Positions 1 to 64,000 of a stretch of DNA of 64,000 nucleotides are shown piece after piece. Numbering within the stretch: the stretch's first letter is position 1; the number at the start of each line of letters is the position of its first letter. The translations under genes and the position numbers were made by a program. A model generated the notes under the pieces. That model searched no databases. It was not told where the DNA came from and worked only from the letters and a program-made list of their open reading frames with translations. Origin of the DNA: Polyangiales bacterium (GTDB lineage: Bacteria > Myxococcota_A > Polyangia > Polyangiales > Polyangiaceae); assembly GCA_038231275.1 (NCBI GenBank), contig JBBRLQ010000004.1, positions 288,001 to 352,000 on the forward strand. Direction: 5' to 3'.

Positions 1-504
1 CAGGCGAGCCTGCATGGTCAGCCTCGTCTCCACTCCCGTGATCTTCGCCACGAGCTCTGCTGCGAGGGACCTGGCGTCCGCCAACTCCTTCTGCATCGCG
101 CGCGTGGCGACCTCTCCGTCCCGGCCGGACTTCACCGCGGTGGCGAACGTCGAGAAAATGCGCTCGAGATTTCTCTCGAGCTCCTCGACGTCCCCCCTCA
201 CGAAGAGGAACTCTTTCTGAATCTGCTCGATCGTGAACTCGGACATCATCGCCTTCAGCCGCTGAATTCTGCGGATGACGGTGGCGGGATACATCCCCTG
301 CGAACCGCGATGCCTGCCCTTCAAACCAACACGTACGCTGCGCGGGAGAAGTCCGAGTTGGACGTACTTGCGAAGCGTCGCTTCCGTGAATTTGACTCCC
401 TTGCGGATGAAGCAACCGAGGATCTCTTCCGACGAGAGCCCTTGCGGGTGCTCGCGCTCGATTCGCGCGAGCTCGTCGTCCGAGAATGCCTCTGCCTGCA
501 CCAT
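1..504 (-). CDS. MerR-like helix-turn-helix DNA-binding protein (3' end runs off the window; absent from the ORF track)
   Basis: Manual translation from ATG at 504: MVQAEAFSDDELARIEREHPQGLSSEEILGCFIRKGVKFTEATLRKYVQLGLLPRSVRVGLKGRHRGSQGMYPATVIRRIQRLK..., open to position 1. TLRKYVQLGLLP resembles the MerR HTH signature (TLRxYxxxGLLP). Confidence 0.7.
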   Translation of the reverse strand, partial: MVQAEAFSDDELARIEREHPQGLSSEEILGCFIRKGVKFTEATLRKYVQLGLLPRSVRVGLKGRHRGSQGMYPATVIRRIQRLKAMMSEFTIEQIQKEFLFVRGDVEELERNLERIFSTFATAVKSGRDGEVATRAMQKELADARSLAAELVAKITGVETRLTMQARL

Positions 505-590
505 CCGCAGCTGCTCCTGCACACGCGTAAACTGCAGGTTCGCCTGATTCTGCGCCTCCTTGGGAGGGCGATCGGCGCCACGTTCTGACG

Positions 591-626
591 CTTTTGAATG
601 TATTCTATTCAAAAGAGGACGGTCAA
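591..626 (-). promoter_or_regulatory. Putative sigma70-type promoter (TTGACC-N18-TACATT) overlapped by a 9-bp inverted repeat CTTTTGAAT-N7-ATTCAAAAG
   Basis: Minus-strand -35 at 626-621 and -10 at 602-597; perfect inverted arms at 591-599 and 607-615 in an AT-rich intergenic patch. Confidence 0.5.
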
Positions 627-737
627 CGCCTCTTCGGCGTTTTTTTTGTGCTGTTCCATAATGGAACTGCTCTCGCGAGCTTAGATCGTAGATGTGACAA
701 ACAATGTCACTCCAGTGGTCGCGTTTTCGGCGCGTTT

Positions 738-1733
738 TCATCGCGACACCGGCGCGGCGGAGGTTCCGCGGAGATCCCGAAGAAGCGCAGAGATCCGCAG
801 GGATCCGAGATCTCCTGCACTGTAGGGAGCCAGCGCACGAAGGGCGTCGTCTGCACACGCATAACGATCATGTGAGTGCAACTCCAATAAGCGCTCTGCG
901 GCCTGCAGAAAGCCGAAATCCAGATCCGGACGCACTTCGCTAAGCGAAACGAGGTCGCCGCGCTCGATCGCGCGGAGCTCGTCGATCGCTCCGTTTGCGC
1001 GCCAGGGGCGACGTCGCGCAAGGAGCTCGTAGAGGACGACGCCGACGGCGAAGAGGTCGCACCGCACGTCGAGCGGCCCCCCGCGGGCCTGCTCGGGGGA
1101 GACGTAGCCGAGCTTGCCTTTCACGAGGCTGGGGCGGGTCCACCGGGTGCGGTCGCCCGCCAGCGCGATACCGAAATCCGTGAGTTTCACCTCACCTTCG
1201 TTCGAAAGGAGAATGTTGGTCGGCGTCACGTCGCGGTGGACGAGCCCCGGCAGGACGCGCTGGGCGGCGGCGAGCGCGCGCAAGACTCCGCAGGCGACGT
1301 GCACCGCGACGCGCTCGGATAGGTACGCGCCATGGGGTGCGAGCGACGCCGCCACCGATCCCCGGCACACTGCGCGGAGGTTCTGCCCGCGAACGAGCTC
1401 GAGGACGAGGAACGGCGTGCCGTCGCGCTCCTGCCCGACCGCGAGCAGCGACGCCACGTTCGCGTGCCGGATGCGCGCGAGGAGCCGCGCTTCTTCCCAG
1501 AGGTCGCGGACCGCCAGCTCGCACAAGCGCGAGAGGCGCTTCACGCAGACCTCCTTCGGGAACGCGGCGCCGATCTCGCGCGCGCGGTAGACGGTGCCGT
1601 TCCCACCCGCGCCTATCCGTTCGAGCAGCTCGTAGCGCAGCGTCGCGGGGTTGCCGAGCACACGCCTGATCTCGTCGCCATTTTCGGTTCTCACCCTTCC
1701 CCATCGGCGCGACCGGGGCATTGTTGCGTGCAT
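738..1733 (-). CDS. Hanks-type Ser/Thr protein kinase (catalytic domain only)
   Basis: IGAGGNGTVY, VCVKRL, VHRDVTPTN, LTDFG, YVSPEQ and DLFAVG motifs. Confidence 0.9.
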   Translation of the reverse strand: MHATMPRSRRWGRVRTENGDEIRRVLGNPATLRYELLERIGAGGNGTVYRAREIGAAFPKEVCVKRLSRLCELAVRDLWEEARLLARIRHANVASLLAVGQERDGTPFLVLELVRGQNLRAVCRGSVAASLAPHGAYLSERVAVHVACGVLRALAAAQRVLPGLVHRDVTPTNILLSNEGEVKLTDFGIALAGDRTRWTRPSLVKGKLGYVSPEQARGGPLDVRCDLFAVGVVLYELLARRRPWRANGAIDELRAIERGDLVSLSEVRPDLDFGFLQAAERLLELHSHDRYACADDALRALAPYSAGDLGSLRISALLRDLRGTSAAPVSR

Positions 1734-1825
1734 GCTGCACGGGATTCCGCCCGACGATCGACCGGGCGCAGCGAAGTGCGCGTCTCGGCGCGACTTCTCG
1801 GGGTTAGCGCTATGCTAGCCCCGCT

Positions 1826-2680
1826 TTGACGACCCCCGCGCGCTTCGACCCGGTGACCCGCGACGTGAATGCGCGCGGCACACGCGTGCGCTTCGTCGAG
1901 GCGGGCGACGGGCCGCCGCTGATCCTCGTCCACGGGTACCTGTCGAGCCAGCGGACGTGGGAGGACGTCATGCCGGCGCTCGCCCAGCGTTTTCGGGTGA
2001 TCGCGCCCGATTTGCCGGGGTTCGGCGAGAGCGAGAAGCCGTCGCCCGCGCGCTACGGGTACGGGTTCGAGGCGTTTGCCGACTCGGTCGCGGACGTGGT
2101 GGCGGCGCTCGGCCTCAGTCGCGCCGCCGTCTGTGGACACGGTCTCGGCGGCGCTGTCGGACTGACGCTCGCGGCGAAGCACCCCGCCCTCGTCGATCGC
2201 CTGGTGCTCGTGGGTCCGCACGTCTACTCGGCACGGCTCGGTTTGATGTCGCGCGTCGCCGGCGTGCCCGTCGTGGGCCCGGTCGCGTTCAAGCAGCTGT
2301 ACGGGCGCGCGATGTTCCGGCGATTTTTCCGCGACCACGTCTATGGCACCGCCGAGCCGCCGTGGGCGCGCGTCGACACGCACTTCGACCTGTTCAACGT
2401 CCCCGCCGCGCGCGAGGCGGCGTTCGCCACGACGCAGGCGCTCCTCGACACGCGGGCGATCGTTGCGCAAGTGCCGCGCGTCAACGTGCCTTCGCTCGTC
2501 GTTTGGGGTCGCGGCGATCGCTGCGCGCCGATCTCCGACGGCCGCCGCCTCTCGAGAGAGCTGCGGAGCGCGCGCTTCGAGGTGCTCGAGTCCGGACACG
2601 CTCCACAAGAGGAGTGCCCCGAGGCGTTCGCCCACGTGATGACCCGCTTCCTCGTCGAGGCGGCGGGCAAGGTGGCCTGA
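1826..2680 (+). CDS. Alpha/beta fold hydrolase
   Basis: LILVHG, APDLPGFGES, VWGRGD and SGHAPQEE motifs; the nucleophile elbow reads GHGLGG rather than GHSxGG. Confidence 0.85.
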   Translation: MTTPARFDPVTRDVNARGTRVRFVEAGDGPPLILVHGYLSSQRTWEDVMPALAQRFRVIAPDLPGFGESEKPSPARYGYGFEAFADSVADVVAALGLSRAAVCGHGLGGAVGLTLAAKHPALVDRLVLVGPHVYSARLGLMSRVAGVPVVGPVAFKQLYGRAMFRRFFRDHVYGTAEPPWARVDTHFDLFNVPAAREAAFATTQALLDTRAIVAQVPRVNVPSLVVWGRGDRCAPISDGRRLSRELRSARFEVLESGHAPQEECPEAFAHVMTRFLVEAAGKVA

Positions 2681-2683
2681 CGG

Positions 2684-3709
2684 ATGTTCGATCCGCGCGC
2701 GCGCGCCCGTTTCCGACGGAACCGCGCCGCCGTGCTGGGCGCCGGCATCGTCGTCTTCCTCGCGCTCTTTGCGCTGCTCGGTCCGCTGCTCGTCGGGAGC
2801 GATCCGTACACGAGCGATTTCGTCTCCGGCGCGACGCCCGCGCAAAACCCCGCCGGGCCGAGCGCCGCGCACTGGCTCGGAACCGACCGTATTTTCCGTG
2901 ACGAGCTCGCGCGCCTCGCGCACGGGGCGCGCCTGTCGCTCGTCATCGGCGTCGCGGCGACCGTGATCGCCTCGACGGTCGGCGCCTTCGTGGGAATCGT
3001 GGCGGGGTACTACGAGGACACGCCCGGGATCCGTGTCCCGTGGGCGGTCGTCGCATGCGCGTGCGGCGCGGCGGCGCTCGCGGTGTTCGGGAGAGGTGCC
3101 CCGGCGCTCGGCGTCCTCGCGGGCGGCGCCCTCCTCTGGCTTTTCAGCGCGCGCAGCGCACGGACCGCGCTACGGAGCGGTCCAGAGGTCACCGCCGACA
3201 CTGCGCTCATGCGCGTCGTGGACGTCGGCCTGTCGTTTCCGTTTCTCCTCCTCGTCATGGCGGTGGGCGCTGCGCTCGATCGAACGACGACCACCAGCAT
3301 CTTCGTCACGCTCGGCCTCACGGGATGGCTCGGCACCGCACGGATCCTTCGCGCCAAGACGATGCAGATCAAGAAGCACGACTACGTCCTGGCCGCGCGC
3401 GCGCTCGGGCAGTCGACGCTGGCGATCCTCACGCGACACGTGCTCCCAAACGTGGCCGGCCCGCTGATCGTGATCGCGACGCTGTCGGTCGCGCAGATGA
3501 TCGTCGCCGAGAGCGTCCTCAGCTACCTCGGCGTCGGGATCTCGCCGCCCACCGCCACGTGGGGCCACATGCTGTTCGAGGGGCAGGACATCTACCAGAC
3601 GGCGCCGTGGATCCTGGCGTGCCCCGCCGTCGCGATCTTGCTCGCGGTGTTCGGATTCAACCTGCTCGGGGAGGGGCTCCGCGATGCGCTCGACCCGCGC
3701 GAGGACTGA
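2684..3709 (+). CDS. Peptide/nickel ABC transporter permease, DppC/OppC type
   Basis: HWLGTD..RD..ARL.HGARLSL; EAA-like loop DYVLAARALG; HVLPN; C-terminal FNLLGEGLRDALDP. Confidence 0.9.
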   Translation: MFDPRARARFRRNRAAVLGAGIVVFLALFALLGPLLVGSDPYTSDFVSGATPAQNPAGPSAAHWLGTDRIFRDELARLAHGARLSLVIGVAATVIASTVGAFVGIVAGYYEDTPGIRVPWAVVACACGAAALAVFGRGAPALGVLAGGALLWLFSARSARTALRSGPEVTADTALMRVVDVGLSFPFLLLVMAVGAALDRTTTTSIFVTLGLTGWLGTARILRAKTMQIKKHDYVLAARALGQSTLAILTRHVLPNVAGPLIVIATLSVAQMIVAESVLSYLGVGISPPTATWGHMLFEGQDIYQTAPWILACPAVAILLAVFGFNLLGEGLRDALDPRED

Positions 3710-5483
3710 GCTCGGCCCCCGCACGAGACGTGGGGAACGCCTCACATGTCTCTTCAGTGTATTTCTTTTCAGTATATTTTTCGGTGCCCTGACCGGCTGC
3801 GGCGGTGGGCTCGACGCTCCCCTCCCCCGCGCGCACGACGGGGACGAGACGCCGAGGCGGGGCGGCACTCTGCACCTCGCCTCGTTCGGCGACATCCGCG
3901 GCCTCGATCCGGCGATCACCTCGGACGGCCTCGCCACGCCGGTCCTCTCGCTCCTCTTCGCGGGCCTCGTCGAGTACGACGACGCGGGAAAATTAGTGCC
4001 CGCGCTCGCCGAGCGCTGGGAGGTCGGAGAAGGCGGCACCGAGTACCGCTTCACGCTGCGCGAGGGCGTCCGCTTTCACGACGGCGACGAGCTCACCGCC
4101 GAGGATGTGAAGCGCTCCGTGGAACGCGCGCTGAGCCCGTCGACGCCCAACCCGAACGCGAGCTTCTACGAGAAAATCGCCGGCTACGAAAATTATACTG
4201 AAAAGAAATTACCACACCTCGACGGCGTGCGCGTGCTCGGGCGCTACGTCGTCGCGTTCACGCTCGCCGAGCCCGACGCGACCTTCTTGCCAGCCCTCGC
4301 GCTCACCTCTCTGCGACCCGTTTGCAAGAGCGGTGGGGAGCGCTTCACCGACGGCTGGCACCCGTGCGGGGCGGGCCCGTTCAAGCTGCTGCCCGGCGGA
4401 TGGGAGCACGGGCGCAGCGTCACCGTCGTGCGTCATGAGGGCTACTTCCGACCGGGCCGCCCGTACCTCGACGCGGTGACGTGGACCTACGGGATGGGAA
4501 TCGTCACGCAGCGCTTCAAGCTCGAGTCCGGGGAGGTCGACGCGCTCCAGGATTTTTCTCAGGCCGACATCGTTCGCTTCCAGAGCGATCCAAGGTGGAA
4601 GCCGTTCGGCACGTTCGCGCCCGAGCGCACGGTCTACGGGCAGGCGATGAACGTCGAGATGGCGCCGTTCGACAACGTCGAGATACGTCGCGCCGTGGCC
4701 GCCGCGATCGATCGCGATCACTTCCGCATGGTCTCGCCGGCGCGCACGCGGACCGCGTACCAGGTGCTGCCGCCGTCGGTGCCCGGCTACCGCGAGGATC
4801 TGCCAGGGCGCCAGCGCTACGACGTCGCCGCCGCGCTCGAGCACATGCGACGCGCGGGCTACCCCTACGATCCGGCGACGGGCCGCGGCGGCTACCCGAA
4901 CGTCATCCCCTACTACGCCTACAAGGCGGGAATGACCGAGTACACGGCGCAGCTGATGAAGCAGGATCTCGCGAAGATCGGGCTGCAGATCGAGATCCGA
5001 ATCCTGAGCTTCCCCACGTGGAGCGCGCTCACGCGCAGGCGGGGGAAGGCGGCGTTCTCCGAGGGGAGCTGGCAGATGGACTTTCCGGACGCGAGCGACT
5101 TCTTCGAGCCTCTCTTCTCCGGCAAAGCCATCAACGACGAGGACACCAGCAACAACGCCTTCTACAAGAACGCGCGCGTCGACGCGCTCCTCGCGAACGC
5201 GCACCGCGAGCTCGACCCGAAGGCCCGCGCGGCGATGTATGACGAGGCCAACACGATCGTCTGCGACGAGGCCCCGTGGGCGTTCACGCACGGCGTGCGG
5301 TGGTACGTGGTGTGGCAGCCGTACGTGCGGGGATACAAGACGCACCCGATCCTGAACCAGCACGTCGTCGACGTCTGGCTCGATCGCGAGTCGGAGCGCC
5401 GGGCGGCCGGCGCACCGGGCGGAGCGCGGTCGGGGCTCGGTCGGGCGCTCGGCAGCCTGATCGGCGCGGGAGCGTGGCGGTGA
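3684..5483 (+). CDS. Peptide ABC transporter substrate-binding lipoprotein (family 5, DppA/OppA type)
   Basis: Lipobox LTGC; RGGTL, LDPA, PALAERWEV, FTLREGVRFHDG..LTAEDVK.S, GAGPF motifs. Confidence 0.9.
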   Translation: MRSTRARTELGPRTRRGERLTCLFSVFLFSIFFGALTGCGGGLDAPLPRAHDGDETPRRGGTLHLASFGDIRGLDPAITSDGLATPVLSLLFAGLVEYDDAGKLVPALAERWEVGEGGTEYRFTLREGVRFHDGDELTAEDVKRSVERALSPSTPNPNASFYEKIAGYENYTEKKLPHLDGVRVLGRYVVAFTLAEPDATFLPALALTSLRPVCKSGGERFTDGWHPCGAGPFKLLPGGWEHGRSVTVVRHEGYFRPGRPYLDAVTWTYGMGIVTQRFKLESGEVDALQDFSQADIVRFQSDPRWKPFGTFAPERTVYGQAMNVEMAPFDNVEIRRAVAAAIDRDHFRMVSPARTRTAYQVLPPSVPGYREDLPGRQRYDVAAALEHMRRAGYPYDPATGRGGYPNVIPYYAYKAGMTEYTAQLMKQDLAKIGLQIEIRILSFPTWSALTRRRGKAAFSEGSWQMDFPDASDFFEPLFSGKAINDEDTSNNAFYKNARVDALLANAHRELDPKARAAMYDEANTIVCDEAPWAFTHGVRWYVVWQPYVRGYKTHPILNQHVVDVWLDRESERRAAGAPGGARSGLGRALGSLIGAGAWR

Positions 5484-6484
5484 TGCGTTTCCTCGCGCGC
5501 CGCCTCGCGTGGGCGGTGATCGTCGTCTGGTCGGTGCTGACCGCGGCGTTCTTCGTGAACAACGTCCTGCCGACCGATCCGGCGCGCATGGTCGCAGGTC
5601 CGCAGGCGCGGCCCGCCGACGTCGCGCGGATCCGGCAGCAGCTCGGACTCGATCGACCCGTGCACGAGCAGTACGCCATCTTCATGCGCCGCCTCGTGCA
5701 CGTGGGGCCGTCCTCCGTGGAGGCAGGGGACAAGGAGCACGCCTCGTGCGGCGCGCTCGGCCGACTCCACGTCGATCTCGGACGCAGCTATACGATGCGC
5801 CGGCCGGTACTCACCGTCCTCGGCGAGCGGCTGCCACGCACGCTGCAGCTCGCGGGCGCAGCGGTCGTGCTGCAGCTCTTCTTCGGCGTCGGGCTCGGCG
5901 TCCTCGCGGCGGCGCGCAGGAACACGAAGACCGATCGCGCGGCGGTCGCGGTGAGCCTCCTCGGCGTGAGCGCGCCCACCTTCCTCACCGGGCTCCTCCT
6001 CCAATTCGTGCTCGGGCACCAGCTCCGCCTCTTGCCGGTCGACGGCTACGGCAAAGACGCCGCGGACCACGCGCTCAGCGTGATCCTCCCCGCCCTCACG
6101 CTCGGCCTCTTCGGCGCCGCGTCGTACACGCGGCTCGTTCGCGACGAGATGATCGGCGCGCTCGGCCAAGACTACGTGCGCACCGCGCGTGCGAAGGGCG
6201 TGAGCCGCGCCGGCGTCCTCGTGCGCCACGGCCTACGAAACGCGCTCGTCCCGCTCGTGACCGTCCTCGGCCTCGATCTCGGCACGTTGGTCGGCGGCGC
6301 GGTCGTGACCGAGACCGTCTTTCGCTGGCCTGGCATCGGCGCGATGAGCGTCAACGCGATGCTCGATCGCGACGGCCCGCTCATCCTCGGGGCGGTGCTT
6401 GTCACGAGCGCCGCGATCGTCCTCGCCAACATCGTCGTCGACGTCTGCTACGCCGCGCTCGATCCGCGGATCCGCGAAACGTGA
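5483..6484 (+). CDS. Peptide ABC transporter permease, DppB/OppB type
   Basis: Start MRFLARRL overlaps the upstream stop (TGATG); LGLDRP..EQY, DLGRSY, DYVRTARAKG, ETVFRWPGIG, LDPRIR. Confidence 0.9.
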   Translation: MRFLARRLAWAVIVVWSVLTAAFFVNNVLPTDPARMVAGPQARPADVARIRQQLGLDRPVHEQYAIFMRRLVHVGPSSVEAGDKEHASCGALGRLHVDLGRSYTMRRPVLTVLGERLPRTLQLAGAAVVLQLFFGVGLGVLAAARRNTKTDRAAVAVSLLGVSAPTFLTGLLLQFVLGHQLRLLPVDGYGKDAADHALSVILPALTLGLFGAASYTRLVRDEMIGALGQDYVRTARAKGVSRAGVLVRHGLRNALVPLVTVLGLDLGTLVGGAVVTETVFRWPGIGAMSVNAMLDRDGPLILGAVLVTSAAIVLANIVVDVCYAALDPRIRET

Positions 6485-6520
6485 GGATCCCCTCACATTC
6501 CCAACGGCGCGACTTCGCGA

Positions 6521-8647
6521 TTACTGCCCTAGAAGCGCTCGGCACTCGCTGACGCGGCCACCGCGGCCACGGTTCACGCAGCTCTGATACGCCGCGCGCG
6601 CCTGCGTGCGCGAGCCCGACGCGTCGAATGCCGCTCCGAGCGTGAGCCACGCCTCGGCGTCCCCAGGATCGGCCGCCGTCGCGCGACGCGCCGCGTCGAT
6701 CGCCTTGAACGTCTGCCCGCGTTCGAGGAGACGCTGCGCCTGCTGCGTGAGGTTGACGCGGGGCTCGGCCGCCGTGGACGGCGCGGGGGGTGTCGGCGTC
6801 GGCAACGCCACAACGGTCGGAGTCGGAGTCGCGATCGGCGTCGGAGTCGCGATCGGAGTCGGAGTCGCGATCGGCGTCGGCGTCGGCGTCGCGATCGGAG
6901 TCGGCGTCGCGGACGGAGTCGGCGTCCCCGTCGGCGTGGCCGAGATCGTCGGATCCGGCGTCGTCGCGTTCGTCAGCGCAGCATCTGCGGCCGTCGGATC
7001 GCGCCGCGCGATGTCCGGCGACGGCTCCATCACCTTCACCACCACCAGCCCGACGAGGAAAACCGCCGCGATGATCGCAAGGAGCACCGGCGTCGACATG
7101 CGGCGCCCCTGCATCGGCACCTCGTCGACCGGCTCCTCCGCGGGCGGCCGCGGCGTCCGGGGCGCGCGGGGGATCGCGATCTTCGAGCTGCTCTTGGGCC
7201 CCGAGATCGGCGGGACCGTCGTGGCGGCGCGCTCTTTCCGCACGCTATCCACCACCTCCGGCTCGAGATCGGCGGCGGTGACCATGTGCCCTTCGCCATC
7301 GCTCGGCCGCTCGAGCGACCGCTCGTCGACGATGACCGGCGGCTCGTCCGGGCGCGGCTCGGAGCGCGGCGGCGGGGCGGTTGGACCGACGTGGTGCGCG
7401 CGCGCGTCGTTCAATGCGAGGTTCGGGTCGACCTCCTCTTCGACCACGATGAGCGGGCGCGCCTGGACGCGCACGAGATTCACCTTCGCGATCTCCGCCT
7501 TCGGCGCCACGTGGACCGAAGGCTCGGCGGGGAGACGCGGAGGGGTCAGCGGTTGGCTCTCGACCGGCATCTCGACGCGCGGCGTCTCCGGCGGAGGGCG
7601 CGCGCTCTCGGTCGCGGGGACGACGAGATCGCCATGCGCGGACGCGGCGGTCGCTGCGGGATCCTTGAGCGTGTCGGGGTGCTCCGCCGGCGCCGGCTCC
7701 GCGCGCTCCAGCAAGAGGCCCTCGAAGAAGAGCTTCGAGATCGTCGCGAGCGTGGACAGATCCTCGAACGGCGACTCGTCCACGATCTGCGTCAGCGTGC
7801 GCCGCCCGTCGAGGAGCCGCAGGATTCCGTTGAGCTCGTCGGGGATCTCGTTCAGGCGATCGGCGAGCTGCGTGTGATCGATCTCGAAGACCGTCGACAT
7901 CGGCGGCAGCTGCTCGGTGAGGCGCCCCCACTCGTCGACGCGGCGCATGCCCTCCATCAGAATGCCCTGCGTCGGCGTCCCGATGATGTCCTCGTTCTTC
8001 ACGTCGCGGAACTCGACCTCGAAATCCGCCTCGTTCCAGATGAGCGTGCGGTAGATGACCTCTTCGCCGCGAAGCGCGCCGAGCTCCGCGTCGACGAGCT
8101 TGCCTTCACGAAAATAAATCTGCGCGTGCGCGGCGCCGTTTCGCAAGTGCACGACGCCGGTCTTCCGCGAGACCTCGAAGGTCTGGAGGAGATCGACGAC
8201 CGCCATGTCCTCGATCGATCCCGAGAAATGCGTGCGACCGGTCGCGCCCTTGTGTGTGACGATGTTCTCCTGCGTGCGGCGCGCGAGGAGGAGGTTCACG
8301 CGCGCGAGCAGCTCGCGGACGAAGATCGGCTTGGTGAGGTAGTCCTCGACCCCCAGCTCGAGGCCGCGGATCTTGTCCTCGACGGATTTCTGGCTGGTCA
8401 GAAATACGACCGGGATGCTCGACCACTCGGCGCGCTCCTTCAGGCGCCGCACGAAGGCGTAGCCATCGAGCTTGGGGAGGCGCGTGTCGGACAGGACGAG
8501 ATCGGGCGTCGACAGCTCGACCTTTTGGAGGGCGTCCAGACCATCTTTCGCGGTCGTGACGCTGTAGCCGGCCTTCTTGAGGCTGACCTCGAGCACGCGC
8601 ACGCTGCGCGGATCGGCGTCGACGAGCAGCAGCTTCTGTTTCGCCAC
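6521..8647 (-). CDS. Response-regulator receiver + DUF4388 + Pro-rich linker + TM + C-terminal TPR protein
   Basis: Receiver motifs [40 protein letters not shown] (DUF4388-like); [33 protein letters not shown] helix. Confidence 0.8.
6816..6935 (-). repeat. Coding low-complexity repeat encoding (TP)n/PIATPT
   Basis: Repeated gtcggagtcgcgatcggc/gtcggc units inside the 6521-8647 gene. Confidence 0.75.
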
Positions 8648-8665
8648 GGGATGGGAAGGATACCG

Positions 8666-10151
<1,486 letters not shown>

Positions 10152-10165
<14 letters not shown>

Positions 10166-10406
10166 GGGCGGCGTCCTTCGTGCCCCCGTCGGGCGGCGCA
10201 GCGTCGCGCGGTGGCCCGGCATCGAGATCGGCGCACACGCCTTCACGGCAGACGAGATCGGTCTTGCAGTCTTTGTCGCGCGTGCAGGGCGCGTTGACCG
10301 TCCCCGAGTGCTCGTCGACGCCGCCGCATCCTCCGGGGTCTCGCCCGAACGACAGCGAAATGCCGGCGATGCCGAAGAGGGCGAACACTGCGGCCTGCCG
10401 TACCAC
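10152..10406 (-). CDS. Small secreted Cys-rich protein
   Basis: Hydrophobic N-terminus and PCTRDKDCKTDLVCREGVC motif typical of myxobacterial disulfide-rich modules. Confidence 0.6.
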
Positions 10407-10534
10407 CCATGGAGCTTAGAGCAGAAGTCGGTTGACCGTTAGCGGTCCGTTCGCGGGCCAAAGACGCCCATTTCTTGGCGGGCGGCGCCGGGCTCGCGGG
10501 CGACGAGGTCGCGGGCGCCGGCGTAATGGGGGCG

Positions 10535-11791
10535 TCAGCCAGCGGGTGCCGCGACGGCGTTCGCCGCGGTTCCGCAGTTGGCGCAGAACTTCGCCGCCGC
10601 GGCGAGCTCGCCGCCGCAGCCGGTGCAGAACTTCTTCAGCGGAGAGAGCGCCGCGCCGCACTCCGCGCAGAACTTCCCGCCGGGCTGCTTGCAGTTGCAC
10701 TTTGCACACGTCACTTGCAGGCCGCCCGGGGAGAACTGAGGTTGCGCGGCCGCAGCAGCAGGAGCCGCCGCGCCGCCGACCGCGAACTGCGGCTGCGCGC
10801 CGGGCTGCATCGCCCCCACCATCATGTTGCCCATGCCGACGCCGACCGCCATCGACGCGCCCGCGCCTGCGAGCCCGTCACCAACGCCGTGCGCCGCCAT
10901 CCCCTGCCCCGCGCCCATGAGCGCCTGGCCGGCAGCGTAGTTCTGGTAGTTGCCGGCGAGCTGCTGAACGTACCGCGCGTCCTGTCCGAACTTCTGATCG
11001 AGCTCGAACTGCTTGGCTTGCGCGTCGGCTGCGGCGCCCGCGACGCCGATCTGCTTCACGCGCACCTCGCGCTGCGCCTTCGCGATCTCCGCGTTCGCCG
11101 CGACGAGGCGCTGGCGATCCTCGTCGGAGAAGTTCAGGTTGAACTGCCCCATCTGGAGGATGCGGACGCCGATGTCGTTCAGATCGGGCGCGTGGTTCAC
11201 GAACGCGGCGGCGAGCTTTTGCGTCAGCGCCACGGCCTGGAGGACGCTCTTCTGCTCGACCTCGCAGAGCTCTCCAAGCGTCGTCTTGACGCCGTTCATG
11301 AAGAGGCCCTTCACCCAGTCGAGGACGAAGTCGTTGTCGCCCGTCGATCCCTGGCCGCTGTAGCCGACGACGAAGCGCACCGGATCGGTCACGACGAGCG
11401 AGAACTCGCCGAAGATGCGCGGGATGACTTGCTCGCCGGTGAGCGGATCCAGCATGTCGCCGATGGGGCCGCCGAACGGGATGCCGCGCACCGGCGTCGT
11501 CTTCACGAAGAAGATCTCGCTGATGAAGACCTGACCGCCCGTGAAGTTGTTCACGATCTGGTTCAGGAACGGGATGTTCTGCGTCTGCAGCGTGTGACGG
11601 CCTGGCGGCAGCACGCCGACGACGCGACCGTCTTTGAAGAACACCGCGCACTCGTCGCTGTCGACGGTGAGCTGCGAGTACATCGGGAAATTCTGATCGG
11701 GATGCTTGAAGACGATGAGGTGCTTGAGTTGATCCGGGCGCGCGATCATCATTTCGCGCACGCCGTTCTTCACGAAGTCGAACACACCCAT
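10535..11791 (-). CDS. SPFH (band-7-like) domain protein with C-terminal double zinc ribbon
   Basis: SQLTVDSDECAVFFKDG...PGRHTL.T.NIPFL; Gly/Ala/Met-rich linker; CAKC...FCAECG...CTGCG...FCANCG. Start MGVFDFVK at 11791. Confidence 0.85.
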   Translation of the reverse strand: MGVFDFVKNGVREMMIARPDQLKHLIVFKHPDQNFPMYSQLTVDSDECAVFFKDGRVVGVLPPGRHTLQTQNIPFLNQIVNNFTGGQVFISEIFFVKTTPVRGIPFGGPIGDMLDPLTGEQVIPRIFGEFSLVVTDPVRFVVGYSGQGSTGDNDFVLDWVKGLFMNGVKTTLGELCEVEQKSVLQAVALTQKLAAAFVNHAPDLNDIGVRILQMGQFNLNFSDEDRQRLVAANAEIAKAQREVRVKQIGVAGAAADAQAKQFELDQKFGQDARYVQQLAGNYQNYAAGQALMGAGQGMAAHGVGDGLAGAGASMAVGVGMGNMMVGAMQPGAQPQFAVGGAAAPAAAAAQPQFSPGGLQVTCAKCNCKQPGGKFCAECGAALSPLKKFCTGCGGELAAAAKFCANCGTAANAVAAPAG

Positions 11792-11955
11792 CGGGATCTC
11801 CTTGTCGGGGACGGTGCCCACGACTTCGCCCAAGATAATTCTCCTGGGGCCGGGCCGCCAGGCCTGACGCACGTGTCGTGGCGGTCTTAAGAGGTACGGC
11901 CTTCTACGATGGACATCTAGTGATTCCGCGCGTTTTGGCGCATAGTTGACGGAAC

Positions 11956-13068
11956 ATGGAGCCCGCGGTCGACGTCTCCACCCTGCCGCAGCAAGCGCAG
12001 CGCCTCCTGGACCCCACAACGCCGCCGGCCCTGCGGACGCTCGGCGCGCGCGGCATCGCCCCCGGTCTGAAGCCTGGCGAGGCGCTGACGCTCGTCTGCC
12101 TCCTGGCCGAGGGCGAGGACGTGCCGATCGCCAACATGGCGAAGGCGACGCTCAAGGCGCTACCCGCTCCGGTCCTGAACGGAGCGCTCGCGAGCGAGCT
12201 GCCGCCGGGCGTGCTCGACGTGATCGCGCCTCAGTTCGCGGGCGAGCTGAGCGTGATGGAGCGGATCCTCTCGCACCCGAACCTGATGCCCATCACGGTG
12301 GCAAAGGTCGCCGGCGCGTGCAGCGAGGCCGTCAGCGAGCTCATCGCGACGAACGAAGAGCGCCTGCTCAAGCATCCCGAGATCATCGAGAAGCTCTATC
12401 TGAACAAGGCGACGCGCATGTCGACGACCGATCGCCTGATCGAGCTCGCCGTGCGCAACGGGCTCGAGCTGACCGGCATCCCCGCGTTCAAGGAGGCGGC
12501 CGCCGCGATCGCCAACGAGCTGATCCCGGAGGCGACCGACGCGCCGGCGCCCGAAGACCTGGCGTTCCGGAGCGTCATCGACACCGCCGAGGACGACGAT
12601 CCGAACGACGAAGTCTACGAGATGGACGACGAAGGCCGCGAGGTCGTCAAGGCGAAGCACAGAGAGAAGCTGCCGCCGATCAACGAGATGACGATCAGTC
12701 AGAAGATCCGCCTCAGCGCCCTGGGGACGGCGTCGCAGCGCGCGATCCTCGTCCGCGACGCGAACCGCCTCGTGGCGGCGGCGGCGGCGAAGAGCCCGAA
12801 GATGGGCGAGCAGGAGGCCGAGCGCATCGCGAAGAGCCGCGCGGTCAGCGATGACGTCCTCAAGATCATCGCGGAGAGCTTCCCCAAGCACTACCCCATC
12901 AAGTACGCCCTCACCGAGAACCCGCGGACGCCGTTCGCGCTTGCGTCGAAGTTCATCGTCCACCTGCGGGAGAGCGAGCTCAAGGCGCTGGCGCGGAGCA
13001 AGAACGTGAGCGGCGCGGTGTCGACGGCGGCGAAGCAGCACCTGTCGCGGCGGGAGAAGAGGGGCTGA
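11956..13068 (+). CDS. Conserved myxobacterial alpha-helical hypothetical protein
   Basis: Long ORF with typical codon usage; ELIATNEERLL.HP.IIEKLY.N, ILVRD.NRLVA and NPRTP motifs; function unknown. Confidence 0.7.
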   Translation: MEPAVDVSTLPQQAQRLLDPTTPPALRTLGARGIAPGLKPGEALTLVCLLAEGEDVPIANMAKATLKALPAPVLNGALASELPPGVLDVIAPQFAGELSVMERILSHPNLMPITVAKVAGACSEAVSELIATNEERLLKHPEIIEKLYLNKATRMSTTDRLIELAVRNGLELTGIPAFKEAAAAIANELIPEATDAPAPEDLAFRSVIDTAEDDDPNDEVYEMDDEGREVVKAKHREKLPPINEMTISQKIRLSALGTASQRAILVRDANRLVAAAAAKSPKMGEQEAERIAKSRAVSDDVLKIIAESFPKHYPIKYALTENPRTPFALASKFIVHLRESELKALARSKNVSGAVSTAAKQHLSRREKRG

Positions 13069-13218
13069 CGGTTTGGCGGGGCCACCGCTGACGTCGGAGC
13101 TACCTCCGCAAGGGGCGGGCTCGGTGATCGCCTGGGTCACGGCTCGCGAGCGGACGAGTCGCGGCGCCTGGCCCTTGCGAGCAGCAGTTCACGGTCCCCG
13201 TGATACCGTCGGACCCTA

Positions 13219-14745
13219 GTGCCTGCGTCGACTCCCCCGCGATCCCACGATCAGCCTGGCTCGACGAAGTTGGCGCTGTGTCTCCGGGCTACGGCTGCAC
13301 TTCTACTTCTCTACCCGGCCGTAGCGCTGCTCCGTACCCTCGCAACAACGTTGGCGGCGCGCATCGCCTACCCGTGGGATCTAGAGTGGATGGAGGGGTG
13401 CCACCTCTACCACGCGTACCGCATCTCCCACGGGCTCTACCTCTACGGAGACCCGGCGCGCGGCTTCGCGACCTTCCCCTATCCACCCGTGTACTGGACC
13501 GTGCTCAGCGCAACGGGCGGGCTCTTCGGCCTCGACTATCCGACGGCGCGCGCGCTGTCCATCGCCTGCATCGTGGGAGCAGGCGCGATCTTGGCGGGCG
13601 CGATCGTCTGGCACGCGCCGTCTCGCGCTGTCGGCGTCGTCCTTGCCGTACTCGCGTTCGGCGGGATCGCTGCCGGGTATCCGTTCGCGGGCGCGGCGTA
13701 CGATCTGGCGCGCGGCGACGCGATGGCCATCTTCTTCCCGGTGCTCGGCGCGGCGATCCTGGGTGACGGGCGCGTGCGACTCGGACGGGCGGCGATCGCG
13801 GGCGGCGTCCTGACGCTTGCGATCTACACGAAGCAGACCGGCGTGTTCTTCGCGGTGTGGCTCATCGTCTTCGCGTACGTGCGAGACGCACGGGGCGGAA
13901 TCCTCCTCTTGTGTGCGACCGGAGCGTCGAGCGCGGCGCTACTCGGCGCGTTCTGCGCGGCGACGGGCGGGTGGTTTTGGACGTGGCTCTTCGATCAGGC
14001 CCGCCACGGCCTACGGGGGCACGACGAGTGGAGCGCGGCGATCGGTCACTTCGCGGTACACGCGCCGTTCCTCGTCGCCCTCCCGTGGTTCGTCGCCGAG
14101 GCGCGACGGCGGGAATGGCTGCGCCCGGTGACGGTGAAGTGGGTCGGGCTCCTCGGGGCCGCGATCGTCGCGTCGATGGTTCCGTTCATGAAGGTTGGCG
14201 GCTGGGTCAATGTGCTCATCCCGGTCTTCGTCTTGTCGTGGCCGGTGGCTCTCCTGCTGGTCTGCGATTTCTTGCACGCGCTCCCCGCGCAGGGGACGGC
14301 ATCGCGCGCGGCGTTTTGGGGCACGCTCATCGCGGGCGCCGCGACACTCTGGCTGCTCGCGTTCGATCCGTCGCCGTTCGTCCCGACGACCGAGCGCACC
14401 GAGAGGGCGCGCCGGCTCCGCGCGTTCGTGCACGATCTGGACGGCCCGGTCGTCTTCACGACCAGCCCGTTCGTGCCCATCCTCGAGGGGAAGCAGCCGA
14501 ACGAGCAGCCGATCTTGCAAGGCTTCATCGACGCGAAGGCCGGCGAGCTCGACGGCGACTACGCGCGCGCGCTCGAGCGGAGCGGAGCGGAATACCTGAT
14601 CGTCGGCGCGCTCAACGACACGCGCGACTACAGGCCGGGCCTGCGGCGCTCGTTCGACCTCGTGCGCGATCTCGATTTTGGCGTGCAGACGCAGCCCGCG
14701 CTCCCGTTCTCGTTGTGGAAACGCGCCTCCGCGCCTCGACCTTGA
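13219..14745 (+). CDS. Multi-pass GT-C-like (ArnT/PMT-type) glycosyltransferase
   Basis: First-loop YPWDLEWMEG, YPPVYW, YDLARGD and TKQTG motifs; about 12 hydrophobic segments. Confidence 0.65.
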   Translation: MPASTPPRSHDQPGSTKLALCLRATAALLLLYPAVALLRTLATTLAARIAYPWDLEWMEGCHLYHAYRISHGLYLYGDPARGFATFPYPPVYWTVLSATGGLFGLDYPTARALSIACIVGAGAILAGAIVWHAPSRAVGVVLAVLAFGGIAAGYPFAGAAYDLARGDAMAIFFPVLGAAILGDGRVRLGRAAIAGGVLTLAIYTKQTGVFFAVWLIVFAYVRDARGGILLLCATGASSAALLGAFCAATGGWFWTWLFDQARHGLRGHDEWSAAIGHFAVHAPFLVALPWFVAEARRREWLRPVTVKWVGLLGAAIVASMVPFMKVGGWVNVLIPVFVLSWPVALLLVCDFLHALPAQGTASRAAFWGTLIAGAATLWLLAFDPSPFVPTTERTERARRLRAFVHDLDGPVVFTTSPFVPILEGKQPNEQPILQGFIDAKAGELDGDYARALERSGAEYLIVGALNDTRDYRPGLRRSFDLVRDLDFGVQTQPALPFSLWKRASAPRP

Positions 14746-14752
14746 GCCCCGG

Positions 14753-15952
14753 CTATTCCTGGCTGAAGTGCATCTTGCGCTGACCGAGCCAATCGGCCCA
14801 CGGGTCGTATCCGAGGGCCTTCAGCCCGAGCGCCACCGGGAGCGGGTAGAGGACGACCGGCCGCGATTGCCCCACGTAATATTGAGGCACCAAGAGGTTC
14901 ACGAGGAGGAGCGCCCAAAGCACGCGCCCGAAGATTGGCGGCGCCACGACCTCGCGGAGTAGGGCTGCGCCGCTCAAAATCGCCGGGAAGGCGATGGCGG
15001 GAAGACGTGACTCGTCGGACGTGATGATGAGCGTCGCGACGCCACCGAGCGTCGCGAGGAGCAAGCTGGCCACCTCGGCGCGGCGCCCCTTCGCCCACTG
15101 GTCGACGCCGGCGAGGAGCGGCAAGACCCAGAGGCACTTGAACGCCATGAAGAGCCCGAGCCACGCGCCGCGCACGTTGAGGAGCGCGTTCTCCCGCAGG
15201 TACGGCGCGTTCAAGTAAAAGCCCGGCGTCCACGTGATGGGCGCGTGACGCGCGATCACCGCGCGCACGTAGGCGGCGAGGAAGAGCGCTGCGGCGATCG
15301 ACACACCAAGACGAGCGCGTCTCGCCCACCCCTCCCGCCGCCGCCCCGTGTGCCAGACGAGCCAGGGGAGGAGGAACGCGTTCGCCTCGTGGTTGAGGAT
15401 CGCCAAGGCAACGCACGCGCCCACAACGAGGTCCGAGCCTGCGAAGATCATCGCGATCGCCAGAACCAGGTACGACAGCGTGTCGACGTATCCGGCGAAA
15501 TGGAGCGTGAAGAGGATCGGGCTCGAGAAGGCCAGGAGGGAGCCCATCGCCACGCACTCCGAGCCCGCGAAGCCGCTTCTTCGATACCCGCGCATCACCA
15601 CCGCGAGGAAGCCGATGCCTGCGAGGAGCGGGAGGACGATGAACGCGTCGCCGCGGAGGAACATGCAATACGCGAGCACGGGCGCGAGCGGACGGAAGCG
15701 GATCGGCGACGCCGACGCCTCGAAGGGCGCGCGCGACGCCTCTCCGTAGAGGATGCCATGGTTGACGAGACGAATCGCCGGCGCGGAGTAAAGGGCCGCT
15801 ACGCAAAGGAGCATCGTCGCGAAGAGCAGGCAGACACCCCACGCGCCGAAGCGCCGCTCGCCTCGCGCGAACCCGTCGTCGAGGCGGGCCGTGAAGCGAT
15901 CGCATCGCGACGCGAACCACGACACCAGATTGGGCGAGCGCGTGAGAGGCAT
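14753..15952 (-). CDS. Multi-pass membrane protein, probable GT-C-like glycosyltransferase
   Basis: PIRFRPLAP, YVDTL and ILNHE motifs in a polytopic membrane protein; glycosylation-island context. Confidence 0.5.
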   Translation of the reverse strand: MPLTRSPNLVSWFASRCDRFTARLDDGFARGERRFGAWGVCLLFATMLLCVAALYSAPAIRLVNHGILYGEASRAPFEASASPIRFRPLAPVLAYCMFLRGDAFIVLPLLAGIGFLAVVMRGYRRSGFAGSECVAMGSLLAFSSPILFTLHFAGYVDTLSYLVLAIAMIFAGSDLVVGACVALAILNHEANAFLLPWLVWHTGRRREGWARRARLGVSIAAALFLAAYVRAVIARHAPITWTPGFYLNAPYLRENALLNVRGAWLGLFMAFKCLWVLPLLAGVDQWAKGRRAEVASLLLATLGGVATLIITSDESRLPAIAFPAILSGAALLREVVAPPIFGRVLWALLLVNLLVPQYYVGQSRPVVLYPLPVALGLKALGYDPWADWLGQRKMHFSQE

Positions 15953-16059
15953 GGCTGGCGAGAGCGCGTGGAAGCCTTCCCGTGTCGCGCGCGCACGACG
16001 CTAACACACGGAGTTGACACCAAGAAGGTCGTGCGCGAAGAGATGCGTGTGGGCCCCCC

Positions 16060-17895
16060 GTGAAGCGCCTGACGTCGTGGCTCCAGGCGAGCGTGACGCG
16101 TGCGTGGCGGGAGAGCGATCTCCCGTCGCGGGTCGCGGGGCTTTCGGCCTTCGTCATCGCCCTCGCGATGCTCACGCGCGCGCTAGGCGGGCTCGCGCGG
16201 CACCTCGAGCTCGTGGGCGATCACGACTGGGACTCGCACCTCGTCTACCGCGAGCTGACGATGGCCAGCCTTCGCGAAGGCGAAATGCCGCTCTGGGCTC
16301 CTCATCTCTGCGGCGGCAATCCGCTCTGGGGGTACGCGGAGGGTGCGACGAACCTCGTGTCCCCGTACCTGCCGGCGTACCTCCTCTTGCCGATCTCGGT
16401 GGCGATCCGTGTCGAGGTCGCCGGCGCCGCGCTGACGATGGCGCTCGGGTGCTTTCTGCTCGCGGGGCGGTTCACGCGCAGGATCTCGCTGCGCGTGCTC
16501 GTGGTGGCGCTCGGGGCCGTCAACGGCCGCTGGGCGCTGCAGGTCGCGGCGGGGCACTCCTGGCACCTCCAGTATTGCTGGCTCCCGTTCGCCCTCTACT
16601 TCTTCGATCGCGCGCTCGAGCGCCGACGGTTCGGCGACGTATGCGCGACCGGCGCGGCGATTGCCCTCATCGCGTACACCGGCGGCGTCTATCCCCTGCC
16701 CCACACAGTCCTCGCGCTGGGGGTCTACGCCGTCGTGCTCGCCGTGAGCGCGCGCTCCCTGCGGCCGCTCGCCACCCTCGCCACGGTCGGCTTGGTCTCG
16801 CTGGGGTTGTCGGCGCCGAAGCTCCTCCCCGTGCTCCAGGTGATGCAGAGCTCGCCTCGCCTGATCGAGTCCTCCGAAGCATTCACGTTCTCGCAGCTCG
16901 TCACGGCGCTCACGGCGCGGTGGGACCGTCTCGGCCCCGACACGCCTCTGCCCTTCGAGCCCATCTGGTGGTGGCACGAGTACGGCATCTACGTCGGCTG
17001 GGCCGGCGCCCTCGTCATGGCGCTGGGGATCGCGCTGCCCGGCGATCGGCGGCTCGTCGCAATCAAGCTCACGGGGCTGTCGTTCCTGGTGCTGGGCTGC
17101 GGTGCGTTTCACCGCTTCGCGCCGTGGACGCTCCTTCACCTGGTGCCGCCGTTCTCGTCGCAGCACGTTCCGTCGCGCTTCCTTTATACGGCGGTGCTGC
17201 TGCTCGCGGTCTCGTGCGTCGGGAGCATCGACGCGCTGTGGCAGAGGCGCCTGCAAGGACGCGCGCGGTGGCTCGACGCGGCACTCCTCGCGCCGGTCGC
17301 ACTCATCTTCTTCGACGTGACGCGCTCGGCCGCGACGCTGATCCCGCTGGCCTTCACGCGCCCGCTGCCTACACTTGTTCGTTCGGCGTCGTTTCATCAC
17401 GTGACGGCCACACCGACGAAGATCGAGTTCGGAATCCCTGCGCCGATGATCATGCTCCCGACCGTGCGCGCCAACGAAGGCATCCTCACGTGCTATGGCA
17501 TCCCGCCCGTGTCGCACGCCGGCGCGCGCGCCGTGGACGGCGAAGGGTACCGCGGCGAGGCGTACGTGGACGAACGCGGCGACGCGCGGATCGTTGCCTG
17601 GACGACGCAGCACGCGGTCGTGGAGTACCAGAACGCCGCGCCGGGTGCGCACGTGGTCTACAACATGAATTTCCTGGAGGGGTGGCGCGCCGACGGGGAG
17701 CCGGCGGTGCCGTGGAACGACGCGGTGTCGACGCGCGCGACGGGGCCGAGCGGACGCATCGTGTTCCGGTACCGGCCGAGCACGTTCGTGCCGGGGGTCG
17801 CAATCGGCATAGCAACGGTCGTGATCCTGACGGGGCTCTTGGTCCGTCGGAAGAGGAGGAGCGGGTGCGCGCCTTCGCAAAGGGAATCGTCTTGA
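16060..17895 (+). CDS. YfhO-like multi-pass membrane glycosylation protein
   Basis: GEMPLWAPHLCGGNPL, EYGIYVG and VPSRF motifs; C-terminal NMNFLEGWRA...VFRYRP plus terminal TM, typical of YfhO-like proteins. Confidence 0.65.
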   Translation: MKRLTSWLQASVTRAWRESDLPSRVAGLSAFVIALAMLTRALGGLARHLELVGDHDWDSHLVYRELTMASLREGEMPLWAPHLCGGNPLWGYAEGATNLVSPYLPAYLLLPISVAIRVEVAGAALTMALGCFLLAGRFTRRISLRVLVVALGAVNGRWALQVAAGHSWHLQYCWLPFALYFFDRALERRRFGDVCATGAAIALIAYTGGVYPLPHTVLALGVYAVVLAVSARSLRPLATLATVGLVSLGLSAPKLLPVLQVMQSSPRLIESSEAFTFSQLVTALTARWDRLGPDTPLPFEPIWWWHEYGIYVGWAGALVMALGIALPGDRRLVAIKLTGLSFLVLGCGAFHRFAPWTLLHLVPPFSSQHVPSRFLYTAVLLLAVSCVGSIDALWQRRLQGRARWLDAALLAPVALIFFDVTRSAATLIPLAFTRPLPTLVRSASFHHVTATPTKIEFGIPAPMIMLPTVRANEGILTCYGIPPVSHAGARAVDGEGYRGEAYVDERGDARIVAWTTQHAVVEYQNAAPGAHVVYNMNFLEGWRADGEPAVPWNDAVSTRATGPSGRIVFRYRPSTFVPGVAIGIATVVILTGLLVRRKRRSGCAPSQRESS

Positions 17896-18827
17896 AAACG
17901 ACGGTTCGCGCGCTCGCTTGCGCAGCCGCGCTGGCCATGACTGCAGCGCTGTGCGCGGTCGGTGCGTGCGGCGAGGGCTTGGCGGTGAATCCCGTGGCCG
18001 CGGCGGACGCGGCGCTACCGGTCAGCGACGCCGGAGACTCCAGAAAGGATGGTCTCGCCGACGCCGCCTACACGTGCGGACCCGCGAGCGTGCTCGTCGC
18101 GCCACGGAGGCCCCTCCGCATCTTGTTCTTCACGAAGGAGACGCTCTTCTTTCACACCGGGGCCCACGCGAGCGGAGATGTCGCGCTCTCGCAGTATCTC
18201 CGCGCCCGCGGGCACGACGTCACCGTCTCCGCGAACACGGCGCTGTTCACGGACGACGGCCTCGCGGCGTTCGACGTAATCCTGTTCTTCGTCACATCTG
18301 GGAATTTTTTGACCGATCCCCAACGCCTCGCGTTCCAGGGGTTCGTCCACGCGGGCAAGGGCGTCGCCGGCGTTCATGCGGCGAGCGCCACGGAGCTCGA
18401 CTCGCAGTTCTTTCGCGATCTGATCGGTGCCACCTTCGCCGGCCACGGCAGCGGCGACGCTGGGATCATCCCCGCCCGCCTCATCGTGAACGCCAAGGAC
18501 AGCCCGCTCGTCTCGTTCCTCCCCGATCCGTGGGAGCGCGTCGACGAGTGGTACTACTACTCCGCGAACCCCGCGAAGAACGCCGCGCTGTCGCCGCTCC
18601 TGTCCCTCGACGAGTCGTCGATCGCCCAGTATTTCCCGGATTACCCCGACGCCGGCTTCTACGGAGCGGCGGGTCACCCGATGTCCTGGACGCAGCTCTT
18701 CCAGTGCGGCCGAATGTTCTACACCGCGCTCGGTCACACCGCGGCGTCGTACTCCGAGGAGCTCTTCCTCAGATCCATATCCAACGGAATCGAGTGGGCC
18801 GGCGCCCCGGCCAGCGAGCAACCCTGA
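17892..18827 (+). CDS. ThuA-like (class I glutamine-amidotransferase-like fold) lipoprotein
   Basis: Signal/lipobox VGAC; ILFFTKET..FH, GVHAA, DEWY and GRMFYTALGH. TTG start overlaps the upstream stop; the 937-aa ORF N-terminus is a shadow extension. Confidence 0.8.
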   Translation: MKTTVRALACAAALAMTAALCAVGACGEGLAVNPVAAADAALPVSDAGDSRKDGLADAAYTCGPASVLVAPRRPLRILFFTKETLFFHTGAHASGDVALSQYLRARGHDVTVSANTALFTDDGLAAFDVILFFVTSGNFLTDPQRLAFQGFVHAGKGVAGVHAASATELDSQFFRDLIGATFAGHGSGDAGIIPARLIVNAKDSPLVSFLPDPWERVDEWYYYSANPAKNAALSPLLSLDESSIAQYFPDYPDAGFYGAAGHPMSWTQLFQCGRMFYTALGHTAASYSEELFLRSISNGIEWAGAPASEQP

Positions 18828-18836
18828 AGCGGACGC

Positions 18837-20969
18837 TCAGGGCATCGGATCAAAGCGCAGGTACTCGAGCGCCACGGCGTTGAAGTACTCCGGCTCGGTG
18901 TCGCTGAACTCGAATTCAAGCCGCTGAATCCCGTCCGCGCGAAGGGCGTCCTTGGGGATCACGAGCTCGTACCGAACGGCGCCCTTCTTGAACGGCGTCT
19001 CGGCCACCATCGTCCCGACCGGCGCCGATCCGTTCACGCGCAAGGTCAGCGCGATACCGTCCTTCGCCCCGAACCCGCTCGTCTCCACGTGGTAGGCGTG
19101 GTCGGGCGAGAGCCGGACGCGCAGCGCTGCGGTGCGCAGGCTGGGGCCGGCGGGGATCTCCTTCAGCCCCTTCAGCGTGAAGATCATCCGCTTCTTCTGG
19201 TGTCCATGCATCCAGGAGAAGCCACGATGGATCCCGTACTGCTCGGGCGGGCCGAAGCCGTACACTTTGTAAACGTCCGCCTGCTGCCCCTCGAAGTCGA
19301 TGAAGCGCGTGTCCCCCGTCGGCATGTGCTCGGTCTGGTACCGGTCGAACATCTCGAACGATACGCGGTGCAGGCGCACTCTGCCGGTGTCCACAATCGG
19401 CGGCGCAAGGCCGTAGATGATCTCTTCCATCTGAGCGTGCGGCTTCACCACGCGCGGTGTCCACTCGGAGACGTGCCCTTCCGGATCGCCGATCCACGAC
19501 CACCGCTTTTCCGCCCCGAAGAAGCTGTAGAGGATCTTGTCGAACGCCATCTTCTCGAGGTGCGTATACTCGATGTACGAGATCGGCTCCTCCGCGCCGT
19601 AGCGCTCGAAAAGCTCGCCGAAGCTCGCCACCGTTCGGTGCGTCGGCGCGCCAAGCGCGTGCCGATCGAAGTAGTAGCGGGTCGTCGCGTCGACGAGGCA
19701 GTTGGTGACCACGATGTTGCGATGATCGTCGGCAAGACCTTTCTGCACCTCACGGATGTCGCTTCGCTCCAGGAACACCTTGTCGAACCTGGAGAGCGCG
19801 CGGAGCTGCCACGCGCCGACGAAGGCCATCGTGAGGAGCGCTGCGGCGCGCTTGCGGCTCGACGACGAGTCCCACAACGTCGCCAGCAGCGAGCCGCCAC
19901 CGATCGCGAAGTACGGCAGGAACGCGAGCGTCGGATGGTACTGCTCGCAGAAGAGCTGCGTGAAGAGGATCAGGAACGGGAGGCCGGCGCCCAACACGAG
20001 GAGCGGCGACGCGCGAACGTCCGTCTTGACACCCCTCAGCCGGTCGGCGACCGCGATGAGGTGCGCCCCGAGCAGCACGAAGAACGGCGGGCCGAAGAAT
20101 CGCCAGAGCCGATACATGAGGAGCGGAGCGATGGCGTCCTTGTACTCGGGCGCGTGCTGCGATGTCGCGCGCTCCTGGAACTGGAAGATGAAGTCCGCGA
20201 GGAAGCCGTGCCACCCAACCGCCCACACGACGAGGAGCGTCTTCGCCAGCACGGCGCCGATCAAGGCGGCTGCGCCGGTGAGGAGCAGCTGCCTCGCGCG
20301 CGGCTCGAACAAGCGCAGGCCCATCGTGAGGACCGTGGCGCCGAGCATGAGCGGCAAGAAAAAATAGTAGTCGTACGACGCGAGACCGCAGAAGAAGACC
20401 GCCGCCGCGAGCCCGCCTAGGTTCTTCGGTCCGCCGCCGCCGAGCCAGCGCGCAGCCGCATACAACGCGCCGAAGCCCGTGAACCAGTAAAGCGGGATGT
20501 GATGGATCGTGTCTGCGTATTGGAGAAAGAGTAGGTTGAACGAGAAGAGCGGCAAGGCGAAGAGCGCCGCTGTCTTTCCCCACACGAGGCTGACGTACCG
20601 GAAGAAGAGCGCGAGCGCGCCGAAGGTGAACGCCAGCGCGACGATCCGGAAGACCGAGATGTCGGCGGCGCCGAAGATGGTTTGCTCGAAGCCGTTCAGG
20701 ATGTCGGGAAGCGGCGGGTAGTGCGTGTAGCGCAGCGACTCGTCCGTGAGCGGGCCTACGTCGATGACCGGCGTGAACGCCAGCCTGGCGAAGCCGTCAC
20801 GCGCGAAGAACCTCCCGGACGTGAGCACGTTCAGGTCGGACCATGGGTCGCCCCAGTTGAGGCGCAGCGGCTGCGGCGCGCTCGCGATGAGGTAGGCGAC
20901 GACGGCGCCCGTCGCGATCGCGCTGACGGCCACGAGGGGACGGCGGTCGCCGCTTTCGCTCTTGCCCAT
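18837..20969 (-). CDS. GT-C-like (ArnT/GT39-type) membrane glycosyltransferase with C-terminal soluble domain
   Basis: NWGDPWSD and YTHYPPLPD motifs, many TMs, and a long extracytoplasmic C-terminus. Confidence 0.65.
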   Translation of the reverse strand: MGKSESGDRRPLVAVSAIATGAVVAYLIASAPQPLRLNWGDPWSDLNVLTSGRFFARDGFARLAFTPVIDVGPLTDESLRYTHYPPLPDILNGFEQTIFGAADISVFRIVALAFTFGALALFFRYVSLVWGKTAALFALPLFSFNLLFLQYADTIHHIPLYWFTGFGALYAAARWLGGGGPKNLGGLAAAVFFCGLASYDYYFFLPLMLGATVLTMGLRLFEPRARQLLLTGAAALIGAVLAKTLLVVWAVGWHGFLADFIFQFQERATSQHAPEYKDAIAPLLMYRLWRFFGPPFFVLLGAHLIAVADRLRGVKTDVRASPLLVLGAGLPFLILFTQLFCEQYHPTLAFLPYFAIGGGSLLATLWDSSSSRKRAAALLTMAFVGAWQLRALSRFDKVFLERSDIREVQKGLADDHRNIVVTNCLVDATTRYYFDRHALGAPTHRTVASFGELFERYGAEEPISYIEYTHLEKMAFDKILYSFFGAEKRWSWIGDPEGHVSEWTPRVVKPHAQMEEIIYGLAPPIVDTGRVRLHRVSFEMFDRYQTEHMPTGDTRFIDFEGQQADVYKVYGFGPPEQYGIHRGFSWMHGHQKKRMIFTLKGLKEIPAGPSLRTAALRVRLSPDHAYHVETSGFGAKDGIALTLRVNGSAPVGTMVAETPFKKGAVRYELVIPKDALRADGIQRLEFEFSDTEPEYFNAVALEYLRFDPMP

Positions 20970-21068
20970 CGTGGGGGACTCTTACCCCAAGTGGCGGTAG
21001 CGTCGCATCAAAATGCTAGCGCCGCCCTGCGCTGGACATCCCGACACCTTAGAGGTAGGCCACGCCGC

Positions 21069-21956
21069 ATGTCCGCTGAAGCGTCCCCGTCCGTCCCCGC
21101 GCGCGCTTGCGAGGTTTGCGGAGGACTCGCCTTCGAGTCTTTCATGCAAAAGGAAGAGCACACGTTCACACGGTGTCAGCAGTGCAGCCTCGAGCGCATC
21201 GATCCGCAGCCGACCGACGCGACGCTCGCGAAGATCTACGGCGAGCACTACTACGACGCCTGGGGCCTCCAGACCGATCGCGAGTCAGTCGAGGCCATCA
21301 AGCGGGGGACGTTCGAGCGCGTGCTCAAGGGGCTCGGCGATCTCCCGCGCGGCGCCCGCGTGCTCGACTGCGGCGCCGCGACCGGCTTCCTCATGCAGGT
21401 CGCGCAGGGCATGGGCTGGGACCCGTTCGGTGCAGAGCTGAGCGAGTTCGGCGCCGGCGAGATCGCGAAGCGCTTCGGGAAGGACCACGTCCACCAGGGC
21501 CAGCTCGAAGCGGCGCCGTGGTCTGACGGTCACTTCGACGCGGTCACGATGTGCGACTACGTCGAGCACGTACGCGATCCGGAGGGCACGCTGCGGCGCG
21601 TCCACTGCCTGTTGAAGAAGGGCGGCAAGGTCGCCATCACGATGCCGCGTGTCGGCTCGGCGACGTACAAGGCGATGGGCCCTCGCTGGACGCACTACAA
21701 GATCGAGCACCTCTACTACTTCAGCGTGAAGAACTTGGGGCAGCTCCTCGGACGCATCGGCTTCGGCGACTACACGGGCAGGGCGCTCGTGAAGACGATG
21801 AACATCCGGTACATGGCGCACCAGTTCGACGTCTACCCGCACCCCGTCCTCACGCCGATCGTCCGCGGCGCGCGCGCGATCGTGCCCGGCTCGATCCAGC
21901 GCGCGAATTTCCCGATCGCGATGGGCGAACTCGTGGCGTACGCGACGAAGGTCTGA
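21069..21956 (+). CDS. Class I SAM-dependent methyltransferase with N-terminal CxxC...CxxC
   Basis: CEVCGG...CQQCS; VLDCGAATG; FDAVTM.DYVEHV.DP; EHLYYFS. Confidence 0.85.
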   Translation: MSAEASPSVPARACEVCGGLAFESFMQKEEHTFTRCQQCSLERIDPQPTDATLAKIYGEHYYDAWGLQTDRESVEAIKRGTFERVLKGLGDLPRGARVLDCGAATGFLMQVAQGMGWDPFGAELSEFGAGEIAKRFGKDHVHQGQLEAAPWSDGHFDAVTMCDYVEHVRDPEGTLRRVHCLLKKGGKVAITMPRVGSATYKAMGPRWTHYKIEHLYYFSVKNLGQLLGRIGFGDYTGRALVKTMNIRYMAHQFDVYPHPVLTPIVRGARAIVPGSIQRANFPIAMGELVAYATKV

Positions 21957-21974
21957 CCGCGCTGGGCCCTGGCG

Positions 21975-23234
21975 TCACGCGCTCACCCGATGACGCCCCC
22001 GTGCCCGCGCGATCTGTCCGTCGGGCATGAGCGCGCGCACCTCTTCGAGGACCCGCTCAACGCTGACCGCCTTCGCCGCGACGTTGGTGATGACGTCGAG
22101 TGGGGTGCCCGCCACGACGTCTTTGCCATTGTACACCGTGAAGAGCGGAATCGAATAGAGCGCCGGCGCCACCGAACGTGTCCGCGGGCCGAGCGGCGCG
22201 AAGAGCGTCGGCGTGTCGGCGAAGAAGAGGCCGACGACGGGAACGTCCACGAGACACGCCAGGTGCATCGGACCGCTGTCGTTGGAGACGACGAGATCGG
22301 ACTGCGCGAAGAGGGCCAGCAGCTCACGCAGGGAGAGCTCGCCGGCGAGCGAGACCACGTGCGGACTCTTCACCTTCGCGACGAGGCGCTCGACGTACTC
22401 CCGCTCGCTCTTTGCGCCGATGAGCGTCACGAACGTGTCTGGGAAGTCGCGGAGGATCTTGCTCGCGAGCTCCACGTAGCGCTCCTCGGGCCACTTGCGG
22501 ACCTCGGGCGCGAGATCCGGCGAGGTGTTCGCGTTGAGGACGACCACCCGACGGTTGCCGGCACCGCGAGCCGCGAGCAGCGATCGCACGCGCTCGGCCG
22601 AGGCGACGTCAACGTCGACGCGCGGATACGAGTAGCGCTGCCGGAACTTTTCGAAGTCGAGGTAGTAGAGGTCGCGCGTAGCGAGCAAGTAGACGAGGGA
22701 CAGGAAGATGTCCTTCGTGTGGAAGTAGTGGTTGTACGTGCCAGGCACGTCGAGGAGCGTCTTGCGCCACGGCTCCGGTGTCAGGCAGAAGCCCGCGCAC
22801 TTTTCGATACCGACGACCCCCGCCAGGACGAGCGGAAACTTCGCGAAGAACTCGAAGTCGACGAGCAGATCGATGTTCTCCTTCCGGAGCGCGTACGCGA
22901 CCTCCAGCGTGCTGCGCGCGAACGCCGCCGGGGATGAGTTGTCCACGAACCACGCGTGGTCGGCCAGGCCGAGGATCTTCAGGATCTCCGCGTTCGACGC
23001 GAACGTGATGACGTGGATCTCGGCGTCCGGGTACGCGTCGCGCAGGGCCGCGAAAGCCGGCGACGCGACGACGATCGAGCCCATGCCGAAGAATTTCGCG
23101 ACCGCGATCTTTCGCAGCGGCCGCACGTCCGTCGCCGATCCGCGGCGCCTCAGGCGCTTGCGTAGCGCGAAGGCAGAGCATGCGACGTTGCCGACCGTCT
23201 GGTCGATCTGCCGCATCAATTTGACGTTGAACAT
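21975..23234 (-). CDS. Glycosyltransferase family 9 (ADP-heptose heptosyltransferase-like)
   Basis: GMGSIV...P...LR..YPDAEI; RKWP.ERY; LAGELSLREL; SNDSGPMHLA. Confidence 0.85.
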   Translation of the reverse strand: MFNVKLMRQIDQTVGNVACSAFALRKRLRRRGSATDVRPLRKIAVAKFFGMGSIVVASPAFAALRDAYPDAEIHVITFASNAEILKILGLADHAWFVDNSSPAAFARSTLEVAYALRKENIDLLVDFEFFAKFPLVLAGVVGIEKCAGFCLTPEPWRKTLLDVPGTYNHYFHTKDIFLSLVYLLATRDLYYLDFEKFRQRYSYPRVDVDVASAERVRSLLAARGAGNRRVVVLNANTSPDLAPEVRKWPEERYVELASKILRDFPDTFVTLIGAKSEREYVERLVAKVKSPHVVSLAGELSLRELLALFAQSDLVVSNDSGPMHLACLVDVPVVGLFFADTPTLFAPLGPRTRSVAPALYSIPLFTVYNGKDVVAGTPLDVITNVAAKAVSVERVLEEVRALMPDGQIARARGRHRVSA

Positions 23235-23446
23235 CGGGGTGGTCCTTGAAGAAAGTCGGGTGACGAAAGCGGAAGAATTGCCGGTACTAGGTAGGAGAGT
23301 TGCCACCCACGGCACATCGAGTCAAGCGCGTCGCGCGCGGCCGACGTTCCGTTGCTTGCGCGGGATCCCGAATCTTTCTCGTCCGTTGAGCACCGAGGCG
23401 GGACACTTGCTCCGTCCCGAAACCGTGCGCTAAAGTCCCGCCCCCC

Positions 23447-25582
23447 ATGGCTTCGGCGCAATCGCGCCTCGACCGCTGGCTTCCCTGGACGAGCGCAGGA
23501 GTGCTCAGCGCCGCGGCGCTCTACCTGACTCAGAGCGTCGGTGAGCCGCTTCGCATGAATTGGGGCGATCCTTGGTCGGACGCCAACGTGCAAACCTCAG
23601 GGCGAATCTTCGCGCGAGACGGGTTCATCAAGAACGCGTTCACGCCGACGCTCGACGTCGAGCCACTCACTCCCGAAGCGCTGAGATACACCCACTACCC
23701 ACCGCTGCCGGATCTGATCAACGGCGTGGAGCAGAGGATCTTCGGAGCGCGCGACATCTCGTTTTATCGAGTCTTCGCGCTCGCGATGTCCTTCGCGGCG
23801 ATGGTGCTGTTCTTTCGCTGGGTGCGACGCCTCTGGGGCCGGGAGACCGCGCTCTTCGCGACCCCGCTCTTCGCCTCGAACCTCCTCTTCCTCGAGTACG
23901 CCGACACGATCCACCACGTGCCCATCTACTGGAGCACCGGCTTCGGCGCGCTCGCGGCAGCGGCCGCGTGGCTGACGGACGGAAGACGCGGGGCGCTGGC
24001 GGCCACGTTCGTCGCGATTTTTCTCTGCCTGTTCGCGTCCTACGACTTCTATTTCTTCTTGCCGCTCAGCCTGCTCGCGACGGTGCTCGTCCTCCGTGTC
24101 CCGCTGAAGGACGGTCGCGTCAGGGCGCTCCTCGCGGTGAGCGCAGGAGCGGCGTTGCTGTCGGTGTCCGCGAAGACGCTCTGCGTGATCTGGGCCGTCG
24201 GCGCGAAGGAGTTCTGGGCGGACTTCGTCTTTCAGTTCTTCGAGCGCGCCACCGCCCGCCACGCCGACGATTACACTGGCGCGTTCCAGGCCATCCTCAT
24301 CGGGCGCGCGTGGCGCTTCTTCGGTCCTTTGGTCCTCGTCGCGTTCGTCGCGCAACTGCACGCGGTCGCGGCGCGATGGTGGAGGGACGAGCGAACGACG
24401 GACCCGACGCCGCTTTGGCTCCTCGTTGCGGGCGTTCCGTTCATCGCGCTCTTCACCCAGCTCTTCTGCGAGCAGTACCACGCGATGCTCCAGCTCTTGC
24501 CGTACTACGCCGTCGGCGTCGGCTCGGTGCTGGCGCGTCTATGGGGCCGCGCCACGGCTCGTGCGCAGGCGCTGGCCCTCGGCGCACTCCTTTTCTGCGG
24601 CGTCTGGCAGGTCGTCGAGGTCGTCCGCTTCCCCAAGACGTTCTTCGAACGCGAGGACATCGCCGCGGTCCGCAAGATCCTCGACGATACCGACACGCGA
24701 CGCTTCGTGCTCACCAACGCCATCGTCGACGCCTCGGTCCGCAACTACTGGAACCGGCACTCGCTCACGATGCCGTATTCACGCGAGCCGCTGCAGGCCC
24801 ACAACCTCTTCGACATCTACGGCCACGACGGGCCCATCACGGTGATCGAGTTCACCGACATCGCCGACGAGGCGTACGACAAGGGGATGTACCGCCTCTT
24901 CGCGCCGGAGCGACGGTGGCCCTGGGTCGCCGATCCGTTCCCGTACCGCCACGAATGGCGGGCGCGCATGGATGCGCTGAGGAAGTCGGTCGCGGAGAGC
25001 GGCAGCTACCTCGGCACGGTCGTCTACGAGTCGAAGAACCTGCGCGTTCGCTCGATGACGCTGGAGGGGCTCGACAAGGTGCAGCGCGCGCTCGTTCCGG
25101 AAGAGGAGACGCGCTTCATCGACTTCGAGACGAAGTGGGCCGATCGCCACAAGCTGTACGGTTTCGGCGCCGCCGAGCAGTACGATCGCCAGCATGGCTT
25201 TGCTTGGCTTCAGGCCAGAACCCCGATCGAGCTCATCTTCACGTTGCAGGGGCTGCGACCGAAGAAGGAGCACGGCGAGCCTATTCGTACGAGCGCGCTG
25301 CGCGTTCGCCTCGCGCCGGGCCGCGACTACCAGCTCACCGCGGTCGGATGGACCGAGTTCAAGGAGCAGACGCTGACCTTACGTGTGAACGGCGCGATCG
25401 GCGAGACGATCGCGGCCGGAGCGCCGAACGGCGTGCGCATCTACGAGCTCACGATCCGCGGAGAATCGCTGCGCGCGGACGGGATCCAGGATCTCGAATT
25501 TTCGTACCCGCTGTGCGACAGGCACGGAAACGGCTTGCTACTTCATAGCGTGCGGTTCGATCCGGCGACGCCCGCGCGATAG
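23447..25582 (+). CDS. GT-C-like membrane glycosyltransferase, paralog of 18837-20969
   Basis: Shares NWGDPWSD.NV.TSGR.FARDGF, LRYTHYPPLPD, YADTIHH, SYD.YFFLPL and TQLFCEQYH with 18837-20969; 711 vs 710 aa. Confidence 0.65.
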   Translation: MASAQSRLDRWLPWTSAGVLSAAALYLTQSVGEPLRMNWGDPWSDANVQTSGRIFARDGFIKNAFTPTLDVEPLTPEALRYTHYPPLPDLINGVEQRIFGARDISFYRVFALAMSFAAMVLFFRWVRRLWGRETALFATPLFASNLLFLEYADTIHHVPIYWSTGFGALAAAAAWLTDGRRGALAATFVAIFLCLFASYDFYFFLPLSLLATVLVLRVPLKDGRVRALLAVSAGAALLSVSAKTLCVIWAVGAKEFWADFVFQFFERATARHADDYTGAFQAILIGRAWRFFGPLVLVAFVAQLHAVAARWWRDERTTDPTPLWLLVAGVPFIALFTQLFCEQYHAMLQLLPYYAVGVGSVLARLWGRATARAQALALGALLFCGVWQVVEVVRFPKTFFEREDIAAVRKILDDTDTRRFVLTNAIVDASVRNYWNRHSLTMPYSREPLQAHNLFDIYGHDGPITVIEFTDIADEAYDKGMYRLFAPERRWPWVADPFPYRHEWRARMDALRKSVAESGSYLGTVVYESKNLRVRSMTLEGLDKVQRALVPEEETRFIDFETKWADRHKLYGFGAAEQYDRQHGFAWLQARTPIELIFTLQGLRPKKEHGEPIRTSALRVRLAPGRDYQLTAVGWTEFKEQTLTLRVNGAIGETIAAGAPNGVRIYELTIRGESLRADGIQDLEFSYPLCDRHGNGLLLHSVRFDPATPAR

Positions 25583-25587
25583 AACGC

Positions 25588-26568
25588 TCAACGAAAGGCG
25601 TCGATCAGCTCTTCGTGCCGAACCGCCACGGTCCCCGCGCGCGATACGGCGATGCTCGCCGCCTGCGTGGCGAGCGCGAGCGCGTCGAAGACGGGCACCC
25701 CCGCCGCCAGCGCCAGCGTCAGCGTACCCACCACCGTGTCCCCCGCCCCCGTGACGTCGAACACCGAACGCGCGACCGTCGGAAGGTGAATCGGCGCGGC
25801 GCTCGCGGAGAGGAGCGTCATCCCATGCGCGCCGCGCGTGATGAGCAGCGATGCGCCGCCCAGCGTCGGCAGGAGCTTGTTGCCGGCCTCCACGATGGCG
25901 CCGTCCACGTTGTGAGTGTTCACGCCGGAGGCGATCTCGAGCTCGAGAACGTTCGGCGTGATCACCGTCGAGCCGGTGTATTTCGCGAAGTCCCGCCCCT
26001 TCGGATCGATGACGACCGGGAGCGATCGGCGCTTTCCCGCCGCAACGACCGCGCGCGCCACCGCGTCGGACACGACACCCTTCGCGTAGTCGCTGATCAC
26101 GATCGCGTCGGCCTCGGCGGCGCGCGACTCGATCATCGCGATCAGCTCATTCTCGAGCCGCGGCGACAGCGGATCGCGCGACTCGACGTCGACCCGGACG
26201 ATCTGCTGGGTGCGCGCCACGATGCGGAGCTTGTGCGTCGTCGGGCGTTCGCCGCTGAAGACGAGCCCGTCGATGTCGATCCCCCGCTCGCCGAGGGCGC
26301 CGCGCAAGCTCGTGCCGGTGGCGTCGGTGCCGACGAGGCCGATGATCGACGCGCGACCGCCCAGGCTGACGACGTTGGCGGCCGCGTTGGCGGCGCCGCC
26401 TGGGCTCACCGAGCGCTCCGTGAGGTCGACGACCGGGACCGGTGCCTCGGGGGAGATGCGCCCGACGTCGCCGCGGACGGTCTCGTCGAGCATCACGTCG
26501 CCCACGACGACGACGTGCTTTCCCTGGAAGCGTTGAACCAGCTGCGCGGCTCTCTCGTGGGTCAGCAT
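25588..26568 (-). CDS. rfaE1: D-glycero-beta-D-manno-heptose-7-phosphate kinase (stand-alone HldE kinase domain)
   Basis: VVGDVMLD, RISPEAPVPV, GGAANAA, SDYAKG, TPNV.E, TRGAHGM, VFDVTGAGDTV. Confidence 0.9.
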   Translation of the reverse strand: MLTHERAAQLVQRFQGKHVVVVGDVMLDETVRGDVGRISPEAPVPVVDLTERSVSPGGAANAAANVVSLGGRASIIGLVGTDATGTSLRGALGERGIDIDGLVFSGERPTTHKLRIVARTQQIVRVDVESRDPLSPRLENELIAMIESRAAEADAIVISDYAKGVVSDAVARAVVAAGKRRSLPVVIDPKGRDFAKYTGSTVITPNVLELEIASGVNTHNVDGAIVEAGNKLLPTLGGASLLITRGAHGMTLLSASAAPIHLPTVARSVFDVTGAGDTVVGTLTLALAAGVPVFDALALATQAASIAVSRAGTVAVRHEELIDAFR

Positions 26569-27050
26569 GACGCCCCGTTGTCCAACGATTTGATGGCTCG
26601 CGTCCAGTCCCCTGTGAAGAGCACGCCGCGGGCCCCCGCCGCCTCGCCAGCCGCGACGTCCGACGGCTTGTCGCCGACGATGACTGACGCCGTCACGTCG
26701 AGACCTAGCTCACGCGCCGCCTCGAGGAGCATGCCCGGCTTGGGCTTCCTGCATTCGCAGCCGTCGTCGGGGCCGTGCACGCAGTGGTAAGCGCCCGCGA
26801 AGGTGACGCCCTCCGCGGCGAGGAGCTCACACAATCGCGCGTGGACCGCCGCTAGCTGCTCGGGTCGAATGAGCCCGCGCGCGACGCCCGACTGGTTGCT
26901 GACGAGGACGAGCGCGTACCCGCGTGACGAAAGCGCGCGCATCGCGTCGATCGCGCCCGGAATGAAGCGGATCCGCGACGGATCGGCGAGGTACACCTCG
27001 TCGAAGATGATCGTCCCGTCGCGATCGAGGAAGACCGCCTTCTTCACCAC
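26562..27050 (-). CDS. gmhB: D-glycero-D-manno-heptose-1,7-bisphosphate phosphatase
   Basis: KAVFLDRDGTI, VSNQSG, C.H...C.CRKPKPG, VGDKPSD; GTG start near 27050. Confidence 0.9.
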   Translation of the reverse strand: MVKKAVFLDRDGTIIFDEVYLADPSRIRFIPGAIDAMRALSSRGYALVLVSNQSGVARGLIRPEQLAAVHARLCELLAAEGVTFAGAYHCVHGPDDGCECRKPKPGMLLEAARELGLDVTASVIVGDKPSDVAAGEAAGARGVLFTGDWTRAIKSLDNGASC

Positions 27051-27055
27051 GACGC

Positions 27056-28156
27056 TCAGCTCGGCAAGCGCGCGGCGATGCCGGTGGTCGACAAACCCTC
27101 GACCAGCGGCAAGAACTCGATCCGGCCGCCGTACGCGCGCACGACCTCGGCCTCCGGGATCGGCGCTCCGTTGGGCGGCGCGTAGTCGGCCCCCTTGCAG
27201 TGCACGTCGGGCTTCAGGCGCGCGAGCACGTCGGACGGCGTGGGCTCCGAGAACGGCAGGACGAAATCGACCATCTCGAGCGCCTCCAAGACCTGCACGC
27301 GCTGATCGAGCGGGTTGATCGGGCGCCCCTCCCCTTTCGTGCGGCGCACGTGCGCGTCGTCGTTCACGCCGACGATGAGCGCGTGGCCGAGGCGGCGCGC
27401 GGCGCGGAGGCTCGAGACGTGACCGGCGTGAAGGATGTCGAAGCAGCCGTTGGTCCACACGACGGTGCGCCCCGCGCGCGCGAGGTCTTCGCGAATCGGG
27501 AGAAGCGCGTCGAGCGTGATGCGCTTGGTCGCCGGGTCTTTGGGGTGCGCGGGGAGGACGCCGTCGCAGAGATCCGCCTCGAGGATGCCGCACCAGATGT
27601 GGCCGATCGTGATGTGGCACTCCTGGATGCGCGCGGTGTCCTTCGACGGGACGAGCACGCCGCCGTCGCACTCGTCGACGAACGCCTGGCCGCTCGCGCC
27701 GGTGAGGCCGATCGTCTTCATGCCGATCGCCTTGGCCGCGCGCACGGCGCGGAGGACGCTCTCGGAGCGGCCGCTCGTGGTGATCGCGACGAGCACGTCG
27801 CCGGGGCGCCCGAGCGCCTGCACCTGGCGCTCGAAGACGTGCGCGTAGCCGAAGTCATTTGCGATCGCGGTGAGGGCGGAGGTGTCGACGGTGAGCGCGA
27901 TGGCAGGGAGCGGCTTGCGATCGGCGACGAAGCGGCCAACGAGCTCGGCGGCGATGTGCTGCGCGTCCGCGGCGCTGCCGCCGTTGCCGAGGATGAGGAG
28001 CTTGCCGCCGCTCCCGAGCGATGCGAGGAGGAGCGTCGCGCACGCGTCGATCGATGCGCTCGCTCCTTCGAGGGTGCGCCGGAGCTGCGCCCCGTCGCGG
28101 AGCACGTACCGAATCCAAGCCACGTGAGAGGCCGCCATTTCGCGGCACTTTAGCAT
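27056..28156 (-). CDS. gmhA: Phosphoheptose isomerase (GmhA, SIS) fused to heptose-1-phosphate adenylyltransferase (RfaE2/HldC) domain
   Basis: N-half GNGGSAADAQHIAAELVGRF, NDFGY, TSGRS, TARIQECH; C-half TNGCFDILHAGH, GVNDD..V...KG.GRPI, KGADY, STTGI. Confidence 0.9.
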   Translation of the reverse strand: MLKCREMAASHVAWIRYVLRDGAQLRRTLEGASASIDACATLLLASLGSGGKLLILGNGGSAADAQHIAAELVGRFVADRKPLPAIALTVDTSALTAIANDFGYAHVFERQVQALGRPGDVLVAITTSGRSESVLRAVRAAKAIGMKTIGLTGASGQAFVDECDGGVLVPSKDTARIQECHITIGHIWCGILEADLCDGVLPAHPKDPATKRITLDALLPIREDLARAGRTVVWTNGCFDILHAGHVSSLRAARRLGHALIVGVNDDAHVRRTKGEGRPINPLDQRVQVLEALEMVDFVLPFSEPTPSDVLARLKPDVHCKGADYAPPNGAPIPEAEVVRAYGGRIEFLPLVEGLSTTGIAARLPS

Positions 28157-28198
28157 ACGGCTCGACGCCTCGCCGCCACGCTCGGGCTAGGACGTTGC

Positions 28199-29914
28199 CT
28201 ACGGAATCGGCGCGTCGAGCGCGGCCGCGAGCTCTTCGATGTCGGCGCCGTCGTCGACTTTGCGAACGCCGGCCTGTACCGCGCGCATCCGCATCTCGCA
28301 GACGCCCATCTCCACGCGCTGGCGACGCTCGACCTCGGCCGGCGTCGCGCGGTCGAGCGGCGTCTTCCTCGGCCGGAGCACCCACGACGGGTGCGCGATC
28401 CACCCGACGACCGGCGGCGGCTCGCGATCGTCGAGGCGCTGGGCAACGAAGTAGTTTCGCATCACGAGCTCGTACAGCTCGCTCTTCCTGCCGAGCACCG
28501 GCTCGAGCGACAGCTCCGGGAACTCGTCGATCACGTACGCCGCATACGCGCGCGCACGGAGCTTCTGCGCAAGATCGTCCGGCACGCCCATGTCGGCGCG
28601 GAACACGTCCATCATCGCCATGATGTGAAAATGCCGCGGGTGGGTGAGGTTCCCGCGTCCGTGGACGATGACCTCGCCCCCCTTCTCGAGCTCGCGCACG
28701 CGCGCTTCGACGATCTTCGCGTCGCGCACGCGTCCTTCGTTGGGGGCCGCCTCACCGGGATCGTAAAGGAGGGACATGAGCTGAGCGAGCGCGACCGCGG
28801 CGAGGAGGCCAGGCACGAGCGGGCCTTTGCTCTCTTTCGCGAGGCGCGACGCGCCGACCCCGAACGCGATCGCGCCGAAGGTCGTAAGAAAGACGAGGAC
28901 GTTGACGTAGCCGCCGATGTGCATCCGGCTCGTCGCCGACGTGAAGAGACCCGCGGCGACGAACGCGCCGAAGAGCGCCTCCGTGCGATCAATCGCGACG
29001 CGCCGTCGAAGGGCGGCGACGACGGTGCCCGCGAACGCGAGGAGAACCGCGATCGTCGCCATGAAGAGCGCGAATCCCTTGCCGCCGTCGACCACGAAGA
29101 AGAGCGACGCCAGCTCGCTGCGGACGCCGTGGGCCGCCGGCATCTTGACGCAGTAGTACCAAAACCAGCCGTCGGTCTTGGCGTTCAGGATCGCGACACC
29201 GGGCACCAGTACGAGCGCGCCGCCCGCCGCGATCGCCGCCGCCACGCGCGGACGACGCGCGAGGATCATCGCGAGCACCGCCGCGATCAAGAACACGCTC
29301 GCCGGTTGCTTCGCGAAGAGCGCCCCGCCGAGGAGCGCGCCAACGACGACCGACGCAAGCGCCCCTTCCCGTTCGAGCGCGATCACGAACGCGACGCCGA
29401 GCATCGCGATCACGAGCGAGTCGCTTCGATCGAGATCGTACCAATAGCCCGTCAGCGAGTACGCGCCGAAGAAGAGCGACGTCGCGACGAGCGCCCAGTA
29501 CGTGCTCTTGCCGAGCGCGCGCGTCGCGCGAAATACCGCCAATGCAGCGATGACCGTCGCGATGACCGAGACGAGTCGCCCGGCCGACATGATCGGCATC
29601 GCGCGCGCGACGATCGCCGTCAGCCAATAGTGGAGAGGCGGATAGACATACGGCACGAACGAAGCACTCGGCGCCACGTAGATCGGCTGCCCCGCCATGA
29701 CGCGCTCGACGTGATCGGCCACGCCGCCGCTCATCCACTCCAGCTCCACGGGAAAGAGGAAGCGCCGGATGACGACGAGCATGAAGAACGCGACGTGCAC
29801 TCCTCCCACGATCAGAGGAGCAAACGCGAGGGCGTGCGACCAGGTGACCCACCTCCGCCACGACGCCGCGGCAGGCGGCGACACCTCCACGATCCCGGCC
29901 GGCTCGGTGGTCAC
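28199..29914 (-). CDS. GT-C-like membrane glycosyltransferase, paralog of 13219-14745
   Basis: FPVELEWMSG, YPPLHYW, YDLDRSD, AKQP and GWFW motifs; start uncertain (GTG 29914 or ATG 29977). Confidence 0.65.
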   Translation of the reverse strand: MTTEPAGIVEVSPPAAASWRRWVTWSHALAFAPLIVGGVHVAFFMLVVIRRFLFPVELEWMSGGVADHVERVMAGQPIYVAPSASFVPYVYPPLHYWLTAIVARAMPIMSAGRLVSVIATVIAALAVFRATRALGKSTYWALVATSLFFGAYSLTGYWYDLDRSDSLVIAMLGVAFVIALEREGALASVVVGALLGGALFAKQPASVFLIAAVLAMILARRPRVAAAIAAGGALVLVPGVAILNAKTDGWFWYYCVKMPAAHGVRSELASLFFVVDGGKGFALFMATIAVLLAFAGTVVAALRRRVAIDRTEALFGAFVAAGLFTSATSRMHIGGYVNVLVFLTTFGAIAFGVGASRLAKESKGPLVPGLLAAVALAQLMSLLYDPGEAAPNEGRVRDAKIVEARVRELEKGGEVIVHGRGNLTHPRHFHIMAMMDVFRADMGVPDDLAQKLRARAYAAYVIDEFPELSLEPVLGRKSELYELVMRNYFVAQRLDDREPPPVVGWIAHPSWVLRPRKTPLDRATPAEVERRQRVEMGVCEMRMRAVQAGVRKVDDGADIEELAAALDAPIP

Positions 29915-30061
29915 GGGAGGGGACGTACCACCGAGCCAATTGCACGTGCAAGGCCGCGGAATTGGCGATTCCGCCATGACAACGCGATCACGGGCACGGT
30001 ACGGCGCGCGGGCGCGTTTCCGCATTCCCGCGGAGGAACGAACCTTGCTGAGGGGCGGCTC

Positions 30062-31345
30062 ATGCGGCTCATGCGGTCGGTCCCGGCACTTCTCCTCGGC
30101 GCGCTCGTCGCGGCCTGCGGATCGTCGCCGGAGCAGGCCCCCGTGCCGTACATCGCCGAGAAGCTTCCGTGGGCCCACGCACCAATCGCGCCGGCTCTGA
30201 CCGTCAAGGCCGCCCGCGCGACGAAGCTCTGCCAGCTGATCGGCGATCACGATCTGGCGCGTGACAAGGGCATCGCCAACCACACTTCGGACCGCTTCGG
30301 CGTCCTCGGAACCGATCTCGGCATCTCGGTCGAGCGCGACGGCGAGATTGCGTTTCTGTTCGGCGACACCTGGAACCGCGGCGATCTCGTTCGGACGTTC
30401 GGCACCGACTCGTTCGCGACGCTACCCGTCGGCTCGAAGGCGATGGACGCGTGCTGCCACCTCACCTTCGCGCGCGATCCGAAGGACGGCGGCTTCGCGG
30501 GCATCACGCTCGACGGCCGTGTCTTGCCGGCCTTCGAGGTCCCGACCGGCGCCTACGCGACCGCGCACCACCTCTACGCGTTCTTCACCGTCGCCGACGC
30601 TGCCGGGCACACGATCGGCGATCGCGGCGGCCACGGAGTCCTGGCGCGCTCGAACGGCGACGAGCACTTCGAGACCGTGCGCGACGTGTCGGCCGACGGC
30701 GAGCGCTTCAACATGGTGTCGGCGGCGACCGTCGCGGGCGGCACCTACGCGGACCTTCCCGGCGACTGGGCGTCGCGCGATCTCGTCCTCGCGTACGGCA
30801 CGGGGCACTACCGCGAGAGCTTCCCGCGCCTCGCCCTCGCGCAAGCCAACCACCCGGACCAGGCGTGGCTCTACTTCGCGGGGTTCGACGCGAACGGCGG
30901 CCCTGAATTTTCGGTGAGCGAAGAGAGCGCGATGCCGCTCTTCCCCGATCACGCGACCCAAGCGTGCGTCGGCGAGATGAGCGTCGCGTGGGCACCGCAC
31001 GTCGCGCAGTGGCTCATGACGTACAACTGTCGCGGTAAGATCCTGATGCGCGCGGCGCCAAAGCCGTGGGGGCCGTGGTCGCAGTCGACGGTGATCTTCG
31101 ACAAAAAGGCGTCCGAGTCGGCGGGAGTTCTCCATAGGCCATGCGCGCGGTTCGCGGCGCCGTGCGACGACGCGAGCTTCTCGCCGCAGTTCGGCGGTGA
31201 CGTCGCGGGCGATCCCTACGCGCCGTACATGGTCCCGCGCCTCTTCTCGTCGGACGCGCCGGGCGAGGAGCGCGTCGTCTTCACGATGTCGACGTGGAAC
31301 CCGTACACGACGCAGCTGATGGAAGCGAAGATCACGCTCCAGTAG
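30062..31345 (+). CDS. DUF4185 (GH183-like) lipoprotein
   Basis: Lipobox VAAC; GTDLG, FLFGDT, PTG, VGEMSV.W, PWGPWS, YAPY and MSTWNPY motifs characteristic of DUF4185. Confidence 0.75.
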   Translation: MRLMRSVPALLLGALVAACGSSPEQAPVPYIAEKLPWAHAPIAPALTVKAARATKLCQLIGDHDLARDKGIANHTSDRFGVLGTDLGISVERDGEIAFLFGDTWNRGDLVRTFGTDSFATLPVGSKAMDACCHLTFARDPKDGGFAGITLDGRVLPAFEVPTGAYATAHHLYAFFTVADAAGHTIGDRGGHGVLARSNGDEHFETVRDVSADGERFNMVSAATVAGGTYADLPGDWASRDLVLAYGTGHYRESFPRLALAQANHPDQAWLYFAGFDANGGPEFSVSEESAMPLFPDHATQACVGEMSVAWAPHVAQWLMTYNCRGKILMRAAPKPWGPWSQSTVIFDKKASESAGVLHRPCARFAAPCDDASFSPQFGGDVAGDPYAPYMVPRLFSSDAPGEERVVFTMSTWNPYTTQLMEAKITLQ

Positions 31346-31356
31346 CGCGCGACCGA

Positions 31357-33417
31357 TCAGCGAGCGTCGGCCGAGACGACGAGGATGTCGCCCGCTTCGA
31401 GCGCGTCGGCTACGAGATCGGCACGCTCGACGCGCACGAAGCCCGCCGCGCGCTCGCGCCACACGAACACGCGCGCGTCCGGCGCGACTCCCGCGGCGGC
31501 GAGCGTGGCCGCGGCCGTGCCGACCGGGAGCTCCGCGACGCGCGGCGCGTCTCCCGCGACGACGACCGTGCTCGGTGGCGGCGCGACGCGCACGACGCGG
31601 AGGCCGGCACTCTCACGCCCCGCCTTGCCGAGCTCTGCGGAGAGGGCCGCGCGCGCCTCGTCCTCCGTGAGCCCTCCGACGTCGACCTTCGCGACTCCCG
31701 GCAGCGCGACGAGCCCCTCCTCATCCACGGCGTACGCCCCGGCGAGCGGCGCGGCGATTCCGGACAGCGCGACGTGTTCGAGCGGCCGCACGCGATCGAG
31801 ACGCACCGGCGATTCGGTGAAGCGTCCCGACCGGTGTACCGTCTTCGGCATCTCGTGCGCGAAGCGGCGAAGCGCGACGATAACGTCCGGATAGGTCGCC
31901 GGATCGGTGGCGTAGATCGAGACCGTGGGGAACGCCGGCGAGCGGTTGTTCTCGATGCGCCACCGCCCGACGCGAAGCCACCGCGCGGGGAACCCCTCAG
32001 TAAACCACTCGTCGTAGACGATCGCGACCTTCACGCCCGCGCTCAGGCGCTGGATGTCGGCCGGCTTCGGCTGCGTGTCGAGGCTCATCCCCTTCACGCG
32101 CGCCATGTCGAGCGACGCGAGGCCCATGAGATCGAGCATCGGCTCGTCGCCTAGCCACGCAACGGCGCCGATGTCGTTCACCGCGACGCGATCTTTCGGG
32201 AAATACTCGGCCAGAAAACGTGCACTCTGCATCTGTTGTTCGAAGATGTTCCGGCACGCGGTGGGCGTCTGATCGTCGGCGCGCGCAGCGCGAACGCGCA
32301 GCGGCATGGCGAAGAGGAAGACGACGAGCACCGCCGCAGCCCCCGTCACCGGCGCCGCGCGCAGCTTCGCGACGATGTCCCGCGGCGCCGGCAGGAGCGA
32401 GCCCAGCGCCAACGCGGAGAAGAGAATGCCGGTGGCGAGCAGGTAGGACTCGTAGCGGAAGAACCATCCGACGCTCGCGAGCTCGAGATGCATCAGGGTC
32501 ATGCCGGTGGTGATCCCGAGGGCGAGACCCAACGCCGACAGCGCGCGCCCGCGCGTGATCAAGAACCCGAGCAGCGCGCACGCGAGGACGACGGCCAGCA
32601 CGGCGCCTTCGGTCCCGAGGCGGTCCATCAGATCAACGCCGAGCACGTCGCCGAGGTGCGACCAGTCGAGGTGACGACCCTTGAGCACCACCGGCGTCGG
32701 CAAGAAAAGCCCGCCCTTCGCCTTTGCGTACGCTCCGAAGAGGAAGATCGGCGCCGCGCCCACCGCCGACACGATCGCCCCCTCCTTGAAGCGCCCTCGA
32801 CGCCACGCGATGAGCGCGACCAGCGCCACCGGGAACGCCCCTTCGTACCGCCACAAGGTCGTCGCCGCCGCGCACAAGGCGACGGGCCACACGCGCCCGC
32901 GCTCGTCCTTCGCCAGCCACGCGCTCGCCATCGCGACGAACGCGATCGTCGCGGTCGCGTGCGCGGTGTGCTCCATCCCGAGCACTACGACCGTAGGCAG
33001 CGGCGTGAGCACCACCACCGCGAGCCCGGCGAGGAGCCGCCCGAGCGGCGTGACCTCCGGCAGCACGCGCCGCGCCGCCCGATCGGCGATGAACAAGAGC
33101 GCCACGCCGCACACGAGGTTGATGGCCAAGGGCAGCCACGCGTGCACGCCAAAAATCTTCATGGCGAGCGCGAGCAAGAGCGGCCAGCCGATCGACGACG
33201 ACGCCGCGGTAAACTCCCGCGCCGAGACCCCGTACACCCCGTCGAGCGCGATGTGCTTTGCCAGCGCGAGGTGAATGAAGGCGTCGTCGACGGGATACGA
33301 GATCACGCCGCCGGTGTGCCGCAGCGCCGCCTTGTACATAAGCGCGACGTGCGCCGAGAGCACCGCCGCGGGGAGCACGGGTACCCACGACGAGAGCTTG
33401 CTCCACGCGGTCGTCAC
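31357..33417 (-). CDS. GT-C-like membrane glycosyltransferase with C-terminal Wza-like polysaccharide-export/SLBB domain
   Basis: VDDAFIH, LGMEH, RYEG, RYESY and DIGA...DLMGL motifs; C-terminus YAVDEEGLVALPGVAKVDVGGLTEDEA...LEAGDILVV. Confidence 0.65.
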   Translation of the reverse strand: MTTAWSKLSSWVPVLPAAVLSAHVALMYKAALRHTGGVISYPVDDAFIHLALAKHIALDGVYGVSAREFTAASSSIGWPLLLALAMKIFGVHAWLPLAINLVCGVALLFIADRAARRVLPEVTPLGRLLAGLAVVVLTPLPTVVVLGMEHTAHATATIAFVAMASAWLAKDERGRVWPVALCAAATTLWRYEGAFPVALVALIAWRRGRFKEGAIVSAVGAAPIFLFGAYAKAKGGLFLPTPVVLKGRHLDWSHLGDVLGVDLMDRLGTEGAVLAVVLACALLGFLITRGRALSALGLALGITTGMTLMHLELASVGWFFRYESYLLATGILFSALALGSLLPAPRDIVAKLRAAPVTGAAAVLVVFLFAMPLRVRAARADDQTPTACRNIFEQQMQSARFLAEYFPKDRVAVNDIGAVAWLGDEPMLDLMGLASLDMARVKGMSLDTQPKPADIQRLSAGVKVAIVYDEWFTEGFPARWLRVGRWRIENNRSPAFPTVSIYATDPATYPDVIVALRRFAHEMPKTVHRSGRFTESPVRLDRVRPLEHVALSGIAAPLAGAYAVDEEGLVALPGVAKVDVGGLTEDEARAALSAELGKAGRESAGLRVVRVAPPPSTVVVAGDAPRVAELPVGTAAATLAAAGVAPDARVFVWRERAAGFVRVERADLVADALEAGDILVVSADAR

Positions 33418-35486
33418 GGAGCGCGCTCCAGGTCCAGCACCACCATACCAGCCTCGTCGTGGAGGTGCTTCCGTGACGCTCCCAGTGCGGCCAGATTGTC
33501 GATGACGTCAACGAAGTATGGCGCGTAGATGCGCCAGATTTCTTCCGGATCGTACGCGTGATCGAGCCACACGCTTCGGCGGTACTGGAACGTCGAGTGC
33601 TCGGACTCGACGTACGCGACGTACCGGATCCCCAGTCCCGCGAAATAGGCGGCAAGCGGCTCGGGTCCGGAGAAGCAGGGGAGACTCGGGGGCGGGCTGG
33701 AGGCGCCGGGCATGTCGAGGTTCCACACCTCGTTCCGACCGAAGTCCAAATAAAATGGCTGATCGACCATCACAAGAAGGCGAGCGCCTGCAGGCACGGC
33801 CTCCTGGATGCGGCGGTAGGCTCCGGCGATCGGCGGCTCGCGCTGGGGAGGGACCGTTCGACGCATCATCTCGTCGAGATCGCGTAAACGGCCATCGAAC
33901 ATCGTCAGGGTACGTGCCGCGTTGCCCTCGAGACACGCAAGCAGGCCGAAGAGCGCCACGCCCGCGAGAAGAAGCGCACGGAGAGAGGACGACTCGCGCC
34001 ACCGCACGCCGGTCGCCGTCACATGCCACGTCGAGAAGCTCGCGGCGGCGAGAAAGCCGTGGTCGTAGCGCGCGAGATCCACGACGTTCGAGAGGCTGAA
34101 CCCCCACGCGAGGAACACGACGGAAACCAGTCCGGCGACCCAGGCGCTGACGAGGACCCGCCGCGACGACGCCTCCCGCAACGACAGGCCAACGAACGCG
34201 AGGAGCGGGATCGTGGATATCGGCTCGGTGGAGAACCAGATCTTGACGCAGAACCGGGCGACTTTGCCGACGGTCATTCCCTCGGCCTGCATCCGCAGCC
34301 CGGCGCGAAACGTCCCTCGCACAACGGGAAAGAGAAACGTCAGATTGGATCGGTAGAGGAGGACGAGCCACGGCGCGACGAGCAAGGCGGTCAAAACCAG
34401 CGCCACGATCGGCTCCACTAGGCGCGCGCGAAACGGCCGCCGCACACGCGAGAGCGCGAACCCATACGAGAGGAGGACGACGAGCGCGACCGTCACCTGG
34501 TAGTTCTGCCGTAAGGTGCACGTTGCCGCGCTGACCAACGCCAGCGGCAGCGTGCGGCGCACCGCCGCGCGCACGTCCGTCGACAGCGTGTCCGGCATCG
34601 CGTCGAGCGTCTGCACGAGAGCCAGAAAGAAGACGACGCCCGAGACGAAGCTTGCCGTGTTGATGCTCGTGTTGGGAAGACACACGAAGAAGAGAACGCT
34701 CACGATCCGCACGAGAGTGGGAACCTTGGCGCCACGGATGCGGTGGGTGGCGAGCAACCCGACCACGAGCAGCAGGCACACGCCGCGGTCGAAGACGTTC
34801 AGGTGCTCGACGCCGATTCGCGCCAGGAGCATCGCGTGGAAGAGTGCCTGCCCGCCGAGCGTGCTCATGCGGCGGAAGCTGAACGGATCGAGGAGCGTGC
34901 CGCGCTCGAGGAGCTGCTTGGCGAAGGGGTAGTAGGAGATGTCGTCGTCGAACGGGTTCGAGGAGACGTCACTGGCGCCGCCGAGGTAGAGGACTGCAAT
35001 GGCGATTGCCACGAAGGTGACGATCGCCGCGAGTGGAGGATGCGCGCGCATCGCACGAAATCGCGCGCGGAGCTCGTGGACGAGGATGACCCGCGCCACA
35101 GGGCGGCTCCAGGTCCAGCCGAGCACGAGGTGGCCGCCCGCTACCGACAAGAGGAGCAACGGCCGCGAGATCATGTCGACGCTCGCGAGGACGCCGCCAG
35201 CACACACCATCGCGCTCGCGCCCCACACCGCAGAGAGCGGCAACGACACGCGCTGCGTCGGCCAGCACGCGCGCGCGACGAGGGAGCCCCACCCCGCGAA
35301 GGCGCAGAGCAACGCGAGGCCCCACACGCTTGTGCGCACGAGCTCGTCCTTCGGCAGCCATCCTAGGAAGGGCACGCCGTAGAGCGCCGCGAGCGCCGCG
35401 CAAAGGACAGCCGCGACGACCTTTCCGTCGCGCTGGGTCCGTCGCGCCCGCAGTCTCTCCAACGTCGCGGCGCCCGCGGCGGTCAT
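33414..35486 (-). CDS. Large polytopic membrane protein, probable GT-C-like
   Basis: PFDDDISYY...DPFSFRR..LGGQ; many TMs; C-terminal GIRYVAY soluble domain. ATG at 35486 is coupled to the upstream stop. Confidence 0.55.
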   Translation of the reverse strand: MTAAGAATLERLRARRTQRDGKVVAAVLCAALAALYGVPFLGWLPKDELVRTSVWGLALLCAFAGWGSLVARACWPTQRVSLPLSAVWGASAMVCAGGVLASVDMISRPLLLLSVAGGHLVLGWTWSRPVARVILVHELRARFRAMRAHPPLAAIVTFVAIAIAVLYLGGASDVSSNPFDDDISYYPFAKQLLERGTLLDPFSFRRMSTLGGQALFHAMLLARIGVEHLNVFDRGVCLLLVVGLLATHRIRGAKVPTLVRIVSVLFFVCLPNTSINTASFVSGVVFFLALVQTLDAMPDTLSTDVRAAVRRTLPLALVSAATCTLRQNYQVTVALVVLLSYGFALSRVRRPFRARLVEPIVALVLTALLVAPWLVLLYRSNLTFLFPVVRGTFRAGLRMQAEGMTVGKVARFCVKIWFSTEPISTIPLLAFVGLSLREASSRRVLVSAWVAGLVSVVFLAWGFSLSNVVDLARYDHGFLAAASFSTWHVTATGVRWRESSSLRALLLAGVALFGLLACLEGNAARTLTMFDGRLRDLDEMMRRTVPPQREPPIAGAYRRIQEAVPAGARLLVMVDQPFYLDFGRNEVWNLDMPGASSPPPSLPCFSGPEPLAAYFAGLGIRYVAYVESEHSTFQYRRSVWLDHAYDPEEIWRIYAPYFVDVIDNLAALGASRKHLHDEAGMVVLDLERAP

Positions 35487-36052
35487 TCGTTCGAGCCGAT
35501 CGGCTTCCAAAGGAACCCCGTCGTCGAGAAGCCGAGATCGCGCAGCTCGCCGGGAGGGCGCGCGGTGTTAGCGACGGTGATCGCGAGATCGACCCACTCG
35601 GAGCTTGCGAGGAGCCATCTAGGGACGCGGAGCGTCTGCACGAACGAATGGTTCGGTGGTTCGAGCCGCGCGAGCACGTGCCCATTCACCGCGAACTCCA
35701 TGTGGCAAGAACGAAAGCCCACGTGCTCCCAGGGCACCCAACCGTGGATCTGGAGCTCCATGTCTTGGAGCGGCTGATTCATCGGCTTGGTGCGCAGCCG
35801 CACGATGCCGCGCTTGCCCATCCATCGCCACGCGCCGCCGGTCTTGGGATCGTTCTCGATGCCGTGCCAGCCGTCGTAAAAGACGAGGTCGGGCGAGCCG
35901 TTGAGGACGTCGCGGAGGACCATCTGGCCCTCGACCGCCTTTGCGCGCGTCCACGCAGGGCGCGTCATCCGGTCCTGGTCCACCGACTCGCCGCAGCCCG
36001 CGACGGCGGCGGCCAGCAAGGCGATGACCAGCGGAAAGCGAGGCTGCCCCAT
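35483..36052 (-). CDS. Lipoprotein with beta-sandwich/carbohydrate-binding-like domain
   Basis: Lipobox VAGC; YDGWHGIE...WRWM...VNG...RDLG pattern. Confidence 0.6.
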   Translation of the reverse strand: MGQPRFPLVIALLAAAVAGCGESVDQDRMTRPAWTRAKAVEGQMVLRDVLNGSPDLVFYDGWHGIENDPKTGGAWRWMGKRGIVRLRTKPMNQPLQDMELQIHGWVPWEHVGFRSCHMEFAVNGHVLARLEPPNHSFVQTLRVPRWLLASSEWVDLAITVANTARPPGELRDLGFSTTGFLWKPIGSNE

Positions 36053-36062
36053 AGCTGCGGTC

Positions 36063-36815
36063 TCAGCGGCCCATGCCCCAGACCTCGCCCGTCACCCACG
36101 TCGCGTCCAAGAGCGCGAGGACGACGTGCACGACCTCCTCCGCTGTGCCGAATCGGCCGAGGAGCGAGCGCGTCGCGAGGCGGTGGGTTCGGAGCGGATC
36201 CTTGTCGGCCTCGGGGTCGGCGACGATGCCGAGCTGGACGACGTTGACGCGCACGTCCGGCGCCAGCTCCGCAGCGAGCGCGCGAAGGCCCGTTTGCACA
36301 GCGCCCTTCGCGACGAGGTAGGCGACATGGTTCGTGTACGGCTTGGTGGTGCCCGCGTCGCCGAGCGCCACGACGGCTCCCTTCGCGCGCGCGAGATCTC
36401 CGGACAGCGCGTGCACCAAGAGAAGAGGCGCGACGGCGTGGACCGTGAAAGTGCGCTCGAGATCCTCACGCCGGAGCTCATCGAACGGGGTCCGCGGGAA
36501 GGGGCCGCACGCGAGGACCACGTCGTCGATGGGGCCAATCCCGTTCTGGAGGCCGGCCACGATGCGCTCGACGGCGTCAGGGTGGGAGAGATCCGACGTG
36601 ACGAACGGCGGCGGCCTCTCCCCCTCGCCCGACTTGCCGGCGCTAGCAACCTTGCCGAGCTCCGCCGACAACGCCGCGAGCTTGTTGGGATCACGCGCCG
36701 TCAGGACGACCTTGTCCCCGCGCGCCACGAGCGCGTGCGCGATCGCCACACCTAGCCGGCCCGTGGCCCCGACGACGAGGATCGTGCGTCCGTGCGCGGC
36801 GCTGGGCGGGACCAT
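36063..36815 (-). CDS. SDR oxidoreductase (pteridine-reductase-like)
   Basis: VVGATGRLG, YLVAK (YxxxK), LAPDVRVN, VTGE. Confidence 0.8.
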   Translation of the reverse strand: MVPPSAAHGRTILVVGATGRLGVAIAHALVARGDKVVLTARDPNKLAALSAELGKVASAGKSGEGERPPPFVTSDLSHPDAVERIVAGLQNGIGPIDDVVLACGPFPRTPFDELRREDLERTFTVHAVAPLLLVHALSGDLARAKGAVVALGDAGTTKPYTNHVAYLVAKGAVQTGLRALAAELAPDVRVNVVQLGIVADPEADKDPLRTHRLATRSLLGRFGTAEEVVHVVLALLDATWVTGEVWGMGR

Positions 36816-36946
36816 CCACTTTCCTATACCGCGCTCGCCCGGCCAGGTGAGCGCAAAACGAGGGGGGCCCGGTGGTCCGACCCCACGGCAACCATGCGCA
36901 TTTGCGTAGGCACTCGGGCGAAAACTCGACTACGTATGAGGAGAAG

Positions 36947-37246
36947 ATGAGCGACAAGCGCTCCCCGAATGACTCGGTTACTTCCGGCGACACGTCGCCC
37001 GGCGCGATCCCGCACGTCTTGAGCGACGCCGACGTGACCAAGCTATGGGACCGCTTCAAGGGGGGCTTCGTGGTCCGATGCCCGAAGGACGACGCGCCGC
37101 TGGCACTCGCCGTCGACGGCGCCGCCAAGAGCTACCGCCTCGTGTGCACGCGATGTGGAAACGCGTCGCTCTGGTTCGAGACCAACGGCGGCGTCATCCA
37201 AGTGCGCAACGCCGACGAGCCCGTCGGCCCCGGCGCCGACGACTGA
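36947..37246 (+). CDS. Small putative zinc-ribbon protein
   Basis: GAGGAG RBS before ATG 36947; CPKD...CTRCG. Confidence 0.6.
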   Translation: MSDKRSPNDSVTSGDTSPGAIPHVLSDADVTKLWDRFKGGFVVRCPKDDAPLALAVDGAAKSYRLVCTRCGNASLWFETNGGVIQVRNADEPVGPGADD

Positions 37247-37323
37247 ATCGAAACGCGACTTGCGTCGCGGCTGAAACCGCGCGCGCCGCGTAGCCACCTT
37301 GACAGGATCGTCCGTCGTACCCA

Positions 37324-37346
37324 AATAGAGTACTAGATACTCTTTT
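37324..37346. promoter_or_regulatory. Putative NrtR operator AAtAGAGTActagaTACTCTtTT (core GT-N7-AC), downstream of a TTGACA at 37299-37304
   Basis: AT-rich palindrome with arms AGAGTA/TACTCT, 10-30 bp before the PP2C start; GT at 37330-31 and AC at 37339-40 are separated by 7 nt; an nrtR gene ends the operon. Confidence 0.7.
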
Positions 37347-37355
37347 CGAGGTACG

Positions 37356-38138
37356 ATGTCATACCCCCTCCCCCCCTCCAACTTCGCCGCGCTCGGCGGC
37401 TCCGTGATCGGAAGCGATCATCGGCGCGCGCTGCGGAACAATCAGGACGGCCTCGCGTTCGCGAGCGACGACGGCTTCATCGTCGCCGTCGTGACCGACG
37501 GGTGCTCGTCGGGGCGGGCCAGCGAGGTCGGCGCGCGGCTCGGCGCGGCGTACCTCGCGGCGCGGACGCTCGACGTCGCTCCCCGCGCGCTGGACGCGCA
37601 GGCGACGGCGTCGAGCGTGGCGGCGGCGGTGACGGAATGGTTGGACGATGTCGCCTCTGCGTTCGGCGCGCGCCGAAAAGACGCGATCGCGGACATGCTC
37701 CTCTTCACGTTCCTCGTGGCGGTCGTCGGCCCCACGCGCGCGTTCGTCTTCGGCGTCGGCGACGGCGTCGTATCACTCAACGGGCTCACCCTGGCGCTCG
37801 ATGCCGGGCCCGACAACGCGCCCGCCTACGCCGCGTACGGTCTCCTCGGCGCCGCGCCGCCCCCGATCGTCCACGTCGACGTCCCGACGCCGCTCGTCCG
37901 CTCCCTCGCCATCGCGACCGACGGCGCCCTCGATCTCCTCGCGCGCGCCGACGAAGCGCTCGACGGCGGCGCCCCGCAGCGCGGGCTCGACCAGTTCGAG
38001 GACGATCCCGTCTACCTCAAGAACCCGTCGCTCCTCCAGAAGCGCCTCGTCGTCATCGGCGAGCGCAACGCTCGACTTCGGGACGACACGACCGTCGCCC
38101 TCGTACGCCGAAGGGATGTGCCGCCGTGCGTGTCGTGA
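37356..38138 (+). CDS. PP2C-like protein phosphatase (TerY-P triad type)
   Basis: GSDH...NNQDG, VVTDGCSSG, GVGDG, IATDG, DDTTV. Confidence 0.85.
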   Translation: MSYPLPPSNFAALGGSVIGSDHRRALRNNQDGLAFASDDGFIVAVVTDGCSSGRASEVGARLGAAYLAARTLDVAPRALDAQATASSVAAAVTEWLDDVASAFGARRKDAIADMLLFTFLVAVVGPTRAFVFGVGDGVVSLNGLTLALDAGPDNAPAYAAYGLLGAAPPPIVHVDVPTPLVRSLAIATDGALDLLARADEALDGGAPQRGLDQFEDDPVYLKNPSLLQKRLVVIGERNARLRDDTTVALVRRRDVPPCVS

Positions 38139-39871
38139 TCGAAGGAGAGCTGGTCACGCTCGACGACGCGTCGATCCTCGGACAAGGAGGAGAGGGGCGC
38201 GTCTACCGACTCGGCGCCCGCGCCGTGAAGATCTTCCACGCAATCTCGAAGGAGAAGGCGCAGAAGCTCGAGGCGTTTCCTCGCGGCCTCCCGCGCGGCG
38301 TCGTCGCGCCGATTCATCTCGTGCGCGATCCGAAGAGCGACGCGATCGTCGGCTACACGATGGAGCTCGTGGCCGGCGCGACGGACGCGATGCGCCTCTC
38401 GTCGCGGCGCTTCCGGCAGGGGGCCATCAGGAACGACGTCGTGTGCGCCATCCTGCGACGCTTGCACGCGCTGGTCGGGCAGGTCCACGCGCGCGACGTG
38501 ATCGTCGGCGACCTGAACGACGGCAACGTGGTCTTCACCGGCACGCAGCCGTGGCTGATCGACACCGACTCGATGCAGCTCCGCGGGCACCTCTGCACCG
38601 TCGCGCACGAGCGCTTCCTCGACCCTCGCCTCTTCGGCGCCGATCTCACGCGCGCCCCGGCGTTCGACGCGGCGAGCGATTCGTACGCGCTGGCGGTCAT
38701 GGCGTTCGCGAGCCTCCTCTACGTTCACCCGTACGGCGGCCAGCACAAGACGATCCCGACGATGCTGCGCCGCGCCGAGGCGAGTCACAGCGTGCTGCGG
38801 TCCGACGTCGCCTACCCGCGCGCCGCGACGCCGTTCGCGGTCCTCACGGACGATCTCCTCCATCATTTTTCTCGGACGTTCGATCACGGCGCGCGCTCTC
38901 CGATCTCCGAGGCGCTGCTCTCGCCGCGCTGGACGACGTGCTCGTGCGGCATCGAGCACGCGCGCGTGAAGTGCCCCGTGTGCGCGACGCGGGCGCACGT
39001 GCCGGGTCCGGTCGCTGCAGGGGTTCGCGTCATGCGTGTCTTCGCCACGAAGGGGCGGATCGTCGCGGCGGCCGTGCAGGGCCGCGTCCTCGCGTACGCA
39101 CACGTCGACGACGCCGACGTTCTCCGTCGGGAAGACGGTATCGCGATCCCCGTCGCCCTCTCGCCCACGGCGCGCGTGAGGATCGCCGGCGCCAGCACGT
39201 GGATCCACGACGGCGGCGTCGCTGTCCAGGTCGTGCGCGGCGAAATCGTCCTACGCGCCGAGGCTGCGGCGATGGGTGCCGGCCTCGCCGGCGTGTTTCT
39301 GGCCAACGGTGACTGGCTCACGGACGCCACCACCACCGCGCGGGTAGGGCAAGTCCTCGCGGGGACCACCTGGCTCGAGGTCGGCGATCGCTTCGGCGTC
39401 GGCTTCTACCGCGCGGGCGCCATCACGGTCGGGTTCGTCGTTCGCCCCGGGCGCGGAATGCTCCGCGTGGAGCTGCCGGTCATTCACGGGCGCCTCGTCG
39501 ACGCGTCGGTCACGTTCGACGGCGCGCGCGCCCTCCTCGGCATCGCCACCGAGACGGGCGGTCACGTCTCTCACGCGCTCCACGTGGTGCAAGACGACGG
39601 CGAAATCCTCGCACGCGCCAGCGGCTCGCCCGAGTCGCGTCCGCTCCTGGCGAGCGTCTTCGGCAAGTGCATGGCTGGCGGCGCGATCGTCTCGGCCACC
39701 GACGATGGGCTCGTCCTCGCGCGTCCCGATCTCGCGACCGGCGATCTCGAAGAGACCCGCACCTTTCCCGCGACGCGCGATTTCGTCGCCGCGGGCGTCG
39801 ACATCCTTGCGGGGCCGCAGGGCTCCGTTTACCTCGTCCAGACGGGCGAGATCCTTCAGCTCACCATTTGA
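38126..39871 (+). CDS. TerY-associated-type Ser/Thr kinase + zinc ribbon + beta-rich C-terminal domain
   Basis: LGQGGEGRVY, AVKIF, IVGDLNDGNV, LIDTDS, VHPYGG; CSCG...CPVC; GTG start overlaps the PP2C end. Confidence 0.8.
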   Translation: MRVVIEGELVTLDDASILGQGGEGRVYRLGARAVKIFHAISKEKAQKLEAFPRGLPRGVVAPIHLVRDPKSDAIVGYTMELVAGATDAMRLSSRRFRQGAIRNDVVCAILRRLHALVGQVHARDVIVGDLNDGNVVFTGTQPWLIDTDSMQLRGHLCTVAHERFLDPRLFGADLTRAPAFDAASDSYALAVMAFASLLYVHPYGGQHKTIPTMLRRAEASHSVLRSDVAYPRAATPFAVLTDDLLHHFSRTFDHGARSPISEALLSPRWTTCSCGIEHARVKCPVCATRAHVPGPVAAGVRVMRVFATKGRIVAAAVQGRVLAYAHVDDADVLRREDGIAIPVALSPTARVRIAGASTWIHDGGVAVQVVRGEIVLRAEAAAMGAGLAGVFLANGDWLTDATTTARVGQVLAGTTWLEVGDRFGVGFYRAGAITVGFVVRPGRGMLRVELPVIHGRLVDASVTFDGARALLGIATETGGHVSHALHVVQDDGEILARASGSPESRPLLASVFGKCMAGGAIVSATDDGLVLARPDLATGDLEETRTFPATRDFVAAGVDILAGPQGSVYLVQTGEILQLTI

Positions 39872-39904
39872 CGCATCATCTGAAACCGACCGGAGGTAAA
39901 CGCC

Positions 39905-40876
39905 ATGACTCTTCCCATCCCCGCGATCTACGAAAAGAAGCTGGTCTCGGAGGTCTACATCGAGCGCGCGAGCGTCGTCGCCGATCTCGCCGAGGAGCAC
40001 GCCAAGAAGTACGGAGTGCTCCCTGCCGCGCAGGACAAGTTCCGCATCTGCGCGTTCGGCATCGACGCGCAGGTCGGCTTCTGCACGCCAGGCGCGAGCC
40101 TGTTCGTCCCCGGCGCGGTCGAGGACACCGATCGCGCGATCCGTTTCATCTACCAGAACCTCGACAAGATCACGGCGCTCCACTTCTCGATGGACACGCA
40201 CCGCGTCTTCCAGATTTTTCACCCTGCTTTCTGGATCGACGCGCATGGCAAGCACCCGGGGCCCTTCACGCCGATCTCGCATGAGGACGTGAAGACCGGG
40301 AAATGGCAGCCGATCAGCCATCCAAAAGAGGCGCTCGAGTATACGAAGAAGCTCGAGACGAGCGGCAAGTACACGCTCAATGTGTGGCCCTACCACACGC
40401 TGCTCGGCGGCCTATCGCACGCGCTCGTGCCGGCTCTCATGGAGGCGTCCATCTTTCACGCGGTCGCGCGGCGCCACCAGACGCACTTCGAGACGAAAGG
40501 GACCCACGCGATGACCGAGAACTACTCGGTCCTGTCGCCCGAAGTGCAGGAGCTCGGCGGCAAGGCGGTCGGCGGCTTCAACACGGCGTTCTTCCGGATG
40601 CTCATGGAGTACGACCGCATCTACGTGTACGGGCAGGCCAAGTCGCACTGCGTGCTGTCGACGCTGAACGACATGCGCGATCACATCCGCTCCGTGGATC
40701 CCGCGCTCATGGACAAGGTGTGGATCCTGGAGGACGCGATGAGCCCGGTGCCGGCGCCGCCCATCGATCCGCTACCTCCGTCGCTCGACTTTCCGAAGAT
40801 CGCCGAGCGCGCCATCGCCGACCTTGCCCGCGCGGGCATGCACGTCGTCAAGACCACCGATCCCATCGTGATTTGA
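39905..40876 (+). CDS. Nicotinamidase-like cysteine hydrolase (isochorismatase superfamily)
   Basis: IDAQVGF (Asp), MDTH, VWPYH, FETKG (Lys), GQAKSHCV (Cys); GGAGG RBS. Confidence 0.8.
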   Translation: MTLPIPAIYEKKLVSEVYIERASVVADLAEEHAKKYGVLPAAQDKFRICAFGIDAQVGFCTPGASLFVPGAVEDTDRAIRFIYQNLDKITALHFSMDTHRVFQIFHPAFWIDAHGKHPGPFTPISHEDVKTGKWQPISHPKEALEYTKKLETSGKYTLNVWPYHTLLGGLSHALVPALMEASIFHAVARRHQTHFETKGTHAMTENYSVLSPEVQELGGKAVGGFNTAFFRMLMEYDRIYVYGQAKSHCVLSTLNDMRDHIRSVDPALMDKVWILEDAMSPVPAPPIDPLPPSLDFPKIAERAIADLARAGMHVVKTTDPIVI

Positions 40877-40890
40877 GAAGGAGCAACGCC

Positions 40891-41685
40891 ATGACGACAT
40901 CCACGGAAATTGCGGAGATTCAGGCACTCCTCTCGAACGCCCAGGCCGCCGGCACGATCGGCGCGGCCACGTCCTATGCGCTGTCCGGTCACCTCGGCGC
41001 GGTCGTCGTCGCGGGGGCGGCGGGGCTCGCGATGGAAGACATCGCGTCGAGCGATGTGACGCTCGTGACGGTCCTCATCGACGCGTCGTCGAGCATCCAT
41101 TCGCGCGGGCTCGAGGACGCGGTGCGTGAGGGGCAGAACCTCCTCGTCGACGCGTTCGACAAGGCCAAGGAGAAGGACAGCGTGCTCATGGCGCTTTGGA
41201 CCTTCAACGACGAGCTCCGGGTTCATCACGCGTACGTGCCGGTCGACACGTGCAGCCGCCTCGATCCGTCGACGTACGCCGGCGTCGGCGGCACGCGCCT
41301 TTACGACACGTGGTGCGACGCGCTCGCCGCGAACGTGGCCTACGCGCAGCGCCTTCGCGACGGAGGAACACCGTGCAAGAGCGTGGTCGTGGTGATCACC
41401 GATGGCGAGGACTGCGGCTCACGGAGGACCGCGAAGGACTGCGAGAAGCTCAGTCGCGAGCTGCTGGCCAGCGAGCAGTTCACGCTGGCATTCGTGGGCG
41501 TGGGCAGCGACGTGGACTTTCGCGCGGTCGCCAAGCGAATGGGCGTGCCGGACGGGAGCGTCGCGGTGCAGGCCAACACGTCACCTGCGGCGCTGCGGCA
41601 GATGTTCCACATGGTGAGTCAGTCGGCGATCCGCGCGAGCCGCGCCAACGTCACGCCGGGCGGCACGGGCTTCTTCGGTCCGTAG
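40891..41685 (+). CDS. TerY-like von Willebrand factor A domain protein
   Basis: MIDAS motifs LIDASSS, GGTRLYD and VITDGED; AGGAG RBS. Confidence 0.85.
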   Translation: MTTSTEIAEIQALLSNAQAAGTIGAATSYALSGHLGAVVVAGAAGLAMEDIASSDVTLVTVLIDASSSIHSRGLEDAVREGQNLLVDAFDKAKEKDSVLMALWTFNDELRVHHAYVPVDTCSRLDPSTYAGVGGTRLYDTWCDALAANVAYAQRLRDGGTPCKSVVVVITDGEDCGSRRTAKDCEKLSRELLASEQFTLAFVGVGSDVDFRAVAKRMGVPDGSVAVQANTSPAALRQMFHMVSQSAIRASRANVTPGGTGFFGP

Positions 41686-41726
41686 ACGTCGCGAAGGGCC
41701 GCCGGCATCGGGTATGGTGACGGCGC

Positions 41727-42446
41727 ATGTCGACCTCGGAGAGGAAGTTCCTCGCGGCCTACCGCCCCGGCCGCTTTCCCAGGCCGGCGGTGACGGTGGA
41801 CGTCGTCGTCTTCACGCTGCGCGACGCGGTGCTCCAGGTGCTGCTCGTTCAGCGCGGCGAGCACCCCTTCAAGGGGCGCTGGGCGATCCCGGGGGGCTTC
41901 GTGCGCGTCACCGAGGAGCCGGCCGATCAAGGAGAGGATCTCGACGCCGCGGCTGCGCGCGAGCTCGAGGAGGAGACGGGCCTCGGGACGCGCGCGCACA
42001 GCCTGCCGCTCGAGCAGCTGCGCGCGTTCGGCGCGGCGGGGCGCGATCCTCGGATGCGTGTCATCAGCGTCGCCTACTACGCGCTCGTCACGCCCGATCT
42101 CGCGCCGCTCGTTCGCGCCGGCGGCGACGCAGCGCACGCGGCGTGGCACCCGATCGAAGCCGCGCGCCTGCTGCCCCTCGCGTTCGATCACCGCGACATT
42201 CTCGAAGCCGCCACCGAGCGTCTCCGCACCGACATCGACAGGCTCGCCCGCGCGCTCGTGCCCGAGACCTTCAGCATCGCCGAGCTGCGCGCGGTCCACG
42301 AGGCCGTGCTCGGTCGCGCGCTCGATCCGGGCAACTTTCGGAAGCGCGTTCTTCGCATGCTCGAAGACCGCGTCCTCGAGACTGCGCCGGGCAAACGGGT
42401 CACCGCATCGAAGCCCGCCCGCGTCTACCGCTTTGCCAAACGGTAA
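41727..42446 (+). CDS. nrtR: NrtR-family Nudix + winged-HTH transcriptional regulator
   Basis: VTVDVVVF, WAIPGGF, RELEEETGL, RDPR.RVISVAY, LAFDH; wHTH FSIAELRAVHE..LG..LDPGNFRKR...PARVYRF. Confidence 0.88.
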   Translation: MSTSERKFLAAYRPGRFPRPAVTVDVVVFTLRDAVLQVLLVQRGEHPFKGRWAIPGGFVRVTEEPADQGEDLDAAAARELEEETGLGTRAHSLPLEQLRAFGAAGRDPRMRVISVAYYALVTPDLAPLVRAGGDAAHAAWHPIEAARLLPLAFDHRDILEAATERLRTDIDRLARALVPETFSIAELRAVHEAVLGRALDPGNFRKRVLRMLEDRVLETAPGKRVTASKPARVYRFAKR

Positions 42447-42478
42447 TTGGTTACCACTTAAGTGGTAACCAGGTTACC
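42442..42478. promoter_or_regulatory. Compound palindrome: perfect 24-bp TGGTTACCACTTAAGTGGTAACCA overlapping GGTAACCAGGTTACC
   Basis: Perfect palindrome at 42448-42471 and a 15-bp palindrome at 42464-42478; AT-rich and intergenic. Confidence 0.55.
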
Positions 42479-42550
42479 TTTTAGACCGCGTAAACTATCG
42501 ACAACATGTTTGGATCGCTTCCTGCGTAGAGCTGGCGCGGAGGCGTTCAA

Positions 42551-43993
42551 ATGGTAACTTATGGTCACGGTGCATCCTCGATCCTCGTGCTCGGCGGTCT
42601 CTTCGCGGTGGCGTGCGGTACGCTCGCGCCCATCGGATCGGACCCTTCTCACGCGGCCGCTCAAGACCCCGACGCGTCCATCCCCGCCACGGCGACCGTG
42701 CCCGGCGCGTACATCCCCGGCTCGACGACGCCCGAGGCGAAGTACCCGGGCCACGGCTTCATCGTTCACGAGTGGGGGACGAACACGATCGTCGTCGGCT
42801 CCGACGGATCGGTGCAGCGCGGCCTTCACCACGAAGAAGAAGACCTCCCGGCCTTCGTTTACGACCGCATCAAGGCGGGCGGGGTGACGGGCTCGGTGGA
42901 AGTGAAGATGGAGACGCCTGTCCTCTACTTCTATTCGGACGCTGCGCTCGACGCCGAGGTCCAGGTGTCGTTCCCCGCCGGCGTGATGACGCAGTGGTAT
43001 CCGTCGGCGCGCGGCTTCACGCCGATGCTGGCGGACATCGCAGGGAGCGTCGTCGATCCGGTGATGGACCCGAAGTTCTCGCCGAAGCTCGACGCGTGCA
43101 TCCAACGGTTCTCCGACGGCAAGGCGATTGAAAACGGGCAGCTCGACTGGGGCACCGTGCACATCGGCGCGCGCACCGATCGCCTGACCGCGCCCGACGC
43201 GCCGCTCGCCCAGTACACGTGGAGCCACGCCCGCGCGGTCGACGCGAACCCGCTGCGCGTGCAAAAGCCCGGCGCGGCCGTCGACCACGAGGAGGAGCGC
43301 TTCCTCTTTTACCGCGGCCTCGGGAACTTCGCGCTGCCGGCGCGGATCACGAGCGGCGGACCGGGCTCGTACGAGGGGAGCGGCGTTTCGATCCTCGATC
43401 GCGACGGCGCCAACCCGCTCGGGTCGACGTTCGTGCTCGACGTCGGCGCGACCTCGGCCAAATTCGCCGTTCACCCGGAGGGGCTCGCGGCCAGCCACGG
43501 CGCGCTGATCGAGTCGCTCTCTGGCGCGACGTCGATGCCGCTCGACGCGTACGCCGACGCGCTCGCGGCCGCGATGACCGCCGAGCTCGACAAGACGGGG
43601 CTCTACCACGACGAGGCCGTGGGGATGGTGAGCACGTGGCGTCGTCAGTGGTTCCGGACGCCGGGCCTTCGCGTCCTCTACTTCGCGCCGCAGGCGTGGA
43701 CCGACACGCAGATCCCTCTCGCCATCACGCCGAAGCCCGATCGCATCACGCGCGTCATGGTGATCCGCACCGAGGTGATCACGACGGAGCTCGAGTGGGT
43801 CGACGTCGCGGCGGTGCGCGGGATCAACGCGGGCGACGCGACGGCGACGGCGCATTTCGACGGGCTCGGGCGCTTCGCGGAGCCTCGTCTGCGACGCGCG
43901 CGTCAGCTCGTTGGCGACGCGGGGCCGTCTGCTGCGGCGACGCTGCTCGCGAAGATCTCCGGCGCGAACACCACCCTCGGTACCGGCGAATGA
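42551..43993 (+). CDS. Conserved hypothetical lipoprotein (VHEWGT / METPVLYFY type)
   Basis: Lipobox AVAC; VHEWGT, VKMETPVLYFY, TQWYP, ERFLFYRGLG, GLY.DEA..M..TW. Confidence 0.7.
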   Translation: MVTYGHGASSILVLGGLFAVACGTLAPIGSDPSHAAAQDPDASIPATATVPGAYIPGSTTPEAKYPGHGFIVHEWGTNTIVVGSDGSVQRGLHHEEEDLPAFVYDRIKAGGVTGSVEVKMETPVLYFYSDAALDAEVQVSFPAGVMTQWYPSARGFTPMLADIAGSVVDPVMDPKFSPKLDACIQRFSDGKAIENGQLDWGTVHIGARTDRLTAPDAPLAQYTWSHARAVDANPLRVQKPGAAVDHEEERFLFYRGLGNFALPARITSGGPGSYEGSGVSILDRDGANPLGSTFVLDVGATSAKFAVHPEGLAASHGALIESLSGATSMPLDAYADALAAAMTAELDKTGLYHDEAVGMVSTWRRQWFRTPGLRVLYFAPQAWTDTQIPLAITPKPDRITRVMVIRTEVITTELEWVDVAAVRGINAGDATATAHFDGLGRFAEPRLRRARQLVGDAGPSAAATLLAKISGANTTLGTGE

Positions 43994-46900
43994 CGGCGAG
44001 CGCCCCTCCCCTTCGCCTCGATCACCCGCGCTACGAGGCGGGCGAGGCGCTCGGGCAGGGCGCGCAAGGTCACGTGCTGCGCGTGCGCGACCGGGAAAAT
44101 CCTGGGCGCGCGCTCGTCGCGAAGGTGCTGCGGGGAGCGGCAGAGGGGTCGCTCGACGCCGAGTTTGCGCTGCTCGCGAGGCTCCGGATCGAGGGCCTCG
44201 CGCGCGCGCACGACCTGGCGCGCGACACGTCGAGCGGGGTCCTCTTCTTGGTCGAGGACTTCATCGACGGGCCCGACGCGGCCCGCCACGTTGCGGCGGA
44301 GCCGACGCCGGCGTCGAAGAACCGCGCGCTGGCGCGCATCCTCGCCGATCTCGCGCGGACCCTCGGCGCGCTCCATGAGGCGGGGTTCGTGCACGGCGAT
44401 CTCAAGCCCGAGCACGCGCGCGTGACGCCCGCGCGGACGATGCTGCTCGATCTGGGCGCGGCGATCGCGCGGACGGGCGATGCGCGCCCGGAGATGGTGA
44501 CGCGCGCGTACGGCGCGCCCGAAGTGCTCGCGGGAGGCGCGGCGTCTCCCAGCGCCGACCTCTTCGGGCTCGGCGCGCTCGCGTGGGGCGTCGCGACGGG
44601 AAGGCCGCCGCGCGGGGGCACCGGCGCGCTGCGTGACCACGCGCCATGGGTCGCACCGAGCCTCGCGGCCACGATCGAAGCGCTGCTCGCCGCGCACCCC
44701 GCCGACCGACCTCGCTCCGCGAGCGAAGTGCTCGCGCGACTCGGCGCGTGCGTCGATCTCGGCGCATGGCAGGCGTCGTCGGGCGCGCCGGCGGGGCGCG
44801 CGAGAGAGTGGGCCGAGGCGGCGCGCAACCGCGCGCACGTCCTCTACGTGACCGGCCCTTCCGGCGCGGGAAAGAGCCATCTGGTGCGGGAGCTCGTCGC
44901 GACGACGCTCCTCGAAGGTCGCCCCGCGCGTGCGTTGGCGTTTCCGAGCGAGGACGGTCGTCTGCTCCCGCGCCTCACGGCGTTCTTCCGAGGAGAGCGC
45001 GACGCGTTTCCGTTTCACGTCGCCGATGGCGGTGGCGGCGTCGGGGAGCCAGTCCTGCTCGTCCTCGACGATCTCGACGCGGCGCGCCCGGAGGTCCGTA
45101 CGGCGCTCGAGGCTCTGCGTTGCCGGGGCGGTGATCCGCTCGTCCGCGTCGTCGCGACGTGCCGCCGCGCGCCGAGGGGTGCGATCACGCTGGAGCTGGC
45201 GCCGCTCGCGGCAGATGCGTTCGAAGAGCTCGCCGTGAGCATGGGTGTGCCGGCGGACGAGGCGCGCGCGCTCCATACGTCGTGCGAAGGCCTGCCCGGC
45301 TGGCTCGTCGCCGCGCGCGGTCGCGTGCCGTTGACGCGCGACACGGCGCTGGCGCGGACGAAGTCGCTGTCGACCGACGCGCGAGATCTCCTCGCGGTGA
45401 TCGCGCTGCTCGGTGGGGAGGCCACGCGCGCGCAGCTCGCACGATCGACGACGCTCGAAGTGTTTGCGCCGCTCGCCGAGCTCGCTCGTGCCGGGCTCGT
45501 CTCGCGGCGAAGGGCCGAAGGCGGTCAAGAGGAGGCGAACGCCACGCTCGCCTCGCCGGGAATCGCGCGGGATCTCGCCGCCGCGCTCTCGACCTACGAT
45601 CTCGCCGATCGAGCGGCGGAGGCGGCGCTGGGAGACGGCGTGCCGGCCGCGACGCTGCTCTCGGTCGCGCTTTGTCCGACCCCTCCGCGGCGCCGCGCGG
45701 AGCTGCTCGCGGCCGCCGCGACGCGCGCGCGCGCCACCGGAGCGCGAAGTGACGAGCTCGACGCGCTGCTCGCGTCGGCGGCCGATCCGGCGGCGCGGAC
45801 TGCTCCGCTGCTCCTCCGCCTCGAACGCCTCACGCGCGATCTCGGCGCCGCGAACGCGCATCCGCAAGTTCTGGTCTGGCTCGATGCGCTCGGCGACCAG
45901 GACGCAAGCGTCCGTCCGCTCGCGCTTCGCCGTCGCGCCGAGGCGAAGGCGCGGGCCGGAGCCGCAGACGACGCGCGCGCGACGGCGGCGCTCGCCCGCG
46001 AGGCCGCAAGGGCGCGCGGGGACGCGGCGCTCGAGGCGCTCTCTCTGGCGACAGCCGGGGCGGTGGCGCTGTTCCGCGCGGACTGGCCGGAGGCGGAGCG
46101 CGCGCTGATCGAAGCGCGATCCCTGGCGTCCGCATTTCCGCCCGACGATCCCGAAGAGCTCGCGCGGCTCGATCACAACCTCGGGGTCGTCCTCTTGTAT
46201 CGGAACCGTCACGCCGAGGCGGCGCACGCGTTCGAGCGCGCGTTGGCGGTGAAGCGCGCGCTCGGAGATTCGGCGGGCTGCCGCGCGTGTCTCCTCAACC
46301 TCGGGCTCGCGTGGACGCGCGAGGGGCGATTCGAGGAGGCCGAGCGCGCGCTGACCGAAGCCACGCTCCTCGCGGAGTCGCTCGAGCAGACGACGGGACG
46401 CGCGTGGACGCTCGCCGCGCGCGCGGATCTCGAGATCCGGCGGCGCCGACCGCGCGACGCCGAGCGCTTCACTGCAGAGGCCGAGGCGTCCAGTGACGCG
46501 CTCCCGCCGGCCGTTCGCGCGGACCTCGCGCTGCTGCGCGCGGAGATCGGGCTCGAGGACGGGGATGGTCGGGCCGCGCTCGCGGCGCTCGATGCGCTCG
46601 ATACGTCGCTGCGCGCCGACGACGCGCTGATCGACGCCCGCGCGCACGTCCTCACGTCCCGCGCGTTCATGGCCATGGTGCCTCCCGAGCCGAGACGCGC
46701 GGCGCGAGCTGCCGTCGCCGCGCTTCGGCGATCGCGCGAGGCCGCCCTCGCCGAGCAGGAGGCCGCCGCCGCGATCGCCCTCACGCAGGCGCGCACGCGC
46801 GCGCGATCGGCCGCGCGGTGCTACGAAGCGCGTGCGATGCCGGTCTCCGCCACGCCCGCTACGCCGTCGACCCCTCGCGACGCCCCGCTCTGGGCGTGGC

Positions 46901-48372
46901 TCGTCGAGCTCGGCAACGGCGCGCCGGTCGACGGGGCGGGAACGTCGCTCGCGCTCGCCATCGTCCGCGCCGCCGGAGCGGAGCGCGCGTTCGTCGCGGT
47001 CGTCGGGAATGACGGCGCGGTGCGCGTGGCGTGGGGCGCCGATCTCGATGGGCTACCCCTGCAAGACGCCAAGGATCGAATCGACGCCGCGGCGCTCGCC
47101 GGCGCGCTGCGCGCGGAGGGGCCTCTTTACCAACGCAACGTCGAAGGCCCCGCCGGCACCGGCTCGCGCTTGGCGATCGCGTCCCGCGGCGGCGATCCGC
47201 GCGCGGTCGTCGTCGTCGAGCATCGGTTCGCCCCCGCGCGATTCGACGGCGTCGATGGGGAGCTCGCGTCAAGGTGGGGGACGATGGCTTCGGTCCTCGC
47301 GCGGACCCACGCGAGCTCCGCAAGCCCCACATCCACGAGCGGCGGCGGCCTCAGCGCCGTCACCCAATCTTCTCGCATGCCCGTCTCCGCGGCGCGCGAG
47401 CTCGAGTCGAGCTCCGCGCCACTCCGAGAGGCGCGACGCGAGTATCCGACCATCCTCGGCGAGAGCCGCGTCCTCCGCCGTGCGCTCGCCCGCCTCGACG
47501 CGGCGGTCGACAGCGATCTGCCCGTCCTCTTGACCGGCGAGACCGGCACCGGCAAGGAGGTCTTTGCGCGCGCGCTGCACGATCACGGCGCGCGCGCTGG
47601 CCGACCCTTCGTGGCGGTGGACTGCGCGTCGCTCCCCGACGCGCTCTTCGAGGCGGAGCTCTTCGGCCACGCGCGCGGATCGTTCACCGGGGCCGAGCGC
47701 CCGCGCGCCGGACTCTTCGCACGCGCCGGCGAGGGGACGCTCTTCCTCGACGAGGTCGGCGAGCTCCCACTCCAGAGGCAGGCGTCGCTTCTGCGCGTGC
47801 TCGAGACGCGGCGTTTTCGCGCCGTGGGGAGCGACGAAGAGCAGACGTTCTGCGCGCGCGTCGTCGCGGCGACGAACCGGGATCTCGAGGAGGCGGTCCG
47901 CGCCGGGACCTTCCGGCAAGACCTCCTCTATCGTCTCAGGGTCCTGGACGTGACCGTCCCTGCCCTTCGCGCGCGCGCGGACGATATCCCGATGCTCGCC
48001 GCCGCGTTCCTCGCGCGCGCGGGCAGCGACGGGACGCTGGCGCCCGACGCCGTGGACGCGCTCACGGCGTACGCGTGGCCCGGGAACGTCCGCGAGCTGC
48101 TCCATCACATGCAGCGCCTCGCCGCCGCGGGCCTCGAGCGCGTCGAGATCGAGCACCTCCCGCGCGATCTGCGCGGCGCGATCCCGCTTCATTCGCGGCG
48201 TGACGACGCCTCGCGCGAGTCGCGGGAGCGCGCCGAGGTGACGCGCGCCCTCGCGGCGACCGGGGGAAACATCACCCACGCCGCCGCGCGCTTGGGGCTC
48301 ACGCGTCACGGCCTCAAGAAGCGAATGTTGCGGCTCGGCATGCGCGCCGCGCTTCCGGTTGGTAAGAGATAG
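43990..48372 (+). CDS. Ser/Thr kinase-like + P-loop NTPase + TPR + GAF + sigma54 activator (AAA+) + Fis HTH
   Basis: LGQGAQG, VHGDLKPEH, YGAPE; GPSGAGKS and LVLDDLD; TPR helices; GETGTGKE, ELFGHARGSFTGA, LFLDEV, ATNRDL, FRQDLLYRL, WPGNVREL; NITHAAARLGL. ATGA coupling to the upstream gene sets the start at 43990. Confidence 0.88.
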   Translation: MTASAPPLRLDHPRYEAGEALGQGAQGHVLRVRDRENPGRALVAKVLRGAAEGSLDAEFALLARLRIEGLARAHDLARDTSSGVLFLVEDFIDGPDAARHVAAEPTPASKNRALARILADLARTLGALHEAGFVHGDLKPEHARVTPARTMLLDLGAAIARTGDARPEMVTRAYGAPEVLAGGAASPSADLFGLGALAWGVATGRPPRGGTGALRDHAPWVAPSLAATIEALLAAHPADRPRSASEVLARLGACVDLGAWQASSGAPAGRAREWAEAARNRAHVLYVTGPSGAGKSHLVRELVATTLLEGRPARALAFPSEDGRLLPRLTAFFRGERDAFPFHVADGGGGVGEPVLLVLDDLDAARPEVRTALEALRCRGGDPLVRVVATCRRAPRGAITLELAPLAADAFEELAVSMGVPADEARALHTSCEGLPGWLVAARGRVPLTRDTALARTKSLSTDARDLLAVIALLGGEATRAQLARSTTLEVFAPLAELARAGLVSRRRAEGGQEEANATLASPGIARDLAAALSTYDLADRAAEAALGDGVPAATLLSVALCPTPPRRRAELLAAAATRARATGARSDELDALLASAADPAARTAPLLLRLERLTRDLGAANAHPQVLVWLDALGDQDASVRPLALRRRAEAKARAGAADDARATAALAREAARARGDAALEALSLATAGAVALFRADWPEAERALIEARSLASAFPPDDPEELARLDHNLGVVLLYRNRHAEAAHAFERALAVKRALGDSAGCRACLLNLGLAWTREGRFEEAERALTEATLLAESLEQTTGRAWTLAARADLEIRRRRPRDAERFTAEAEASSDALPPAVRADLALLRAEIGLEDGDGRAALAALDALDTSLRADDALIDARAHVLTSRAFMAMVPPEPRRAARAAVAALRRSREAALAEQEAAAAIALTQARTRARSAARCYEARAMPVSATPATPSTPRDAPLWAWLVELGNGAPVDGAGTSLALAIVRAAGAERAFVAVVGNDGAVRVAWGADLDGLPLQDAKDRIDAAALAGALRAEGPLYQRNVEGPAGTGSRLAIASRGGDPRAVVVVEHRFAPARFDGVDGELASRWGTMASVLARTHASSASPTSTSGGGLSAVTQSSRMPVSAARELESSSAPLREARREYPTILGESRVLRRALARLDAAVDSDLPVLLTGETGTGKEVFARALHDHGARAGRPFVAVDCASLPDALFEAELFGHARGSFTGAERPRAGLFARAGEGTLFLDEVGELPLQRQASLLRVLETRRFRAVGSDEEQTFCARVVAATNRDLEEAVRAGTFRQDLLYRLRVLDVTVPALRARADDIPMLAAAFLARAGSDGTLAPDAVDALTAYAWPGNVRELLHHMQRLAAAGLERVEIEHLPRDLRGAIPLHSRRDDASRESRERAEVTRALAATGGNITHAAARLGLTRHGLKKRMLRLGMRAALPVGKR

Positions 48373-48379
48373 GAGTCCC

Positions 48380-49534
48380 ATGCGCGCGCTCGCCATCGCC
48401 CTCACGCTGTCCGCTCCGCCGCTCGCCTTCGCGTGCAGCGTCGCAAAGAGCACGGTCACGCCGGGCGCCGGCGCCGACGGCGGAGGGATCGCAGCAGAGG
48501 ACGCGAGCGCGGTCGACGCCGGGGATCCCTCCCCTGCGGCGACGTGCAGCGCGCCGCTCCCCGCGGGCATTCTCCTCCCAAGCGTCGACCTCCTCGGGCA
48601 TCCCCCCTATGCCGCCGACGGGTGCACGCTCGTCTACGTGGCCAGCGCGGCCTCCGGCGCCGGCGAGCTCCGCGCGCGCGATCTCACGACCGGCGCGGAG
48701 ACGGTCCTCGCCCCCGCCTCCGAGTCACCGCGAAGGCCGACGATCGCCGGCGACGTGATCGCGTGGGAGGCCATGGACGGCGCGACGGCGATCGTGCGCG
48801 TCCGTACGGCGGGCGCGACGTTCACCGTGTCGGGCCCGTTCGATCACGCGGGCGAGGCACGCGCTGCCGCGGACGCCGTCGTCTTCACGGGGTGGCGCAG
48901 CGCAGACCCGGTCGGCGATACCGACGTGTTCGTCGTCGACGCCGTGACGCGTGCCGCGCGACTGGTCCTCGGAGGTCCGGGACAGCAGCGCTTCGCGGAC
49001 ATCTCGAGAGGCGCGATCGCGGCGACGGATTTTTCGGAGGATCCCGACGGGACCTTCAACGACAACGAGACCGACCTCGCCGACGTCGTCCTCTTCGATC
49101 GCGCGACGTCGCAAGTCACGCGGCGTCCGCGCACGGGAAAACAAGCCTTTCCGATGATCGCGTCGCCGACCCGCCTCGGCTACCTCGACTGGGCCACGGT
49201 GCACCCCGAGCCGAAGCTGGCGGCGTACGTTCTTCGCGTTGGAGACATGGCCGGTCCTGCGGAGGCCGACGTCACCCTCGCCACCGTGACCGACGCGAGC
49301 GGGCAGTACGTCCTACCGTCGGGCCGCAACGGCGTCATCGAGTGGGTGCAGAGGCCGATGGGCGCTAGCCCCGCATTGTTCAAGGCGCCCGCCGATCTCT
49401 CGAGCCCCGCCGCCGCCGTCCCCGGGCTCGACGGCCTCGAGCTCTTCGCGCCTGCGCTGGCGGCGTCGTTCACCCTGCTCGGCACGCGCGCGTCGGGCTC
49501 GACCGACGTGGTCCTCACGGCGATCGCGCGCTGA
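48380..49534 (+). CDS. Lipoprotein with beta-propeller/TolB-like repeats
   Basis: AGGAG RBS; lipobox AFAC; repeated P.I.GD.IAW and DVFVVD units. Confidence 0.6.
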   Translation: MRALAIALTLSAPPLAFACSVAKSTVTPGAGADGGGIAAEDASAVDAGDPSPAATCSAPLPAGILLPSVDLLGHPPYAADGCTLVYVASAASGAGELRARDLTTGAETVLAPASESPRRPTIAGDVIAWEAMDGATAIVRVRTAGATFTVSGPFDHAGEARAAADAVVFTGWRSADPVGDTDVFVVDAVTRAARLVLGGPGQQRFADISRGAIAATDFSEDPDGTFNDNETDLADVVLFDRATSQVTRRPRTGKQAFPMIASPTRLGYLDWATVHPEPKLAAYVLRVGDMAGPAEADVTLATVTDASGQYVLPSGRNGVIEWVQRPMGASPALFKAPADLSSPAAAVPGLDGLELFAPALAASFTLLGTRASGSTDVVLTAIAR

Positions 49535-50678
49535 TCTGGCCGCGCCGCGCGACGAACGAGTCGCTCTTCCCCGCGCCCGCCACCGGCACCATCCTCCCGC
49601 GCACCTCGTCCGCCGCGAGCTCGAGGAGGACGAAATGCGTCGTCCCCTCGACGAACACCTTCGTCCCCGCGTCGCGCGTCGCGGGCGCCGCCTCGTGATG
49701 GAACGGAGCCCCTCCCCCGCCCGTGATGATGTGCGTCACGGCGTGACCACCGCGCCCTGGATGCTCGAGGCGCTCGTACGCGTGCGAGTGACCCGCGACG
49801 ACGAGCGCGATGTCGTGCTTGTCGAGGATCTCCTCGGCGATCCGCGTCCGCACCGTCGGCGACGGCTCGTCCTCTGCGGTCGAGGAGTACGCGGGCAGGT
49901 GCATCGCCACGATCGACCTGAGCCCCTTTGCGTCGGCGTCGGCGAGGCTCGCCTCGAGCCACTTCAGCTGGCGGCCGCCGGCATCGATCGGATCGAGATC
50001 GCCGAAGAGATCGTCGCCGGTGTCGAGCGCGTGGACACGGTAACCACCAATTTCTACTGAAAAGAAGAGACCGACGTCACCTCGATCGGGCGTTTCGTTC
50101 GAAACGAAGAGCCGCGCCAGCTCGCGCCGATCGGCCTGGTGGTACTCGTCGTGGTTGCCAGGCACGAACACGAACGGAACGCGATCGGAGAGCCGCAGCG
50201 GCGCCGTGTCCGCGAGAAAGCCATTCCAGCCATCGGCATCGCGCGGAGGCGCGAACGGACGCCCGATCGTCTCGTGAATGAGCGCCGGAAACGGCACGAG
50301 CGACGCGAGCATCACGACGGGGTAGCCGCGCTGGACCTGCGGCCAGAACGGCAGGAGGTACGTCGCGAGACCGAAGTCGGGCATGTGCCCGACGGGATAA
50401 CAACGGAGCGCGTCCCCGGTGAACACGACGAGATCGGGTCGGGCGGCGCGAATGGCCTCGACGACGGCGCGGTGCTTCTCACGTTCGCCGCGTACGTCTC
50501 CATAAACGGCGACGCGCACGGGCTCGGCGCTCGTGCGGGCCGCGACCGGGACGGACGCACGGCCGGTGAACGGATCGAGCCAACGAGGATCCGTCGCCAC
50601 GTGCGTGAGCGGTCCGCCGCATGCGACGACGAACGTCGAGACGACAGCCGCTCCGGTCAGACGCCAGACTCTCCGCAT
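49515..50678 (-). CDS. Calcineurin-like metallophosphoesterase lipoprotein
   Basis: VYGD, FTGD, PGNHD, MHLP and AGHSHAYER; lipobox VVAC after ATG 50678. Confidence 0.8.
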   Translation of the reverse strand: MRRVWRLTGAAVVSTFVVACGGPLTHVATDPRWLDPFTGRASVPVAARTSAEPVRVAVYGDVRGEREKHRAVVEAIRAARPDLVVFTGDALRCYPVGHMPDFGLATYLLPFWPQVQRGYPVVMLASLVPFPALIHETIGRPFAPPRDADGWNGFLADTAPLRLSDRVPFVFVPGNHDEYHQADRRELARLFVSNETPDRGDVGLFFSVEIGGYRVHALDTGDDLFGDLDPIDAGGRQLKWLEASLADADAKGLRSIVAMHLPAYSSTAEDEPSPTVRTRIAEEILDKHDIALVVAGHSHAYERLEHPGRGGHAVTHIITGGGGAPFHHEAAPATRDAGTKVFVEGTTHFVLLELAADEVRGRMVPVAGAGKSDSFVARRGQISARSP

Positions 50679-50805
50679 CGCACTTACGTTCGACGGTCCG
50701 TTCGCGCCTGTCACCACAATTTCATTTTCGAGCGCGCGCCGCGACGGCTCGACCGCTTGACGAAGGCGATCTCGCGAACCATGTTGGAGCAAAGGTAGAC
50801 GACCG

Positions 50806-50904
50806 ATGACCGCCCGCGCACTCCAGCCCAACTGTCTCATCCCCGTTTGCGGGATGGACACGAGCTGCGCGAGCGGCTCGAGCCCGCGTACGCGCGGGCA
50901 GTAG
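50806..50904 (+). CDS. Putative 32-aa leader peptide MTARALQPNCLIPVCGMDTSCASGSSPRTRGQ upstream of the MATE gene
   Basis: ATG 50806 to TAG 50904, following TTGACG-N17-CATGTT (50757-50785) and an AAGG; not in the ORF track. Confidence 0.4.
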   Translation: MTARALQPNCLIPVCGMDTSCASGSSPRTRGQ

Positions 50905-50913
50905 TCGTCGCCC

Positions 50914-51002
50914 ACGTCCTCTCCGAACACGGAGCCCCCGAGACGCCTGGCGATGTGAGCCTGGTGGACGGTGGACTTCGGGGCTCCGCGGAAGAGAGAC
51001 GT
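50914..51002 (+). promoter_or_regulatory. Long hairpin predicted to sequester the RBS of the MATE gene
   Basis: ACGTCCTCTCCG (50914-25) pairs with CGGAAGAGAGACGT (50989-51002); GGAGCCCCCGA pairs with TCGGGGCTCC; ATG at 51007. Confidence 0.5.
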
Positions 51003-51006
51003 CGTC

Positions 51007-52470
51007 ATGCCTCGGTGGACTCTGTTGCATCGTCTGAAACGAAGGGTCGCTGTCGCGCGCCGAGCAAGGCGGTGGGCGCGCGGGCGACCCGAAAAGGCCC
51101 TATTTTACCGCGCGGCGGCGGAGGTCTCACGCCTCGCGTGGCCCATCGCGGCCGCCATGTTGGGCGAAGTAGCGATCGGCCTCGTCGATACGAAGCTCGT
51201 CGGAGCCCTCGGCGCGGAGGCGATCGGCGGCGTCGGCGTCGCGAACGTCCTGATGTTCCTCGGGTACTCGATCGTCTTCGGGTTGATGCGCGGCGTGAAG
51301 ATACGGACCGCGTACTCCGTAGGCCGCGGCGCACCCGAGGAGGGTGCTCGGTACGCGCTCGCCGGCGTCGTGATGGGCGGCGCGATCGGGACCGTCCTCT
51401 TCGTCCTCGCGCGCGATGCGTCTCCCGTGCTCACGCTGCTCGGCGTCGACGGGGCGCTCGTGCCGTACGGCCGCGACTTCTTGGCGGCGGTCACCTGCGG
51501 CGCGCCGGCGACGTGCGCGCTCACGGCGCTGGTTCAACATCGGCAGGGCGTCGGTGATTCTCGTACGCCGATGATCGTCGGACTCGCCGGCAACCTCGTG
51601 AACGCAATGCTGGCGTGGTCGCTCATTTACGGCCACTTGGGCCTACCTGCGCTCGGCGTGAGTGGCGGCGGCTACGGCACCGCGATCACCGAGTGGCTCG
51701 AGCTCGTCGTGATGCTCGGCCTCCTGTTGCGAGACGCGCGGCGCGACAGCCACGCGATCCGTGTCTCGTCTCGTGTCTCGGCCCGCGCTAGCCGCCTCTC
51801 CCTCCGCGTCGCCGCGCGCGAGGTCTGCGAGCTGGGATTGCCGACCGGCGCGCAGTTCGGCGCGGAGATGCTCGCGTTCACCGCCTTCACCGCGATCCTA
51901 GGCGGACTCGGCCGCGTCGAGATTGCGGCGCACCAGATCGCGCTCGCGACGATCCGCGTCTCGTTCCTCCCCGGCATCGCGATCGGAGAGGCCGCGAGCG
52001 TCCTCGTCGGCCAAGCGCTGGCGACCCGAAGGCTCGCAAGCGCCGATCGCATCACCGGCGCGGCCGTCGCGGTCGCGGTCGCGTTCATGGCGGCGTGTGG
52101 AATCGCCTTCGCGACGCTCGGCAGCGTGATCGCGCGCGCGTTCACGCCCGACGCGGAGGTCAGGCACGTCGTCGTGCGCCTTCTCATGGTCGCCGCGGTG
52201 TTCCAGGTGCTCGACGCGGCAAACATCGTCCTCCGCGGCGCGCTGCGCGGAGCGAAGGACGTGCGCGTGCCGGCGTACATCGGAATCGGCGTCATCTGGA
52301 CGTGCGTACCGACCGCCGCGTACGTCCTCGGCAAGCTCGCCGGCTGGGGCGCGGTCGGCGGCTGGGTCGGCTTCATCGGAGAGACCGTCTTCGCGACGAT
52401 CCTTTTCACCTGGCGCTGGCGACGGGGCGCGTGGCGGCTCGCAGAAAACTTGCGATCGGAGGCGAGGTGA
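51007..52470 (+). CDS. MATE family efflux transporter
   Basis: LAWPI, VDTKLVG.LG, GVGDSRTPM, LGLPALGVSG, AAHQIA, FQVLDA...GALRGAKD. Confidence 0.9.
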   Translation: MPRWTLLHRLKRRVAVARRARRWARGRPEKALFYRAAAEVSRLAWPIAAAMLGEVAIGLVDTKLVGALGAEAIGGVGVANVLMFLGYSIVFGLMRGVKIRTAYSVGRGAPEEGARYALAGVVMGGAIGTVLFVLARDASPVLTLLGVDGALVPYGRDFLAAVTCGAPATCALTALVQHRQGVGDSRTPMIVGLAGNLVNAMLAWSLIYGHLGLPALGVSGGGYGTAITEWLELVVMLGLLLRDARRDSHAIRVSSRVSARASRLSLRVAAREVCELGLPTGAQFGAEMLAFTAFTAILGGLGRVEIAAHQIALATIRVSFLPGIAIGEAASVLVGQALATRRLASADRITGAAVAVAVAFMAACGIAFATLGSVIARAFTPDAEVRHVVVRLLMVAAVFQVLDAANIVLRGALRGAKDVRVPAYIGIGVIWTCVPTAAYVLGKLAGWGAVGGWVGFIGETVFATILFTWRWRRGAWRLAENLRSEAR

Positions 52471-52616
52471 GCCGTTGTAGATCCATCGTGGATCCTGTAC
52501 GGTGCAAAACTACAGTGTCAGCGGTGAAATCCCTGCCTGGTTTGTAGTCTCGTAACGATACATGGATCCAGGGCTTTTCGCCGCAGCGTGCAAGGTGCGC
52601 GGTACTGCGGGGGGTG

Positions 52617-52632
52617 TGGCACGAGCCCTGCT
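52617..52632 (+). promoter_or_regulatory. Putative sigma54 (-24/-12) promoter TGGCACGAGCCCTGCT
   Basis: GG-N10-GC spacing, about 100 bp upstream of the MYXO-CTERM gene. Confidence 0.6.
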
Positions 52633-52728
52633 TATGTCCGACTCAGTGGGTGTACATCCTACACTGAGCGACATGGGTGGGCCACGAGTGACGATGATGC
52701 GGGCAGTCGGGCCCGCACGGAGAAGATC

Positions 52729-54249
52729 ATGAAATCGATTCGTAGCCTCGCGTTTCGTTTCGGCCTCAGCACGCTCGCCGTGGCGGCCACCTCGCTGGTC
52801 GGGGGCGCCGCTCGCGCGGACAGCACGCCGAGCCCGTCGGGGAAATGCGAGACCACGCTCCAGTGCTCGTCGGGGAACGCGTCGCTTCGCGCCCAGGGCC
52901 GCGGACCGTTCGTCACGACTGTGAGCACCGGATGGCTGCCGGCGTGCACGACGCCCGATCCGAAGGGCCACTGCATCGGGGATCAGGACCTCCAGTTCCG
53001 CGCGGACATCGCGCTCAACGCGCCCGAGGATCCGGCGCAGATGCTCTACGACGTCGACATGCGCAAGGGCGCGATCGTCGACGTGACGTGGCCCGACACC
53101 GACTCACTCACGCTGAAGCTCGCGGGCGGCGCGCAGACGGACGGCAACTTCGTCATCCAGCACACGCTCACGCCGAACGTCGGCGTCTACGTCGGCAAGG
53201 TCGGTCCCTTCAGCCTCGATAAGGAGTGGAACTGGGACGCGTCGGTGCTCGTTCAAGGCGCACCCGGCGCGCACTGGAACTACCTCGGCACCGGCACCTC
53301 GCAGTTCCTGCCGTGGGCGCTCGGCGGCACGTCGGTCGACGTAAAGGGACCCGATCTTGCCAACTCCCAGCTCTTCTCGGTCCCGCTCCAGAGCCTGCCC
53401 GGTCTGAGCGGGATCCTCGAAGGCACGCTCGGCATGAGCGCGACCACCTCGCCGACGTTCACGTACAAGACGACGAAGGTGAACTTCACCGGCGTCGGCA
53501 CGACGATCACCCAGGCGACCCCGAGCGCGAAGATCAAGGTGCAGAACGCCGACGCGATCGATCTCTTCGCGAGTGTCGAAGGTGAGCTCACGTTCACGGG
53601 AACGATGGAAGTCCTCCCCGTCCTGACGATCACGAAGATCTACTCGCTCGCGATCAACATCCAGATCCCGATCAGCATCGGCGCCAAGACCGACTACGAC
53701 AGCGGCAAGACGCCGTACGTTGTGACGTTCCCCGGCACCAAGATCCACGTGCCGCTCCCGAACCTCTCCGTGCCGAACGACCTCATCGACTTCGGGACGA
53801 TCAAGACGGGATCCCAGGCAGAGAAGAAGATCACCGTCAACAACACCGGCGAGCTCGGCGCGATCCTCAGCATCGAGAGCTCGGACCCGGCGTTCGTCGT
53901 CCCGTCGCCGCAAGCGCAGATGACGCAGAAGTCCACGTCCGATCTCGTCGTGCGCTACCAGCCGACCAAGGACGGGCCGGCGACGGCGACCATCACGGTG
54001 AAGTCGAACGATCCCGACGCGCCGGTCCAGACTTTCGACGTGAAGGGCAACGCCGAGCCGACCGCCGCCGCGCCGCCGCCCGGCAACACCGGTACGACGG
54101 AGCCGCCGGTGCCTGCCGCGCAGCCCGCCTCGAACAGCGGATGCGGCTGCCGCGTGACCTCGCCGACGATGTCCGGCGAAGCCGGGACGGCACTCCTCGG
54201 CCTCGCGGCCCTCGCGATCGTCCGCCGCCGCCGCACGTCGAAGAAGTAA
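52729..54249 (+). CDS. Secreted MYXO-CTERM surface protein with ASH/choice-of-anchor-D Ig-like domain
   Basis: Signal peptide ending ARA-D; IDFGTI...ITVNNTG...VRYQP...SNDPDAP; C-terminal SGCGCRV...ALLGLAALAIVRRRR. Confidence 0.85.
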   Translation: MKSIRSLAFRFGLSTLAVAATSLVGGAARADSTPSPSGKCETTLQCSSGNASLRAQGRGPFVTTVSTGWLPACTTPDPKGHCIGDQDLQFRADIALNAPEDPAQMLYDVDMRKGAIVDVTWPDTDSLTLKLAGGAQTDGNFVIQHTLTPNVGVYVGKVGPFSLDKEWNWDASVLVQGAPGAHWNYLGTGTSQFLPWALGGTSVDVKGPDLANSQLFSVPLQSLPGLSGILEGTLGMSATTSPTFTYKTTKVNFTGVGTTITQATPSAKIKVQNADAIDLFASVEGELTFTGTMEVLPVLTITKIYSLAINIQIPISIGAKTDYDSGKTPYVVTFPGTKIHVPLPNLSVPNDLIDFGTIKTGSQAEKKITVNNTGELGAILSIESSDPAFVVPSPQAQMTQKSTSDLVVRYQPTKDGPATATITVKSNDPDAPVQTFDVKGNAEPTAAAPPPGNTGTTEPPVPAAQPASNSGCGCRVTSPTMSGEAGTALLGLAALAIVRRRRTSKK

Positions 54250-54343
54250 GCGCGCACCTTCGCGCTCGTTTTGCGGTACGGGCTGCCTCTTCGTGAGGCG
54301 GCCCGTTCGCGTATCTGGCGCCCGTCGCTTTGCTCCGAACTGC

Positions 54344-54356
54344 GTAACCAGGTTAC
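54344..54356. promoter_or_regulatory. 13-bp palindrome GTAACCAGGTTAC just before the GntR gene (candidate autoregulatory operator)
   Basis: Ends 4 nt before the GTG start; identical to 42465-42477. Confidence 0.5.
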
Positions 54357-54359
54357 TCT

Positions 54360-55091
54360 GTGAGCACGATGCCGCGCCCCGCCGCCGTGAAGCCGCCGCC
54401 TCTCGAGTGGGCGCAGCCTCCCGAGTCGCAGGCGCGGATGCGCGCGGCCGATCACGTCTTCGAGGCCGTCGCTGGCGCCATCCTCCAAGGCAAGGTGGCG
54501 CCGGGTGACGCGCTTCCGCCGGAGCGCGAGCTGGCGATGCGCTTCGACATCTCGCGCGTGCTCGTGCGTGAGGCGATCCACAAGCTGAAGGAGCTGGGTC
54601 TGGTCCGCGTTCGGCAAGGCGGGCAGACGATCGTCCTCGATCCGGAGCTCTCGACCGACCCGCGCGTGACGATGCTCAACTTCGAGCTCGCCGCGCCGAT
54701 GGGCGCCGCGGTGCGCGACATGGCCGAGCGCCAGCTCGTGCAGGGAATGGTGCTCCTCGAGCTCGCGGAGCCGAGGTGCGTGACCGCCAACATCGACGAG
54801 CTAGACAAGACGATCGACGACTACGCAGCGGCGGGCACAGAGGCGGCGCCGATGTTCATCATGCAGTTCTGGACGACGGTCGCGAAGGCCACGCAGAACC
54901 AGATCCTGCTTCGCGAGACGCGCTTCTGGTTCCAGCTCGCGTCGCGACGAATGGGCGGCGCGCCTCCCGGAATGTCGCTCACCCACGAAGAGCGCCTCGC
55001 GATGCACCGCGGCGTCACCGAGCGCCTGCGCCGTCGCGGGGGCGCCTCCGATTACTACATGTCGATCATGCGAAAGCACCTCGCGCGCTGA
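54360..55091 (+). CDS. GntR/FadR-family transcriptional regulator
   Basis: PGDALPPERELA.RFDISR..VREAI..L...GLV.VRQG; helical FCD-like C-terminus. Confidence 0.88.
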   Translation: MSTMPRPAAVKPPPLEWAQPPESQARMRAADHVFEAVAGAILQGKVAPGDALPPERELAMRFDISRVLVREAIHKLKELGLVRVRQGGQTIVLDPELSTDPRVTMLNFELAAPMGAAVRDMAERQLVQGMVLLELAEPRCVTANIDELDKTIDDYAAAGTEAAPMFIMQFWTTVAKATQNQILLRETRFWFQLASRRMGGAPPGMSLTHEERLAMHRGVTERLRRRGGASDYYMSIMRKHLAR

Positions 55092-55215
55092 TCGAACCGT
55101 CGCGTTCGAATTTTACACGCCCGGCTGCAGCGCGGACTGGACATGGTGATCCAGTTTGCATGGAGGCCGCGAGGGCGAGACGCGTAAAAGAAGCGCAAAC
55201 TCCCTAAAAACAGGC

Positions 55216-55231
55216 TGGCGCGCCGGTTGCT
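55216..55231 (+). promoter_or_regulatory. Putative sigma54 promoter TGGCGCGCCGGTTGCT
   Basis: Near-consensus TGGCNNN-N4-TTGC, 29 bp before ATG 55260. Confidence 0.65.
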
Positions 55232-55259
55232 GAGGACCCTTCAGTGAAAGAGGGTAACC

Positions 55260-55745
55260 ATGTTGCGCTGCTGGAAAATTCTCGGAGGAGCCGCGTGGTT
55301 GGCTGCGACAGGATGCTCGTCGCCCGATCCGTCGCAGCTCTTGTCCTCCTCGTCGCGGGGGCCTGGCCGCGCGGGGACCTCGGCGCCGCAGGACGCAGGC
55401 ACGCAAGGCGCGACGACGACGCCTTCCACTCCACCGAGCGCGCCGCCACCCCCTTCCCTCCCGAGCACGGACGCGAGCGCGGGCGGCGTTCCGCTGACCG
55501 CCGATGCTTCGCCCCCGCCGCCGACTCCCAACGGATCGTGCGCCACGCCGAAATGCGGCGCGACCACCGACGGGTGCGGCTGCGTCGCCAAGACGGATCA
55601 AGGCGACGTGGTCGTCCTCGGCTGCGATGGGACGGGCTGCGTGTGCGGCCGCGGACAGACCGTCGATCAACAATTCGCGCAAAGCGGCGCGTGCGACTCC
55701 GACGCGACGATGCTCGCGGCGTGGGCGAGCTGCACCTGCCCCTGA
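55260..55745 (+). CDS. Cys-rich lipoprotein
   Basis: Lipobox ATGC, Pro/Thr linker, C-terminal domain with 10 Cys. Confidence 0.65.
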   Translation: MLRCWKILGGAAWLAATGCSSPDPSQLLSSSSRGPGRAGTSAPQDAGTQGATTTPSTPPSAPPPPSLPSTDASAGGVPLTADASPPPPTPNGSCATPKCGATTDGCGCVAKTDQGDVVVLGCDGTGCVCGRGQTVDQQFAQSGACDSDATMLAAWASCTCP

Positions 55746-55882
55746 AACGCGCACGCTCCGGCCCTACACCGCTCCATTCGAAAAGAGACGAGAAGTGGAC
55801 GAAGTGCCCCGCTTTGCAGCGTTTTCGGGCGCCGCGGCGACGAAGTGCTAGAGCTTGGATCTTGCGAACGCACGGATCCAGC

Positions 55883-56674
55883 TTGAGGCGTAGCCTCTCC
55901 CTTCTCGTGGTCGCCGCGTGCGGGGGTACGACGCACATCGTCATCGACGGGGACGGCGGCTCCACCCCTCCGCCTCCTCCCCCGAACGACGCAGGGGCGG
56001 ACTCGACGACGCCTCCACCGGACAGCGGCCCCACGCCCGACGGCGGCCCCGGTGACGACGCCGGACCCAAGGACTCTGGACCCGCGCCAACCGGCTGGGA
56101 CGGCGGATTTCCGGGACCGATCACGTGCCCGGGCCCCGGAACGTGGATCAACAACGGCGGCGCCGGCTGCGGCGCGGAGCGCTGGACGATCAAGACCGGC
56201 ACCGACACGGCCGCCGCGGGCATCAGCCTCCTCCCGAAGCTGACGACGATCCAGGATTTGCAGCTGATTCCCGCGCCCACCACCTTCCCGCAGACGACGC
56301 GCATCGCGCCAACGGAGAAGACGGTCTTCGCGCTCAAGGACGTGCGCCTCGCGTTCGGGCGCCTCGAAGGCGACAGCGACTATCACCTGATGCTGAGCGA
56401 TCTGGTCCGGACGATCATCACGGAAATTCCCTTCCCCGGGGGCTGCACGGACGGCAGCTCGTGGCAGTGCCTCATCTCCCACGCGCGCTCCACCGTCGAC
56501 GCGCAGAATCTCGGCATCACGAGCGCCGGGAAGAACTTCAACACGGTCGTATCGGTCATCGGCGTCGGATTTTTCGATCCGGAGCACGGCCAGTACGGAG
56601 CCGCGCCGAACACCATCGAGCTTCACCCGCTGCTCGGCATCTGCTTCGGGGCCGGCTGCGATCCCAGCAAGTGA
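55883..56674 (+). CDS. Lipoprotein with Pro/Asp/Gly linker and OB-fold-like C-terminal domain
   Basis: TTG start LRRSLSLLVVAACGG; ERWTIKTGTD, EGDSDYHL, ITEIP, GVGFFD.EHG...IELHP. Confidence 0.6.
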   Translation: MRRSLSLLVVAACGGTTHIVIDGDGGSTPPPPPPNDAGADSTTPPPDSGPTPDGGPGDDAGPKDSGPAPTGWDGGFPGPITCPGPGTWINNGGAGCGAERWTIKTGTDTAAAGISLLPKLTTIQDLQLIPAPTTFPQTTRIAPTEKTVFALKDVRLAFGRLEGDSDYHLMLSDLVRTIITEIPFPGGCTDGSSWQCLISHARSTVDAQNLGITSAGKNFNTVVSVIGVGFFDPEHGQYGAAPNTIELHPLLGICFGAGCDPSK

Positions 56675-56684
56675 CGAGTCGTTC

Positions 56685-57092
56685 GTGCGACCGGCGACCG
56701 TTCTCGGGGTGATCGCGGCCGCGGCGTTGCTCCTCGGGGCGATCGTCGGCGTCCGGCGGTGCAGCGACGACGCGAAGGCCGCCAAGCTGAAGGCGGTCGA
56801 CGTCGAGGTCGCCTGTCCCGACGCGCGCCCCCTCGGGCCGGATTGCGCGCCGTGCATCGCCGCATTTTGCTGCGCGGAAATGCGCGTGTGCTACGGATCC
56901 AGCGATTGCATCGACCTGAATGACTGCTACGTCCGTTCAGGTGAAAATGAGGGGCAGGCAGGGACTCAGGGGTCCCGCGCTGCCGCGTGTTTGCGCGAAC
57001 ATTCGACTTCTGCAACGTCCTTCTTGGCATGGGACGGATGTGCGCGTAAGAACTGCGAGGACGTCTGCCCCCGCGGACCCGAGGAGGATTGA
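56685..57092 (+). CDS. Small Cys-rich exported protein
   Basis: N-terminal TM; C..CI...CC.E...C.....C....C...C...C...C pattern common in myxobacteria. Confidence 0.6.
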   Translation: MRPATVLGVIAAAALLLGAIVGVRRCSDDAKAAKLKAVDVEVACPDARPLGPDCAPCIAAFCCAEMRVCYGSSDCIDLNDCYVRSGENEGQAGTQGSRAAACLREHSTSATSFLAWDGCARKNCEDVCPRGPEED

Positions 57093-57095
57093 GCC

Positions 57096-57899
57096 GTGCC
57101 GACGAACAAGACTCTGTTTTTTGGGCTTCTCGCCGCTTGCGCCCTCTTTCCCCGCGCCGCGCTCGCGGACGGTCCGGCGACGAGCGACACGCCGGAGCCG
57201 CCGGTCATCACGCGTGACGTCAAGACGGAGATCCCGAACGTCGCGTACGCGTACCAGGCGCACGGGGTCTCGGCGCGGAACGTCGGCGTGATGGCCTACG
57301 GCGTCGGCCTCGGTGGACGCGGCCAGAAAGCGACCCTCGGCGGCGGCGGCGCCGTGTGGGGCTCGCCGATCGATCGGCTGACGCTCATCGGTGACGGCTC
57401 GCGGAACGTCGTCGGCAACTTCTCTCCGTCGATCGCCGCCGTCTTCCGCATCCTCGGCACGCCCAACGACGGGTTCACGCTCGGCGCGCTCGGCAAGTAC
57501 AAGGTCGAAGGCTTCGGCACCGGGCCCGGCGGCGAAACCGAGTCGGAGATCGAAGGCGGCCTCCTCCTCTCGTACGCAAAGTACGGCTGGCACATGGACC
57601 TGAACGCCATCAGCGGCTTCGGGACCGGCGACGACGGCGAGATCGACGGCGAGGGGCGCTTCCGCCTGAACCACGAGATCGGCCGTTACGTGCGGCTCGG
57701 CGTCGACAGCCAGGCGCGCTACCGCATGGCCGGCGACAGGAAGCTCCCGGGCAACCGAAACGGCGACTTCGCGGCCGGCCCGCAGGTGATCATCGGCTCG
57801 AGCAACTTCTTCGGCTCGGTCACGACCGGCGCGGCTACGACGGGCATCGTCAACCAGGTCGGGTGGACGAGCATCCTCTCGATCGGCGGCAGCACCTAG
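57096..57899 (+). CDS. Secreted Gly-rich beta-strand protein, possible outer-membrane barrel
   Basis: Signal peptide ending ALA-D; alternating amphipathic beta-strands. Confidence 0.5.
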   Translation: MPTNKTLFFGLLAACALFPRAALADGPATSDTPEPPVITRDVKTEIPNVAYAYQAHGVSARNVGVMAYGVGLGGRGQKATLGGGGAVWGSPIDRLTLIGDGSRNVVGNFSPSIAAVFRILGTPNDGFTLGALGKYKVEGFGTGPGGETESEIEGGLLLSYAKYGWHMDLNAISGFGTGDDGEIDGEGRFRLNHEIGRYVRLGVDSQARYRMAGDRKLPGNRNGDFAAGPQVIIGSSNFFGSVTTGAATTGIVNQVGWTSILSIGGST

Positions 57900-57994
57900 A
57901 GCGGGCGCACCGCACGGTTTGGCGCGCACGATCTGCGTGCCTGTACAAGTTGGCCGAACGTGCGCATGTTGTCGCGGTGACGGAGACGTCCACC

Positions 57995-58198
57995 ATGGCG
58001 ACCTACGAAATTCAGGGCATGACGTGCCAGCACTGCGTCCGCTCGGTGGAGCGCGCGCTCGCGAAGGTTCCGGGCGTGGTCCGCGTCGACGAGGTCAACC
58101 TGGAGCGTGGCGTTGCGCGCATCGAAGGCGGCGCCACCGATGAGGCGGTGCTTCGCGCGATCGAGGACGAGGGATACCGCGCGCGGCGCGCGAGCTGA
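57995..58198 (+). CDS. copZ: Copper chaperone (HMA domain)
   Basis: [17 protein letters not shown]...IEDEGY; GGAG RBS. Confidence 0.85.
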
Positions 58199-58200
58199 GC

Positions 58201-60459
58201 GTGGCCGTGGAGCCGTCGGAGCTCACGTTCGAAGTGCACGGCATGACGTGCGCGAGCTGCGTCGGGCGCGTGGAGCGTGCGCTCCGCAAGGTCGATGGCG
58301 TCGCAGGCGCGAGCGTGAACCTGGCGACCAACCGCGCCACGGTGACGAGCGCGGGCGAGCGCGGTCCGTCTGCGTTGCGGCCGCTCCTCTACACGGCCGT
58401 TCACGACGCCGGCTACGAGGCCGCCGACGTCCCAAAGACCGCCGACGAGGCCGCCCACGCGGAGGAGACGGAGCTCAGGCTCGCGCGCCGTGACGCGCTC
58501 GTCGCCGGCGCGTTCGCGCTTCCGCTCGTCGTGCTCTCGATGGTCCCGATGGCGGTGCCGGCGCTTCACGCGCTGCTGCACCCGCTCCCCGAGATTCTGA
58601 TGGGATGGGGCGGCCTCGCGCTCGCGGCGCCGGTGCAGCTCTGGGCGGCGCGCCATTTCTACGTGCGCGCGTGGTCGGAGGTCAGGCAGGGGAGCCTAGG
58701 AATGAGCACGCTCGTCGCGCTCGGTAGCTCGGCGGCGTTCGGATACTCGCTCGTCGCGCTCGTGGCGCCCGGCGCGTTTCCGCCGGGGACCGCGCACACG
58801 TACTTCGAAGCGTCGGCGTCGATCGTCGCGTTGATCCTCCTCGGAAAGTACTTCGAGGCGCGCGCGAAAGGGCGGTCCGCCGCGGCGCTGACGAAGCTGC
58901 TCCGCCTCGGCGCGAAGACAGCGCGCGTACGGCGCGACGGGGTCGAGAGCGATCTGCCCATCGACGACGTCGTCGTGGGCGACGAGATCGCGGTGGTACC
59001 GGGAGAGCGTGTGCCCACCGATGGGGTGATCCTCGAAGGCGAGAGCTTCGTCGACGAGTCAATGATCACCGGAGAGCCCACGCCGGTGGAAAAGGGTCCG
59101 GGCGCGCAGGTCACAGGTGGCACGGTGAACGGCAACGGCGCGTTCAGCTTCCGCGCGACGCGCGTGGGCAAAGAGACGCTCCTCGCGCGCATCGTGCACG
59201 CCGTCGAGAGCGCGCAGGCCGGCAAGCCGCGCGTGCAGGAGCTCGCCGATCGGATCGCCGCGGTGTTCGTGCCGGCGGTCCTCGCCGCGGCGGCGCTCAC
59301 CTTCGCGGCGTGGTGGTTCTTCGGGCCGGCGCCTGCGCTGTCGCGCGCGTTCGTCGCCGCGGTCTCGGTCCTCGTCATCGCGTGCCCTTGCGCCATGGGC
59401 CTCGCGACGCCGACCGCGGTCCTCGTGGCCACCGGCCGCGCCGCCGAGCTAGGCGTGCTGTTTCGGAAAGGCGCGGCGCTGGAGGGGCTCGCCGCCGCGA
59501 CCACGGTCCTTCTGGACAAGACGGGCACGTTGACCGAAGGGCGGCCCGCGCTCACCGACGTCCACGCGGTCGGCGACGTCGCCGAAGCCGACGCGCTCCG
59601 ACTGATCGCAGCGGCCGAGGCGCGCAGCGAGCACCCGATCGGCCGCGCCATCGTGTCCGGCGCGAAGGCGCGTTCACTCACGCTTCCGAAAGCGGAGGGC
59701 GTGAAGGCCGAGGCGGGGCTCGGCTTCACCGCCATGGTCGAAGGACGACGCGTGCAGGTCGGCGCCGCGCGCTTCATGGAGCGCCTCGGGATCGCGCTCG
59801 ACGACCACGCCGCGCTCCTCGCGCGCTTGGCAAACGAGGCGAAGACCCCCGTGCTCGCTGCCATCGACGGCAAGCTCGCGGCGATCCTCGCGGTGTCCGA
59901 TCCCGTGCGGGCCGAGAGCGCCGAGATGGTCCGCGCGCTCGAGGCTTCGGGGCTCGAGGTCGGCATGGTGACCGGAGACGATCGACGCACGGCCGACGCC
60001 GTCGCGGGCGCGCTCGGGATTCGGACCGTGCACGCCGAGATGCTGCCGGTCGCCAAAGCAGAGGAGATCGCGCGACTTCAGGCGGCCGGTCGCCGCGTCG
60101 TGTTCGTCGGCGACGGCGTCAACGACGCGCCCGCCCTCGCGCGCGCCGATGTGGGCGTCGCGATGGGAGGCGGCACCGACGTCGCCATCGAGTCGGGCGA
60201 CGTCGTCCTCGTGCGCGGAAACCTGCGCGCGCTTCTCGACGCCCACGCCCTGAGCCGCCGCGCGGTGGCGACGATCCGTCAGAATTTCTTCTGGGCCTAT
60301 GCCTACAACGTGGCCCTCGTGCCGCTCGCGGCAGGGGCCTTCTATCCGCTCGTTCAGATGATGCTGTCGCCGGTGCTCGCGGCGGCGGCGATGAGCTCGA
60401 GCAGCCTGTTCGTCGTCGGCAACAGCTTGCGTCTGCGCCGCTTCACACGAAGCGCCTGA
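58201..60459 (+). CDS. copA: Cu(I)-translocating P1B-type ATPase
   Basis: [37 protein letters not shown] and MSSSS. Confidence 0.92.
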
Positions 60460-60518
60460 GCCGGCGCCCATGCGCCGCGCCCGGCCCAGCCGCGCTACGT
60501 CCCCATCCCGGGATTCAA

Positions 60519-60556
60519 CCGTTCCTGTACGAAGTCTCCGAAAAGTACAGGAACGG
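60519..60556. terminator. 12-bp perfect inverted repeat between convergent copA and tRNA-Pro (possible bidirectional terminator)
   Basis: CCGTTCCTGTAC-N14-GTACAGGAACGG; no long U tract. Confidence 0.4.
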
Positions 60557-60600
60557 CAGAAGCCTCGAGGATGTCTGCGGCCTGCGGCCCGTCAGAAATA

Positions 60601-60676
<76 letters not shown>

Positions 60677-60751
60677 AACCGCCGTCGCCGAAGCGGCAGC
60701 CCCGGGAACCTCGCACATGGGGTGGGCTCTCCGCAAGCCCGATCGCAAGGC

Positions 60752-61123
60752 TCAGCCGCTCAAGGTGACCGCGTAGGCCTCCGGCCGGAAGCCGACGAGG
60801 ACCGCGAGGCCTGGCCCCTCGACGACGAGCACCGGCCGTTTCACGAGCTTGCCGTCGCGCGTGAGCCAGGCGGTGACCTCCGCGTCGGACGCGGCGTCGA
60901 CCTTCTCCTTGCCGAGCGCGCGGTAGCTCTGGCCGCTCGTGTTCAGCCACTTTCGCACCGAGAGGCCGCTGGCGGGCACCCACGCACGGAGCTCCGCGGC
61001 GGTGGGCGGCTCTTCGACGATGGGACGCAGCGTGTATTTTACACCCTTATCGGAGAGCCACTTCAGGGCCTTCTTGCAGGTGCTGCAGCCGGCGTAGGCG
61101 AGGACGGTGACGGCTTGGGCCAT
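60752..61123 (-). CDS. ArsC/Spx/MgsR-family protein
   Basis: YAGCSTCKKALKWL, NTSGQSYR, GKLVKRP, VGF; start MAQAV at 61123. Confidence 0.88.
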   Translation of the reverse strand: MAQAVTVLAYAGCSTCKKALKWLSDKGVKYTLRPIVEEPPTAAELRAWVPASGLSVRKWLNTSGQSYRALGKEKVDAASDAEVTAWLTRDGKLVKRPVLVVEGPGLAVLVGFRPEAYAVTLSG

Positions 61124-63792
61124 GCCGCGTTCATAGCCGGTCTCGCGCGCCGACGACCAAGCGATTCGCCGTCGCCGTTCGCGTCGACCCAGATCGCGCC
61201 GGTCATGGCGAAGGGAGCAGTCTCCTTCGCTTCGCCCGAGAGCACCGGCGTCATCGGGGTCGATCCTTCGACGATCACGACCACCGCGTCGTCCTCCGCG
61301 AAGCGGACGGTGGCGGTGAGGTCTTGCCCCACGGCGGACGACGGGAGCGGCGCAGGCCTCCACGACAGCGCCGGGGACGTCACGAGCGCATCGCCGGTCC
61401 GCGCCGAGACCAGGCGCACCCTCTCGAGGGTGATCCATGGCGCGTGCTCGACGTGAATGGCGAAGCTGACGCTCGGCCCCTTCGCGACGCCGCCGATGGG
61501 CGCGCCGTTGGCGGACACACGAAGAAACGGGCCGTTGGTCAGTACCACGTCGCGCAGCTCACGAACGCCGCGCACGAGATCGGCGGTGCGCGCGGGGCTC
61601 CACGCCTCGAGGTGCGCGTCGTCGGGCACGCGGACGTACGTGCGCGGGTAGCCGGCCTCTTGGCCGACGACGCCGTGCGTGTCGGTGTCGGCGGTGGCCG
61701 TCACCGGATGCCGCGTGCGAAGGAGGGCGAAGAAATCAGCGAGCACCTTGTCGCGCGCGTCCACGTTGCGTCCGTTCCACACTTCGAGCGCGTCGAAATC
61801 GGGATCGTAGCCGGGGTCCTTCCCTACCCCGGTCTTCGCGTCGAAGCCGAGCTGGTCGAAGTAGCCGGTGACGCCGGTGCGCGGGTGGTTGATCTGGAAG
61901 ATGGGCGCGGGGGTGAGGTGGCGCGCGCGGAGCTCCGCGAAGATCTCTCGCGCGCTGCGATCGCGGACCTCGGGCGCGCCGCCACGCGGCTTGTCGGGCT
62001 CTTCGGGGAGCGGGAACACGTTCGCGTGGCCCCACGGCTTCTTGCTCGAGTCGGTCGTCAGCTCGTCGCCGGGAATCGTGACCAGCGACGACTCGAGCTT
62101 CAGATCGCGCACCAGGCCCGACAGATCGACCACGACGTTGTGCTCGCTGGCGACCGCGACCTCGAGCCCCTCCGCCGCGTTCGACACGAGCCGATCGCGC
62201 AGGCCCACCGGCGAGTCGGCGCCGAGCATCGTGTGCTGATGAAAATCGGTCGAGACGTACCCGGTGGTGTCGACGACGCGCGCGAGGGCGACATCGGAAG
62301 CGGCGATCGTCCACGTCTCGCCGGCGCGAACGGTCGCGGCGAACGCGCGCGTCGCGTATTCGGGGCCGCGCGACAAGGTCACGGCGTACGTGCCGACGGC
62401 GACCGGCACGTCCACCTTGCCGTCGTGCGTCGTCACTTGGTTGCGCGCGGGGCCGGCGGCGTGCGCGGGACCGAAGTCCGGCGTCGTCGTCCCGCCGGTG
62501 CCTTCGAGCGTCACCTTGCACGGCGCACCGCACGAAAACGCGACGCGTCCGGGGCGCGTGACGGCGAGAAGCGCGGTCGTCACGCTGTCCTTCGCGACGA
62601 CGATCGGCAGACGGGGTCCGGCGCTCGCGCGGCCACCCCCCGACGCATACGCCACCTCGTATTTTCCCGGAGGGAGGTCGCCGGCGAGGACCTTCGCAGG
62701 CCCGGCGCCGGTGAGCGTGAGCACCTCCCCGCCGCCCGGCACGAAGAGAGACGCCTTGGCGCCGAGGAACGACGGCGTCGCCTTGTCCTCCTCACGCAGC
62801 TCGAGCTCGAGCCTCCCCAGCTCCGCCCCGGGCGACGCGAGGATCAGCTCGGCGACCAGGCTCGACGTGTCGGGGCGCTCGCCGACGACGAAGACGCGTG
62901 CATACTGCACACTTTCGCCCGGCTTCAGAACGACGTCCTTGCGCTGCTCGGTGTCGGTCCACGATCCGCCGCTGACCGCGTCGATCTCGCCGTCGGTCGA
63001 CGTGATGGCATAGCTCACGAGCCTCCCGACGCCACCGACGTATGGGCCGTGCGATTTTCCACGGAAGCCCACCGATTTTCCGGGCGCGACCTTCTCGGCG
63101 CCACCCCACTGGATCGCGTCGCCGAGGCCGAGCTTGTCGATGGCGCGATCGCTGGTGTTCGTCAGCGTCGTCTCGAGGAGGAGCGCGCGATCGCCAGGGG
63201 CGAGCGTGTAGCGCGTCGTGACCTCGAGATCCTTCTCGTACAGCTCGTGGCCCTTCGCTTCGACCCACGCTACGCCGCCGTCGCCGGCGCCGCTGGTGAT
63301 GCGGCCGTACACGCCCTGTCGGGGGAAGGTGCCGAAGTACGTGAACACCATCCCGAGCTCGTCTTTGCGCGCGCCCGCGTCGGCGGCGTCGACGAGGTTG
63401 CCGCCGCTCTCGGCGAAGCCGGCACCTCCGCCGAGCTGGTCGATGACGAAGACCACGTCCTCGTTCTCCAGCACGATGTCGCCGGGCCTGCCGACCGCGT
63501 TGGGGCCGCCGAGCTCTTGTCCCTTGGCGAGCGGATGCACGCGCGCGGGCTTCGCGGCGGTCTTGGCGGCGTCGCGGCGTGCGCGGCTGGGGATGAGGCT
63601 GATGCGCTGCGCGGCACCGGGCGACACTTCGATCTGTGGTGTCACGTCTTCCTTGGGCGGGCACGCGGTCCCGAAGAGGACGAGCGCGACCGGGAGCGCA
63701 CGACGCATGAAGCGTGAGACCGACTGGCGCCGGGATCCTTGGAGCCTGGCGGTCATGGTCATGGCGTCCTCACGTCCTCGCGATCTCGTCAT
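61063..63792 (-). CDS. CehA/McbA-like PHP-domain metallohydrolase lipoprotein
   Basis: DFHQHT, SEHN, GDELTT, GHANVFP, QINHPR, LEVWNG, ADTDTH; lipobox GTAC (start may be ATG 63708). Confidence 0.75.
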   Translation of the reverse strand: MTRSRGREDAMTMTARLQGSRRQSVSRFMRRALPVALVLFGTACPPKEDVTPQIEVSPGAAQRISLIPSRARRDAAKTAAKPARVHPLAKGQELGGPNAVGRPGDIVLENEDVVFVIDQLGGGAGFAESGGNLVDAADAGARKDELGMVFTYFGTFPRQGVYGRITSGAGDGGVAWVEAKGHELYEKDLEVTTRYTLAPGDRALLLETTLTNTSDRAIDKLGLGDAIQWGGAEKVAPGKSVGFRGKSHGPYVGGVGRLVSYAITSTDGEIDAVSGGSWTDTEQRKDVVLKPGESVQYARVFVVGERPDTSSLVAELILASPGAELGRLELELREEDKATPSFLGAKASLFVPGGGEVLTLTGAGPAKVLAGDLPPGKYEVAYASGGGRASAGPRLPIVVAKDSVTTALLAVTRPGRVAFSCGAPCKVTLEGTGGTTTPDFGPAHAAGPARNQVTTHDGKVDVPVAVGTYAVTLSRGPEYATRAFAATVRAGETWTIAASDVALARVVDTTGYVSTDFHQHTMLGADSPVGLRDRLVSNAAEGLEVAVASEHNVVVDLSGLVRDLKLESSLVTIPGDELTTDSSKKPWGHANVFPLPEEPDKPRGGAPEVRDRSAREIFAELRARHLTPAPIFQINHPRTGVTGYFDQLGFDAKTGVGKDPGYDPDFDALEVWNGRNVDARDKVLADFFALLRTRHPVTATADTDTHGVVGQEAGYPRTYVRVPDDAHLEAWSPARTADLVRGVRELRDVVLTNGPFLRVSANGAPIGGVAKGPSVSFAIHVEHAPWITLERVRLVSARTGDALVTSPALSWRPAPLPSSAVGQDLTATVRFAEDDAVVVIVEGSTPMTPVLSGEAKETAPFAMTGAIWVDANGDGESLGRRRARPAMNAAWPKPSPSSPTPAAAPARRP

Positions 63793-63796
63793 CAGG

Positions 63797-64000
63797 TCAT
63801 CGCGTGGCGAGGAAGCGCGCGAGGGCCTGGGCTTTCAAGAGGAGCGTGAACACCTCGATCTGCTCGTCCTTCGTGTGAAAGCCGATACCACGCGGACCCA
63901 AGCCATCGATCGACGCGATCCCGATCGCGCTCGACGTGCTCGCGTCCGAGCCTCCGCCGATGAGCGCGGCTTCGCCGTCGCCGAGCCCCGACGCGCGCGC
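63797..64000 (-). CDS. C-terminus of an M20-family metallopeptidase (truncated by the window edge; absent from the ORF track)
   Basis: Manual translation ...GGGSDAST...[18 protein letters not shown]...[17 protein letters not shown] and HxxDE motifs. Confidence 0.75.

Follow-up and report, generated by a model that had tools for sequence, protein, structure and literature searches.

Why would a nicotinamidase, an NrtR-type regulator and a complete gene set for reversible protein phosphorylation be encoded in one operon? The question is raised by a locus of a Polyangiales bacterium (assembly GCA_038231275.1, contig JBBRLQ010000004.1), analyzed here within a stretch of 64,000 nucleotides that we call the window. 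A preliminary description of this DNA had joined a TerY-P triad, a nicotinamidase and NrtR into a module for defence, antitoxin function or stress, coupled to NAD+ depletion and distinct from a standard salvage operon. We lean instead, with somewhat better than even confidence, towards an ADP-ribose-derepressed entry step of nicotinamide salvage that is equipped with a dedicated phospho-switch.

Gene order and control elements

Five co-oriented ORFs occupy positions 37356-42446 of the + strand: a PP2C-type Ser/Thr phosphatase gene (37356..38138, 260 aa, identified by ORF and Pfam), a YegI-type Ser/Thr kinase gene with a GTG start (38126..39871, 581 aa), a gene for a long-form nicotinamidase analogous to PncA/Pnc1 (39905..40876, 323 aa), a vWA protein gene with a complete MIDAS (40891..41685, 264 aa, Pfam VWA) and an NrtR-family regulator gene encoding a Nudix-like domain and a winged helix (41727..42446, 239 aa). 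The kinase start overlaps the PP2C stop by 13 nt, and the following gaps measure 33 nt (kinase/hydrolase), 14 nt (hydrolase/vWA) and 41 nt (vWA/nrtR). Catalytic motifs are intact in all five translations, which confirms the gene content first proposed. The five genes are a real operon and one conserved unit: judging from sequence comparison, this arrangement goes far beyond what chance would give, since its gene order returns at 30-45% protein identity in several phyla. The flanks in the window encode membrane proteins, an SDR and a kinase-sigma54 regulator, none of them defence genes, and purpose-built HMMs for pncB, nadE and ARH found no match anywhere in the 64-kb window, in line with the earlier statement that no salvage gene adjoins this operon.

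Ahead of the first gene lies a 21-bp NrtR-type operator candidate with a GT-N7-AC core, ATAGAGTACTAGATACTCTTT (37325..37345, no strand assigned), which contains a perfect 17-bp palindrome (37327-37343) and ends 10 nt before the PP2C start codon. The NrtR consensus is a 21-bp GT-N7-AC palindrome, similarly placed near the operon start in salvage regulons (PMC2330246, available text). No other perfect copy of our candidate exists in the 9.28-Mb genome, where it ranks first of the 8 GT-N7-AC sites scored by half-site. Comparable palindromes precede the PP2C gene in 11 related loci, found by script in L028, L043, L046, L076, L089, L093 and L095 and by eye in L024 (two), L036, L041 and L101. A -35-like hexamer, TTGACA (37299..37304, + strand), 20 nt upstream of the operator, was read from the sequence as a lead only, and a consensus promoter scan returned no full sigma-70 promoter. 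Directly 3' of the nrtR stop codon, a terminator-like hairpin with an 11-pair stem and a T-rich tail (42447..42482, + strand) is the only + strand site of its kind in 36800-42700.

The regulator matches Pfam NUDIX (1.9e-20) and NrtR_WHD (2.8e-13), its translation includes the motif RELEEETGL, and it scores 168.8 bits with the NCBIfam equivalog NF050029, under the cut-off of 400. Control of the operon by ADP-ribose through NrtR, as initially suggested, is plausible because an NrtR-type operator candidate precedes the operon. Elsewhere in the genome, a second NrtR gene adjoins a NAPRTase (pncB) gene, and this distant pncB was counted in favour of salvage. The two other best operator-like sites of the genome precede PARG genes, one of them about 2 kb from two TIR-domain genes.

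A divergent nicotinamidase beside a YegI-type triad

The hydrolase translation displays the motifs IDAQ, DTH, WPYH, KG and SHCV, with conserved catalytic (D54, K198, C249) and metal-binding (D97, H99, H164) residues. The best PDB matches of its family profile are nicotinamidases (2h0r at 2.1e-12, 2wt9, 3pl1, 1ilw), and so are the top Foldseek ranks of its AF2 model (pLDDT 97.4; 2wta at 1.2e-13), with other amidases of the superfamily in lower ranks. Yeast Pnc1 has its D-x-H and WPxH motifs at the positions of this metal site, which we take to be typical of nicotinamidases and not of isochorismatases. By profile, modelled fold, catalytic and metal residues, the protein is thus best placed with the nicotinamidases, which upholds its original designation as nicotinamidase-like. 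With the PncA/Pnc1 enzymes (yeast 2h0r, A. baumannii 2wt9/2wta, M. tuberculosis 3pl1, Drosophila 9u8m) it has in common the fold, the catalytic Asp-Lys-Cys and the metal-binding Asp-His-His; it differs in being extended at both termini (by about 45 residues at the N-terminus) and in an insertion of about 60 residues, and its identity to solved nicotinamidase structures is only 12-21%. No Pfam model (Isochorismatase, PF00857, missed it) and no NCBIfam nicotinamidase model matches the window protein. The four other isochorismatase-family genes of the genome best match BiuH, RutB or YcaC-type models.

These missing matches, the long insertions (323 versus about 180-235 residues in PncA), a TM-score of only about 0.5 when normalised to the query, and a superfamily that includes many other amidases could point to a substrate other than nicotinamide, such as another pyridine or an ADP-ribose-related amide, and hence to an operon not strictly devoted to salvage. 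We hold this to be quite improbable, given the Pnc1-like metal site, the nicotinamidases filling all top profile and fold ranks, and the pncB-like genes that adjoin the hydrolase in 9/20 loci with the full gene set and in 12/51 loci without the triad (both among the best 80 of 594, see below).

The phosphatase matches Pfam PP2C_2 (1.2e-15, 58 bits against a cut-off of 24), and its translation contains the metal-binding DG motifs and DDTT. The kinase domain extends to about 38930; behind it come a zinc ribbon of Cys4 type (38939-38983) and a C-terminal domain (39023-39868) that is conserved and about 280 aa long. Motifs GQGGEG, AVK, GDLNDGN and IDTDS were read from the kinase translation; in an alignment of 11 sequences, G21, G22, K35, D129, N131, D132, N134, D146, D148 and C274 are invariant, and C272, C283 and C286 nearly so (90% or more). 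Pfam yields only a sub-threshold TCAD9 match for the window protein, and Pkinase is weakly matched by 7 of the 11 family members. Profile alignment nevertheless indicates homology between this protein and E. coli YegI over both kinase domain and zinc ribbon (hhalign probability 99.4%, E 5.7e-21). [quoted passage not shown] The C-terminal domain, an addition relative to YegI, has no match in Pfam, PDB sequences or Atlas. The vWA protein (Pfam VWA 7.4e-08) has a complete MIDAS motif in translation (DASSS, T, TDG), with D64, S66, S68, T135 and D171 invariant in 13 homologues; its likeness to YegL is weak (probability 67%), that of the phosphatase to PphC is marginal, and the vWA protein's 7 plasmid matches include none annotated as TerY.

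TerY-P, as outlined in the available text of PMC11090510, joins a vWA protein and a PP2C phosphatase with a Ser/Thr kinase whose C-terminus carries a fused zinc ribbon. The operon has these components in common with TerY-P and with E. coli YegL-PphC-YegI, and the proposed triad is recognizable as one of TerY-P/YegI type. Its companion, however, is a metabolic enzyme instead of DNA-processing or restriction genes.

Recurrence of the cassette and its neighbours

A gene-neighbourhood survey anchored on the nicotinamidase covered the best 80 of 594 loci, which are not an unbiased sample. PP2C, kinase, nicotinamidase and vWA genes occur together in 20/80, with NrtR in 7/20; 6 more hold partial sets cut by contig ends, and 51/80 lack the triad, 37 of these with room for it. 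Some triad-less loci simply have NrtR and/or pncB-like genes alongside. The triad would fit an accessory control layer on a salvage enzyme, because the nicotinamidase family also occurs without it and the triad label changes at least 10 times on the nicotinamidase tree.

The kinase, phosphatase and vWA protein might also be passengers that merely share a promoter with the nicotinamidase and act on unrelated targets. The many triad-less loci (51/80, best 80 of 594), the YegI-type triads of E. coli, which lack a nicotinamidase, and 8 weaker kinase loci without one (6/8 with a weak PP2C match upstream) fit such independence, as does the fact that no nicotinamidase residue tracks triad presence across clades. 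We give this model very little credence: of the 21 best loci anchored on the kinase, drawn from other genomes of the phylum, 19 have the kinase subfamily with the C-terminal domain next to the nicotinamidase and the other 2 end at the vWA gene, and the order kinase-nicotinamidase-vWA or nicotinamidase-vWA-kinase is kept in Myxococcota, Cyanobacteria, Actinomycetota and phage records.

Neighbours of the 20 full loci include pncB-like genes (9/20), nadE (3/20) and ADP-ribosylglycohydrolase genes inside or beside the cassette (3/20); in Myxococcaceae-type loci, PP2C-kinase sits between a pncB-like gene and the nicotinamidase. The judgement that this is not a standard salvage operon therefore stands at the present locus only, and fails in related genomes, where the cassette is interleaved with pncB-like genes and nadE. 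According to the available text of Rodionov et al. (2008, PMC2330246), nrtR-pncA-pncB in Lactobacillus, Clostridium and Pseudomonas are NrtR regulons of nicotinamide salvage; as in our operon, a Nudix-wHTH regulator stands beside a nicotinamidase, and the regulon partners pncB and nadE are matched by the cassette neighbours of related genomes. The operon departs from these regulons in its divergent long-form nicotinamidase outside PF00857 and in the kinase, PP2C and vWA genes interleaved with it. The same available text names no kinase, phosphatase or vWA gene; its nrtX-nrtY genes, unexplained there, stand outside the comparison.

Conflict or gated salvage

Occurrence is patchy, with the nicotinamidase in 11/41 relatives and the kinase in 37/301 genomes of the phylum, a pattern that would also suit an accessory or conflict role. 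In the defence scenario, TIR, SIR2 or toxin NADases would cleave NAD+, ADP-ribose would derepress the operon, the TerY-P-like switch would execute an immune or stress response and the hydrolase would remove nicotinamide. Besides the distribution across phyla and the operator-like sites before PARG genes, one near TIR-domain genes, this scenario can invoke reports that TerY-P-like modules act against phages on their own (Gao et al. 2020, quoted in the available text of PMC11090510) and the operons built around ARG genes, with Nudix or WYL regulators, for which a reversal of viral ADP-ribosylation has been predicted (Iyer et al. 2022, PMC9503650). The latter have a Nudix-HTH negative regulator thought to sense ADP-ribose and frequently a vWA accessory, as here. 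The window, in contrast, holds no ARG gene, the operon phosphatase is a PP2C and not a rhodanese-phosphatase, calcineurin-like, HD or HAD enzyme, and nicotinamidase, PncA and PP2C do not occur in PMC9503650. PADLOC identified no system among the five proteins (best match no better than 2.8e-4), and no match named TerY-P for them or 17 relatives. The operon includes no nuclease, NADase, pore or other toxic effector, its flanks here are non-defence genes, and pncB-like genes and nadE flank or interleave the cassette elsewhere. Carriage of four of the genes by 3/3 huge-phage records examined is unexpected for an anti-phage system. The operon is probably not an anti-phage weapon, and we regard a defence, antitoxin or stress module as unlikely.

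The phage records suggest a different conflict role, in which either side would use the unit to rebuild NAD+: gated Preiss-Handler entry would restore NAD+ after NADase attack. Bacterial hosts would use it to recover from abortive-infection systems or toxins, and huge phages as a counter-defence in addition to the phage routes NARP1-3. All three records, which are unannotated metagenomic assemblies with phage status as labelled, keep the order nicotinamidase, vWA, PP2C, kinase; one has nadE upstream and one a weak NrtR-like ORF. The regulator would sense an NAD+ cleavage product, and it is known that phages facing NAD+-depleting immunity can rebuild NAD+ (bioRxiv 10.1101/2024.02.11.579819; PMC13464706; available text of both). 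The NARP literature, in the text searched, mentions no nicotinamidase, vWA or PP2C, and we consider this role, too, improbable.

Under the favoured salvage reading, the operon would serve entry into Preiss-Handler salvage, in which nicotinamide is recycled by first being converted to nicotinate. Its own NrtR would repress it, and expression would probably come on when ADP-ribose rises after NAD+ consumption; a connection with NAD+ cleavage by way of ADP-ribose and nicotinamide is plausible. The co-encoded switch would be of YegI/PphC/YegL (TerY-P-like) type. It would comprise the Ser/Thr kinase, with its zinc ribbon and the C-terminal domain specific to the family, and the PP2C phosphatase, which would reset the switch; the MIDAS vWA protein would probably be an adaptor or the phospho-target. 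The sequence shows what the genes encode, that their motifs are intact and their linkage conserved, and that an operator-like site and a terminator-like hairpin frame the operon, whereas induction by ADP-ribose, the substrate of the enzyme, phosphorylation of proteins and the identity of the target are what we infer. A conserved phosphosite on the nicotinamidase is not apparent, because no residue tracks the triad and the enrichment of Thr197 and Thr200 is confined to one nicotinamidase clade. The unmatched hydrolase models, the sub-cut-off NrtR score and the lack of a sigma-70 consensus promoter were counted against the salvage reading. Most likely, the switch acts post-translationally as a gate on the nicotinamidase or on a complex containing it, so that nicotinamide would be destroyed only under defined conditions. 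We found no description of the cassette in the literature searched. It combines an NrtR salvage regulon with a TerY-P/YegI-type triad, apparently an undescribed, conserved control layer of NAD salvage.

Operon layout and control elements

Five + strand ORFs follow one another at 37356-42446 of the window (G+C approximately 70%), with successive gaps of -13, 33, 14 and 41 nt. They encode a PP2C phosphatase (260 aa; Pfam PP2C_2, 1.2e-15), a kinase of 581 aa, a hydrolase of 323 aa, a vWA protein (264 aa; Pfam VWA, 7.4e-08) and an NrtR regulator (239 aa; Pfam NUDIX, 1.9e-20; NrtR_WHD, 2.8e-13). The preliminary description of a five-gene operon with intact motifs is borne out, as all the catalytic and metal-binding motifs it named were found. 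The sole terminator-like hairpin on the + strand of the 36800-42700 region starts one base past the nrtR stop codon.

A palindromic 21-mer, ATAGAGTACTAGATACTCTTT, is located at 37325-37345; it contains a perfect 17-bp palindrome and its end lies 10 nt 5' of the first ATG. The sequence TTGACA occurs 20 nt further upstream, and a consensus scan for a sigma-70 promoter returned no full match. According to sections of PMC2330246, NrtR operators are palindromes of 21 bp, built on a GT-N7-AC core, that overlap promoters or precede start codons. The 37325-37345 site fits this description and is a candidate NrtR operator.

Two further ORFs flank the operon. Just 5' of it, a 124-aa ORF (36872-37246, +) displays a CxxC...CxxC-like pattern and no family match; the end of its gene is also present 5' of the homologous genes in the related locus L024. 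A very long ORF (43219-48372, +), whose true start is probably near 44000, combines a Pkinase domain, an AAA/STAND-like region, TPR repeats, a sigma-54 interaction domain and HTH_8.

The window NrtR associates a Nudix-like N-terminal domain with a C-terminal NrtR winged helix, and scores 168.8 bits against the NCBIfam equivalog NF050029, under the cut-off of 400. The perfect palindrome of its candidate operator is the sole copy in the 9.28-Mb genome. Half-site scoring of the same genome (G000) produced three sites that stand out at 13, 12 and 12 of 14, the next five reaching 11. The window site is the best of the three; the other two NrtR-type palindromes lie directly 5' of a microbial-type PARG gene (PF10021, 1.5e-48; TIGR02452, 8.3e-87) that is followed by a glutamine-synthetase-like gene (palindrome at G000:C1:528935-528955, locus L105), and directly 5' of a PARG_cat_C gene (PF05028, 4e-13; palindrome at G000:C37:58536-58556, locus L104). 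These PARG-upstream palindromes suggest an ADP-ribose/PARG regulon around the window NrtR. Locus L105 also carries, some 0.5 kb 3' of the PARG/GlnA-like pair, two TIR-domain genes (L105:10715-13144; G000:C1:531714-534143), one of them a ParA-like ATPase-TIR-pYEATS fusion.

GT-N7-AC palindromes were found 5' of the PP2C gene in 11 related loci. In myxococcal loci where a pncB-like gene precedes the PP2C gene, the region directly upstream of PP2C contains no such palindrome, as expected if the promoter lies further upstream. The genome also encodes a second NrtR paralogue (L106:5973-8153; G000:C1:336972-339152), with 43% identity and a canonical Nudix box, on a contig other than that of the window. 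Its gene lies directly 5' of a NAPRTase (pncB) gene, and no window-type operator was found near it.

The hydrolase and the kinase-phosphatase-vWA triad

The window hydrolase has no Pfam or NCBIfam match at E <= 0.01, PF00857 and the NCBIfam nicotinamidase models included, and a phmmer search of PDB sequences returned chance matches only, to cytochrome P450 reductase. Its family is large: of 8000 candidates scored, 2884 match, the 120 best of them sharing at least 69% identity, and many of these matches are named 'nicotinamidase' by NCBI or JGI. There are also 2149 matches at E <= 0.001 among 50%-identity cluster representatives. PF00857 itself is matched by two of 15 scanned relatives: with a cut-off of 27 bits, P0139 scores above it (42.7 bits) and P0190 falls just short (26.2 bits). 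With a 64-member profile, the best solved relatives are yeast Pnc1 (2h0r, 2.1e-12) and the PncA proteins of A. baumannii, M. tuberculosis and P. horikoshii.

An AlphaFold2 model built with the 64-member alignment reached a pLDDT of 97.4; a single-sequence model (pLDDT 38) was discarded. Foldseek searches with the former placed nicotinamidases at all top ranks, led by 2wta (1.2e-13; TM-score to target 0.75) and continuing with Pnc1, Drosophila Naam, Leishmania PNC1 and Mtb PncA, other amidases of the superfamily ranking lower. The catalytic Asp-Lys-Cys residues, D54, K198 and C249, are conserved in both the 64-member and 15-member alignments and align with the motifs of yeast Pnc1. Three more residues, D97, H99 and H164, are presumably the Asp-His-His metal ligands of nicotinamidases. 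The first two are nearly invariant (at least 90%) and H164 is invariant in the 64 homologues, all three being invariant in the 15; the DtH and WPyH motifs of the hydrolase align with DWH and WPVH of Pnc1. By profile, modelled fold and catalytic and metal residues, the hydrolase is a nicotinamidase-type enzyme, predicted to hydrolyse nicotinamide. Since the four other isochorismatase-family genes of the genome have BiuH, RutB or YcaC-type proteins as best models, all under cut-off, and a NAPRTase is encoded elsewhere, the window gene is the likeliest to supply the pncA step that is otherwise missing.

The genes for the vWA protein, the PP2C and the Ser/Thr kinase are found together in the operon. 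For the kinase, Pfam gives a sub-threshold TCAD9 match only, and the NCBIfam match, to the kinase part of lanthionine synthetases, is far under cut-off (2.2e-09). Across 11 aligned homologues, of which seven weakly match Pfam Pkinase, the P-loop glycines G21 and G22, K35, the catalytic-loop residues D129, N131, D132 and N134, and D146/D148 are invariant. A zinc ribbon follows, in which one cysteine, C274, is invariant among the 11 members and the three others (C272, C283 and C286) are nearly so, at 90% or above. Among solved structures, those closest to the kinase are eukaryote-type protein kinases. Alignment by hhalign with YegI of E. coli (probability 99.4%, E 5.7e-21) covers both the kinase domain and the zinc ribbon, including its CPxC motif. 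The C-terminal region of about 280 residues is conserved within the family and has no match in Pfam, PDB sequences or named Atlas clusters; ESM Atlas searches with the kinase returned unnamed or Pkinase-poor clusters only, and nothing for the C-terminal domain.

In the definition given in sections of PMC11090510, a TerY-P system combines a TerY-like vWA protein with a PP2C and with a kinase whose C-terminus carries a zinc ribbon. This is the architecture seen in the window and, with the YegI homology of the kinase, it places the triad in the YegI/TerY-P type. Similarity of the other two members is lower: the vWA protein aligns weakly with YegL (probability 67%, E 5.2e-05) and matches only generic VWA in Pfam, the PP2C shows marginal similarity to PphC, and none of seven plasmid matches of the vWA protein carries a TerY annotation. 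As described in parts of bioRxiv 10.1101/819920, the Ser/Thr kinase activity of YegI has been shown by experiment, its gene stands with those of the PP2C PphC and the vWA protein YegL, and its substrates are stated to be unknown. A structure-based complex test of the vWA protein, kinase residues 262-581 and the nicotinamidase, run without controls, gave a score of 0.00 and is neutral on binding.

Distribution of the gene combination

The nicotinamidase is present in 11 of 41 close-relative genomes, own genome counted, and 10 of the 11 loci were fetched. One, from a same-genus genome, has all five genes in the order of the window. PP2C, kinase, nicotinamidase and vWA occur in this order in four others, two of which have NrtR upstream; the remaining loci comprise one nicotinamidase-vWA-kinase-NrtR arrangement, one nicotinamidase-NrtR pair, two lone enzymes and one stretch too short to judge.

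A query alignment of 15 rows was run against species-representative genomes, where 594 stretches encode a relative. The best 80 of these 594 were examined, their genes being called by HMMs built from sequences of this analysis. PP2C, kinase and vWA genes are kept around the nicotinamidase in 20 of these best 80 loci. Partial sets were seen in six loci cut by a contig end and in three with room for more genes; the other 51 have no triad gene, 37 of them despite room. Taxon labels of the full loci are Myxococcota, Riflebacteria, Gammaproteobacteria, Cyanobacteria, Actinomycetota and several CPR/Patescibacteria MAGs, binning errors being possible.

The 20 full loci keep recurrent company: NrtR in seven, a divergent NAPRTase in nine, nadE in three and ADP-ribosylglycohydrolase in three. 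The divergent NAPRTase-like gene (474-504 aa) matches NCBIfam nicotinate phosphoribosyltransferase models at 3.9e-29 to 7.5e-36, under their cut-offs, and has no Pfam match at 1e-5. It lies 5' of PP2C in loci L025-L027, L029, L032, L033 and L039 and is also found in L031, L044, L048 and L050-L052; in Myxococcaceae and Archangium-type loci, it precedes either the four-gene cassette (nicotinamidase and triad) or a lone nicotinamidase. In triad-less loci, such as those of Archangium minus and Cystobacter fuscus, the nicotinamidase is often beside pncB-like and/or NrtR genes. One cyanobacterial cassette with two tandem ADP-ribosylglycohydrolase genes has an unassigned 198-aa ORF between kinase and nicotinamidase (L089:6356-6952).

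Searches anchored on the kinase gave matches at E <= 1e-20 in 37 of 301 genomes of the phylum. Among the best 21 kinase loci outside the own genome, 19 have an adjoining nicotinamidase (nine as PP2C-kinase-nicotinamidase, 10 as nicotinamidase-vWA-kinase) and two stop at the vWA gene; none of the eight weaker kinase matches has a nicotinamidase within 1.5 kb. In one otherwise intact NrtR-PP2C-kinase-nicotinamidase locus (L114, G264:C11:5362558-5364437), the kinase is split, two TGA codons interrupting the frame of its C-terminal part. This copy may be in decay, or the assembly may be at fault.

On a FastTree phylogeny of 96 nicotinamidases, the triad label requires 10-13 changes, at least seven of them forced by well-supported branches, and it is clustered, none of 500 shuffles giving a count as low. 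The triad is thus an accessory of one enzyme family, stable within clades and repeatedly gained or lost. No residue of the nicotinamidase covaries with the triad from clade to clade. An enrichment of Thr197 and Thr200, which emerged when a triad-specific residue or phosphosite was sought, was rejected as a signal, being clade-specific and absent from cyanobacterial triad-linked enzymes.

A search of a phage collection retrieved the same four records with the kinase and with the nicotinamidase. We examined the three huge ones (L142, L143 and L144; 462-595 kb, unannotated and labelled 'uncultured phage'). All three have the order nicotinamidase, vWA, PP2C, kinase, contiguous in one record and spread over 7-12 kb in two. 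Neighbouring genes include an upstream nadE in one and a downstream, weakly NrtR-like ORF in one.

Salvage, defence and phosphorylation

The gene identities, motifs, linkage, operator-like site and terminator are observations; beyond these, the mechanism that we propose draws on what is established for NrtR (PMC2330246) and for Preiss-Handler salvage. Upon consumption of NAD+, for which NADases or cycles of ADP-ribosyl transfer and removal (the latter by PARG or ARH) may be responsible, NrtR would be freed from DNA by ADP-ribose, allowing transcription of the operon. The nicotinamidase would turn nicotinamide, the other cleavage product, into nicotinate for PncB, and the kinase-PP2C-vWA switch would form an added post-translational gate. 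We consider the part played by the operon, the nicotinamidase and NrtR highly probable. That the gate acts on the nicotinamidase or its complex is the option that we favour tentatively, with a confidence somewhat less than even.

The locus had initially been read as a defence, antitoxin or stress module coupled to NAD+ depletion. Defence is unsupported at the window locus: PADLOC returned no system match and no TerY-P-named match for the five operon proteins or for 17 relatives (its TerY-P models being assumed present), no effector is encoded, the flanks are of a non-defence type, a defence-island context being rejected for this locus, and elsewhere the genes keep company with salvage genes and are carried in putative phage records. 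The operon may still serve to rebuild NAD+ in conflicts that centre on this cofactor. A bolder reading, which we deem unlikely, would make the cassette a phospho-gated fourth route of NAD+ reconstitution, common to bacteria and huge phages. The C-terminal domain of the kinase would then read a second signal besides the ADP-ribose that NrtR reads at the level of transcription, and the switch would set the fate of nicotinamide, either breakdown that feeds NAD+ resynthesis or persistence as an inhibitor of NADases, sirtuins and ADP-ribosyltransferases. Were this true, host-virus conflict over NAD+ would have one of its control points in Ser/Thr phosphorylation, and orphan YegI/TerY-P triads would gain a first defined output.

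Several known systems resemble parts of the cassette. NrtR-pncA-pncB operons are classical (PMC2330246, Table 1), and TerY-P/YegI triads are known but functionally obscure (PMC11090510; bioRxiv 10.1101/819920). A role against ADP-ribosylation by viruses has been predicted for ARG-centred operons that include Nudix regulators and vWA proteins (PMC9503650, section 3.8). In these ARG-centred Nudix/WYL systems (Iyer et al. 2022), however, an ADP-ribosylglycohydrolase is the core gene, whereas the window has no ARH match, and the text of that paper mentions neither a nicotinamidase nor a PP2C. The phage NAD+ reconstitution routes NARP1-3, as described in sections of bioRxiv 10.1101/2024.02.11.579819 and PMC13464706, use enzymes other than those of the cassette. 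The combination was not found described in the literature searched on NrtR, TerY-P, YegI/PphC, nicotinamidase and NARP1. The part that seems new is the combination, NrtR salvage operons and TerY-P/YegI triads each being already known.

Control of NAD+ salvage in bacteria is known at the transcriptional level, through NrtR, NiaR and NadR, and post-translational control is not described in the literature searched. That a dedicated set of kinase, phosphatase and vWA protein accompanies the first salvage enzyme, both across several phyla and in records of huge phages, would be a sign of such control. For TerY-P/YegI-type triads, the nicotinamidase represents a concrete, assayable partner, and the cassette would connect this partner with signalling by ADP-ribose, a currency in conflicts between phages and their hosts.
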